Below, one piece after another: positions 1 to 64,000 of a stretch of 64,000 nucleotides of DNA. Source of the stretch: Cenococcum geophilum. Taxonomy: Eukaryota. The stretch is from positions 15,314,001 through 15,378,000 of the forward strand of contig CP158635.1 of NCBI GenBank assembly GCA_050273025.1, in the 5' to 3' direction. The notes beneath the pieces are model-generated. The model did no database searches and was not told where the DNA came from. It saw only the letters and a list, made by a program, of their open reading frames with translations. Each line of letters opens with the position of its first letter. The stretch's first letter is position 1. The translations under genes and the position numbers were made by a program.

Positions 1-416
1 ATGAGCATTAGCAAAAATCGACTTCTATATGCATCCAAAATTTTGGTAGTGGACTCACCGCGACATGATATGTATGTTCAGAGTCCGAGGCTACCGTGAC
101 TGTGACACCCACTATGCAGAAGAACATGAAGACCAGAGCCCACCACGCGAAATTAGGGAAGCCTCCATGAATGGCAGAGATGATCGAGCTAACGAAGGCA
201 ATAATCCAGGCGAGCTGTTAAAACAGGTCGAATATTAGTCTTGTCGTACATACGAGACCAAGACCGTCAGTCACTTACAATACCAATCGAGATTGTTGCT
301 AACGCAAAAGGGTCTCCCACAATCCGACCAAAGGAGAATGTTGATCTATTCCCGTAACTATGTCCGTTTTCCATTTTGCGAAGCGATGGGGAGGGAATGG
401 AGCCGTAGGATGGCAT
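1..416 (-). CDS. SHO1: High-osmolarity signalling membrane sensor Sho1, 5' part only (runs off the window start)
   Basis: ATG at 416. Exon 416-279 reads [10 protein letters not shown]...[13 protein letters not shown], followed by GT-AG intron 278-215. Exon 214-59 reads [62 protein letters not shown] and FPNFAWW are characteristic Sho1 transmembrane motifs. Confidence 0.9.
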
Positions 417-1811
417 GAAGTTCAGCTTGCGATGTCGGGTGAAGAGCGAAGGAGATGTTGCAAAAGGGCGCGACGACGGCTTAAAGCACACTGTTCGGGT
501 CTTGCGAACGACGTGCGATAAGGTCGAGCTAGGAGCGAATAGAGGTTATGAAGGTTGCCGCAGCGCCTGGCCGAAGACGAGGAGTTAGAGGCGAAAGGTG
601 AGGAGAGATTTTCGACGAAAGGGCTAAAGCAGGCGACGCCAAACAGCGACGACGGTAAAGAAGGCCAGCAACGAACGAGCCCAAAAACACCAAAGACTGA
701 GAGAAAGCGCGCGCACGACGATGGAGCTCGCTGGCGCTATGTGTCGACTGCTGCTCAGGGCGGAGAGTTGAGAGGTCGAGATCGGAGGAGTTGCCAGGTC
801 CCTCGCGCTTCTCTGGCTGTTTCACCCCAACCCGCCCAAGCGTCGGCAATGTGCAGGGTCGACCTGGTTGATTGGCTGGCCTGATGGCTTTAAAAGCGCA
901 CCCAGGGAATTGGCTGACAGTTAAGAGCCAGCAAATTTAAATGGCAGCCAGTGGCGCTGAGAGAGTCCCTTGTCACGAATCCATTGCGGGGGAAGAGAGA
1001 GTGCCAGCACAAAAAGCTGGTCAAGACCCCCGACTCGACGAAATCACGAGTGCACTGCCGCTGTGGGCGAATGGAGTTGACTTTGCTGCTCAAAGGAGCC
1101 ACCCAAAGTGCCACGTTGTTAGAGCAACACCTGTACCTCTCTCTCTATCGCCATGCCCATCTACTCTCCGCTTCCTTCCCCATGGATTCTTTGCCCACTG
1201 CTAATCGACAACACTAGTGCTGAAATTACTTAGAGTGCTCATCAAAGCACATGGTCAATGCGATCCCGTGTAGATCGGGCCCAATGGAGTATTTGAGACG
1301 CTGATGAAACCTTGATCCAACACAATGCTGGAATCGGAGAAGAGAAATCCGATATTCCACAAGCACAACTCCATCATATCGGTATTTGAGTGAGCGGGTC
1401 GCTCACATATTGGATTTATTATCGGAATGCCTGATGCCGAAGTGCCCGGAAGGGGGAACAAAAGCTGACGCACTCATCAGATTCAGAACCCAAAACGCGA
1501 AGAGAAGAAATCTTCTGCTTGCGAAGTAGGGCGGGCTAGCTAGATGTTCTAGAAGAGCGTCTCATCCGCCTCGTCACCAGTCGCCCAAGCTCATTACTTA
1601 TTCGCCATTATCAAGGCTAGACAGATACTGCCCCAGGTTCTGTAGTCGTCAAACCATCTTCATTCGAACTTCCATTCTTATGGGTAGCGCATACTAGCAG
1701 CCGCTGCATCAGAGCCTTGCGTATATCGCAAACAATAATATTGATGTGATGTAATGACGAAGACGATCGTTGAAGGCCTCATAATCCACGCGTAATCGTG
1801 GCCGTGCTGGA

Positions 1812-2480
1812 CTAAGCCTCATTCTCCTTGGAAATCCTGACTTCCTTCCTTCTAACTAACTGCTCAGCCTTCCTGACCCGCGTGTCCCATTCAGCCCAGC
1901 ATCTTCCTTGTCCCAGGATAAAGATCTCGTGCCAACGGAGGACGAGAGCTCCACTTCTCTTCCTTAGATCGGATATCTCTATGGCTTGGGTGAGCTGGCG
2001 CCGCTCTGCTTCTGCGATGCGCGGCTGGAGGGCTGCTAACGCCGCAAAAGACTCCGCGGGCGGAATAGGCAGGTCGTGGAGGGAATTCAATTGTGACGCT
2101 GTTGTTGGAAAAGAGGGTGCTTCGGTGAGGATCATTGCTAGTTGTTCTGCTAGTTCCAGCTCTAGAGACACATCTTTTGCCGGTGATGGAATTATTAAGT
2201 CAGGATATCGAGATTCTACCAATATAGTATCAGTTTAGAGTTCATATTTCAAAACTAGAAGCTACATACTTAACCGTTGTACCTCTGATATGAGCGCCGT
2301 TTTTGATGAGAGACTCAGAAGAGAGTCCTCCAGCTTCTGGATCCTCTCAGGAACGCACAAGGAACGCTTCTGCTTGTTCTCATCCTGCTGTAAATCGCCA
2401 TCAAGAACGAAAGCTACCCGACGCAGTCGCGACTCGAGTAACTCAAGAGTTTGATATGCAACATCGTCGAGGTCGGACAT
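1812..2480 (-). CDS. Dynactin subunit p24-like / nuclear distribution protein RO10
   Basis: Exon 2480-2270 reads MSDLDDVAYQTLELLESRLRRVAFVLDGD, followed by intron 2269-2216. Exon 2 contains LAMILTEAPSFPTTASQLNSLHDLPIPP...GQGRCWAEWDTRVRKAE, which matches the fungal RO10 pattern. Confidence 0.75.
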
Positions 2481-3056
2481 CCTTTCATAAATTTTGCATA
2501 CTCGTGTTTGTGGTTCAAGGAAACGACTCGATGAAAATCGTGCATTGACATTTAGCAAATACTGCCCTGACATGACCCCAGAATTTAGCGGATGGGGTGT
2601 TATTCAGCTTCAGTTCTCGGAGACAGCCCCCACCTAACAACGAACAATATATCTCAGTATTCCACACTAGCATTTTATTTTGCGTCAAAAATTACCAAGA
2701 TGAAATGACTCTCAACGCTATATCCCTTGCAATTTTCCAACCGAGATTCCTCCTAATTAGACAGACTACGCTCCTACATCACCTAATTCAATTGTCCTTT
2801 CTGCATTCAAGTATCCTCCGGCCAGATGCAGTTAACACTCCCGCATATCATCAAGGTTCCGTTTTCTCATGTAGTTTCAATTTTCCGTCTAGTGATTAAG
2901 TTCTAGAGCGTGTAGACCATTCAGCCTATTCAAAGGAATCACGAATCTCAAAAGCCACATTTAGGGAGGTGTCATTCAATGTATCCACCTAGCTCTTGTC
3001 TGTTTGTTACCCTGCAGTCACCAGCCAGCAGCTGTTGACCCGTAGAAACAGGTAAG

Positions 3057-3244
3057 GTTTAAATAGTGTCTTATTAAAACAGGCACAGGGCACGAGGATC
3101 TATTGGTTAAGTGCACTTTCTAGACCTTGGGAAATCGTTGGTATTCGGTGGTGAGGTCAGTTGGTTGAAACCAATAAAGTATCATCTTGGGAGGAGGAGA
3201 TACAAAGGAATTACCAGGGTTTTAATAAAATCACTGTCCAAAAC
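3057..3244. mobile_element. Possible degenerate MITE (imperfect ~25-bp inverted ends)
   Basis: GTTTAAATAGTGTCTTATTAAAAC at 3057 resembles the reverse complement of 3219-3244 (GTTTTGGACAGTGATTTTATTAAAAC). No clear TSD. Confidence 0.3.
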
Positions 3245-3648
3245 AAAAACAACACAAGCAGTCAAGCAAAATCTCAGTGTAATAATTGAATTAATTCGCA
3301 ATATGCCTAATCACGGTTTATACAATACAGCAAATGTACTTTATACCTCAAAGTCATACTCCAGAAGTTGCAACCGAACTCCTTAGCAAAATCAAATGGG
3401 TTTTGGTGGCTTGGCGAACTCTGCCCAGTTCTAGCCGCGACAAAGTGACTTTCAACCCGTGGACGCTATCCTAGAGCCTCGACTGTCACATACCGAGTTA
3501 CCTCACCGTTTCGCTCGTGGGAAGAAGAGTTCGCTTCCTGGTATTTCCACCATCTACCTATCCCCATATCGTTCTTTCAGCATCCCCGTATATGGTCTCG
3601 CGGGTACGGACATCTCTACTGCCACGTATAGCTTCTTAGGTGAAGAGA

Positions 3649-5417
3649 ATGGCAAGCTACGCTGCCATCAACACCGAGCCAGATGATACTGACCCCATGA
3701 CTGCGAGTACTGGCTCCTTAAGAGGTCGACGGTCAGTTCAAGGTGTTGGTACTAGAGAGACCGAACTAACAGATCGAAGGTCTCGTAGAGGGAAGAAAGA
3801 TGCTGGATTCGTTGGTCAGGCAAGCTGGATAAGCAGCGTTATAAACCTCGTCAATACAAGTATGATAATCCCTTAGGAGGACCTTTGGACACTTTACTGA
3901 TATTAGCCGTATAGTCCTTGGAGCGGGTTTACTTGCCATGCCATCCGCATTGTCGAAAATGGGAATACTTCTTGGGATATTCGTTATCGCCTGGGCGGGT
4001 CTGACTGCCGGCTTCGGATTATATCTCCAATCTCGATGTGCGCGGTACATTGATCGAGGGACTGCTTCTTTTGCAGCCCTGTCTCAAATCACCTACCCTA
4101 ACCTCTCGATAATCTTCGATGCTGCCATAGCCATCAAGTGCTTCGGTGTCGGTGTGGGCTACCTAATAATAATTGGCGATCTAATGCCAGGAGTTGTTCA
4201 AGGATTTAGCCCAGGTGCCGCTGAGATTGGATTTCTTGTAGACCGACAGTTCTGGATCACAGCGTTTATGTAAGACACGACACTATTTTTCGAAGATCAG
4301 ACTAATCAAGGTCGTACAGGTTAATCGTCATTCCACTATCCTTCTTACGCCGCTTAGACTCCCTAAAGTACACAAGTATCATTGCTTTAATATCTATTGC
4401 ATATTTAGTTATATTGGTTTTAGCCCACTTTATTAAGGGCGACACTATCCACGAACGTGGAGCTATTCGGATATTCAAATGGGCCGGCCCTATACCTACC
4501 CTTGCCGCCTTCCCAGTCATTGTTTTTGCATATACATGCCATCAAAATGTAAGTTTACGACTTGCGTGACTTGCTCGAACAGGAGCTGAGAGCCCTTAGA
4601 TGTTCTCGATCCTTAACGAAATATTTGACAACTCCCACTTCCGGACTACCAGCGTAATATCCGTTAGCATTGGCTCAGCGTGTTTGCTCTACATCCTTGT
4701 CGCTATCACCGGCTATTTGTCATACGGCGACGACGTCGGCGGAAATATCGTAAACATGTGTACATTGTCCTACGCATCAGTCACTCAAATTCCCTTAGCT
4801 GATATTCTATAGATCCCCCGGCCGTCGCATCAACAATCGGCCGTCTAGCAATTGTCATTCTCGTCATGTTCTCCTATCCACTCCAGGTGCACCCCTGCAG
4901 AGCCTCTGTAGACGCATGTCTAAAATGGCGCCCCGCGCGCCGTTCCCGTCAGAACAACGAGACTTCACCATCTCGCAATGCACTCCTCAATCCTGCCAAG
5001 CCGGGGTCCAGCTTGACAAAGCTTGAAATGAGCGATCTCCGCTTTGCCATCCTTACCACGTTTATTATTGTATTAAGCTTCATTGTTGCCATGACGGTCT
5101 CCTCACTCGAGAAAGTCCTGGCATATGTCGGTAGCACAGGGAGTACTACTATTAGTTTCATTCTACCGGGTTTGTTTTACTACAAAATCTCGTCGCCAGA
5201 TTCGCCGTATCATCAGCGCCTTATGAAGGAAGATGACGATGAGCATGAGTATGGATACGAATCCGGTGATGGAGATGAAGGTATAAGCACGGAGAGAAAG
5301 ACGAGACATTGGAAGAAGGAACTGCTGAGGAAGCTAAGCTTAGCATTAGCGGTTTATGGGTGCTTTGTCATGGTAATCTGTTTGGTGACCAATACATTCT
5401 TAATAGCAGCACATTAA
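3649..5417 (+). CDS. Vacuolar amino-acid transporter (AVT5/6-like, Aa_trans family), multi-exon
   Basis: Motifs ASWISSVINLVNT|ILGAGLLAMP, DAAIAIKCFGVGVGYLIIIGDLMP, FAYTCHQN, FSYPLQVHPCR and YVGSTGSTTISFILPG. Exons are joined by canonical introns; stop at 5417. Confidence 0.9.
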
Positions 5418-5756
5418 GAGATGTCAGGATAGTTTTATGAACAGCGACGAATTGTTATAAACAGCAACGCATTTGAGGCGTTTTAGATCTTTATCCTGGG
5501 ATTTTTGTATGCACAAGTTGATGTATAGTTAGGTTTGACAAATCTCACCCAATTCGAGCAAATGCTGTCCGCAGAAAAAGCGCACATCCATTCTCATCCA
5601 CTCTCAATATTTCAAAGTTCAAGGCCATTCTTACGTATTTATACATTTATAGCTACCACTTATGGGATACCTAGCTAGTATATATACAACTTTTCCCACC
5701 CCCAAAACCGAACCCAAAACGCCGATTCAAACATGCATTAGGTTTTGGGTCATCAA

Positions 5757-6476
5757 TCACTTATTCTGTGGTGCAGGTATCTTCGACCTCATTGCTGAGT
5801 CTGCTTTCATAACTTGCGACTTTATTTGTCCAATGCGATACTTTGGCTCCAAGATTCCGACCTGCATCGAAAATTAAGTTAGCACTCGTATTGATGTCCT
5901 TGTCCATCTATCCCATCAGTAACAGAAGCGGCAAGAGTATCCATCAGATTAGACTGCATTCCTCTGCTAACAACTCCGTTCGCCCAGCATCTGTACAAGC
6001 TTGCCTCGCCATATCACATCAAACGAAGCCAAAATATAACAGGAAAGCCATTTTAGCCTCACCATCGACAATAACCTCCAAGCGGTATCGCTTGGGTGCG
6101 CACCAACTCCTATCCAGTATCGCGTCCGGGTTAAGTCTAGCTTTATTTCTTTGAAAGGTCGCCCTGTGGTATCGCCTGGTCGAGGAGGTTGGGGGAGAGA
6201 ATTATAGGTACCAAGAACCTCGAGGGGCTTGCTGTTACGGGCCGTTCTATAGTAGGTCATGTTAGCGCTTGTGTCAAAATTAAGACGTCTTACGTCTTAT
6301 CAATAGTAGTAAACGGAGGGTGGGGGAGAAATTGAAATGGAATGGAGATTGAGGGTAATTGTGAAAGGGAGAGGGTGAAAGGGATTTTCCAGTATTTACC
6401 GTGCATGAGAGACAACAATATTATAAAATGGCGCGTGGCGCTTGCCAAAGCGAGCGAGACGAATTTTGAGGACCAT
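5757..6476 (-). CDS. MRPS16: Mitochondrial ribosomal protein S16 (bS16m), 3 exons
   Basis: MVLKIRLARFGKRHAPFYNIVVSHAR | TARNSKPLEVLGTYN...RYWIGVGAHPSDTAWRLLSM | VGILEPKYRIGQ...NK*. Introns at about 6399-6248 and 6062-5862. Confidence 0.92.
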
Positions 6477-6698
6477 TGCACCGTATTTGCTGGTTGGAGG
6501 AATGCCTGCGGATGAAGTCGAGAACACTACAATGGAATTTTCAGGAATGGAGAATTGTAAACTTTGGCGTATCGTACACGTATGCCAAGCCTCAAAGCGG
6601 CACATGGGGCGGCCAAGCTACTCCGCACTCTGCCATCGCCTTCTTTCCTACTCACCAACACAACCGATACTGGCATCTCCTTTAGACCTCTATTCATC

Positions 6699-7666
6699 AT
6701 GGCAGGAAACATTAAGTATCAGGCCGCACCCCAACGCGACTCGTTGGAAGAGCAGCACTATTCCCAGGCTCCGCCGTCATACGAAGCCGAGGCGTCAACT
6801 CAGGCAGCCTTACTCGGAGGAGTCCCGCGTAGCGAAGATGATAACATTCCTGATGATTTCAAGGTATTTAGAGGCTTTAAGAACACTCTAAATGCACTTC
6901 GGGCGAGAGCTTGGATGGCTAATATGCTTTATAGTTCGGTGGAGTTGTCTCAGAGGCTACTCTAGACATTCGGATGGCTTTCATTCGAAAGGTTTATGCG
7001 ATTCTGTAAGAACATAACTTATCCTACTTTAATCTCGATTCAAAATGTATCCAGACTGATATACTGTCCAGGACTGTCCAACTTTTTGCCACTGCACTAC
7101 TTAGCTCTGTCTCCTTCTTCAGCACAGGTTACAGAGATTGGATCCAGCGCAACCAATGGATGATGTGGATTTCACTTTTCGGAGCTATAGGGTTCATGCT
7201 ACTTACCTTCTGGAAGCGCAAGTCATATCCAACGAATTTGCTTTTCCTTACTGGATTCACAGTCCTCGAAGCATACTCGATTTCAGTCATAGTCTCCTTC
7301 TACAATGCCAAGATCGTGGTCGAAGCGCTCATCTTTACACTCGGTATCTTCGTTGCTCTAAGTCTGTTTGCCTGCCAGACCAAGTATGACTTCACATCAT
7401 GGATGCCGTATCTCTTCGGAGCTCTCTGGGTATTGGTACTCTTCGGCTTCATGTCCATGTTCTTCCCATATTCCAGCAAGGTCGAATTAGGCTACGGTGT
7501 TGTTGCTGCACTGATCTTTAGCGGGTATATTCTTGTGGATACACAACTAATCATAAGACACTACCACGTCGAAGAGGAGATTGCAGCAGCAATCTCGCTT
7601 TACCTTGATGTAATCAACTTGTTCTTGGCTATTCTCCGGATCCTTAACTCTCAAAGCAACAATTAG
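6699..7666 (+). CDS. BXI1: Bax inhibitor-1 / TMBIM family membrane protein
   Basis: DDNIPDDFK|FGGVVSEATLDIRMAFIRKVYAIL|TVQL..., then KRKSYPTNLLFL, FACQTKYDFTSW and EEEIAAAISLYLDVINLFLAILRIL. Two introns. Confidence 0.9.
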
Positions 7667-8441
7667 GCTCTCTATACGCGGTAGAAACACTACTCTATAT
7701 GGGGACGGACACTCGAACTGGTGCATTCTTTAAGTTGGAAGTTTGGTGGAATGGCGCATTGACAACAATTGTTTTCTTTGCCTGTAATGCTCGTTGCGAT
7801 TAAGTTGCTTTGATCCATATTGTACTATAGCCAAAAACCTTTCTGTCACTTCTACAATAACTTTCCCATCTCCCGCTGAAAGGCCTTCTTAATCCTGCAC
7901 CACTCTTCTTTGCGTGGGGTGTTTCATCTACGGGACAGGCAAATACGGCACGATTTATCGCCATGTGATAAGATGATTGGTGGCCGAATGCAGATGATAC
8001 TCCCGCATTTGGTGGTGGAGCTTATCGCTTAAGCCGGAACTTCTTGGCATTTGGAACAGAGCTGGGAAGAGCGACACCAGAACTGAATCGCAGATCTCGA
8101 GACCACCAAATATCTCGAAAATACCCTGTCAACCCCTTCGCCAGCCTTTAAAGAGAACAAAGTCGTTCGCTATTCCGAGACCTTCCATTCCCCGCCTTTT
8201 GCTATCTTTCAGCGGCATTCCCTCCACTTGTATCCATATCCATCAACGCCCACAAAGTAAAACGTCTTAGCACACCGCCCATCTTGAAACAAGTTCTTCC
8301 CCGCAAACCGGAAGACTCAACATAACAACCGATCCTTTATCTCACCTCTTCTCCTGCCTTTATAGCCTTACACGCTTCTCTATGCGCTCCGCCTTCTAGT
8401 CCCGAATCAATTAATACCACCCCCGCCACCTCAACAACCCC

Positions 8442-10222
8442 ATGGCTGCAAAGGAGGCATTTCCACAGGCGGACAACGGTTTTGCCACCCCTTTTGATTC
8501 CAATTGGGCACTGGAAGAGCAGCAGAATGCCCCGCCTACACGAACTGACTCCCTAAAACCTTATGGTAGCTATGCTCCCGAAAGTGGTGTTCATCGGCTT
8601 GCTGTGAAAAGAGCCAAAAAAAACCCCAAAGATGAGAGTCTTACAGCGACGCTCTGCACATTGATTTGCGAGCACCAGACAGGTATATCAGGCAATTGAG
8701 GTGATTTATCGGACTGAAACTAATTACAAAATCAGGTCTCTCCATAAACCTCCTCCTCCTCCTTTTCCTAACCCATGTTTGCTTCCCACGCGCCAGGCGA
8801 CGGACTGAAAAATTCTTCCACCTGTCCTACTACGATGCGGAAAGCGGCCTTTACACCTCCGGAATTGATGATCTCCCTTTCGTAGTATTTTGGATCGTCG
8901 TCTTTACCGGCCTTCGTGCGACGGTCATGGATCACATCCTGTATCCTCTCGCCAGCTTCGGAGGTATTAAGACCAAAAAGGAGAAGATCAGATTTGCTGA
9001 ACAGGCTTGGCTATTAATATATTATACGGTGTTCTGGACGTTGGGCATGGTTAGTCTCCCGTCCGTCTTACCCACAAACGTTTCCCAATCCGCGTCGTTT
9101 GTTCAATTATATACCCCAAAACCTTAGGCCACCTTTTGACTTCTCTATTTCTAGTATATCATGTATCATTCAACCTACTGGTTCAACCTAAAGGAAATGT
9201 GGACGCACTGGCCCACCCGGAAAATGAACTCTCTTTTCAAGTGGTACTACCTAGTCCAGTTCGCTTTCTGCTTGCAACAAATTCTCGTAGTGAATATTGA
9301 GGAAAGACGGAAGGACTACGCACAGATGTTTACGCACCATATCATCACGAGTACTCTCATCTTCATGAGTTATGGGTATTACCAAATGAGGGTTGGTAAC
9401 GTAATTTTGTGCGTTATGGATGTTGTAGACATCATTCTTCCTGTAAGTCTAACCCGGAGATCCGTAGTAAACACCAAATATCTTGAGTTGGGATATTCGA
9501 GGGGACAAACTAATATTCCATTCTAGGCTGCCAAAACGCTTAAATACCTCGGCTTCACAACCGCCTGCGACATTGCCTTTGGCATCTTTATAGCCGTCTG
9601 GTTCATTACTCGCCACGTCTTCTACCTCATGGTTTGCTGGTCAATATATGCTGACAGTATCCCGTGCACATGCTATCACTCTGACACCGGCATCGTCATT
9701 ACTGCCACTTCCAACCCCGAGGCATATGTTAAAGATGGAGGTAATGCCATCTGGAAGAATATCTTTCAAACGTATCTCGACCCTGAAGGCCTCGTTTGCT
9801 GGAATCCGAGGATCAGATCGAGTTTCCTGGGACTACTGCTTGCGCTCCAGGTCATTGCGCTAATTTGGTTTGCTATGATTATGCGCGTAGCTTGGAAAGT
9901 TGTGAATGGTGGTGGAGCGGACGACTCGCGCTCTGATGACGAGGGAGAGGAAGAAGAGGACGAAATTGATATTGAAGAGTTTATTGAGCCTAAAGTGTCT
10001 CATCTCAATGGGATTGTCAAGGCTAACCTTGGCATGGCGCCAGTAGAGGAAGATGTTGGGGTTGAATCTTTGACTTTTACGCGACGGACAAGCCCTGGCA
10101 TAAGGACCTTCAAGCGGAGTGGTGGAAGAGGAGGTGGCGGGATGGCAAGTGGGATTAGTATTCCTGGCCATGGTGACCGAAAAGAGCTGCTGGGTAGAAT
10201 TGGGTGCGATAAGCCTTCATGA
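8442..10222 (+). CDS. LAG1: Ceramide synthase (LAG1/TLC domain; BarA/Lag1-like), 4 exons
   Basis: RFAEQAW, Lag1 motif EERRKDYAQMFTHHIIT, acidic ADDSRSDDEGEEE segment and C-terminal RKELLGRIGCDKP. Confidence 0.9.
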
Positions 10223-11144
10223 GGCATTCGCATTGCAGTTATCCCTTTTCTTCCCTCCCCTCATACCTCTTACCAAACGGTTAGCACGATTGTTCTATGT
10301 GGCGTTTTCAACTCTTTACACTCACGATTAGGTCGCGTGGCATGGTAAGATTACTTTTCGCTCACAGTCCTTACACATGCCAGCTGCAAAATACACTAGA
10401 GGATAGATGATTATCCCGTGCTTATCTTCTCATGCTTCCGGCGCATCTTTTAGCGGTTACGTTAATGAAGCGAGGTGAACGTAGAGCTCGAACTTGAGGG
10501 CGATTTGATTCACAGCATTATAAGATACCCTTGAGCTGTGCGAGAACAGGTGTTACTTTTCAGTCCTTTTATTGAAATTGCTAGCGCTAGTATTATGAGA
10601 ATACCTTCCTAACTCGACTTCCGCATCCTCGTGTGACTATCATTCCATCTTAATCAAAAATCGGTCAAGTATTATATTGGTGTTGAATTCTTCTCCCGTG
10701 AATAGTCTAAGTCAGCTTCTGTTAAACTGGCTTAGACTCTATCACAAAAAGTTCCCTGTACGGCCTTAGCTATCTCTATGATCCTTCTCAGCAATATCTC
10801 GAGCTCTAATTTCTGTCGAAGGAATGTAGCTCTTCTTACCGGAATAACACGGGCCCTGGCAGCATGGCGCATTCCTACTATAGTCATAATAGTTCGTTAT
10901 TGCATCCCGGTAGCTATAGACCGCCTGACTGTCTACAACGGAATTGGCATTAGCGCCTTAGCATATTGTCAGAACACCACAGGTAAGTATTTGTGCTTTA
11001 CACCCCTACGGTTCACGCAATCAATGCTACTATCACTATGCTGGTTAGTTTCCTCACTTATTCTAATAGATGTTCACTTTGTGAGCAGCGTAGTCTGCCA
11101 AAATGTAGGGCATGTGTTGCTTAATTCTTCTATCTACTAAGGTG

Positions 11145-11581
11145 CAGTGGTCCCAATGATATTTATATCCATCGCTTCTTAACGATATATTCACTCATAA
11201 GCAATGATAACGATTGGATTTTTTAAGATCCTTATGAATGAATATCCATAAGCTTATGAATATATATAGGAAAGCTAAAGCCTCGTGGTGTAGTAAAAGG
11301 ATGCTGAGGCGTATACGTAGTATTAATCGTACGCTCTACATTCTGGTATATACGCAAGAGTAAAAATTTTAATACTTGCCCGCAATAAAGGGGGGGGGGG
11401 GTAAGGGCCTCTAGGAAGCCGTCGACCTTGACAAATAACTACAACACCATGCCAAGACTAGTTATGTAGCTTATATAAGCCATATCGCGAATATCCATTC
11501 ATATCGCGATATTTTAGCTCCCTTAATGATAACCATTGATATTTAGTCAAAATATCAATCCATTCATCACTGGGACCACTG
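11145..11581. mobile_element. Non-autonomous hAT-type element (437 bp)
   Basis: TIRs CAGTGGTCCCAATGAT / ATCACTGGGACCACTG (1 mismatch). Exact 8-bp TSD CTAAGGTG at 11137-11144 and 11582-11589. No ORF. Confidence 0.9.
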
Positions 11582-11958
11582 CTAAGGTGTAAACTGGCAC
11601 TACCGAGCCATCCTTTTGGAACGTTGCAGCGAGTCTGACAACTTTGTAGGCTATACCACCGCTGTGTAAGGGAGAATGTTAGCGGGGAGGCAACTAAAGG
11701 AAGTTATCAAGGGAGCAGGGTGGGAATAGGAGGCCGATGTGCTGGGTAATGGCAGGCCGTTCTTCGCTACCTTCAAAGGGCTATTACGCGCCTCAACCCC
11801 CAATTTCCTACATCACGAGGTGCCAACCGCCGCTTCCGCCACAAAGAGCCAGCCATATTTTGGAGATGATGATCCATCAGACCCAGTTCATTATATTCGC
11901 GATCCTCAAAAACTAATTGCATACCTTGTTCCTCCCCTAAAGCCATACCTTCATAGAC

Positions 11959-12118
11959 CAGTGATGGAATTATATTGGAGCGCGCTAGCACGCCAATTGG
12001 CGCGGAGTTAGCGTGCTAGCTTGTTTAGGTAACCGCTAAGCTTAGTTAGGTATAAACATCTGGATGGCCACTGGAGCGCTGGCGTACTCCACTCCACGCC
12101 AATCCAATTCCATCGCTA
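11959..12118. mobile_element. Small MITE with hAT-like CAG.. ends (160 bp)
   Basis: Left end CAGTGATGGAATTATATTGG; reverse complement of right end TAGCGATGGAATTGGATTGG. It interrupts the coding pieces, but the flanks show no TSD. Confidence 0.55.
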
Positions 12119-12427
12119 TCCAAGCCGCCAGAAGGTCAGAAGGAAGATCGTATGCACAAAATACACCGCAAATGGGAGGAAGATGTACGATCGGGCAAGA
12201 CCAGCATCGCTAAGACGGCAAGCTGGCAAGGTGTTAAGAGCAAAGCTACAAATGGCATGAGTTGGGCCATGTCGCAGACCAAGTCAGCCAATCTGGAGTT
12301 TCTAAACCGCATTGTGAATGACAGGAAAAGTGGTGGCCAGCACACCGATTCTCACGCTGGGGATAGTGTTTCTGAAGGCAAGACAACTTATAAGACTAGG
12401 ATTACAAGAAATGGTGCTGATCTACCC

Positions 12428-15232
12428 CAGTGCTGTTATTAATATTCAATATCAGTATTAGGCCGTATTGATATTGATATTGAATAGTAGTTCAATATTA
12501 AAAAGATATTGAATATTAAATATAGTACAGTCTTGGTATGGCATTTTAATTAAAAGTAGGCCCTATACGCCCCTAAGCTTTAGTAAGGCTTTAAACTAGC
12601 TGCTCCCCCGTAACCGCCCCCCCACTACTACCATTAAGTTCGTGATCCTTGGCGTAGTGTAGTAGGTGTTAGCTGCTTTCTAGATTCTGCTAAGAGCTTA
12701 GAAGCCTCTTATACTACATTCGTCGCCATAAGCCTCCCGCCGGCGGTAATATTACTTAGTAGCCAACTCTTTAAGCACTCCATATGTTTAATATTTGTAC
12801 TCCCTAGTAATATACGGTCCTATAAGATTGTTCGCTGTATACCTAAGAAGATTCGTTCTACCTCTACCAATATTAACGGTATAGATAGTATATTAATAGC
12901 CATTTAAGAAAGTTGTGGGTAGTTAGCTCTACAAGTTAGATTAAGCCACTACTATAGTGCCGTGCCTTAGATTAAAATAGGCTTTAATTTAATAAAGTCT
13001 TTATACTTGTCTTTTACGCTATTAGTGATATTAAGCATGTATATATAGAATTTAGTTTTAAAAGGCTTAGTAGAGCAATTAGTAGAGGCAACTTTTGGCT
13101 TAACTTTATAATATATATATTACTCCTCCTAAAGCTTCCTTACTGCCGTAAATAATTACTTATACCACTTCTTATTCTAGTGTCTCTTAATATAGACTTT
13201 CTAATATAAGGGGTAAAGGAGGATTAAAGCGGCGTATGCGGAAGTATTATTAGTAAGCTTATAGTATTTATTAAAGGTATACTAGCTTATAATAATAGCA
13301 GTAAGAAGATATAGATTTTTATAATATTAATCCTATTAATTACTAATTAGTAGAGCCTTAGTTATAACTAAAAAGCTTACCTTTAAATGCTTATAGTGTT
13401 TAATAAGTATATCTATTATATATAGCGTCTGGTTAATTAATAAGAAGTTGCCTTAGTTTATTATTGTTACCTTATGAAACGGCTTTAAAAAAGCGTATGT
13501 TTTATTAATTATATTCTAATCTTCTAGTAAGAGACAGTCGTCTTTTACTTTTTTATACTAATCGCAATAGTACGTGTTAATTACCGTTTAAATACTTTTA
13601 CTCTTAATAGCTTTAAGTATAGTATACTACAAGTTCCACTAGGTATTGTTATCTAAAGGAATTAATTACTTAGCTAAGGTTTTAAACTTATTCTAGCGAG
13701 CCTCTAACGCGCGAATATATATAATAAGGTTATAAACTTTATTAAGTATACCAATCTCTCTTTAGCCTATAGCTTATGCCTCCTTTATCTTCTATACGAG
13801 CTTCTTATTAATTATTAAGTTCTTATTAAGCTAAACTTACTAAAGGGCTTTATTAATTGCTTCTTTATCTTTAAGGTAGAGGAAGGCCTAAAGGGTAAGG
13901 TTAATAACGTAGCCACTATATTAAATTTAGTGGTAAACTAGGTCCTAATAAGGGAGCTTTTTTTTCTAAAGGCCTATAAAAATAAAGCAATACATTTTAT
14001 TATTTAAGCCGTGATTATTGCTGTATATATAGCCAATCTTACCTATAATATTGTAGCTCTTAGCGATATAAAGAAAGGCAACGGCCTAGTCCTTACTACT
14101 ATATAAGGGAAGTTCTAGTAGAGTAAGCAGAGCCTTTTATAACTACCTTATTTCTGCTTTAATAAATAAGTAATAATTGCTTAAAAGGAATAGTAGTTTA
14201 GTAACGTCTATATATTAATTAAGAAGTAGATTTTTAAGAGAGAGTTTTAAAGCTTTAATTTTAGGATATCGCGATATACTATATACGACTACTTAATTAG
14301 CTTTAGTATAGTTACTCTTATATTAATTATAACTTCCTTTATAGTATAATTAACTATTATAAGCAACGCGTGTAGTTCTAGCTAGGTAGCTATATTATAT
14401 AGTAGACTTTATATAGTAATAAGCTGTATAAGAGCTTTATTAAAGGCGTTGCGATTAATAGTAGCTTAAAGAGTTCGCTCTTCTTAAGCTTCGTAATTAA
14501 CCTGTCTAGAGGCTTATAAGCTGTTTAGTATATTTAAGAGGCGCTCCTCTTATAATTACTTCACTTAAACCTCTCTAGCTTAAATCTCTATACTGTGCTT
14601 TTTAGCTAAGTAGGCGCAAACAGATATTAAGGAGGCAGAATTCTATTTATATATTAAGCAGTACCATATTTAATTCTTACTATCGTAAATAGCTTTATAA
14701 GGGAGAGGGTTACGGGCAAGCTGCTATATAGAAGTAGCTAACTTGCGCCTTTTATAAGGCGACTTTAGGGTAGTTGCTAGTATAGAGTCGCTTAACGCGT
14801 TATTATTGCCGCTAGAGTAAGTAAACTAATTAGAATTAAGCTTAGAAATAGCAGAAGATAATATATCGTTATTATTAATTACGTTAGTAGATAAGGGAGG
14901 TATAGCGTTAATTAAGGGCAGAGTGTAGGGGGGGTAGTAAAAATCGTTAAAATTAATAATATTATGCGCGATGTCTTATAAAGTCTAATTTAATATTTAG
15001 TAAATTTTACTTTCTATAGGTTTACCTATTAAATTTAAAATATATACGTATTGTAAGGAGGCCCGAGAGTTATTTACCGATATATCTACCTTTATTTTAC
15101 CACCTTAACTCTAAAAATATTTAATATTTAATATCTTTTAGTATTGAACATATCGTATTAATATTAATATTGATCGTTCAATATTCAATATTCAATATTA
15201 GTAATCAATACTCAATACTGATAACAGCACTG
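12428..15232 (-). mobile_element. Full-length, RIP-inactivated hAT DNA transposon (2805 bp)
   Basis: TIR CAGTGCTGTTAT at both ends. Exact 8-bp TSD ATCTACCC (12420-12427, 15233-15240) and AATATT-rich subterminal repeats. The minus strand at about 12910-12760 reads LS*MAINILSIPLILVEVERIFLG...*DR..LGSTNIKHMECLKSWL, a mutated hAT C-terminal dimerisation domain. Confidence 0.93.
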
Positions 15233-16035
15233 ATCTACCCAGCTACCATTCTTGGTACTGAAGAGGAATCAGAAGTGAGTTCATTAACTCGATGATGCAG
15301 TCGAAGACTAAAGCACAGAGAGATGCTGTGATTGCCGCAGGCCTAATACCAGTCTCTTTTGCCATCGATGTGCTGGCAACTATTATCTGGCCTTTCGGTG
15401 GTTTGCTCGAAATTGACTCCGTATGGGCGTATTCGTCTATTCGCGGCGCGAAAACCGCAAGGTCAACCAAGACCGTATGGAGGTTGGAACTGAGTGGAAG
15501 TGTATAATTACTACAATGGTTAAGAGTTAAAACCGCAAATTTATATCGTCATTATGTCGACACCCCTATTGGCAATAATAGTCGTGTGAATTTGCTCAGA
15601 CTTCAATACTCAATTTTGAACCCACGAAAACTAAACCGCGGTTCCATGCAATCGAAACTATGGACGGTCACATAACAAACGATATACGAATTTTTGACAG
15701 TCATATGAGACAAGGAATAGCCAACCGACGAACATAAAGATATCTCTTAAATTTGTGTGAGCGATCCGATGTTGTAAAGAAGCGCACTTCAGACACTCCT
15801 CTATCGTCTGGCCGCTCCTGGAATAATTCATCTAGTCAGACGAAATAGTCTATGTGGAGAAATAGTATCCCTATCATTTGGTATTCAGATTACTGTATCT
15901 CGCCAAGTCGCTTTCAGCTTACCTTTTTCTTCAACAGCAGATGTTCATGTGCCTAGTTTTGTTTTATATCTTTTGCCATCCTCCCAAAGGCCCATCTTGC
16001 TTTAAAAAAAGCATCGTCTTTATCCTACTCCCTCT

Positions 16036-17611
16036 TTATGAAGCGGCTTGCTTGAACCCATCTGCTCGTCCAGACCCAACAACCCCCGCCTGCGCAACTT
16101 TCGCCTCCTCACTCGACACAACCAAAACCTTCTTTAACTGCTCAATCTCTGCATCTCCCAATCCGCATAGTGCTCGCATATAGCCCTCAGCACTGCCCCA
16201 CTCCCTCTCAATCATCTCTAACGCGGAAATCATACTCTCCTTCTTGGCGCCGAGCATTCTCATTGCCGCCGCACGGCCTTTCTCCAAAACCTCGGGCCGG
16301 ATCTCCTCTTCCTCAGCGCCACCGACTTTCTCGTCGCCGCCGAGATGCGGGCCCCTCTTCTGTAGCAGCGTTGCAAGTTCCGACATGCTCATACCTGTGC
16401 CGGTTATTTGAGACAGCGTGAACTTCCTAAAGTCCGGGCTGTTCATCAGCCGCTCAACTAACTTCTCCCTTGCGGGAAGCAGACCCTGCTCGGTTAGGTT
16501 ATACTCCGCAGCAATTATCTCTCTTGGCACACCTAGCAGCTCGAGTATTAGGCCGAAGAAGATGCCGGTGCGGTCTTTACCTGCAGTGCAATGGATTAAC
16601 GCGCCAAGGGGAGGCTTTGAAGAGGTAGCGAGGGGTGGGATTGGGGCCGAGGGAGAGTTAGAGAGGAATAATGAGTTGCGTTGAGGAGAGGGAGGTGGTA
16701 GAGAAGCAAGATAGAGCAGTATGGTGCGGAAGGCCGGCCCCGCATGGGTGAGGATATCGTGATAAGCGTGTGCGAAGCCCTGAAAGAATAATTAGCTTGG
16801 TGGGGGAATGGGTTACAAAATAGAACGAAAAGGGGTAGAGGTGATACAGCATGAAAAAAGAAAGAGTAATACGGAATCTTTAACTTCCAGATTAATCTTT
16901 AGAACCAGCTACTACTGCCGCACAGAGGCGCGAGTGAGTGATGATGAAGAAGCACACTGCTTCCTCTGCTAACCTTTTCCAAAGGTCGCTGAGAGGAGTT
17001 GTCCTTCTGACTTCTCATTTATTGTGCACCCCAGACCCTTGCTTTTCTCATTGGCATAGGATGTGTCATCTTTTTGCCCATTTCCACTCTATACTGGTTC
17101 TAGACCATGCCATCCACATCAAAGACAAAGTGCAAATAACAAGTGGAAGTTAGCCTACCTCAACACTCTCCCCCATATATTTCATGTACCTATCCGCTAG
17201 TCTCTCGGGACTGTAATCGTCATCCGCAAAAACTGGACACCATTCCCTCTCGATGCCCTCCTGCTCCACCATATGGATCCAGCCATCCCTCGCACCCGTA
17301 ACATCTTTTGGAATCCCTTCCTCTCCTACCTCCTGCGTTTTGCCGTCTACTGCCCCTCGCCAGCCTTTCTCGACCTCGATCCTCGAGCGTAGGTCGAAGA
17401 CTTTTTTTACGCCAATTGCTTTTACTTGCGTCCAGCCGGCGCTATCTAGTTGGGATACCTCGGCGCTGCGGAAGAGGATGCCGGGACGGACTTTGTGGCC
17501 GGTGGACGTAGGGAGGCCGCCGGGATAGAGCGCTGCGTCGCGGAAGTTATCTATATGGGGGATGGTGAAAAATGGAGGAGAAGGGAGTGGAGCTGCTTCG
17601 AGAGTAGCCAT
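16036..17611 (-). CDS. Protein tyrosine/serine phosphatase-like protein (Y_phosphatase3 type), 2 exons
   Basis: IDNFRD...ILFRSAE...VFDLRS in exon 1 (17611-17159), then a 379-nt intron 17158-16780. Exon 2 contains the catalytic loop IHCTAGKDRTG and EYNLTE. Confidence 0.88.
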
Positions 17612-17927
17612 GATGTCGATAACTCGAGAGTGGGGGATTTGAGGAGATAATAGGTGCGGCTGCTGGAGACCTGACGCCTGAAGTTTAGAGGAATATGTAG
17701 ACTGTTAAGAAGGACTTAAAGCGCTGGCTGGACTTCTGAAGCTACTGCTAAATTGGTGCGGAGATAAGACTGTGAGAGTGAAACTAGGAGAAAAGGCCGC
17801 GGTGAGCGATGACACATAACTATGGCTACTGAGCAAGGTCGAGAGAGGTGGTCAATAGAGGGCATTCGGAATTGAAGAAGGCCAAGGGCAAAAGGATATA
17901 CAGCTCCGTATTGGTATCAAAGACGGC

Positions 17928-18169
17928 GAAGCAATGGCTTAACGGTGAGCTTTCTGCCACCGAGGTTCCAAGTGCCGGGGAGGGAGTCGTGGCTGCCAAG
18001 AACCCCGCTGCATGAGCTTCGACCGTGGATGCCAAGGGCCCGCTTTGTGTCGGCGTTCAGAAGGCCTTGAAGCGGCCAGTGGTCGCCTCATGCTTGCGAA
18101 CGTGCCCTCGTAGACGTGAGAGCTATTCGGGAGTGCACGCTCCGGCTGGGGGCTTGGCTTCTTACATAA
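17928..18169 (+). ncRNA. Candidate structured non-coding RNA, class unknown
   Basis: Nested complementary segments: GCATGAG/CTCATGC, CGACC/GGTCG, CAAGG/CCTTG, CGTGC/GCACG and GCCAAG/CTTGGC. ACA triplet at the 3' end. Folded by eye only. Confidence 0.3.
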
Positions 18170-19110
18170 AAACCCACCCTCCTCTCGTCAGAGACCACAC
18201 TAGATTTGACATTGAAATACTTGAAGTCTTTTAAGTAGGCAAGCCAAACTAGTCTCAATTCATTTTTACCAGTCATCGCTCTTCTGATTTCGGAGGACAA
18301 GCTAAGTTTTGTCATGAAGTTCCTATCATTGAAGCAGCAAATAGTGAGATTAAGGAGGCCGGCACTACGTTTAGAGTAGACAACTCCAACTTCATCATAA
18401 CAACGATACGAGACAGCGCCCTAGGGTCGTAAAGCATTTTCAGATTTCCGTAACTCCTCAAGTTTGATCCATATACCCTAGCCGGTCCTCGGCCACCTCC
18501 ATTTACCAGCCATACCAACCGTACTCCGTAGTCAAGCAAACAACAGCCTCGACCTTTTCCAGCTCATACCACCAGTCGCTTATCCAGCACTTGCTTTTCA
18601 TCTAGTTGTATATATCAATCAGTTCCAGAAACAATTTCCCTTACATTGCCACTCTGAAAGCCCACCCCGCACCAGTCCACTTAGTAAAAGTACCAGAAAA
18701 CCATAAACACAAATCATTTAACGCCGGCCGTAGTTCTATCTGACCTAGAAAATATTTTACCAAAAAAGATCAAACAAAAGGGTAATACATAAACGTAGTA
18801 CGGAAATAGACATCCAGCCTTTTCTTTCTTTTCAATGGAAATAAAACTTCAAGAAAACCCCAAAAAGATACTCTCGACGTTAGAGGAAGCAGAAAGATAA
18901 GCTCAACGTGCAAATAAGAGGTGGTAAGGAGTCAATCGGTGCACTTTTGGTATTCGGTACAACAAAGCTTGAAAGTAGGAACTAAGTATACGCAAGGGTA
19001 TGCGGCAGCCCTCGAGAATATTGAATAATGTCATAATTCATCTGGGAAAGCAGTAGCTGTTGGCGCCTCAAGCCAACAAAGCGGAGCTACTACAGCCCTG
19101 CTCTTAAATG

Positions 19111-20970
19111 TTAGGCTCGGCCTGCAGATTCCCCAGCTGCTATGCCAGCATCTCGGACCCCTCTCTCAAGATCGATATTATGGAGGTCTGGGAGATCCAA
19201 GGAAGGACCTGCTCGAGTGATATCGGACTTATTTTTGCACTTTTCTAATGTTGCAATCGTCTCAAACGATTCTCTTGGAATTGTATCAACAATATCTGTG
19301 GTGCCGGCTGTATCTGGCCTTGAAGGATCAGATGTGGCAGCCATATATTCGTCGTAGGTTTTGCCAGCCTTCTTGGCGGCATGCCGTATATGACGAGTGC
19401 GATAAAGCCAGACAAATTGGGAGGCGAATATGCCGAGCTCGAGGAAGAGACTAGCGCGGAGATTAGCACGGTATTGCGCTTCCAGGGTTAGTAATATTGG
19501 ATAAAGGACAGGTGAGATAAGATGGTTTGAAGTTCCGAGGTTTAGTTAGGAAGTTGCCCAAATTTTGAAACATCAAATACGGAAATAAAAAGGATTTTGT
19601 GCACAAAATCCCGGTGGTTAAGAGAGCTTAATGGCGCTGTAGGAGCATGGGATATATGAAGTATCACGAACCAGACAATGTAGAGTGTTCCGCCAAGATA
19701 GTCAAATGTGTTTTGAGCAACTAAAAGAGTAATTAGTAAATGGGCTCTTAAGTTCTGAAACTACGGGACGTATTTGACTAGCCATACCTAGTGCCGCCAA
19801 CGAAAAGAACGCTCCAAACCAGTCTATGGTAAGAAAGATGAAGTCTAAACAATGTCAATATATGTTCTACATCTTGGATAGGCTGCCTTTTTGAAGGATC
19901 TCATACTGATGCCAATAACCCGACCTCCACGCTTCGCTAGTTCATAGTATGGCGGGATGAGGCCGGCGGCTAAGATAACAGACGCGATGACGCCGATCAT
20001 GGTGAGAGGCCAGGAGACTCCTCTCGAATAGGGACCCTAGAGGAATTTAGAGAAAGAATTCATAGTGTGAGAGCTTTGAGAATAATACTCGTAAGGTTAG
20101 AATCAGAATGGCCTCAACAACTCCAAATCCAACAGCCAGTATGATGGTGATTAATGAGGCAGTCCAAGTTCTCCAGCCACTGTAACTAAATCAGTAAACT
20201 TCGAAGGTAGCTGAGGCATTCCAGGAACTCACTTGTGGTAAACAAGTGTTTGGCCCCAGCAAACTAGGCACAGGAGACCGAAGCACTGCGGCTGGACTTG
20301 GATTGGGATATTAAAGTTCTGTTGGTTGTTAGAAAAGTCATGTGTGGGATAGAGTCAATCAGAACTGGCCTGTACGACGGAATAGATGCCGAATGGCACA
20401 GCGCCTAGCATATTTCAGCTGTGCCTGCAAAATAGGACGTATATATCGCGCATACATGAAGCCCAGAGCATGACCATCAAGCCAGGAAGACCATCGGTCT
20501 CCTTTAGTCGCCAGTTGTGCCATATTCTTCACATGGTCAGCATATTCTCACGTTTTCAGACAGCCTCACACATACTGAGGAATGAGCTGGTGGCACGATG
20601 TTAGCTTTTTGTTCATGCTGAGAGAATAAATGTCAATGGAGGCCTTACCTGAACGCACCAGCACCTTCATCGCGCCCGAAAGCGTCAGCAACTGCAGTCT
20701 CCTAGAGCATTTCCATCTTGACATACACTAGATGAATGTGAGTGAAGAGCGAATGAACTGTAAGTGGCGAGTCTCCTTACCAGTGCCAATTGTCTACGTG
20801 TCCATAGTGTGTTGGTTAGGGATCCATTACTTATTGCACTACGGCAGGCAGATGTAGTGAACGTACCCCTAGAATGTTCGCAGCCTTCCGGGTCAAAATA
20901 TCAGCATGGGAATGGAGCTCGGCTTTTGCACGAAATTACGCACAGGCGGGATTGAAGTCTGAGGGGCCAT
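19111..20970 (-). CDS. PQ-loop repeat membrane protein, 14 predicted exons including micro-exons of 27, 18, 13, 1, 16 and 11 nt
   Basis: Spliced translation: MAPQTSIPP|AANILG|TIGT V CWCVQ|LIPQ|IWHNWRLKETDGLPGLMVMLWAS|CAVPFGIYSVVQ|NFNIPIQVQPQCFGLLCLVCWGQ...GLIPPYYELAKRGGRVIGI|...FLTIDWFGAFFSLAAL|VAQNTFDYLGG...|CLFLELGIF...; stop at 19111. Confidence 0.88.
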
Positions 20971-22072
20971 AGCAAGCCAGCGCTGACGTAACGGAAGCCG
21001 TAAATAGTATCGAGGCGGGGGATTGGGAATCAAGTTGAGGTTTGGGCATCAGCCTAAGACAGAAAAGGAAGATTCAGGTACTGGTGGGAGGAGCAGAGAA
21101 AGAGCACAGTCAAGCAGCGTGAAAAAAGATTATATTCTTAAATGAAAAAAATGCAAAAATGCGAGCTCAGCAGTGGCGCTTTCCCAAAGGCTAAGTGAAG
21201 ACGTTGACCTTCACATTCACCACCCCTCCAGGGCGCCACGACGACGACAGCAGAGACAAAGTCAACCGGCCCATGGAGCCGGCGTGTGCTTGACAGCATA
21301 TCACAGATGTGTGATTCAATAAGTTCCTCCGCGATGACAGGTTGCTCTGAGGGATTTCCAGGTCAGGCGCCGTGGCCGCCCGCTAAAAGCGCAGGTCCAA
21401 CGTTAGGTGAGCAGTAGACAGAGTTGGGGCAAAAGTTTAGCAATGGTCTGGTCGGGGGGAAGTCATTCCCTGCATCCGCTGCTCGGACTCATGCCCATGG
21501 TGGTTGGAAGTGTAGCGGTCTCGCAGTGCCTCTGGCTCGTGCACGACGATTGGCGAGCCATCTGAAAGCCAGCGCAGGGATGCATTTCCCATCTTGGCCA
21601 CAGGCACTCGAATTCGGCCCTGGGAGTGGAAGCTTGGCACGGTCGCTGGCCAACGCTATTGATTCGTCTCGCTCTCGCCTGGGCCGACGCCCGCATGCGA
21701 TCCTTATCAGCTGACGATCGTCCAGCGTTCCACGGGAGCCTGCCAGCCAGGTGAAAAGCATGCTGGGACAGGCGATGATGCTCTGAGACAGGCGCGGCCA
21801 TCATCTTGCCAGCGCTGGACGGGGATAGAGTGAGACCAAGGCGGGGATAATCGATTTGGCTGCGGCGAATCTGGGACGAGAGGAGGCTCCGCAGCGTGCA
21901 CGCATTTCACGCTTTTCGCACCTTTCACGCTTCCCCATCCGAGCGCGCCGGCAATCGACAGCCAGACTGTCAGCTGGCCTCGTTGCGGGTAACTGGGCAC
22001 CGTCCGCACGGTGACTCGCAAAAAAAAAGAGCGGCTGATGCGCTACATGCCTGTTAATTCCTCCTTGGCGTG

Positions 22073-22190
22073 TGGAGTCGGCTAGGGGACTAGTGGAGTA
22101 GTGGAGTAGTGGAGCAGTGCACGCTGGGTCAGAGCAGGTCACAGCAACAGGAGGAGCAGCAGGAACAGGAGCAGGAGCAGGAGCAGGAGC
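22073..22190. repeat. Short tandem repeats (GTGGAGTA)n and (GCAGGA)n
   Basis: Directly visible at about 22093-22116 and 22143-22190. Confidence 0.8.
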
Positions 22191-22559
22191 GGCAAAAGCC
22201 AGCTGCGGAGAGGTTCTAGAGGTGCAAGAGATATGCCATGACTTCACATAACAAAGGTATTGCAAATGTAACAATACTCGCGTGCCATGAACCGAAACAC
22301 AATTTGGCATTTCCTAACTGTTGCTTGTGTGTGTGCTGCTGCTGCTGTGTGCTGCACGTCATTCTCGGCAGGTGTGCCTCCATTAGGGAGGGTCTGCCAG
22401 AGATTGCACTCGATAATTGACGCTATTTTGGCGTGCATAGCCACAACCTAGACCTAGTTAAGAAGTTACATCCGCGAATCGTCAGCCTCAATAGTGAAGA
22501 GTTTAATATGTGGTTTGACGACGTATCTGGTTAGATCTCGATAACTAAGCACGGTCTTC

Positions 22560-23960
22560 ACCTCTTATGGCAAATGCCATACATAGGTGTATCACACTGT
22601 AGAGCTTAATACAGCGAATTTAATAGTATTTAAAATTAGAATTTTCGAATAGATGTTTAACCTATGGTGAATACATTTTTGTATCGTGTCCCGCTCCACG
22701 TCGCCATATGGCCAAAAAGACAGACAGTGCTCGCGAATCTACGCGACTGTTGCGGGATCTAATATGTACTCTTACAATTTTCTTGCGTTCTACCAGTCGC
22801 ATTATAATAATTCGCGATCAAAGCTACTCCTTATCCCTCCCCCTTATCTACTAGCTTTGCAAAACCGTAGATCTACTTTACTATATGCATCGCCTCTACA
22901 AAGTCTATATAGAATCTCTCATTTTGATTATCTCATTCCTAGACCTTCTACCGAGGTTTTACTATCACGCTAAACCGTATTAAGAAAACAACCGTTAGAA
23001 GGTCTAATACACCGTCTAATTTTTGATTTGTGTCCCTTGACCCGCTGAGGGCCATTACTCGGTCGCGTCGCGCGCGACGATAGTGACGGAGTTAGAGGTA
23101 TTAATATAATTAAGCTTAAAGTAGTTATATATAGGTTATCTAACCCCGCACTATCCCTTAACCCGCTGAGGTACAATGCCAAGCTGCACCTCTCTCCCAT
23201 ACGCCAATTATTGCTGCAGCGCGACGAGCCAGGATCAGGAAATAGTCAAAATTCGCGTGGCTTTACACCTAATCGCGAATAAGTTAATTCTGTATTAGCA
23301 TAGATACAAAAATTCCAGTAGAGCTTTATAACTTACCAGATATAAATAAGAGGATATTTAGATATAAATAATAGAACGGCAGCGGCGATATGGGAGCAAT
23401 TGGACGGTTAGGAACATGTAAAGCGGATCTATAGGCAATATATTGGCTAGATTATAGCTTTTCTACTATAAATATTAAGGTAGGGGGCCAAACGGTAAAA
23501 ATTGGCGATGGTTAATAACTTTGCCTCTATCCTTTCCAGCGTCAAAATGCGTCCTACGGTTATCGATAAGAGCTAGCCAATAGAATCAATGGGATCAAGG
23601 CTCCGTGACCACACGCATATTTTTGAAGGGGTAAAGTCCTTAGAGCTAGCAGTGGCTACTCTGGCGTTCGCGCACGGGCTACCTCTCGTAGGACGCTGAC
23701 GTTGGAAGGGATAATCGGTGCTTTGTTTAAACTAAAATGCAGCAACATCCACTAGGCTGATTATAATATTTTTTACAGCGTTTAATTTGTCGTGTAAAGA
23801 TCTAAAATATTGCGTCGGGTGGTGGTTAATTAGGAGATTAAAATTTAGTAAGAGGTGCGAATCTTGTATGAGAATCGCATATAAAATCACGGGGCAATCC
23901 TAACAAAAATTTAAACAGCGCCTCAGACGTACATCATCTAAGCTTACGTAAGCTGACTTG
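22560..23960. mobile_element. Degenerate, TpA-enriched repeat or gene relic of unassigned family (boundaries approximate)
   Basis: Abrupt AT/TpA enrichment relative to GC-rich flanks. Stop-interrupted protein-like text (AAAIWEQLDG*EHVKRIYRQYIG*IIAF near 23380-23465). No termini recognised. Confidence 0.4.
23530..23711. mobile_element. TA-flanked MITE, copy 1 of the 'TTATCGATAAG' family
   Basis: ta|TCCTTTCCAGCGTCA..GCGTCCTACG ... CGTAGGACGCTGACGTTGGAAGGGA|ta, with internal TTATCGATAAGAGCTAGCCAATAGAA. Confidence 0.7.
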
Positions 23961-25591
23961 TGATTGGTGGACATCTATAATACTGAGTAACCCTTATGCA
24001 CAGTTGTGTGGCTCGTCAATCTCTAGCGTCAATATTGGGCAGACCCTCCCTATTGCAAGGGCCCATAAACTTTACGGGAAAGGCTGGAAGTCATGTCAGG
24101 GCCACCGGCAGCCCGCAGAGCGAGTTTTGCTCGCCTTCCACACACACCATGACTGGATGCTGTATATACCTATCAGTATCCGTCCTGGAGCCGCGGAAAC
24201 CGCGACAATGTTTGTTGGGACCGGCCTCAACCTGTTTGGAATCCAATCGCCATGGATCGACGAACTCAAGTTCGCCATCACGCTTGAAATGCCTTTCGTC
24301 CAACCCGCCGTTGCAACCCGGAGTCTCGTGAGTAGACGTCAATTCGTAAATGCCCGCTTGCGGAATGCGATCCACCTTTTCTGCATTGCTGGATCCTCTA
24401 TCAAGCGCCTATTTGAGTGTCATGGGTGTCGTCCCGCTGCAGAGTCCCGCTGGCTGCCGTCAGCACAGAGAGCCCTTTACCGTCCCCGCTCTAGCTGCCT
24501 CGAGTTTCGACCTCTCGCGCGTTTTGCGAGAGAAAGCTTTGTGGCAAACGGGGAACCTGCCCCGCCTGCACAAGGGTTGCCACTGCTCCGGACTCGACGG
24601 CACAGCATCGAACCCAATCGTTTTGAAAAGAGGCCACCTGCCGCTGCTGGGTGCACTACTTCGGCGCCCCCCGCCACGAGGTTTTCTCACACGCGCAAGT
24701 GGCTGCCGTTGGTGGATGAGCGTGTAGAAGGCCAACCCTTTGTGACCCATGGACATGATTCTGTAACCGTTGTAACAACGTGGCTCACACGGGTACGATG
24801 GCCGCTCCCGCCAAGGAGATGCTATGGTCGGGAAGTTGCGGATGGCTTGTGTTTGGGCCCAGGCCTCCACCTGTCAGGTTGCTCTGAGCTTGGGCCGATC
24901 GGGCTAGTGGGGCTGGATTCAGACAGAGTATGGAGGTTAATGGTGTGTTCGTGTGTGTGAATGGTGGAGCTGGAATCCGACCTTCTCTTCTTGGCTGCAT
25001 GTGAAAAGAATCATGGTAGGATTTTCAGATGTGCTGCTTCAAGGATCCAGTGCGTCTACTGCCGTAGCTAGAATATGAAACGCCACGTGAGTTATTTGAT
25101 CATTGGATGTTATCCCAGACTATCCTCTCACCATTTGTCATGGTATACATGCCCTGTGGTCCATCATTCACTGCATCGGGAGAAGTAGGAAGAAAGTTGA
25201 TGTAGAACCACCAGGGTAATATTATAGAGGGTCAAAGTGAATTACTACTTTCCTACATGCAAATCAAAAGGGGGAATAAGCATCGAAGGTTAAGAAAACA
25301 AATGAAAAAGGCATGTCAGGACAAAACAGACAGGAGGTATAGCTGTCGTCAGCGAAACCCCATGGTAAGAAGAGTACCTCGCTCGCTCCATGACTTTTCC
25401 TGAGTGTGCAGACTATCCATAAGAACAAACAAAAGGCGCTCTCTCGATGTTGAGAAAATGTAGTGCATGCCCCTTCGGCGACCGACGCCCGCTGCAACAA
25501 AACACCTACTTACCGAATCTTGAATTTCACTGTAAGCGCTCTATCCCCTCCCCCCACCACCATAATTATCCTGATCCCCTGCTGGAGCCGT

Positions 25592-27158
25592 TTAGGCTTC
25601 TTCGGCGTCATGGTCTACCGGCTGTCCGCTCTGCTCCCGGTGCATTCTGGCCTCGATCTCCTTGAGCTGGCTCTCACGTGCTAGGAGCTCCTGCCTCTTC
25701 TCGTTGATTTCGCGCTGCACCTTGACCTCGATCTCGCGCAGCTTCTCCTCCTCACGACGGAGCTGCTCCTCCTTCAGACGCACCGATTGGCTGGCTAAGT
25801 CTTCGGGGTTCATCGACGAATCCCTATTTAGCTGTCAATATGCATTTTACATGCAAGAGATGTTTTGCTGGGATTGGGTAATGGGAATATGTAACTTACG
25901 CAGCAGCACCACCTTCGACACTCTTGCTGAGCTTCTCCGTTCGGTAGTTCTCGTACAAGAAGTCGTGCGTGATTTCCTTGAGATCGGCAAGATGGCTGTG
26001 GAGAAGGGCGCTTCGCACAGCCAAGAAGTCTGAGTGGCGGGGGTTGTCCACCTCAACAATGCCCCAGGGGTATTGCCGAGCACGCACCCGCCGGCCGTTG
26101 ACCTCGACGACCTCCTCAGACCCAACAATGGCGAACGGCATGAGCCCGCGAAGCTCGGCATTCTCCTCAACCGTATCTTCATCGTCCTCTTCAATATCAT
26201 AAGGGAAATTGTAAACCGGGATGCGGTAATGTTCAATGTCCTCCATGACGAGCTTCTTTGACTCTGCAAGTTCTGCAGGCGTGAGCGAGTCAGCCTTGCC
26301 GATGACTGGAATGACGTTGACACGGGGTGAGAGGCGCTTCATAAGTTCAATGTCAAGCTCGCGGAGACTAGAAAGTTGGTTAGCATGCTCTTAGATATTA
26401 ATTGCTTAGAAGACTTACCCATGACCAGTAGGAGTGATGAAGTAAAGGAGGACGTGCACACGGTTATCCCTGAACCGAGGATTACGCTTAATGCGAGACT
26501 CTTCAGCGAGAATGTCATCGTATTGTCTCTCGAGGTATCCAACGATTTCTGAAAAACTGTACGTGCCGTGAGCATAGGAGCATTGATTTGGATCGCGCCT
26601 TCTATTACCTGGCCTCGTTGTCGATCTGGTCGCCGAACCCAGGTGTGTCAACAATTGTCAGTGAGATACGAGTGCCCTCCTCGTCGAGTTCTAATTCTGG
26701 TCGAAATGCATCAGCAGTTGTCCAAGCATCAACTCTTGCTTATTGCCTCATTCAACAACCTACCAACAGTGATTGGCTTGATCTTTACACCCTCTTCAAT
26801 ATGCGCGGTGGTTGGGTCGTCAGAGTCTTTGTGCTGGAGGACTTTCTTGCCACAGAGAGTGTTTACGAATGTAGTTCGTCCTAGGTGATGAGACCGTTAG
26901 CTTTAAGCAAGAAACTCGGATGGCCAAGCAGTCCGGCGACACGTACCTGTTCCTGAGGCGCCACACACCATCAAGCAGAACTGGATTCCCTTCTTGACAT
27001 TCTTCTTCCTGCGGGTCTTGAGGATCTAGGGAAAAGTCAGCGCATGCGCCATGGCCATTGATGTCTGTATGCGTGGGGGAGGCTGGTGGGTAAGGTGCAT
27101 GCGGCCAGTCTGAGAAGGATTGAGGAGGTCGTACAGAGCTCATTGCGGGCGAGGACAT
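25592..27158 (-). CDS. CDC11: Septin Cdc11/AspA, multi-exon
   Basis: RRKKNVKKGIQFCLMVCGASGTG|RTTFVNTL, LTIVDTPGFGDQID, DILAEESRIKRNPRFRDNRVH, VIGKADSLT, RQYPWG and a C-terminal coiled coil. Confidence 0.93.
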
Positions 27159-27908
27159 ATGCGAGTGATACGTTTTCAAAGGTATTCAGGCTCAGCACAA
27201 TAGCAGTGACTGAGATAAGAGCGGGAATCGCCAATAGATGCGAGTTTTGTTGGTGATGAACTTCGAGGAGATGTTGATGGGGAAATTTGGGACGTTGGCA
27301 GATGCTCCTTCTCAATGCAAAGGGGCTCGCTAAGGACCCTGTCTGCGCACGTCCACCCGTTGTCTGGCGCATAGTCCGAATCGTTGCTCCCTATAATTGC
27401 TCCCATGGAAACGGAACAGTTGAGTATTCGATTGTATTTTGTAATGGAGGCAGCGCTTGCGTGACAAGCGTAGTACTGTCACACCGCCATCGAAAGCGCC
27501 TGCTCCAATGCTTTGAGTATACTTATTCAAACTGCGAGATTCCACATGCCAGAACGGCTAAAGCAACCCTGGACACAGATGTCACGAAGAATCATTATTT
27601 GGAGCATGCATAGACTAGCAGGCCTGCAGGCCGCCAACCGAGCGTGAAGTTTAAGCTTAATGAAGTCTTCACGGTTGCTCACAACCAAAGAGTCACCTGG
27701 CTGCCTGTGTCTATTTAGGGCAGACGAAGAGTCTTTTGTGTTATCGTCGCCATGGAGCCATCGTGAAAACCACACAAACTCTGTCCTAAGGACCTCGTCT
27801 ATCCGGGCTTGTCCGAGAACGATACCAGCCGGATTTACTGGCGTAACTTCTGTGCCAGAGCTTCTTTGACTGTATCTACTGTCTAGTCGTAACACTTTTA
27901 CCTTCACC

Positions 27909-29292
27909 ATGAATACACGACCAGTTATAGATGAATCCACTGGGCCTGCTGCACTTTCGGCATCCTTCAATGGCGATAACAGTTGCTTTTCCGTTGCGCT
28001 CGAGACGGGTTTCCGCAGTAAGTGTCGCGAGTCCTTCTACGTGCTGTACTGATACATTCTCCCACCAAGTCTACTCAGCAAAATCATGCGATATGAAAGT
28101 AGCGCGAGGTACGCCGCCAAACTTACCCCCATCCCGCTGAAGCCTTTCCAAAACGCTTCCTCATCAGTGTCGTCGCTGATAGAGTCGCTTAGATCTCGGG
28201 ACCGGCATCGGATGTGCTGAGATGCTGAATACAACCAAATATATTGCCTTGGTCGGAGGAGGAAAGCAGCCAAAGTTCCCTCAAAACAAAGTCAGCATGT
28301 CAGATGACGGAGAGTGGGTGCTGGTGGGTCGAGAAGCTGACGTTAGATATAAGGTCATAATATGGAACGATTCGACTCAGACAGCCTCACTCTCTCTTGA
28401 GTTCCGAACGCCAGTACAACGAGTGCGACTATCACGATCTTACATCGTGGTTGTGCTTCTCAATAGCGTGAACCTGTACAAATTCTCGAGTCCTCCTCAG
28501 AAGATCGCTATTTTCGAAACTACAAACAATCCTTTTGGGCTTTGCTGTCTAGGAGAAAAGATCATAGCATTTCCAGGACGAACGCCGGGTCAAGTACAGC
28601 TTGTGGAGCTATCTACCCGAAATGTGAGCATCATACCAGCTCATGGGAATCCGCTCCGAGCACTGGAACTCAGCCGCGATGGAGAGATATTAGCTACCGC
28701 AAGCGAAACTGGCACATTGGTCCGTGTTTGGTCTACTGCCAACTGTACAAAACTTGGCGAGATGCGGCGTGGACTTGATCCAGCCACCATATTTTCCCTG
28801 GCCATCTCCCCCGATAATACACTTCTGGCCGTGACGTCGGATAAATCTACTTTACATATATTTGACCTGCCGCATCCAAAACGCCCCGAACAAAGTTCTT
28901 CGGATAAAAACCGAAACTCTCCCGCACCTTCAGTATCCGAGCCGGATGTTGGTTCTCAACATAAATGGGGAGTTTTATCGAAAATTCCTCTTTTACCACG
29001 TACCTTCTCAGATACCTACTCTTTCGCTTCTACTCATTTTGAAATGGGAGAGGAACCGTTAGGTTGGGGCATTGGGGGTCGTGGCACCAACAAATCCCCA
29101 ACATGGAATGCGCCGATTCCTGGAGTGCCTGGTGGGAGGCCTCCTAAAGGTCTTATAGGTTGGACTAATAACGAATCCCTATTAGTCATCGGTGCGGGTC
29201 AAGATGCGAGATGGGAGAAGTTCATTGTTGGCGTTTCTCAAGAGGGTAAAAGAGTTTGCTTCCGAGAAGGGTGGAGGAAGTATTTAGAATGA
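27909..29292 (+). CDS. HSV2: PROPPIN/WIPI WD40 protein Hsv2 (SVP1-like protein 2)
   Basis: MNTRPVID...SASFNGDNSCFSVALETGFR, ALVGGGKQPKFPQNK|VIIWND, IIPAH, LATASETGTLVRVW, EMRRG lipid-binding motif and SDKSTLHIFD. Three introns. Confidence 0.9.
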
Positions 29293-29473
29293 GAAATTTT
29301 GGACCATGGAGTTATGCGTATGCTTGATTCATTGTGGCATATAGGAGTTATGATTTTTCATATTTTTGGAGACTCACGAAGGAACTACAGGGCAGGCGTT
29401 TGTGTTCCATTCATGTTGTAAAATTTTACGTTGGAATTGCAGGATTTCAGGTTCCAGTATCAGAGAACGAGTA

Positions 29474-29761
29474 TCCCTTGACCCGTCAGCGTCCTACGTG
29501 TAAGTGGTCCGTGCGCAAACAACAGTTTTAAACAACGTGTGTATCTATATAGATTCCATCAATTAATTACCTACTACAATGCAAAATACGGTTCTACAAG
29601 AAGGATAAGTGCTAGCAACTTAACTCCCAAAATTGGGCGTGTTTATCAAATTACTATATAATCAAAGGCTTTATATTCCTCAGTACAGGCGTTAAATTCA
29701 GCTCGATTGATTGGCTAGTTCTTATCGATAACCGTTAGATGCGAATTGATGGGTCAAGGGA
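29474..29761. mobile_element. TA-flanked MITE, copy 2 (opposite orientation)
   Basis: ta|TCCCTTGACCCGTCAGCGTCCTACG ... ATTGGCTAGTTCTTATCGATAACCG...TGATGGGTCAAGGGA|ta. Confidence 0.75.
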
Positions 29762-30246
29762 TACTTCATTAGTGTATAAGGTTTACGTTGTAACTTCTTT
29801 TGTGTGGGAGCTGTCTTATCGAAAAACTTGCAGATGAGAAAACTGCAGTATATATAGAGTTCTGGCATAAGATTCTGGCTTGATATTGTCCAATCGCTCC
29901 TCCTTAGACTTTTAGTTAGGAAAATGCGTAGGCATAGATACTCATAGCAGCGCAGTAAAGCTCAATGAAGTCTTACGTTATAGAGTTTGTATTCAATCTA
30001 ATTGCGATGGAAATATGCCAAGTTTGGTTTAATGAAGACGAGAGGGCGGGTTCGTATGGCGTTCGGAGGAGAGGAAGTTGCCCCTCGGCCGTATTCAGTA
30101 AGGTGGTCCACGGCGAGCTCTCAATCGCTGCCCGCATATCTCATGCTAGCCTTATGCAATTGGGCAAGCAACCTCTACCCCAGACACGCTTGGTCAACTG
30201 CATATTTGCCAAAGTCCGTCATGGTCCACTCCACTTCCGATAGGAA

Positions 30247-32240
30247 ATGACCGCCCAACATCGTCAACCATCTTATCTCCAATAACCTCCATCATACCGC
30301 TCGGGTGGATTGGGATCATAACCTTTGCCTTCTGTCATGTAGTCGGTATTGTCATTTATCGACGATGTTTCCATCCACTTGCAAAGATACCTGGGCCGTT
30401 TTTACCCTCTGTCACTACATTCTATCAAACATACTACAGCGGCCAGTATTATAAGGAGATTGGTAGACTTCATGAGCAGTATGGTAAGTCCCAAAACTCT
30501 ATCCTCTGTGGGATTAGGACACGAATCTCTATATTAAGCGACAATTTTCTGCCTTGGATACCTTCAAGACTATTATCACTGGCGAAGTCAAATTTGCAGT
30601 CAATTTATTAAATCCTCAACTACTTTTCTTTTAAAGCCATTGTTTTCTTCATCTAGAAGGCTTTGAGGTTCCTCCCTAACCTAACAGGGCCCGTGGTACG
30701 GATTACCCCCTACGAGATCCATCTTAGCGACCCGGAGAACTACGATAGAATTTACCACATGGGCACAAAGTTCTGGAAGAGCCCCACCTTCTACGGCTCC
30801 TTTTGTATTCCTCATTCGACCTTTGCTACGCCAAGTAATGAGGTCCACAAGCATAAGAGAGCTATGTTGAACCCAATTTTTTCCCGGAAGATGGTCCTCA
30901 AGCTTGAACGTGTGGTCCAGAGCAAGGCAAACAAATTAATCAAACTGATGGAAACTGGTATTCGAAATAGGAAACCTGTTGACCTGCACCATGCCTTTCG
31001 CTCAGTCTCTGTGGATGTTATTACCGACTATGCTTTTGACAAATCTTTTGATCTTCTAGACTCACCGGATCTTGGTTCCAAGTTCTTTACTATGGTTCGC
31101 GGGGTAGGTCCGGCCATGTGGATTCTTCAGCAATTTGAAATTTTACAAGATCTAGCTTTGAAAATTCCACTATGGCTGGCGCCTATATTGAGTGAACCTT
31201 TAGGTCATGTAGTAGGGTTACAAATGGTAAATTACATATTCATAATCCCAAATGTGGTAATATTACTTACCTTATTAGGAGGGAGTCAAGCAAATCCAAG
31301 ATGTACGAGCTCGTATGGAAGCCGGAAAGCTTGGATCATCCCGACCAACTATATTCTCCGAGCTACTTGATCCAGAAAAGAACTATGGAAAGCCTATTCC
31401 TTCTACCATGGAGCTCAAAGATGAAGTTCACAGCTTGCTTGCAGCGGCCGCAGATACCACTGGCAATGCTATGATTACTGCCGCGTATCATGTCATTTCA
31501 GATTGGAACACTTATCAAAAGGTCAAAGCTGAGCTCATCGAGGCATTCCCAAGCTCAAGTTCTGCTCTAGATTTTGTCACTCTTGAGAAACTTGCGTATC
31601 TTGTGAGTGACTCCGTAGTGTTACAGTATATTAAATCTTTTTAATTTGCGTAGACTGGTATCGTTAAGGAAGCACTTCGGTATTAAAACTCTAGCTAAAT
31701 CTTTAAAGTCCCCTAAAAGCTAACGTTATGCGAGATTATCGTTTGGTGTGGTTGGACGCCTTCCGAGAGTAACGCCTGAGCCTGGTGCATCGTTTAATGG
31801 ATATTATATACCTCCAGGGGTGAGAAATATCCGTCTTCTTGGAATGAATTCTATAAGATACTGACAGTTACACCCGTATCCCATAGACTATTGTTGGAAT
31901 GAGCTCTTGGATGATGCACCGCAACGAAAAGATATTTCCCGATGCCATGAAGTTTAAACCAGAGAGATGGCTGGATCCAGCGGATTCTCGGAGACTGGAA
32001 AAACACATGGTACCTTTCGGGAGAGGGACAAGGCAATGTGTGGGATGCCGTATAGTCTTTGTTATTCTGTCACAATATGAATGAACCCGCTGACAAACTA
32101 ATTTAGACTAGCTTACTGCGAACTGTATGTTACTCTAGGAACATTATTCCGACGCTTTGATAGCCTTCGGGTTTTCCAAGCCAAACCAGAAGACTTATTG
32201 TAAGATGATTACATTTCTACTTACACTGTTGCATGGTAAA
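30247..32240 (+). pseudogene. Cytochrome P450 (trichodiene-oxygenase-like group), probably pseudogenised
   Basis: Motifs FHPLAKIPGP, GPVVRITPYEIHL, AAADTT, KEALR, FKPERW and FGRGTRQCVG. The ATG at 30247 is one base out of frame, one base is missing just after the heme Cys, and there is an in-frame TAA at 32201-32203 within PEDLL*DDY. Confidence 0.8.
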
Positions 32241-32471
32241 AGCTACTGGAGCCTTTTTTTTTAAATGAAATTTTTTTTTTCAATTAATGAAGCATAATTA
32301 AAGTATTATAGCGACTATCATTGATCCATAGCTCCCTATTCATTCACTTATGAGTGCCTTTGGAACTTTCACACTCGCAGAAGCATCTAGAACTGAGCTG
32401 CTAGCATTACTGAAGCGTAACTGACTTCAACAGCTGCATCGATCAAATAGACTATCAGGAAACAGGCCCTT

Positions 32472-32862
32472 TTACCGACAATCCACCCGACCTAATAGAC
32501 AACTCGTGTTCCACACCCTTGCTACCTCGTTGGAGCCCCCCGTTTTAACTGCCAAGATGGAACGAATTCTTGTAGGCCGCTGTATTTTGGAGTTAGCTGA
32601 AACATCTGGGGAACGTGTTCGGGAGAAACTCACAGTTAAAGATGGACTCGGTGGATAAGAGGTTTTCATGCGTCTTTGGCATCACATCCTTCTTTAAAAG
32701 AGCATCCACGGATGAAGAAGATCCATTGAGACCTTTTGAGATTACACGGTAAAAGGGGAGCTTTTTTGGTATCTGAGCTGGTGCAGTGGGGGGTGCGTAC
32801 GTGTATTGAGAAGGTTTTGTGTCCCTCGCATTGCCGTTCGTTGAGATTTGTTTGGCAGACAT
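32472..32862 (-). pseudogene. Possible gene fragment divergent from the Zn2Cys6 gene, family not recognised
   Basis: 89-aa ATG-initiated ORF after a pyrimidine-rich leader, with protein-like text continuing past TAA stops. No motif identified. Confidence 0.25.
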
Positions 32863-33567
32863 GATGTTTTAAAGTAGGGGGTAGATTGCAAGGTGTGAAG
32901 CTCAATATTTGAACGGTTCTCCTATTTTACTTATGTGTGTTTGAGGCTCATTTACTCGAAAAACCACGCTTTATATGGTCTTTCTTCGTACGGAATTCAC
33001 GAAATTAAACCCGTAGATACATCATCCTAGCCAATCGTGTTCGGGGTAAGTTGATGCCTTGAACAGGCCTGGTCTTCAATAACGTATGGACGAGGGCTTC
33101 TCGCTTAGCTAAATGGAGCGTGAGCCAATTGTGAGGCGAGAAACGACGGAGTTCATGTTCGGAGTTCGCATCCGTCAGTGCAAGCAACTCCGTCAGTTGA
33201 TCCCGGTTACTACGGAGTTGAAATCATGCAGCAACCGCACCCAACACCTCCACTGTTAATCTCATCATATCTGAAAAGACATCTCTTTTTCCTATTCAAT
33301 CCAATCCAATCCGCTTCTGCGCCCGGCGTATCCGGGAATCGTGTCGAAGAGGAAATTGAATATCTTAAGGCCGTTTCGTGGAGCAACATAATTTGGTTGA
33401 GTGAGGGAGGCTAGAGACTAGCCAATACTCCCAGTGATTACGCTGAGGAACTGGCTAGAGAAGCTCGAGATATTTCCTCGATTGCCTGCCGATGGCCATT
33501 GGTGTCCACGACTATGACTAGAACAGGGTTCCCAGCACGTCTCAGGACGTCGCATGAAACACGACGA

Positions 33568-35819
33568 ATGAATACCTCCTACCGTAGGAATGGGAAGCTT
33601 CAATCTTGTGAGCCTTGCCGCAAAGGAAAACTCCGTTGTGACCATATGATGCCGACTTGCGGCAGGTGTGCGCGTCGCAATAAAGCTGAGCAGTGCATCT
33701 ATCATCCAGCTCCTCTGACACGAGCACTTCCTACTCCTCATCCCTCAGAGTCAGACTCTGGACAGAGCCCAGTTTCTGATCCCCAAGTTAACGAAGATAG
33801 CCCTGAGTTTCTATCAGCTGGTCAGCCCATTAATTCACTATTTTTTGGAGACTTAGGTATTCGGAACGCTGTATCACGGTCAGGTAGTCTCAATGAACAA
33901 ACATGCATACGTTCGCCCAATTCCCACAGGAACACCGGGTTCCTTGGAGCTACCTCGTACTCAGCAATTCTTTCAGAGAATGAAGTCAATATCGGAATTG
34001 GCCCTGGCAATGCAGAATCCATTCCCTATTCCAGTAGTACCGTATCGCGGATCCACATACAGAAGGGTGCAGATATCCTTTTTCTACTGAAAGACATGCC
34101 GATTTTCAACCGCTTTATCGAAAGATGGTTTTCTTTATCTAAGGGTATCGTGGTGATCGAGCCGATGGTGAAGCAGTGGGCTGGATCGCTTTGGTTAGCC
34201 CATCACAAAGTTCTCGAATCCCAGAAGCCCGAGCGGTTGCTCCAGTTATCTGAGTCTGTTTGGCTAAATACCCTCAAGCCATTAGGATTCAACGGGAAGA
34301 CAGTACCACAGGAGTTTGTCGCGATGTCTACCGGTGAACATCTCCGCTGGGAAGTTGTCGGCATAATATTTTCTGTTGTAGGCATGCTTGCTATGACTTT
34401 ACTGGGTCAGTAAATATTTCTCAGTTACTTAAGATTGTTTTAAAATAAACATACCCTGACTCTAATTTAGACGGAGATCCTATATTCTGTACCCATGATG
34501 ACGAGCCGCTCGACCGTAAGCACTTTGCGCTTACAGCTTGGGACGCCTCGGAGGCTTGCTTAGCATTCTGCAATGAGTTTGATATCTTGAATGACCTCTA
34601 TATATGGATGCTGTATGAGAACACCGTTCTGTCATCCTCGTTACATCCGAAAGGCAGTGAGTATTGTCGACGGGATTTCAATAAGATCTCTTTGTCTAGT
34701 TCAATTTAATATTGCGCTAACCGCTGTCAAGGTTACGCGAATTGGCGGAAATCCGGCGAGCTTAATAATGCATTACTGGCATTCGGGCTCCACCAAGAGA
34801 TCAAGGTGGATGATGAGACGCCATTTTTCATCACTGAATTCCGCAAAAAGACCTTCGTTAGCGCATATTCGAACGACAAGTATATGGCAACGTTTGTTGG
34901 ACGACCGCCCCGACTTAGCCATCGTTATTGCCTCTTGCAGTTGCCTCTAGACCTTAATGACAACCAGACCATGTCAAATGGGCTGGACCTGGACAATGCA
35001 ATTGCGACGCTTGATGATGAGGGCTGGAATCAGAGAGGCACAATTCATCGGTGTACTTTTGCTAGAATATTTGCCCAGAATGCGAGAATACGGGAAGACA
35101 TCTTAGAGATCTCTTTGGGGGTATTGCAAGAGGATATAGTTTTACGCGCTGAGACTATTGAGAAACGAGCCATCCAAATGTGGGAGAATCTTCCACACTT
35201 TCTTCGGATTGATCCTCAAAACTCGTGGAACATCAAGCGTGCTCCCGTCGAGTTGCTATTCCTCGTCTACATTCGCCTTGAGAACCTCAACCACCAATTT
35301 CTCCTCCAGCGCACACTGATTAAACAAGCAAGCACTCATACCGCCAAACTTCTGGTTATTGCAAGAGATATATTCTCTAATGTATTGACAATAGTAAACA
35401 ATCGGGACTCCATTAGAGATTTTCAGATTGATTTCATGCTAATTATCTGCACACACGGCCTTCCAAGTTCAGCCGTACTCGCGGTCGAGCTTCTTCGGCA
35501 GGAGCAGACCAGCGGTTCCACAGGCCAGCCGCTGCCACGATCCGAAACCGTCCAAGACCTTAGTGTCTTCGTTGCCTGCCTTGGCTCTATCCGGCCTGAT
35601 AGTGGAAGCTACTCCATCTGTGAGCGCGGATGCAAGTTCTTGAAATGTATCCTAGACACAATTCTTTCTTCAGCACCAGCTGCCACATCCAACTTAAGCA
35701 CTTTGGCCGTTCAAGACCCGAGCTGGTCGACCCCGCTATTTGGTGGAAATGATGGAGACTTTATGCGCTGGTTGGAAACTATGGAGTGCGAGCAGGAAAG
35801 TTGGACGAACTTCAGCTGA
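33568..35819 (+). CDS. Zn(II)2Cys6 fungal transcription factor, 3 exons
   Basis: RRNGKLQSCEPCRKGKLRCDHMMPTCGRCARRNKAEQCIY; fungal TF middle region LRWEVVG, FGLHQE, DKYMATFVGRPPRL. Confidence 0.92.
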
Positions 35820-36338
35820 TGTAGCCGCCTGCGATGAAGCCCTCAAGTAGCAGCATATTCGAGGCCTGTCCGCCTGAAGCAGTCTCTTGAAAAGGTTACC
35901 GCAAAAGTAAAAATAGAAAGATTGAGGAAAACGTACCGATAACTCATGTTGGGAACTCTTTTACGTACACAGTCTTTCCAAAACGCGGAAGGATTTTAGG
36001 TAGTAAAGTAGGCGAGGGGGAGTTTCCAAGGCAACGATGGAAGTAGCCTTGGAAATAGTGTGGTTGGTGGCGAAAGGATTTGAAAGTTATGTTTAATGCG
36101 GTCAACCATTTGGAAGGAGTCAGAGTAAACCTAAAGTTTTTACGACTACAGAGACTGAAATTCAGAGCAAGGCTTCGCAACTATGAGATTTTCTTCTTCC
36201 ATTGACTTTACTTAATCTACCACTTGCCTGCAAAGTCTATACAGAGCTAGCAACATCTCGACACTGCCTCTTTGACTTCTCAACAGGCAATCGTTCACTG
36301 CATTGTCTTTTAACAAACATAGTCACTCATCGAGAAGA

Positions 36339-37073
36339 ATGGAGAACCAGCCGATCTGCAAGAATAGCAAACCACCGGAAACAAATCCTCATCGAAACGA
36401 TTCAGCAGACCAAGACTCTGTCGCAGAGATTACGCAATGGCGTAGATCGCGCAGACATACCCGTCGTCGAACTGCAAGAAGGCCCAGCGTCGAAATCCCA
36501 GGGTTTCTCCGACGCGAGGTATTGGAAAGAAACCGAATGGAGAGAATGAACGATACCACCGACACTTCAAACATACAGACTAACACCTGTGAACCAATAC
36601 CCACAAAACCTAGAGTCGACTCCGTAAGCTCTTGCCCTACTGAGCCCTCAGGTCTTACCGGCTTTCCCGAGAATGAGAATGCTGTCGTCGCTAGGGAGAA
36701 TACCCGAAAATGGACGAAAGAGCGCGGTAGGCGGTATCTCAGGACGCAGCGCAAGGCCTTCGAAACCGAACTGGCGTACTACGACACCATGCCCGTGCCG
36801 GATTGCATGCGGGTAGAGCTCGAGCGCCCGACTCCGCGCGCGAACACGCTCAAAAATCTATACAAGTACTACTATCGTAAGATTCCCAGACCTGGAGCGA
36901 GGCGCACATATACTAAGATGATGGATTCGTGGTTATCCGTCTATCGGATGAGAAGACTGAGGAGGCAAATAAAGGAGGTTTGGGAGGACAAAGATGGCGA
37001 GGAGGATGATGAGGACCTAGATGATGAGGACCTCGATGATGAGGACCTCGATGATAGTGCAGAGGAAGATTAA
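36339..37073 (+). CDS. Hypothetical protein, Arg-rich with acidic (DDEDL)3 tail
   Basis: 244-codon open frame from ATG 36339, with a 15-nt repeat GATGATGAGGACCT(A/C) near the end. No known domain seen. Confidence 0.5.
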   Translation: MENQPICKNSKPPETNPHRNDSADQDSVAEITQWRRSRRHTRRRTARRPSVEIPGFLRREVLERNRMERMNDTTDTSNIQTNTCEPIPTKPRVDSVSSCPTEPSGLTGFPENENAVVARENTRKWTKERGRRYLRTQRKAFETELAYYDTMPVPDCMRVELERPTPRANTLKNLYKYYYRKIPRPGARRTYTKMMDSWLSVYRMRRLRRQIKEVWEDKDGEEDDEDLDDEDLDDEDLDDSAEED

Positions 37074-38428
37074 CATTCTGGAAGTGTTATCTGCTGTTAA
37101 TAGGGGCCCTAGCATCTCTAAAGCGTCTACCATTTTCCCGAGTTAGTTTCCGCTGGGGCCTGACGACGTTCCGCCAGGCGATATTCCGCTAAACGCGTTA
37201 TGCTCGATAACCTGGGACAGGGCACTAGCGACAGAGCTGGCGACACAACCGGTGGTTGAACCAGTGATGGTGCAGGCGATGGAACTGGCAATAGAACCGG
37301 TGACAGAACCGGTGACAGAAGCGCCCAATGCTACCCCTAACAATCGCCCCTCGGGATTCGGTTCGCGCTTCTGGTCTTGTCTGGCGTATAAGGGAAGCTG
37401 GAGAGAAGAGGAGCGTGAAGAAGGCGTCCGGCAAATCCCAGAAACAGACTGAGGGTATATCAGAGGTATGGCCAGACCAGAGAACGGGGTCAGGGAGTTG
37501 CGGGTCCAGGACTCGAGGCCATAAGCCGTGAATTGCTTATTTCGCATGCTATCACTTGGTGTAGGCGTACAGGAATTGCATGCACTAGTTCATCGTCTAG
37601 TACGTGTCATTTGGCGGTCTCGGAGGACTCAAGATTGCGCGGCGTCTGGTATTGCTACTAGGGCCATATTCCTGAGGGCAATGCATTATTAGCTTATGGG
37701 TGGACTTTGGGGAGCATAGGATGATGCTTGGTGTGGTGTTTTTACCTTCTGGCTCTGACTTCGAAATGGAAACACATGGGACCGGGGTTGGGGCTTTGGC
37801 GGAGCATTAGGTAGCAAAGGTTGTTGAAGGAAGAAATAAGCCTTTTAAACTGGAATCTCTGCGACCCTCTGCAGAAGTTTGCACTTCCACGTGCCAGCCC
37901 AACCACTTTAACGGTGAGGTCATCCAACCACAAATATTTATATCTTACCTTACCTGTTCAAGCACATGCTCTTGACCGCAAAAAGGGCTTGGCAAGCACA
38001 AGCCATGCCGCCGCCCAAAGTTGAAGGATGAAAGCGTTAGGACGTAACCACCATCAGTCGTGAGTTTGGGTCACATTCGGAGAGGCTAGTGCTGCAAAGT
38101 TGTAATTAGAGGACATTCATACAATTGTATAGTCCTGTTTTATGGGCACACTCCACAGAGCCACTTCTCATTCAGATTGAGCAGTCAGCTTCGTGTGAAG
38201 GAATCATCAAAGAACTATCGCCCAGACGCAACACGCCGCGCTTTTCCTTACCCATAAAGAAAGCACCAGCTAAACTACCAGGTGTAGCAAACGTAATCAA
38301 TTAGCCGCCCATATAGATGTGCTGCAATCCACTCTCGTTCATTATCCGTGATCGCGAGCCACGACATTGTCGTAAGTTCGCCTACCTGCCACTACACCGC
38401 TTTTGTATTTCGACGAGGTTTGAGAGAC

Positions 38429-40187
38429 TTAGACGTTGCTATCGGTCTGATTCTCCGCTTTCTCAAGATGAGCCGTGCCCATATCACCCGCCATCTTATC
38501 GACATCAGCCCTCGTTTCCTGATCCGCAAACGTGTCATGGGGAACCCAGTTGGCGCTCGTGCGCGGCGTCGTCTCCTCGAGCATTCTATCGACCTGCTCC
38601 AGACTCAGCCCTTTGGTCTCGGGTACAAAGAAGTACGCAAAGAAGACACAGAGGGTGCAGGTGGCGCCCCAGATGAAGAAGACTTTGGACTTGAGATTGC
38701 CCTCATCTGGGTCCACCATGTACGGTGTGATTTCGCCGATGACAAAATTCCAGAGCCAGTTGGAGGCTGTGGACAGCGCGACGCCTTTGGCACGGATCGG
38801 TAGAGGGAAAATCTCGCCGATGACGACCCACGCGGCGGGGCCCCAGGTCGAGGCGAAGAAGAAAATGTAGAAGCACGTGAAGACGATCAGGCAGACGTTA
38901 GCAGCCTGCGAGCCTGAGTCGGCGGTGCCGACGATGGCGATTATGAATTCGCAGACGAGCATGCCGATGGCGCCGTAGATGAGGAGGCTGCGGCGGCCGA
39001 GCTTCTCAATGGTCCAGAAAGAGATCGGGGTTGAACAGACGTTGACGACGGTGGTAATGATGGAGATGACGAAGGAGTTCTTCAGGCCAACTTGTTGGAA
39101 AAAGGTCGTGCCGTAGTAGACTGAAAGACAGATGGTGTTAGCTGATAAGTTCGAAGCCGCATGGACCGGGTTTGGCTGGAACTAGTATTAAGAAACACTT
39201 ACAAATGAAGTTCACTCCGGTCCATTGCTGCATCATTTGCATGGCCATACCGAGGCAGACGCGACGCAGATTGCCAGAGGGTTTCCAGCCGCCACGGAAG
39301 CAGTCGAGCCAGGTGGCTCGCATATTCTCGATTTCATAGCGGTAGTTCGCAACAAGCTCGGCAAGCTCATCTTTGATGTACTGCGAGTCAACCGGCTGAC
39401 CACGAAGGACGCTAAGAGCGTGAGCAGCTTTGTCTAATTGTTCCTTCTTGACGAAGTAGCGAGGCGACTCTGGCAAAAGGAAGAGACCAGTAGCAAGTAC
39501 CAAGGCCCAGATCCATTGGATAGACATTGGAATGCGGTATGAGCCAGTATCCATGCGATTGTGAGTACCTTGATTGACACAAGATGCAAGGAGCAGGCCA
39601 ATAGTTATGGAGAATTGGTAGCCAGAGACTATAGCACCACGAACTGCCTTTGGGGCAACTTCAGACATATATAGGATGATAATTGCAGAGACGAATCCGA
39701 CACCAATTCCAGCGATCAATCGACCTGGGACGAGCAAGCCGACTGTAGCTGAGGCGACTTGAAGTATGACACCAATAGAGAAGACCATGCATCCGGCGAT
39801 GATTGTTGGCCGACGACCAATCCAATCGGCGAGAGAGCCAGCGAAGAGAGCACCGAAGAAGGTACCGCAAGACAAGATGGAGGTGATGAGGGACTTCTGC
39901 CAGGTGTCGTACAGGTAGCCATGGTAGGCACTGGGATCGGTCGAGCCAGAATCTGCGCGCAGTCAGCTTCTGTGAACAAGAGATGGTCAGAGTAAGGCAA
40001 ACTCACGGCCAAACTGCATCTTGAAATAGTTCATGCCGAGCACACCGCTAATGTATCCCGAGTCATATCCAAAGAGGATTCCGCCGAAGGCTGCGAAGGC
40101 GCATAGTAGATAGCCTCGAAGGGTAACGGGAGCTTCGACTCGGTTGAGGTCACCGGTCTGACGGTTGGAGGATGGGGCCCACTTCAT
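38429..40187 (-). CDS. Sugar porter family hexose transporter (high-affinity glucose transporter-like), 3 exons
   Basis: RVEAPVT..YLLCAFAAFGGILFGYDSGYISGV, DWIGRR, YMSEVAPKAVRGAIVSGYQF, PESPR, MQQWTGVNFI|FYYGT, WGPAAWVVIGEIFPL, PETKGLSLEQVD. Confidence 0.95.
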
Positions 40188-41323
40188 GCTGAAAATTTGC
40201 GAGGCTGTGGTGAGTATGAGAAGAGTTTGAGTTTGGAGGTAGGAAAGAATGAGAGAGACGCGATGTCCCGGGTTTTAATATTTCCTGGAGCAGCGAGGTG
40301 AATGAGGGCCATGGCCGCTAACGGAGTATAAACGGTGCAAGTGGGCATGTGAGCAAACATCGTGAAGAAAATTGATGGGGTGAAAGTTAGTGAATCCCAG
40401 TAGACAAAGCCTTGAAGCAGCTCCACACGAATTGGGATGGAAGGAATGTGTCTATCCTTATGCGGCAGCAGGAAACCGGAAACAACCCAGACTACACGCT
40501 GCGCCGACTACGATGACTTCACAGGTGGGATTGCTTCTTGAAGCCTCGCAACACGGAAATTAATTAGCAGCTAGGCATTGGGGAGGTAGCGCTGCTGTTC
40601 CATATCTTCACCGGCTGGTGGTCATCAATGCTCAGCCTTGTACTCTCGGTAAGTCTTTACTGGGACGCTTTGCAACAAACTTGAGTAGTGCTGTCGTCAG
40701 ATGAGCGAAAGACTACATGAGTCGAAGAAAGATATTTGGGATTGAGGTGAGAAAGGTGAACCAACGGAATCAAGAGAATTTTCAGTTGTCGCATCGTGGT
40801 AGGGCGGCACATTTGAGTAGTGGGGGTGCATCTTGTCTCTTCGGAGAATCACTACCTGATATATTCCGGAAGGGCATATATATCAATGGGCTGATGTTTT
40901 TGGAAATGCTTCAGAAGTAGACACGGTCGCGGGAAATGGCCGAAGCGAAGGTTTTCTGATTGGTGGTGGCAGCAGGGGACGGTCTGGGCTTTCGGGGCTT
41001 GGCTTTTGATAACGGGCCCGAGAGGGTTTCTCTTATGAACTGCCTCCAGTGTTCGGGAGACAACACCACATCTCGCTCCCCTACTCCTCTTAAACGTTGT
41101 CCTTTAAAGCAAACATGGAGAACAATTTAAGGAGAGGCATTTCGCCTCCAAAGTATCTCAATCGCCTCTCTTCCGTTACCCAAACATCCTCCAAATCTCA
41201 CGATTACGGATAAGCCCATCTGCATTATTCTTCCACCGCTTTCACATACACACTTAATATTTTTTCTTTCTTCGTTTTTATTAAAAAAAAACCCCCGCCT
41301 TTACTTGCAACTAAACTTCCATT

Positions 41324-43073
41324 ATGGGTCAAAATACCTTCTCTGTTGATTCTGACAAGACGCCTGACGAACCCTCTATGGCTGGCTCTACCAAGAACAG
41401 GCCTGCTTCCAGGCCCAAAACTACAACCGAGAAACCTTCCGACGCCTCTGAAGATGATGCCCAGTACCCTAGCATTGGGAAGCTCATACTGGTTATGCTC
41501 GCTCTCTATCTCTCAATGTTCCTTGTCGCACTTGTAAGCTAGCCCACCTTACATGTTCGAAATTCGATAGCTAACACTGGTCCAGGACAAAACTATTATC
41601 GGAACAGCAATCCCACGGATAACTGATCAGTTTCACTCCCTTGGCGACATTGGCTGGTATGGAAGTGCCTACATGCTCACAATGTGTGCCTTCCAACTTA
41701 TTTTCGGCCGTGTCTACACATTCTACTCCCCCAAATGGGTCTTTTTGGGTTGTATTGGCCTCTTTGAACTCGGTTCCGCTGTCTGTGGCGCTGCACCAAA
41801 CTCCGTTGCACTTATCATTGGCCGCGCGATTGCGGGCTGTGGCTCCTCTGGCATCTCATCCGGCACGATCGTCATTGTCATGTACACGGTGCCGCTGGAG
41901 AAACGACCTGTCTTCCAAGGCTTAATTGGCGCTGTATTTGGCGTCGCATCGGTTATCGGGCCCCTACTCGGCGGTGCATTCACCAAGCACGTTTCCTGGC
42001 GCTGGTGCTTCTACATTAATCTGCCTATAGGTGCCGTTGCGGTGCTCATTCTATTCTTTGTACTCCATCTCCCCGAGCCAACCCAACGAAATCTCTCAAC
42101 CAAAGAGAAGCTCTCTAAACTTGACCCTTTGGGAACGTTTTTCTTCCTCCCGGCCATTACCTGCCTCCTGCTCGCCCTCCAATGGGGCGGCAGCACCTAC
42201 AACTGGAAAAACGGGCGCGTCACCGCTTTGCTGGTCGTGTTTGTGGTGCTGAGCACTGCCTTCATAGCTGTGCAAATATGGAAGCAGGACACAGCAACGG
42301 TGCCACTGCGGATCATCAAACAGCGCAGCATCGCCTTTGCCATCTGCTTCTCTTTCTGTACTTCCGCATCGATGTTACTTTTCGTGTACTACATACCTAT
42401 CTGGCTCCAAGCAATCAAGGATGTCGACGCCATGAAATCCGGCATAGATGTTATCCCATTCATTCTGGCGCTTGTCACCGGCAGCATATTGGCCGGGGGT
42501 ATGGTCCAGAGACTTGGATACTACACACCCTTCATGATCGCATCCTCGGTCCTCATGTCCATCGGCGCGGGCCTGATCTCGACCTGGCAGCCGAACACGG
42601 GGCACGCCAAGTGGATCGGATACCAGGTCATCTTCGGTCTCGGCCTCGGAATTGGGATGCAGCAACCCAGCATGGCTGCGCAGGTCGTTCTTCCCAATAC
42701 AGACGTCCCCACCGGTGTGTCTCTCATGTTCTTCGCCCAGAACGTCGGCGGCGCTGTGTTCGTTTCCGTCGGGCAGAACGTCTTTGCAAACCACCTTGTC
42801 AAGGATCTCACGAAAATTGCGGGTCTCGACGCTGCGGCGGTGGTCAACACCGGCGCGACCGACCTGAGGAGGGTTGTCCCCAGCAGCTTAGTGCCGCTGG
42901 TGCTGGAGGTGTACAATCATGCGGTCCAGAATGCGTTTTACGTGGGCGTGGCTATGGCGTGTTTCAGTATTGTTGGGGCAGCGGGAGTAGAGTGGAAGAG
43001 CGTCAAGGGCAGGGGGAGACATGGTGCTCCGCCAAAGAAGGTCGAAGGAAAGAAGGGCGATGAAGCCGTGTGA
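41324..43073 (+). CDS. 14-TMS MFS drug/toxin efflux pump (DHA2 family), 2 exons
   Basis: [82 protein letters not shown]. Confidence 0.95.
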
Positions 43074-43580
43074 CCATGGTTTTACGGAAACATAGATATT
43101 AAAATGAATAGAGGAGTTATTAAGGGAAGTGAGAAGTGATGGAACCACAATATCTAGGAGTTAGTGTTTTATGTTTTCCCCCGGTCTAGAATATGAAGTG
43201 AGTTTTCTTTGGTGTATTAGCACTTTCTAAGATAGACCTACTATTCCTAAGTACTAAGGTTTCCAACTTAAGATTAATAATACCCTTACCCCCACTCAGT
43301 GCGTAAATACAAAATCTGCCTTGAATCACGGGTTGCATTTGGCGAAGCCACTGTACGGTTCGCGATTTTGTCTCACTTTTAACCCTCTGAGCTCGGACCC
43401 CTAGAACTCGGTGCGTATTACTTCAAGGGGTATAAACTCTGCCGTTTGATCACCAAGATTTACCTCAGCAAGCTCAGACCATGGAATGAATTAGCGGACA
43501 TACGCATATCCGCAAGCGGATATCGCTAACCTTTTTTGTCAAAAAGTTAATTCTATGGTCGGAGTTATCTCAGTAAGCGA

Positions 43581-43710
43581 CTCAGACGGCAAGGGCAAAC
43601 TAAAGGCGCACTCACTAATACTAAAGTATTACTAGTCTCTATCCAAAAAACGCCACTTTCTTTTAACCAATCAGCTATCTACCGACCTTAAGTTTACACT
43701 GCCGTCTGAG
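43581..43710. mobile_element. 130-bp inverted-repeat element (MITE-like)
   Basis: CTCAGACGGCAAGGGCAAACTAAAGG versus the reverse complement of 43686-43710, CTCAGACGGCAGTGTAAACTTAAGG. Confidence 0.55.
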
Positions 43711-43719
43711 GGCCTATGG

Positions 43720-45255
43720 TGCGGAACTCTATGGCGCTCAACTTTAATTTTCGCAATTTTGTATGAGAGACACTTTTACCTATATATTTAACTCCCTAAT
43801 AACACCTATTTAACCTAATAAGCTAATAAGTTAACTTAGACTAGTCTCCTCTATAATTAATTAGATTTTTATTAAAATATAAAGCTGTTAGCTAGGTAAG
43901 ATTTAGGTAGATTTTGCGACGTTTTATGACACTAGGCGAGGCTCTAGTAATACAGCGTTAAAAATTACCTTTTTTACTGCCGTATCTTGACTCTTTTATA
44001 ACATCTAGTTATTATAAAAATTACTATAAGGTAGGAGCCCTTTAGCTTCTCTATCTATTACATTAAATAACGACGTTGTAGCTATATTATATAAAATATT
44101 AGATATGGGCAGTCGGTCGTATTTTATCCAAAATACACCAAAATTACCTTTTTTACTGCCGTATCTCGACCATTTTATAACATCTAGTTATTATAAAAAT
44201 ACTATAAGGTAGAAGCTAAAGAGCTTCTCTATCTATTACATTAAATAACAATATTGTAGCTATATTATGTGGGATATTGGATATAGGCAGTCGGTCGCAC
44301 TTTATCTAAACTTATTACTTTAAATCTCATAAGTCGACCCAAAAAAGTCACTTTACGTTTTTCCACCTGTAATTTTAACAATTTACTTTTATACTATAGG
44401 GTTTTTATATAAATATTTTTAAAAATACGTTATTTAGGGTAAAAGTAGGGCAGTAGAAAAGGTGGGAAAGAGATAAATTAATTTACACCCCCACAACAGC
44501 TATCATCTCAGAAATACCGTTAAATTGATCCGCAGAAGCAGCTCTATAATCGATGAGTATATCCACTCAGTACGCCTCCACGATATCTAGTAGAAAGCGC
44601 CGCCGAATGGGCGATTCGCCTGCTCAGGGTTTGCACGAAGCTCTTCACGAAGCTTTGCACGAAGCTCCGCACAAAGCTCTGCATACGGAGGCTCTGCACG
44701 AGGCTCTGCACGAAGCTCTGCACGAATCTCTGCGTACGGAGGCTCTGCATGAAGCTCTGCACGAAGCTCTGCACGAAGCTCTGCATACGGAGGCTCTGCA
44801 CAACGGCTCTGCGTACGACGGTTCTGCGTACGACGGCTCTACTACGGAGGCTCTATATAAAAGCTTTGTGCAGAGCCTCCGTACGCAGAGCTTCGTGCAG
44901 AGCTTTTATACACGGAGCCTCTGTACGGCCTACCCAAGTAATAACTACCTAAGGTTCTTTAGGGTAGCAATTATAGATTTATATAGGTTTTATATATATT
45001 AGCTAACGTTTACTGGCGTTGAATAAAATTATATAGAGCTTACGCTCTTAACAACGCGGTTTTTTTTTAACGAAAATAAGCATAAGACCTAAAAATACCT
45101 AAGCAATAAAAATAATATATTCTAAAAGCCAAGGTTCTATTATATAATCGATAAACTTTGGGAAATAATATAAAATACTGGTGTTGAGTTATTTTAATAT
45201 CCGCAACCTCCGCAACGCGGATATCGTTTACGCGCTTTTTTTTTTTTTTTTTTTT
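43720..45255 (+). mobile_element. RIP-like degenerate element end with two ~180-bp tandem repeats and a truncated ORF containing a 12-bp minisatellite
   Basis: 43960-44130 is repeated at 44141-44310. The ORF at 44553 reads MSISTQYASTISSRKRRRMGD followed by (ALHE)n from GCTCTGCACGAA repeats. A T20 run lies at 45236-45255. Confidence 0.55.
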
Positions 45256-46045
45256 GAAATCATACACCGTTTTAGCTGCCCTAAGGGCGCCATGCCGGGT
45301 CTTCTATTTTACAGAGGTAGATCCTAGGTAATCACCCGTCTCATCTACAGCAGTGATTCCGTGAGGCCCTCATCCGCCTGTCTTACGCGCTTTACAAATG
45401 TTGCGAATCACGCTCAGACGTGATTCCGGTGGTTTCGCACAAATGTAGTTAGAGGTGCCGACGGGCTCGTGCACGCTACGGGCTCATGCACGGTTTGATC
45501 ACGCATCATCACCAAGTTCAAAAATTCACAACTCCACCAAATATTTATAGATTTCTACCAAATTAAAATCTGAGAGTCTTTTGGTGTTGCGCTTTTATTC
45601 TATCGTGATTATAGAGTCGCCATGCCATTTGGGGGGGTTGCGCATTTGTTGAGGCCGCCTAGAGGCCGCCTTTACAACCCCATCCTCTACCTCGTACTCC
45701 TCCTTAATAGAAGTCTCCTCCGGAATAGTGAATATAACCTACTTAACCTTCTGCCTCTCCTATATTAATCTTCTCTCTGCTTTTAGCTATATATTAAACT
45801 CTTATATAAAGCGAACCTCGTCTATAAGGCGCTTTTTCTCTTACTTAGTATCCTCCTTATGCTTTTACTTAGTAGCTTTACTAGCCTTTGTTATTTTATT
45901 AATTCTTTGCTTATTTTCCTTCGCTAGCCACCTCCGCACCTTATCCTTTACTTTACAAACTATATTAGCTTCCTTAATATCCTCTTTCTCTTAATAGAGC
46001 TCTTAGGCCTCCTATACCTTATTAGGTAAGTAAACAATAGCTCTA

Positions 46046-46266
46046 ACGTACCCGACCACCAAGTGGCGAACACCACCAAAAACACGACGCGTCTGCAACT
46101 ACTATTGAAATGGCCACACCACAACAACAAGAAGCATTACACAGAAAGGGCAGATTAATTCTAGCTCTCCAGGCCTACAAGCAGGGCCAAACTAATTCCC
46201 TTAACACCGCCGCGATATTGTAGGTTCGCCACATGGTGGTATTCGCCACTTGGTGGTCGGGTACGT
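46046..46266 (+). mobile_element. Internally deleted Fot1-type element / MITE (221 bp) nested in the pogo element
   Basis: TIR ACGTACCCGACCACCAAGTGGCGAA at both ends with a TA TSD. It retains a transposase N-terminus: MATPQQQEALHRKGRLILALQAYKQGQTNSLNTAA. Confidence 0.9.
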
Positions 46267-46759
46267 TACCACCTTTATTTAATGCTAGAATCTAAAAGAG
46301 ATTCTTTTACCTCTTTCTCTTCCTTTATTTTATCTTAAAAGCTTCCTAATAGCCTTAAATGCGGTTTTAAAGAAGTATATTAGTCGCTATAAGCTTATAA
46401 ATATTAAGGGTGAGAGCCTTTACCCGTCTATTAGTCTTAGATTAAACTACGTCCTCTACTACCTATTTTAGCTAGGTTTTTATCTTCTTCTAGTTACTAG
46501 CTATAAGGATTAAGCCTATAGAGTTACTAGAAGATAGTCTCTCTTTATCTTTTTCCTTTTTAGCGTTAAATTGCTCTAATACCGTATTAGGGTCCTATAG
46601 GTGTATACTGGTCTTTTTTTATCTACTAGCTATATTCTTTAGCGTTATAGCCTTCTCCTATACTACCTAAAAGGTCCTAAAGAAGTCTCTCTTTGTAAAG
46701 CGTAAGAGTCCTTTATAATTTATAAGGAACTGGTTTAATTTATCCGAATAATAAATAGC

Positions 46760-46942
46760 TATTACGGCACCGTAACGGACCTAGTTAGGGGGCTCGCTTA
46801 AGCCTTGGCATATGTATATAAACGTGTCCTTTTCTACCTTTTGCTTCTTATCTTAATATCTAAGTCTATAGACTATTAATTGTACGGGCTTATATACGTT
46901 CTTTACGGCGCTCGTGCCTTAATTAACTAAGTCGCTATAATA
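46760..46942. mobile_element. Solo LTR (183 bp) nested in the pogo transposase
   Basis: Ends TATTACGG...CTATAATA (RIP forms of TGTTAC...GTAACA), with 5-bp TSD ATAGC/ATGGC. Removing it rejoins SLFSPLA|IYYSDKLNQFL of the transposase. Confidence 0.75.
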
Positions 46943-48344
46943 ATGGCTAGAGGAGAGAAGAGAGAGATGTCTAAAGGCTAAAGCCGGTGAGTTAAATGAG
47001 GAGGATAGATAGCTAGGAGAATCCTATAGTTGTTGTAATACTTAATAAACTTTATATTTATATAAAAACCATAGCCATTAATAATAAGAAGCCTTTAATC
47101 TCTTTTAGCCTTTACCTTTATCTCTCTATTAAAGATCTTTAACTATTAAAGGTTAAGGCTGTTATTGGTCTATCTAGAAGGTATTAAGGTAAAGAAGTAG
47201 TTATATTTATTAGGGTTAAAATCCTCTAGCTATATGTCTTAGATATTATTTAATATAGCTTAATAGATAAGAGTTAGTATAAGTGCTATTTGGTCTACGT
47301 AGATAGCTGCTACTACTATAATTTACTCTCTATTTCTATTTTAAATAATATTTTACATTCTTCCTAACTTAAAGGCACTCCTACTAAAGATCCTCTACTT
47401 CTTTTTTATATAACTGATAAGGAAGCCCTTTTTATTTATGTTCTAAGTATTACCTAGCTTAATATTATATTCCTTTATCTTTTGTCCTAAGAGCTTAAAG
47501 TAAAGGCTGTAATATAGCGCTAAATCAGCCCTCTTCCTAGATTTATTAATAGGAAGAAGGTATCCTAATTAGAGTATTTTTAATTTCTATTTAACCCAGC
47601 GTAAAGCCTAGTTAATTTCTAGCATTCTTTTAGCTATTTCTAAGGCTAGATTTTACACCATCTAATATAAAGGGGGCAGCCCTATTTTAAATAAGTCGTT
47701 AATATAATTAATAAGAGCCCTCTCCTGCCTAGGGGTAAGAATTTTTTAAGAATTGTAGCCATTAACCTTGCTGCCCGTCTTTCCATTAAATTGCTTTAAG
47801 AGGGTGCTTTGGTTAACCCCATGCTTATCTGCCATAGCCTGGATATTTTTTTTCTCTTAGAGGTGAAGCTCCGCGACCGCATCTTTAATTTTACCCATTT
47901 TTTATTGAAATCTATTGAAAATTGGTGGAGTTGTGTGCGTCGCAAGATGAGCGGTGAGGGTTGATGAGCGTGCACGAGCCCGTAGCGTGCACGAGCCCGT
48001 CGTGACCTCTAGTCGGCTTGCGGACCGATTGAAAATCCGCACCAACGGAATTACGTCTGAGCCTGCTGAGCCAGTACAATGCCGCCACGTTGGATGCCTC
48101 AGAGCCTTAGGTTTCTAGGCAGATGCGCTCATGTCGAACGAACTCGTGTGTAGGTTGATCTACGAAGAAAATGAGACGGTGTATGAGTCAAAGGCACCCT
48201 TGATCTAACCCTAATATAGTAGTGATCGGCACCAGGTCGACAGCCCAGCCTTTCTGTTTCTCATGTATGATTGTACATAAGATTCCATACTAGCGATCTA
48301 ATTTTGTCTCAACTGTATGCCAATGTTAATTCATTAGATACAGA

Positions 48345-50870
48345 ATGACGAGTGAGGAGGCCTCTTCGAAGAACGTTTGCCGAAAGTGTTGTGAGGGAAA
48401 CCAATATAGACCGAAGATTTCGACAGCCATACCATTCCAGTACCAGAAACTGCACGATGGTCAAATACGGTTCGCTACACTCCATCCCGGATGCCCGGAC
48501 TGTGATATCACTATATCACTTCATCATTGGGTTCACGATTTCCATCAGCCAGACACCCTGAAACCCGCGAGGATTCCCAATTTTACAGGGGCGGTTACAC
48601 ATCTGCGCGCCCCACAGCCGAATGAAGATGGTAGCGGAAACTTCAGCAGTACATTTGACCGTCGCATGAGCAATGATACTCAAAGCGTCTCAACTTTTAG
48701 CATACGGTCATCTATTCAACGAAGTTGGTCCTCGAGACTATCTAAGAGCCTCTCCGTGCCACAATATAGGAAAAGTAGCGCCGACTTCGGGTCTAGAAAG
48801 ACGAAAGCTATTCGGCGCAAAAGGAAAAATTCGAAAGAACAAGATCAACCAAACTTGTGGATAACATCAAATCCTGACAATCTTACAGTACAGCATAATA
48901 TAGACCATATCCCTCCTTTTAATCTAAAGTACGGATTCCCGGTTTTCGACCATCGAGGTGTAACAACTCATTTCTTACTCACCGGAGCAATTGAGGGTGA
49001 GCCCTTCTTTGAATACCGCGCTGCGGTCACTTATGAGGCCCTGTCTTATACCTGGGGAGATGCAACGCCGACTGAGTCTATCTTTTGTGATGGCACTCTC
49101 CTTCGCATACCTAAGAACCTTTTTAATGCACTTCAGCATTTGCGTTTGAGGAACTGCCCACGATTCTTATGGATTGATGCAATATGCATCAACCAGAGTG
49201 ATATCGAGGAGCGTAATCATCAAGTACAAATAATGAAGTACATTTATCAACATGCTGGAAAGGTTCCCATCTGGCTAGGAGTAGCAGACATGTACACTAA
49301 ACGCGCTATCACTTGGTTCGATCGATGGGCTAGATTAGCAGAAGACCTCAACGACTTAGGCTTACCACTCTTTCAGAAAAAATACATGGAAGATGATGAG
49401 TGGGTAGTCCCAAAGGGTGCAGACCTCCGGAGTGTGCAAGCATATCTGAAGAGGCCATGGTTCAGTCGAGCATGGACTTTCCAGGAAATTTGTCTTGCAG
49501 CTGACGCTTCAATAATATGTGGAAATCACGAAATGCCATGGGTGACATTTGCAAATGCCTGTTCCACAGCGGAAACCATTGGTCTTGAGCATATTATTTA
49601 CAACCCTAACAGTGGCAATCTACAAATCGTTCTCGAGTATCACGATGCAATGTCAGCAGCAGACACTACCCGCGTTAAAGACGCATTACGACTTTCCAGT
49701 CTTCTGCGGCAGGCGCAGTTCCGCGAAGCGTCGAATGCAAGAGACAGAATCTATTGCTTATTGGGTATGGCATCGAGCAACCAGGAAGACATATACAAAG
49801 TTGATTACTCCCTGTCGGTGGAACAGGTTTACATTCAATTTACGCGCTCCATGCTAAGAGCGGATAAGCACCTTGAGCTCCTATCCGACGCAAGCAGGGG
49901 TGAACAGAGCGCCAGCTTGCCATCGTGGGTCCCCGACTGGCGTCTACCTCTGACAGTCACACCGATATCACAGCGGCTACAAGATGGATCTTCTAGATAC
50001 CATGTAAATCGAGGAGTCCTCGTAGAAGAATTCATTCCCCAAGACGAAGATCACCCAAAATTGTCGTGTAACGGCATTCGAATGGGAAAGATTCACGCAG
50101 TACACAGCCTCCGCGAACTTCTCAAAGATACGGATGTCTCAAAAGTGAGTACTCGTGGATGGCGCTATATTTTTCAGAAATATCAAGGTTTCCTCCGACG
50201 TCTGGGTCTTACTGGGCGTTATGTCTTCACGACTGAGCTGTACACGTTAGCTTTCATTCGAACATTGTCGGCAGATACGCTTCCCATCTCAAAACGTTTG
50301 GACGAGGGTGTCATAGAGAACGAGTTCCCTTGGCACCATATATGGCCGAACACGATGAAGCCGTCGGAATTTCGGAGATATCACATGACACGCTTCGAAT
50401 TTCCCGACGAGATGTCGACAGTTATTCCGAAATGGATAAACCGGATATATGGATCCATGGTGAATTACAATGCCCCAAAGCGCTTTTCGGTCCTTCGGTC
50501 AGTGAAGCAGCTGCGGCCTGGCTTCTCCTACTATCGTGATGACCATAACCTCGATAAAATGACCGAAGAGATTGTGACAGCCATCAACCGCTTAATTGAG
50601 GGAAGGGTCTTTTTCCTAACCGATAGAGGTTATATCGGTATAGGGCCTGCTAACACCCAGCCCGATGATTGCTTGTGCACCCTTGCAGGTGGCGATGTTC
50701 CGTACACGATCAGGCCTACGATGAATGCAAGCGAATATACTTTTATAGGAGAGAGCTATGTTCATGGAATCATGGATGGCGAGTTTTGGAATTTTTGCCA
50801 GCCAAAACATGGACACGTGGACAATCTAAACCAAAAGCTGACGAGAGTTGAGAAAATTATTCTTGTTTAG
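48345..50870 (+). CDS. Heterokaryon-incompatibility HET-domain protein (het-6-like), 841 aa, intronless
   Basis: YEALSYTWG, LWIDAICINQSDIEERNHQVQIMKYIYQHA, RPWFSRAWTFQE, DRIYCLLG, LPSWVPDW and C-terminal GYIGIGP...FIGESYVHGIMDGE. Confidence 0.93.
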   Translation: MTSEEASSKNVCRKCCEGNQYRPKISTAIPFQYQKLHDGQIRFATLHPGCPDCDITISLHHWVHDFHQPDTLKPARIPNFTGAVTHLRAPQPNEDGSGNFSSTFDRRMSNDTQSVSTFSIRSSIQRSWSSRLSKSLSVPQYRKSSADFGSRKTKAIRRKRKNSKEQDQPNLWITSNPDNLTVQHNIDHIPPFNLKYGFPVFDHRGVTTHFLLTGAIEGEPFFEYRAAVTYEALSYTWGDATPTESIFCDGTLLRIPKNLFNALQHLRLRNCPRFLWIDAICINQSDIEERNHQVQIMKYIYQHAGKVPIWLGVADMYTKRAITWFDRWARLAEDLNDLGLPLFQKKYMEDDEWVVPKGADLRSVQAYLKRPWFSRAWTFQEICLAADASIICGNHEMPWVTFANACSTAETIGLEHIIYNPNSGNLQIVLEYHDAMSAADTTRVKDALRLSSLLRQAQFREASNARDRIYCLLGMASSNQEDIYKVDYSLSVEQVYIQFTRSMLRADKHLELLSDASRGEQSASLPSWVPDWRLPLTVTPISQRLQDGSSRYHVNRGVLVEEFIPQDEDHPKLSCNGIRMGKIHAVHSLRELLKDTDVSKVSTRGWRYIFQKYQGFLRRLGLTGRYVFTTELYTLAFIRTLSADTLPISKRLDEGVIENEFPWHHIWPNTMKPSEFRRYHMTRFEFPDEMSTVIPKWINRIYGSMVNYNAPKRFSVLRSVKQLRPGFSYYRDDHNLDKMTEEIVTAINRLIEGRVFFLTDRGYIGIGPANTQPDDCLCTLAGGDVPYTIRPTMNASEYTFIGESYVHGIMDGEFWNFCQPKHGHVDNLNQKLTRVEKIILV

Positions 50871-51367
50871 CTTTATTCTGGCTCAAGACCCCCTCTAAGA
50901 ACTCATATTCAACCCCGGCTATGAATCGGCAAGGCGCTCGGTGATCTTGGTTGAAGCCAAAGCTCTTTAGGTGGTGATTTTTAAGCTTCATTAGTTTCCA
51001 AAGACGGTCGGGCTTTGTCCATTTCGATGTTCGATGCCGTAGAAAATTGTCAAAGACCTCGGCCGTGAAAGAGAATAGGCGCAACTACATAGCAAAGAGC
51101 ATGGCTTGACTTTTAAGGACTTAAAGGGTAAGCGCTTTAATGGCCGCAGTATTCTAATATGGTAGGTTTGTTGGTAGGGGGGGGCTGGGGCATCCACAGG
51201 AGCTTCCTTAGGTCACGTGATCATCGCTTAGCTAGTATATAGAGTCGTCCCGAAGGGACGACTCCACCTTATGGAGTCCACACTATCATACACCTGCATT
51301 CCCGTGTGACAGGTTTTATAGGTGAGGGTGGTAGCTAGGGGTGAGAGCGGTGACAGGGGTGACACGC

Positions 51368-52050
51368 TGTAAGGGATATTATTGCAGTTGCCCTCAGGAC
51401 AACCCCCGGACCCTCGGATGGTCGTCGGGCACGTGCCCGTAGTATATAGTCTCCACGATCCCAGAGGCCTTACCTCCTTAAGGATTTGTCTCCTCTACAA
51501 TCTATCCTGTTCCTACAATCGTGCCTTATAGCCCCCTGTCTACAAAGTCCCCTTATATTTAAATACTTTATACTCCTTTTAGAAGGGCAGTCGGCTCTAG
51601 AGAATTAGATTATTTATTTACTTATTAATTAATTTTTACTCTTTTTTATACTTTTTTTTAATAACTATTATAATATATATAAATAGTTTTAAAAGGATAT
51701 TAAATAGACTCTCTTTAATCAATTTACTTATCTTTAAGTATATATTTATAAGAGGCTAATATAACACCCTATAAAGGAATATAAGCTTATAAAGCTATTT
51801 ATATAATATAATTAAAAGCTTTACTCTACCTATATCAAGGCATAGTGGGGCTTTACTAGATCTATTACTAAATATACCTTATAAATCTTATAATAGTAAA
51901 AATTGAAAGAGATCTTGTAGAGTTTTAAAAACTCTATTTAGTTACTCTATCTATTCTATAGAAGAGATAAATACTAGCTCTCTTATATGAAGTGATTTAA
52001 TTCTAAAGACTAAGTGTATATAGTAATTATATAGCAAAATTGACAGCTTC
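51368..52050. mobile_element. LTR-like unit (51368-51557) followed by an AT-rich RIP-degraded relic
   Basis: TGTAAGGG...CCCTTATA inverted termini (TG...CA with one transition), internal TATATA, then very TpA-rich sequence. No TSD found. Confidence 0.55.
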
Positions 52051-52067
52051 TACGACCTCGTAGCCTT

Positions 52068-52148
52068 GATCATGGAGCCTTGATCCTATCGATTCTATTG
52101 GCTAGATCTTATCGATAACTGTGGGACACATTTCGCCAGGACAAGGTA
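52068..52148. mobile_element. Partial copy 3 of the 'TTATCGATAAG' MITE family
   Basis: GGAGCCTTGATCCTATCGATTCTATTGGCTAGATCTTATCGATAACTGTGGGACACATTT aligns with the reverse complement of about 23545-23605, differing mostly by transitions. Confidence 0.7.
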
Positions 52149-53080
52149 TATCCCAAGGACTCAATGAATTGGAGATATCCGCAATGGTGCCTTGCTCGCA
52201 TTATTGATTGGATCTCTGTATCTTTCGGAGCCATCGTTGGTTGAGCGGAGAGGTTGGGTAGCTCTCAGTAACGCCCATTTCCTGATCCTTTGACGGCTCT
52301 GAGAAGCTGGTGCCCCGATAATCCCAGCGAAACTGCGGTTGCGTTATTAAAATACATCTTTGGGACAAGCTAACATACAGCTGGGACGGACCCTCTCAAA
52401 CAGCACCGTTGAGTTTGAAGATCATCAGAAAGTCGTTTCTCCCGGATAGCATGCGCAAAACCGTTTACTTCACTGTGCAGACGCTTTTGAGTGCATATTA
52501 CTGCTGATCAGTGCATATTATTGCTGATCAGTGCATGAAACCTGCTATTAGTGCACGGAACTTGCCATAATAAAGTACAGGCATTCTGCTTTGCCCCGTA
52601 ATTGATCGGCCCCAAGCTGTATTTACTATACACTCTTTTGCTTATGTTATCTTAGTTGCGTATTGCATTCATGCCCCGTCAGTGTACCCGTCATCTCCAG
52701 TTCCCATGCCACATTTGTCCTTCCCACCTAATATGCACAGATTCAATCACACCAGTACTAACTCAAAGAATGAATAAGCTTACGATATGAAAACACAAGG
52801 AATGGGGTGAACCGCTTAAAGCAAAGCATGATTAGTCTATCACTCACGAGATCTAGAATTTCGTGGAATTATGGATTGGATAGTTTACTAGCTAAATACT
52901 TCATGTTGATGCCTATCTAGCTTCATCATAAAAATACCATTCGTCTAAAGGCTTTGAGAAAAGTCAACCTGCCACTCCGGCAATGCCGCAAAAGGGGAAA
53001 CCCAAACCCAAAACCTTTGTAGCATTCGTCGGTCCTTACCCTGAGCCGTTCAGCCTCCAGATAGCGCCTGGATTCCTTGC

Positions 53081-55546
53081 TCAATCAAGTTTTTCCCTAA
53101 TCTCCGCTACTACATTCTTGACTCTGGGCTCCTTCACCTTCTCCTCCGCCCTCGCGACCGCCTCCTCGATATCGAACACGTCTCTCGCTGCCTCACAGAA
53201 ATCTTTGCCGAGACAGAGTAACGTGCCGGCAGCCACTAGCGCCCGATACACGGCCTCGGAATCTGTCGCCGACATCAGCATCCGAGTCAGATCGTCGAGC
53301 AGCGTAAGCGCGCGGTCAGCATTAGATGTCGTTGATAGCAGAACGGCGTAATTAATATATATGGTTGTTAGGGCGATAACGAGGGTTCGAGCGGAGCTCG
53401 TGATGAAAGGTTTGATGAGGGCGTGGATGGCTTCGAATTCGTGATCCGCCACCGCACGGCCTTCTTCTGTCTTGAAGAGGTTGCTGAAGGCGCGGGCAGC
53501 CAGCATGGTGTTGTTTGGAGGACCTGCAGGCTCAAAGACTCCGGAACCTGCGAGAAGAGCGACTAGTGATTCGCCAGCTGGGGACTGGTAGGCAGCTGTC
53601 TTGCTTGAGGCGGCGGCCAGAACGCGGAGCAGGTCGAGGCCAGGAAGGCGCTTGTCCTGGGGCCAGGCTGTGGCGATTTTGAGAACGACATCGATGCCTG
53701 TAGGGTCGATGTTCTTGGTTAAACCTTTCTCAAGGTGCGTGATGGTTGACTCTAGCACTTCAAGGTCGGAAGGATTAAGAGAAAGGTCTTTGGAGCCTTC
53801 GCCGATGATTTGTTGATTGAATTCTTGAATTTTCTTATATATGGTCTTGAGATTTGCTGTGGTAATATCGAGATATTCCTTTTGTGGAAGCACTTTAGGC
53901 CGAGCTGCTGGAGGTTGCTGCGGAGCAGGTGATGCTTCACCAGGTCGGTATCGCGACTCTGTACCCCAAGGGTCTGCGCCAGGAACGTGACTTTGAGACC
54001 CACTGGCCTGACCAATTGTTGCACCCTGTGTGTTTTGTACAATGAAATTTGTGACTTGGTCTAGATATGTGATTGGAAGTTTATTGGTTTCGCAAAATTT
54101 GCGAGCTACTTCGTAAGGATTTTGAGAAAGGTTGTAAGGTAATTTTAGCGGTGGTTTACCATCCTCGATATCGACATCGAAGACATAATCGTAGTCCTTT
54201 CCCTCGTGAGTGATTTTCCTGCCGCTGCTTCCAGCAGCGTCAACAACAGTTCCGACACTGATCCATGTATTAGCTGCTGTTGACCACTGATATGCGGAGA
54301 CATTCCCGTTTGTCTCTTTAATCATTTGGACTTGTCCTTCCTTTGTCCCTGACTTTTGCTTTAGGAATTCGGGTCCAGGTAGCTGCTCTTTATTGATATT
54401 TCCTACTTGCTGTTGCGGTATTGCTGATCCTTTCACTGAGTCCTCAAAAGCCTGAATCACGGCAGGTTCAGCGTGTCGATCTTTTGATTTGCTAAAGATC
54501 CGAACCATACGGTCGCTAGCTCCTGTGACAATGTCTCCGTTCTCGGGACATGCGGCAACAGACCAAACTGAAATAGCCGGGTGCGTAATCGTTTGAATGC
54601 ATTGCTGATTGTTCCATATCCGGGCTGTCCGATCCTCTGACGAGCTGACCAGCTGGCCGTCGGGTAGAGCTGTCAAAGAGTATATGAAGTTCTCGTGCCC
54701 ATGTAGCTGGCAGATCTCACGGCCATTGATGGTCCATAATCGGATTATAGCATCGTTTCCGGCAGAAGCAAAGTGCGCCCCTGTTGCGTGCTTCAGTGGT
54801 AGCCTGCATAAGGCTCTGACAACGTCCTGGGTCTTGATGGTTCGGATGGTCCTGCCGGAGGGATGAAACAAACGAATGATTGTATCGGCGCAGGCTGTGC
54901 TCCTATCAGTAAGACTGTGCCTCTTGCGTCGCACAATGACAGAAGTGGAACTGTGTGGTTTTCCCCCTACCTGTAATGATCATTTCCTTATCGTACGCGA
55001 GAACAGCCCAAACCGCAGCTGTGTGTCCTTGCAACACTGTGGAAGTCTCCCATTTGCCTACTTGCCAAAGTCGAGCATCATTGTCCCAGCTGCCGCTGAT
55101 TATAAACTTCCCATCCTCACTGACGTCTAAGGCACAGACATTGGCGGCATGACCTAGCAGAAGGGCATCTGCATTATCTTGTGGAGTCTTAGCCGGCTGC
55201 TTAACTTCTATTACGGTATCCTGGCCTCCGGATACAATGAGACCGTCTGGATATTCTGAGGAAGGTGGAACGAAGGCTAGGGAGTTGATGAAGGCGGTAC
55301 CGTGCGACGTGAGGGTGTGGTCATAGGTTGGCGGGGTATGGGACAGCAATTTCCATAACCGCACAGTTGCATCTCTTGAAGCAGAGACAACAAAACTGGA
55401 GTGTGGAAATGCAACACTTCGAACCTGGAGAATACGCGATTAACATGGAATGAACGTCTTGGCGGAAGACAAAGAGGCCTTGCAGCAGCGGAGCTTACGT
55501 CGTCTTCGTGGCCTTGCAGCGAGGCGGAGAGCTTGTAGTCGCCCAT
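53081..55546 (-). CDS. DOA1: Ubiquitin homeostasis protein Doa1/Ufd3 (PLAA): WD40-PFU-PUL, 3 exons
   Basis: MGDYKLSASLQGHEDDV|R, WD repeats, KSGTKEGQVQM, PFU motif YDYVFDVDIEDGKPPLKLPYN..NPY and PUL motif RLPGLDLLR. Confidence 0.95.
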
Positions 55547-57259
55547 GGATGCACAAGAGCAAGATTTGTGGGCTGATGCGGAGGAAGAAAAGTCAGATTT
55601 TTGGACTAGAGGGGCTTTCCATGCATTTACTGTGACGGTGATTGTAGCAGCATCGGCGGCATCGGCAGCATCAGCAGGTGCTGTGGTGGAGCTCGGTCGG
55701 TGCTCTGTGCTCTCCGGGTGGTGTCGTGCAGCTGCGGTGCGCCAAGCCCAGCGAATGTCGTCGATTACTCAAAGTGGAACCAGTCCCAAGCGCTTCACAT
55801 GAGCAGGCCCAACCTTTTTTCGCCCTGTACTACTGAAAATTGTCGGCCATCAGGAACCGCCGACCCCCGGCTTGGTACACTTCAAGGTTTGGCACGAGGG
55901 ACGGATGGCTTAGCGTTAATCGTTGTCTATCAAGCCATCTTATTCTTTGCAGTTGTATCTCTGTGTGGATACTAATGTGACTTCGGTAGTGGGAGAATCT
56001 TAAGCGAAGCAAGCCTTTGCTTGGTCAAGAAAGCTGTGAAAAGCTCCTCGGCATAATTAATTCATAGTGAAGGTTTTCAAGAGCCTGTCCAAACTGTAAA
56101 ATGTTGTGGCAACAAACTAAACAGATGACGACTGTACGCTATCTCTGCCCCCCTTTCCCGCGCGTGGGATAGTAGATTCCGAGAGGCCTTCGATGGCTTC
56201 GATGGCTTCTATGGCTTCGCTGGCTTCCTCGTTTGCCAAGGCCAAGACGGGATCAAACCGACTTCATGGAGAAAAGAGCACAAAAGGAGAAACGATCGTC
56301 CAGATACGATTCAAGAACCTCGTGGTGGCTACCTCGCTGTGGCTCCAGAGCTTCGAAAAGAGGGCATCGCCAGCACGCGGAGGTCGTTGGTGCTGTCGAT
56401 GGAATTACCACGCCCTCCAACCGCACTTGGACCCCTTCCTGCATGGGAATTGGAAGGAGAATAAAGAAAATCGCCCCGATAACCAGCTGTATGTGGTGCG
56501 TCTGTCTGTGGTAGCGACTGCACATGCCTACACACACCTGTCACGCAACGCCCTGCGCTTTGCCTGCTAGCTGCGTTTTCGGGGCGTGGTACGTCTCGCC
56601 ACAGTCCTCGATCTAGTACAGTGCGAAAAGCTGCAGCTAGATTTTTGACGCGCCTCTTCGCCTGACCACCCCTGGTTTCGTCCGCCCGCCTCATGCTCTG
56701 TCCACATGTTCGTGGTGTTGATACCCGTGGGATGCTCTAGAACGGTACCATCCCCAGCAAACTAGCGCCCGCCCTCTCCGCGACTGGAGACAAACCCGTT
56801 GCGCGTCAGCTCTGGTCTTTTGGGCTAATTGCAGAAGCCTTAACGGCGCATCACCCGAATGCTCAATTGGGACTACCGCTCCAGAATTCGACAGGGTACA
56901 AGACGAAGCCCTCTTCTCCCTTGTTTTGTTTCTTCCCGGTCAAGAAACTTTCATATCTACTCTTCCTGTCCGTGTTCTATTTTGGCTGAAGTCCGCAATC
57001 CTGCTCAGCCATCAATTTATTGTTGTGGCATTTCCGCTGCCATAAGCACGTCGGTCTCCGTGCGCTGACTACACCCATACTTGCCGTAAACCCAGAAGCA
57101 AGCTATTGTTATTTTCTATTGATCGGTGATCGTCTTTCCTTAAAAGAAATTCTGGATCTTGTTTAAAAAGATCTCTGATCACTTCTCTTCCCATTCTTAT
57201 ACCAAGATCCTGATTGCCTCTTCCGCGTTGCTCTCAACTCAATTCACACAACATAAAAT

Positions 57260-58649
57260 ATGGACACACCTAACAATGAGTTGATGTCGGCTCTTGCTAC
57301 GTACGTTCCGACCTACCCAACGACTTCCAATGGCTAATTATTATCCAGGCTGCTTGAAGCTGGCAAATACTCTGACCTCACAATTGTTTGCGGAATGAAA
57401 CGATATGCTGTCCACCGTGCAATTGTCTGCTCGCGATCCGGATTCTTCGACGGAGCATGCAGCAGTCCGTTTCGAGAAGCGGAAACTGGTATCATCGACC
57501 TCAGCGAAGACGACCCGGAGGCTGTTGAGCACATGGTCAACTGTATGAGACCTCATATATTCCAACAAGACTTGAAGCCATCGGCAGCATTACTGACAAT
57601 TTCGCCTGCAGACTTCTACCATCTCGATTACCTTAACAAGCTTAAATCTCGCCGCTCGTCCTACCGCTCTTCTCGCCCCGCATCACCAATCAGTCCACGC
57701 AGCCCAACTCGGCGACGATCGAAAAAACTGAACCTCGCGCTCGTGGAAGATCCGCTCCTAGCAATGGCAGCGGCTAGTGCCGCAGCGAATCCGCTGACAC
57801 CACCAGATGAGCAAATCAACCAATTTGAAATGTTTGACTCGTCAAAGCTCCCTGATACGCCTATGGAGGATCAATATACAGAGGAAGATCCATTTGAGAA
57901 CGCGTTCGCGGACCAGGTGCCGGACAGCACGCAACCACACCTCGTCACGCACGCCAAGGTGTATGCGATCGCAGAAAAGTGAGTGCATAATTTATTTTTC
58001 CTTGCAAAATGCTTCTCGAGAAGCATCCATGATTTTTACCGCCCCCACAATTCCTGTTTAGCCTGCCCACTGCGTCGGTCACCGACCCCGCGACGTGCGT
58101 CAGCTTCCTAGTCAGCTTCTGGTATCGGATGCCAATCAAATCGTCGACGCACGCACCATCTTGTCAGATCCGCCAAGCCACGCCCGACCCTTCCCCACCA
58201 TCCAATACCCATTCAATTCCTTTCCAGGTCGCACATAGGCCACGCCCAATTCACGCCCAACTCACCCAATAGCAACACCATGATTCACACCCCTTCGCAC
58301 TGCAGACCCTGAAACCGCCCAATACGTCATCTTACCGTACTTCATCCCAGTTCACCTCGACTAACTTTTCTTTTGCAGATACGGCATAGCGGGTCTCAAG
58401 TCTCTCGCACGCCGCAAGTTCTCTTTCCAGATCGCGCTCCACTTCAGCTGTCCAGAGTTCCCAGAAGCCTGCCAGGAGGCGTATGAAACGACTATTGACT
58501 CAGACCGTGGGCTGCGGGACTTGGTTATCCAGACCTTCCGTGCACACCCGGATCTTGCTCTTCGAAAGGATATGGAGGAGGTTGTCAAGGCGACGCCGAA
58601 TTTGGCGTGGGAGTTGTTCAGGGTCGGGTGGGGGATGCCAGTGCACTGA
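57260..58649 (+). CDS. BTB/POZ domain protein, 4 exons
   Basis: MDTPNNELMSALAT|LLEAGKYSDLTIVCG..YAVHRAIVCSRSGFFDGAC..FREAETGIIDLSEDDPEAVEHMVN|YFYHLDY...HAKVYAIAEK|YGIAGLKSLARRKF...DRGLRD...; 400-nt last intron. Confidence 0.9.
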
Positions 58650-59244
58650 GTGAGAAGTTGAGATTCGCAGCGCCCAAGCCAAAAAAATAAAAATAAAGGC
58701 ACACAAAATTATTGAAGAAGCTGGGCTGGCCCATTTTACTATACACTACACTCCGTGCCTGTTAGAGCATGACAGGAGAGGAATACTTTAGGGCTTATCG
58801 CTATAGAGGGACCGAGCAGCCTCGGATTGGGAACAGGAATGGATACGCATCGCAGCCAGGACGGCGCGAATGCTCGGCGTTGTCGTATCGGCATTTTCTG
58901 AAGATGACAGGCTTCGTCTTTCAGATGGAACAATAGGATTTCCTTGGTTTCGGTCGTTTTCGGGTATGATACCACCTCACCAGTCTCTACTAGAAACTTT
59001 TCTCTTGGTAGCTTGTAAATTCTCAAATATGTTTTACTGGATTATCAACGTCAGCTTCAGATTACCAAGTAATGAGTGCCGCTACTGCTATATAGGACAT
59101 TGCCGCGGTTTGTTCCGCAACTTCATTAAAATGACGAGCTAACCACTCTTCCCATGCGAAGCTGTTTCCTTATCTCCCCATATTTTATTTCACTTATCTC
59201 ACTCCTTCCAGAATGACTTCATCTGTGTTCACCTCGCTCAAGGA

Positions 59245-59468
59245 CATCCCAGTCTGTCCCCGCATGCAAGGGGCAAAAGCGGTAGCGGTCGCCCATTCCG
59301 GGTCAGCGCTAAGGATTTTCCCGGTTCAAGCCCGTCTCCCAAAGCAGGAACGACGGCAAGGGTGGCACGGGGCTCCAACGCTTTTACCCTGCGGGCGCGC
59401 ACGCGGGGTCCCCGCTGCTTGGGAACGGAGTAGATGGACCGGAGTTCAGTGCGTAATAAATCGGGATG
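59245..59468 (+). ncRNA. Candidate structured non-coding RNA (long rod ending in a Y junction), class unknown
   Basis: Six nested helices visible by eye, with G-U pairs favouring the + strand, and a B-box-like GGTTCAAGCC at 59323. Confidence 0.35.
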
Positions 59469-59947
59469 AAGGATTATGCAAGTAGGATGATAGATGGGGC
59501 GTAAGATCGGTGGCATTAGACTTTCTAGAAAGCAGGGCCTGGGAGCTACTCCATGACATCGCTAGAAAAGGGGAATGATAGAACACCGAAGTGGCCACAT
59601 ACAGCGACGACGGATCAGAACAGTTAGGCTATACCTGCAAAAGTAAGAAGCACACTCTGCCCTGTAAAGCGTTGCAGAGGAATGCAAGCAGATGGTTAAT
59701 GCCTCGCTTCCGAGAGAAACAGACGCATTGATCGCAAACTGGAAGGAGTAGAAAGAACCAGGAACAAGTAGCTGTTACGCAAAACCTTATTCGTACTCGT
59801 ATGCAAGTTTCAGCCCTCCATCAATCAGAAGCCCTGGAATGTTTCAGTAAGTATTCCGTTGGATACACTTATTTTAGTTTAAAGAATATCCGGTCTCGTA
59901 TCAAAGTACCAAATAATTGTTAGAACTAAATGGAGGTGACTGCAGCA

Positions 59948-60086
59948 TCCCTTGCAACGGCACAATTCATCCTATGGTTATCGATAAGAACCAGCCCAAT
60001 AGAACCAATAGGATTAAGTTGGGATGCCCAATTGTTATTTCGCCAATGCATGGATCACTTGCTGGTAGGACGCTACTTGCATGGGA
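59948..60086. mobile_element. MITE copy 4 of the 'TTATCGATAAG' family
   Basis: TCCCTTGCAA...TCCTATGGTTATCGATAAGAACCAGCCCAATAGAA...GTAGGACGCTACTTGCATGGGA|ta. Confidence 0.65.
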
Positions 60087-60139
60087 TAGAAACCTCACCT
60101 TTCTGCTGAAACAGTGTTTTCAAATCCTAATCCCGCTTA

Positions 60140-60600
60140 CCTATCTTCTCACATGCTCATTATGGTACTGGAAGTGGTGTTTAAGCACCTTGAACGCCAA
60201 TCCGTTGAGCAATCCTAATCCCGCTTCAAATTCTGGATTTATCTTGGTCCAATCTAGAAACCCTCCCGGTTATTCTGTAGACGAAATCATTTCCCGAGGG
60301 ACTGTAGTCAAGTTGGTACAGGTATTGGGAACATTTAGCCAAGGATTGACGCTAAAAGTTGGCGAGCCACCTCCTGACGCACAGCCGTGTGCGTGGTCTG
60401 CGCAGGAGTTACTTAGCAATATCTACCCTGTTAATATAAGTGATTCTATGGGGTTTATATTGGTAATATACATAGTGCAGGTATATCTATGGCCTTGGAA
60501 AGCTAATAGTAGAAAGGGAGAGGTGGAATATAGCTTTAATTCCCGAATAGGAACAATAGAACTAATAGAATTTAAAATCTCTATATTTTACTAACTCTAA
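60140..60600 (-). pseudogene. Stop-interrupted degenerate coding relic, family unknown
   Basis: The minus frame reads ...FQGHRYTCTMYITNIKPIESLILTG*ILLSNSCADHAHGC...STE*PGGFLDWTKINPEFEAGLG. The TAG/TAA stops are compatible with RIP of TGG/CAA. It grades into AT-rich DNA to about 60810. Confidence 0.35.
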
Positions 60601-60899
60601 GTCGAAATATTATAATATTTTTACTATTAAATTCGCCTTCTTAATCTCTACAATTCTATAGTATAAAAGTTCTTAGTAGCTGTTACCGTTTATCTGGGGT
60701 AATATATCTATATATAGTATAGGGGTAATTAACGTTTAAATATCGTGTTCAGTTATTAAGATCTAACTATAAGCGGCCGATAAACCCTATATTAAGCTCG
60801 TCAATATTAAGGTTGACGATCCTCGGAGATGGCCCCTTAATTGGGCCTAGGTTGTGGCTATGCACGCCAAAGTGGCGTCAATATGGCGTCAAGTTTAAT

Positions 60900-61271
60900 G
60901 GCTAAAAGGTTCCTATTGGCACCAGCTGAATGATTTCCGGCTCATCTGAAAAGCTGATCGTCCCCCTCTCTTTGACAGACTATTGCATGCAAAGTCAGTT
61001 TAGTGCGTAAGCTTGTGTTGCATGCTTTCTACTGCCGTTGGATGAATATACCCTGGGATTTCCGCATTCTACATCAAAGACGGCTGAATGAGTGCAAATG
61101 ATTGCCTTGTGCACTTTGTGTATCGTCACCGCAAACAATCGTCAAATAGGAGTAGTTTTCAGAGGATAGGAAGCTGTATTGTCAGTTGAAACTAATCTTG
61201 GAGGAGGAAGGTGGAACTAACGATTGTAGCGAACTCAGTAGCAGCTTTCGTGGCTCTTCAGTTGCCGTTAT
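60900..61271 (-). pseudogene. Truncated BTB/POZ pseudogene
   Basis: (ATA)TATEEPRKLLLSSLQS|intron|SENYSYLTIVCGDD/frameshift/HKVHKAIICTHSAVFDVEC|intron|..GTISFSDEPEIIQLV. The intron layout matches the BTB gene at 62593-63513. Confidence 0.7.
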
Positions 61272-61440
61272 TCTGACCAGTTAGAAAACCCTAAAAGAGG
61301 TACATCAAACTTGCTGCAGCAGGCGAAGACCACGCTGGCCAATATTTGTGTCGTGGAAGAAACGAGAAAGGAGCGAGAAAGATGAAGCAGGAACGAATGG
61401 AGGCCACGCTATCACGAACTCTCCGCTATGCTTCACCATT

Positions 61441-61492
61441 CAAGATGCATTATCAAGATGCATTATCAAGATGCATTATCAAGATGCGTTAT
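61441..61492. repeat. 13-bp tandem repeat x4 (CAAGATGCATTAT)
   Basis: Directly visible. Confidence 0.9.
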
Positions 61493-61526
61493 GATTGATG
61501 TGGTCTTGTCTTCATAGAACTCCATG

Positions 61527-62416
61527 CGGCCAGGATCCGGACAGTAACACTTGGCAGTAACTTTACAGTCCGAATCTTTTGATCAGTGGCGGCTCAGCAG
61601 GCGTAAAGGAAGCCAAGACACTACCCGGGGCCTATTTTAGCCTTCCCGTTACCTATTTTTACTCTTTCTTGCGCTTTACGTGTCTCCCCCTACGCGTCTC
61701 TTTCTACGCGTCTCTCTACGCATCCCCCTTTGTAAGAGAAGCATAGGCAAGGCACAGGCAAAGACGCGAGCAGAGGTGCTAGCAGAGGCACAAGTAGAGG
61801 CACAAGTAGAGGCACAGGCAGAGGTACGAGTAGAGGGACAAGCAGAACCACAAGCAGAGCCACGAGCAGAGGGAGGAGCAAAGAGAGAAAGCAAAGGGAG
61901 AAGTAAAGGGGCAGCCTAGATAGGAAGGTGGGTCTGTGGGGTAGGAGGGTCTAAGTACTCAGTTGGTCTACAGGGATAAATTAAGGCTTAGCTTTAGTAT
62001 TCCCTTTCTAGACCCCCCTTTCTACCTCTACGCCTCGCACCTCTACAACTACCTCTACACCTTTCTACGTCTTTACTTGTGGCTCTGCTCATGGCTCTAC
62101 TCGTGTCTCTGCCCGTGTCTTCTGTCCGTGTCTTCTGCCCGTGTCTCCTTGCGCGTCTCCTTATTCGTCTCTTTACACGTCTTATGGGGGGCTAGGTAGA
62201 GAGGTATAGAGACATAGACGTAGACACAAAGACGTAAAGACGCAGAGATATAAAGGCGTAGAGGCGCAGAGGTGCCTCTGGGGGTAGGCCGTGCTAAATT
62301 AGGCTATGACTAAAAAATAAGCTCTAAGCCACTAATTTTGCACTGGCAGAGTGAAACTTGGCAGAAGATCCGGACAGTAAAGTTACTGCCAAGTGTTACT
62401 GTGCGGATCCTGGCCG
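61527..62416. mobile_element. Foldback-like non-autonomous element (~890 bp) with ~52-bp TIRs and minisatellite arms
   Basis: CGGCCAGGATCCG(G/C)ACAGTAACACTTGGCAGTAACTTTAC(A/T)GTCCG at both ends in inverted orientation. The internal 12-bp repeat blocks are arranged symmetrically. Confidence 0.8.
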
Positions 62417-62419
62417 GAG

Positions 62420-62565
62420 CTTTTTAGCCAAATCGGTGGCTCGGAAGCTTAATTTTATATTTTAGCCAAGTAAGCCGACTGTTTCGACCTATCAAACCAA
62501 GCAAGCCAAGCAAGCCAGCAAGCTAAGGCTTCCCGGCTTGGCTTGGTTGCTTAATAGCAAGTCTG
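62420..62565 (-). mobile_element. Orphan terminus of a probable hAT-like element
   Basis: The reverse complement begins CAGACTTGCTATTAAGCAACCAAGCCAAGCC, with clustered (C)AAGC subterminal repeats. No partner end found. Confidence 0.35.
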
Positions 62566-62592
62566 TCCCGTTTGCATTCTCCGTCAGTAAAC

Positions 62593-63513
62593 CTAGCTCC
62601 AGACACCGCCACTATTTAGATGCTTCAACTTGAGTAGATCAAAAGCCATACCATTGAACTCCCTCATTAGCGCCTCGACCTCAGGCTTTCGTAGTAGAGA
62701 CATATGGTCAGAAATTAGGTTCACCACGATATCCCGCAACCCCGTATTAGAGTCTGGAGTAGATATATACATAGTATAGATCGCTGATGGTAAATCACCG
62801 TGATTCCAGTTATTCGCGGCAGCAGGTTTGAATTTGTCCCGACTGAGGGATTGGAGACCTTTGATGTCGCATTTATCGGCGATTGCATACATTTTGGCGA
62901 GAGTAATGAGATGAAAAGTTCCATCTGGCTCTTGAGGAGATTCAACGGGCTCCTTTCCTGTAGGAATTGCTTGCCCCCCCCCTTCGCTATGCGCAAACTG
63001 GAGAAGGGATCATCGCTTTAGAGTCGGATTCCAGGGTGGCTCTTATGGTTCTGTGCCGCGACATTGCGGATGGAGAAGCCCTACCATAACGGGTGGTGGC
63101 GCTGTAACTTGGGCGGGGAATGGAGGATAATCAAGCGTATAGAAATAGTCGATCATCAACTCTACTATTTCCTGATCATCGTCGGGTAATGTAATAACTC
63201 CAGTCTCTGCTTCCTTTAAGTAGTGGTGGCTGGCTAGTGTTCAACCCATCATTATTCATTAAGGAAGAATTTCTGGATCACTGACCTTCCCGAATCTGCA
63301 CGTCGCATTGAAGAACTCAGAACGAGGACAGATGATTGCTTTGTGAACCTTGTGTTTGTATGACCCACGGGGAATGGTCAAATCTGAGAAATCGCTAGAT
63401 ATGAGTAGTCTAAAAGCATCAACATGATTAGAGAGTAAATGGTTGGTCATAAAAGAGCATAAGTACTCTTTTAGCGAACTCATCAACTCACTACGAGGCT
63501 CAGGGGGCTCCAT
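62593..63513 (-). CDS. BTB/POZ domain protein (intact only if an 87-nt intron removes two in-frame stops; otherwise a pseudogene)
   Basis: MEPPEPRSELMSSLKE|LLISSDFSDLTI..HKVHKAIICPRSEFFNATC|EAETGVITLPDDDQEIVELMIDYFYTLDY...AKMYAIADKCDIKGL...GLRDIV. The TAA and TGA lie inside GTAGGG(63084)...CTCCAG(62998). Confidence 0.7.
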
Positions 63514-63719
63514 GCTGACCCCAAGGTGCCAAAACACAAACTTTGAGTGGCAAGAGACGACGAACACAGCTCCGTTATCAAGATATAGTTCTTTCTATGT
63601 GATTTCCCGACTGTATATAGTGTGTTCTTGGCACTGCAAATTTTGAGAGCCGAGCCCTAGATAGATAAATAATAAAAAGCAAAAGGATAGAAATAAATTA
63701 AAAATAGGACAGGGACAGG

Positions 63720-64000
63720 TGTTAGGATTTCTTATAGTCTTCTCTACCGTTTTTCTTACTACCCAATAGTTGCTAGCAACCTAGTATCTTACTAGGAAGC
63801 TATAAACCCCTAGTTTAAGGGTTTATAAATTGTTAGGACATAGTTACTAGTACATATTAAGCTGCCTAAAAAGGATTTATGTATATAGAACTTATGCGCC
63901 ATAGCCTAGAGGCTACATGCGCAGTATTATACTACGTATAATACAATAGATACATAGAAAAAAAAGTTAATTATCAGCGGTTGCAGCTCATTGACAATGA
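63720..64000. mobile_element. AT-rich LTR-like relic(s) running to the window end
   Basis: Two TGTTAGGA starts (63720, 63831), TpA-rich composition and a TATATA box. Confidence 0.4.

Follow-up and report, generated by a model that had tools for sequence, protein, structure and literature searches.

The window analysed here, a stretch of 64,000 nucleotides from Cenococcum geophilum, contains on its minus strand a PQ-loop membrane-protein gene whose coding sequence (20970–19114, followed by the stop codon TAA at 19113–19111) is divided into 14 exons by 13 introns and specifies 314 amino acids. Twelve of the 13 introns measure 49–73 nt, and the remaining one 221 nt. The first six exons are 27, 18, 13, 1, 16 and 11 nt long: exon 1 (20944–20970) encodes MAPQTSIPP and exon 2 (20867–20884) AANILG; exon 3 (20781–20793) contributes TIGT together with the first base of a valine codon, exon 4 is a single T at 20727, exon 5 (20649–20664) supplies the last base of the valine codon and CWCVQ, and exon 6 (20576–20586) encodes LIP and the CA of a glutamine codon. 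Exon 7 (20456–20526; 71 nt) reads IWHNWRLKETDGLPGLMVMLWAS and is delimited by the exon-chain search described below as well as by RNA joints. Further downstream lies a 51-nt intron with GC–AG borders (20319–20369; GCCAGT...CAG), which is required by the same search and bridged by the joint 20318->20370 (CT..GC) in six RNA reads of run X21 and in contigs of the RNA runs X17 and X9. The protein matches the Pfam PQ-loop family PF04193 at residues 11–69 with 68.3 bits (cut-off 22; E=4.9e-19), and the first loop alone reached the threshold of this family. The cluster of micro-exons thus encodes the first PQ-loop. A sequence search of the PDB with the protein matched no solved structure.

Read on the minus strand, exon 3 (ACAATTGGCACTG, 20793–20781) is directly followed by a 53-nt stretch, gtaagg...ctag (20780–20728), the lone T at 20727 is framed as ctag|T|gtatgt, and a 62-nt stretch, gtatgt...gctgac...aag (20726–20665), leads to exon 5 (GTGCTGGTGCGTTCAG, 20664–20649), after which the next gtaagg begins. 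The T therefore has a canonical acceptor (AG) on its 5' side and a canonical donor (GT) on its 3' side, and the two flanking introns are each complete on their own, with a donor, a branch-site-like motif, an acceptor and a typical length; in the 53-nt intron the branch motif reads CTCAC, in the introns of the relatives CT[AG]AC. By eye, no obvious likeness exists between the two introns. Val20 is assembled from three exons, its codon GTG consisting of the G at 20781, the T at 20727 as the middle base and the G at 20664, while a direct join of exon 3 to exon 5 that leaves out the T reads ACTGGTGCTGG and shifts the frame. The mature mRNA junction predicted from these letters would be ...GGCACT GTG TGCTGG..., i.e., ...GGCACTGTGTGCTGG.... 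The T at 20727 is the sole instance of AG-N-GT in the 116-nt interval between exons 3 and 5. When this interval was subjected to 20,000 mononucleotide shuffles, 837 of the results (4.2%) contained an AG-T-GT that left an intron of 38 nt or more on either side, and 39 (0.2%) did so when a donor of the form GT[AG][ACT]G[TC] was required in addition.

Evidence on the spliced product comes from intron-free open reading frames (ORFs). A 43-aa exon of the gene (20036–19908) served as the query, and the matches were near-identical intron-free proteins from Logan contigs. One of them, P0012, is a 314-aa ORF found on 15 intron-free contigs; it begins MAPQTSIPPAANILGTIGTVCWCVQLIPQIWHNW and equals the conceptual product of the window at all 314 residues. 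An exhaustive search for exon chains starting at the ATG at 20970, in which GT/GC..AG introns of 35–400 nt were allowed and an exact translation to P0012 was demanded, returned seven chains. All seven include the 1-nt exon at 20727 and diverge from each other only past the last residue, and in just one of them does a stop codon come next (TAA after 19114). Five further intron-free 314-aa ORFs carry the motif TIGTVCWCVQ, namely P0001, P0018, P0019 and P0020, which cluster with P0012, and P0002 from a second cluster, which shares 91% identity with the window over the queried 43-aa exon. Moreover, the window product agrees with the correct parts of the public C. geophilum gene models.

The same exon layout is found in other fungi. 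Metagenome contigs were scanned with an alignment of 13 homologues, which yielded 64 loci, 44 of them with the first-loop motif. With a strict 25-residue pattern, a chain of exons of 18, 13, 1, 16 and 11 nt, each followed by an intron, was recovered in 14 of these 44 loci, whereas in 27 the stretch is one continuous exon in which the Val or an Ile is kept. The strict pattern gave no chain in the other three: L048 has the 18-13-1-16-11 layout when read by eye and was missed because it carries a V at a position that the pattern restricts to T or S, L027 is continuous, and L004 is cut by the end of its contig. In L003 the last two introns of the chain have been lost. The layout is thereby present in 15 metagenome loci, which together with the window represent 10 distinct lineages, and the single base is a T in all 15 and in the window, within codons assembled as GTG, GTT, GTC or GTA (Val) or ATT (Ile). 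In the relatives, the flanking introns measure 49–57 and 55–63 nt, and every one of them is equipped with a donor, a branch motif (CTAAC or CTGAC) and an AG of its own, but between lineages their sequences cannot be aligned. The nearest named taxa of the diverged loci, roughly assigned from summed blastx identities, are Alternaria (88%), Parastagonospora (85%) and Pyrenophora (81–84%), all of them Pleosporales, while the relatives of the window are Cenococcum and Glonium of the order Gloniales. The layout is ancient and common to Gloniales and several lineages of Pleosporales. Within the interval from exon 2 to exon 5, introns included, the window and the locus L022 differ at two positions in ~236 nt, compared to 96.5% identity over 649 nt. 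The earlier note had suggested a look at orthologous loci for conservation of the site; in the loci with this layout, the T is retained and the introns have diverged.

The outcome of such searches depends on their stringency. When, as a control, the strict chain search was applied to the reverse strand of all 64 loci (485,062 bases), it returned no chain. With a relaxed residue pattern and unlimited introns, absurd chains of many 1–3-nt exons appeared in L004 and L020, which indicates that searches of this type invent micro-exons unless the target is strict. Allowing GC donors produced spurious extra chains, i.e., a second one in L011, and chains with an E4 or two consecutive E2 exons beside the continuous exon in L044-47 and L055; with GT donors only, there was one chain per locus.

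In one lineage, the T can be followed into a spliced sequence at the nucleotide level. L002 comes from a different data set; this contig of 5,074 nt lacks the introns of the loci L056-58 but agrees with their exons and upstream flank at 100% identity. The 115-nt chain predicted from L056, L057 and L058 (18+13+1+16+11+56) has an exact match in L002, and the version of this chain without the T was not found there. The earlier note had asked for RNA across the junction, and a spliced contig that spans it is available for the L056-58 lineage; for the window allele, the T in the mature mRNA is documented at the level of the P0012 ORF, since the spliced form of the junction ACTGTGTGCTGG does not appear in nucleotide-level reads or contigs of the window's own sequence.

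Reads and contigs from four sequencing runs, X17, X9 and X21 from RNA and X5 from DNA, were aligned to the locus; for X21, these were raw reads, of which ~12% of the run was read and 169 were placed. The aligner is unable to place chains of 13+1+16+11-nt exons, so that the lack of a listed joint for the removal of intron 4 speaks neither for nor against the mature form. The letters of other micro-exons were nevertheless found between joints: exon 6 (TGAGGAATGAG) lies between 20526 and 20649 in six X21 reads, exon 3 between 20728 and 20867 in three, and exons 2 and 3 together, joining 20943 to 20728, in two. Two further X21 reads and one X9 contig carry the joint of intron 3 (20728–20780; GTAAGG...CTCAC...TAG), which runs from 20727 to 20781 and skips 53 nt (CT..AC). 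Intron 3 is removed efficiently: in X21, the bin containing it (20725–20791) has a depth of 0.84, compared to ~12–15 in exons, and the bins made up mostly of introns 5 (20591–20657) and 2 (20792–20858) have depths of 1.21 and 0.82. The bin of intron 4 (20658–20724), however, reaches 10.5, from which it follows that most of the mappable X21 transcripts are the non-productive, retained form. The retained transcript reads TIGTVYVKMEML and then runs into a stop codon. Intron 4 (20665–20726; GTATGT...GCTGAC...AAG), which is gone from all ORFs of the P0012 type, is likewise retained in record 4 of X17, at a depth of 45.6 compared to 76.8 for the main exon contig, and in record 13 of X9, at 29.1 compared to 156.1. 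In X17, the bins 20792–20858 and 20591–20657 have depths of 10.2 and 6.13. Record 13 of X9 keeps introns 1, 2 and 4, with intron 3 gone, and the depth of intron 2 is also 29.1 there.

These data also bear on the order in which the two introns are removed. Transcripts that have lost intron 3 but still contain intron 4 comprise records 4 and 5 of X17, record 13 of X9 and seven X21 reads (2+3+2). The reverse intermediate, with intron 4 removed and intron 3 kept, is not represented by any joint among those listed for the four runs, where it has to be considered that contigs drop rare variants. The abundance of the one form and the lack of the other among the listed joints imply that intron 3 leaves first, with the excision of intron 4 as the slow step. 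Removal of intron 3 before intron 4 in this organism is therefore supported, on the basis of steady-state intermediates and not of kinetics. Indirect evidence for the T comes from the assemblies: in both X17 and X9, the main exon contig stops precisely at 20664, i.e., at the border of exon 5, with 27 loose letters that correspond to exons 6 and 5. Such an end suggests a branch point in the assembly graph, with the contig retaining intron 4 as one of the branches. A direct join of exon 3 to exon 5 would share one extra letter with the retained form, and the other branch presumably starts with a different letter, as predicted if the T is present.

Taken together, the T at 20727 is very probably a genuine one-nucleotide exon in the mature mRNA of this Gloniaceae PQ-loop gene, with the introns on its two sides removed sequentially, intron 3 first and intron 4 slowly. 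The proposal of the earlier note that a real one-nucleotide exon lies here and that a valine codon is assembled from three exons agrees with the dependence of P0012 on the T, its recurrence in 10 lineages and the spliced match in one of them, and the coordinates given in that note were right throughout when the minus strand was read again. The note had also anticipated an obligatory order of removal and intermediates lacking only one intron; forms from which intron 3 is gone and in which intron 4 persists are indeed abundant in the three RNA data sets. Its further idea, that skipping of the exon acts as an on/off frameshift switch, was not substantiated, as no 116-nt joint that skips the T is among those listed for the four runs (a rare form could escape the contigs), and the alternative form encountered is retention of the downstream intron. 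The exon accordingly gives no sign of being a regulated alternative micro-exon, for which both inclusion and skipping and a change between conditions would be expected; the variation seen is intron retention.

The sequential removal might be explained by the spacing of the splice sites. Each intron would be recognised singly, by intron definition, and because a single base separates the intron 3 acceptor from the intron 4 donor, two spliceosomes might be unable to sit there together. Intron 3 would thus be excised first, joining exon 3 to T|GTATGT, and intron 4 could only be excised afterwards, in a reaction akin to recursive splicing, except that one base stays behind. A slow or inefficient second step could then lead to the accumulation of transcripts with intron 4 retained, which are probably non-productive due to their early stop. 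Since the removal of intron 3 barely alters the exon side of the GTATGT donor, which has a T at -1 before and after, the dependence of the second step on the first is presumably steric rather than sequence-based.

An extension of this mechanism is that the slow step serves as a regulatory gate, i.e., that intron 4 is spliced out at a purposely limited rate that varies with conditions, and that the ratio of productive to stop-containing transcripts sets the output of the transporter. Retention of intron 4 varies widely, from ~19% in X9 and ~59% in X17 (rough values, derived from ratios of contig k-mer depths) to the majority of transcripts in X21; in X17 and X21, introns 2 and 5 stay well below intron 4 in depth, and between the window and L022 the interval from exon 2 to exon 5 hardly varies. 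However, intron 2 reaches the same depth as intron 4 in X9, on the very contig that retains the latter, the ratios are rough and stem from uncontrolled samples of different strains, slow removal is expected on steric grounds alone, and the intron sequences are not conserved between lineages. We therefore regard a regulatory gate as unlikely, and it is distinctly doubtful that the one-base spacing constitutes a built-in kinetic gate, in which retention of intron 4 and the resulting early stop tune the output of the PQ-loop transporter. If true, this role would account for the persistence of the layout from before the split of Gloniales and Pleosporales, despite the loss of neighbouring introns as in L003.

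The high coverage of intron 4 in X21, almost as deep as that of the exons, could also mean that this locus yields only non-productive RNA with intron 4 retained, and that the spliced transcripts originate from an intron-poor copy elsewhere in the genome. Such a copy is very improbable, since P0012 equals the window product at all 314 residues and the spliced contigs match the exons of the window with no other letters. In addition, the DNA contigs of X5 run unbroken through 19979–20819, across the exon–intron junctions, and an intron-less copy in that genome would be expected to break a de Bruijn assembly. The spliced contig L002 is likewise 100% identical to the intron-bearing locus L056-58, including 1952 nt of upstream flank.

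The possibility that the interval is a single intron of 116 nt (20780–20665), in which a base is missing through a sequencing or assembly error, or which belongs to a frameshifted pseudogene, may appear to be favoured by the public C. geophilum models P0010 and P0011, which read ...DNWHW/CWCVQ, and by the joint tables, none of which lists the T-containing junction directly. The X5 data, which derive from an independent DNA sample, speak against it: record 8 is identical to the window at 19979–20819, with 0 other letters and 0 gaps, so that the lone T is not a sequencing error, a condition under which, according to the earlier note, the one-base exon would fall. Furthermore, the metagenome contigs L021 (99.1%) and L022 (96.5%) have the same bases around the site, no skip of 116 nt is listed in the four runs, full-length ORFs of the P0012 type require the T, and a T between two introns recurs in 10 diverged lineages. 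This leaves the single-intron interpretation with hardly any probability. As little can be said for a stwintron of the [D1,2] type as the productive route; stwintrons (spliceosomal twin introns) are well documented in Pezizomycotina according to the available text of Fekete et al. (2017; PMC5587772). Here, excision of the inner gtaagg...ctag would create the donor G|TGTATG anew, and the T would be lost with the outer intron. Once intron 3 is removed, a GTGTAT donor is indeed available one codon position upstream, in ACT|GTGTATGT, but the product, ACT+GTGCTGG.., reads T-V-L-V-R-S in a shifted frame and loses LIPQ; the earlier note had also rejected a stwintron-type reading. Furthermore, every chain that yields P0012 includes the T, the spliced contig L002 lacks the T-less form, and the inner intron does not interrupt a signal of the outer one so as to leave no base.

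The T at 20727 is thus best understood as an exon, and few comparable exons have been described; the following comparisons draw on those portions of the cited papers that were available. In Fusarium, the CYP621A P450 genes contain a 1-nt exon in the context AG|G|GT, which is claimed as the first fungal case and to which an unusually long ‘intron’ gave the clue (Nelson and Syed, 2026; PMC12940212). Both cases concern a fungal nuclear gene in which a single base between two short canonical introns forms the middle position of a codon in a conserved motif, is kept in orthologues and is missed by annotation, and CYP621A has been confirmed by public RNA reads (PMC12940212). The base in CYP621A is a G, which fits both splice consensuses and is argued to be favoured for this reason (PMC12940212), whereas the PQ-loop exon is a T in 10 lineages. 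Conservation of the CYP621A exon is reported, in the accessible text, in Fusarium/Nectria only (PMC12940212), while the PQ-loop exon spans Gloniales and Pleosporales; moreover, the latter is located within a run of five micro-exons, and its RNA reveals which intron leaves first and that the downstream one is often retained, unlike what the available text gives for CYP621A. The constitutive 1-nt exon of APC11 in Arabidopsis was tested with GFP-fusion constructs (Guo and Liu, 2015; PMC4674806). As in the PQ-loop gene, the frame needs the 1-nt exon and databases mis-annotate it, but APC11 is a plant gene with a construct test (PMC4674806), and the PQ-loop case is known from sequence and RNA data. 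A long-read annotation of Coprinopsis cinerea lists 13 exons of 1 nt in 13 genes and notes that omission of micro-exons breaks gene models (PMC12230235). That work provides a genome-wide count in a basidiomycete (PMC12230235), the present one a gene-level case with conservation and splicing order.

Two related systems involve consecutive splicing reactions. Stwintrons share with the PQ-loop introns two consecutive, order-dependent reactions within a short stretch in Pezizomycotina, yet in a stwintron the inner intron splits a splice signal of the outer intron, and no base survives in the mRNA (Fekete et al., 2017; PMC5587772), while the PQ-loop introns are separate and one base stays. Among the papers listed in the literature searches, none dealt with a one-nucleotide exon in a PQ-loop gene or with one consisting of a T. 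In long animal introns, recursive splicing occurs at zero-length exons, the so-called ratchet points (AG|GT). There, as in the PQ-loop gene, splicing of the upstream part immediately exposes a new donor for a second step; ratchet points, however, leave no base and belong to very long introns, compared to 53 and 62 nt here. The PQ-loop exon adds a well-supported case to the few one-nucleotide exons on record and is distinctive in that its base is a T and not the consensus-friendly G, in its occurrence in two Dothideomycete orders and within a run of five micro-exons, in the visible order of intron removal and in the second intron being the bottleneck. It could hence serve as a natural substrate to study how, under intron definition, the spliceosome copes with an acceptor and a donor that a single base separates.

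The one-base exon of the PQ-loop gene is real and ancient, and it is misannotated. In both public models of C. geophilum, P0010 and P0011, exon 3 runs directly into exon 5 and the frame is restored by a made-up N-terminus (...DNWHWCWCVQ); the model of Glonium stellatum continues through the homologue of intron 4, and that of Lepidopterella palustris starts past the first loop. Among 64 named genome-annotation models that we class as Dothideomycetes, with the placement of three taxa looked up, the motif is intact in only three, those of Periconia macrospinosa, Cryomyces antarcticus and Bipolaris maydis, and the B. maydis protein may be a paralogue. The motif is present in 16 of 16 full-length contig ORFs. 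The peptide expected from the frameshift without the T (xGVF/xGVY) occurs in 12 of the 64 models, five have G, R or GI at the site, three skip exons 3–5, and in the remaining ones the N-termini are missing or aberrant; these categories are rough, as they were assigned to the gene models by regular expressions. In Cercophora, an unusual R stands at the site. The expectation of the earlier note that gene predictors would mis-annotate the site is hence supported. With the first PQ-loop wrong or missing in 61 of the 64 models, among them those of C. geophilum, G. stellatum and L. palustris, family alignments, domain calls and structure predictions of this transporter in these fungi start from damaged sequences.

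The start of the PQ-loop gene, including its first PQ-loop region, shows an extreme intron density: within window positions 20576-20970 (minus strand), the first 86 coding bases are split by six introns, and the resulting exons measure 27, 18, 13, 1, 16, and 11 nt. Elsewhere among fungi, 27 loci encode the stretch from AAN to IWHNW (75 coding bases) in a single continuous exon. The layout with the one-base exon (in the window, a lone T at 20727) is retained in an Alternaria-like lineage: the metagenome locus L003 (at 6048 and upstream) keeps this exon together with both of its introns. The next two introns downstream of this pair have been lost there, which leaves an exon of 43 nt. The one-base layout therefore outlasts its neighbours.

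Another metagenome locus, L022, aligns to the window over 649 nt with 96.5% identity. In this alignment, the stretch that spans exons 2 to 5 (20649-20884, minus strand), introns included, shows just 2 differences in about 236 positions. This near-invariance may reflect a constraint on the introns, or chance. The layout may also extend past the class Dothideomycetes: three protein models of non-Dothideomycetes (P0123, P0119, and P0126) look damaged, too, at the site of the one-base exon, where the Cercophora scortea model reads R, the Xylona heveae model skips the region, and the Thelocarpon model carries an insertion.

Further downstream, a 51-nt GC-AG intron (GCCAGT...CAG; 20319-20369, minus strand) separates YSVVQ from NFNIPIQ. 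It is confirmed by CT..GC-ended RNA joints in six raw reads of run X21 and in the assembled contigs of runs X17 and X9; one NCBI model for Cenococcum geophilum (P0010) lacks VQ here. In the interval 20179-20236 (minus strand), eight reads of X21 carry TTA between the joined positions 20179 and 20236, in place of the 53-nt skip that X17 and X9 show; the TTA-bearing joint looks like a strain difference at the intron border. At 221 nt, the intron at 19451-19671 (minus strand) is the gene's sole long one. In X17 and X9 it is retained on contigs of their own (depths 15.7 and 11.7, respectively), alongside the spliced joint.

Several Pleosporales-like loci (L002, L007, L019, L025, and L058) share a neighbour gene, recognizable by its peptide ...IVEVDNPRHSDFLA...LYENYRTE..., at a distance of about 4.5-5 kb upstream of the PQ-loop gene. 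In L002, both genes are located on one intron-free contig.
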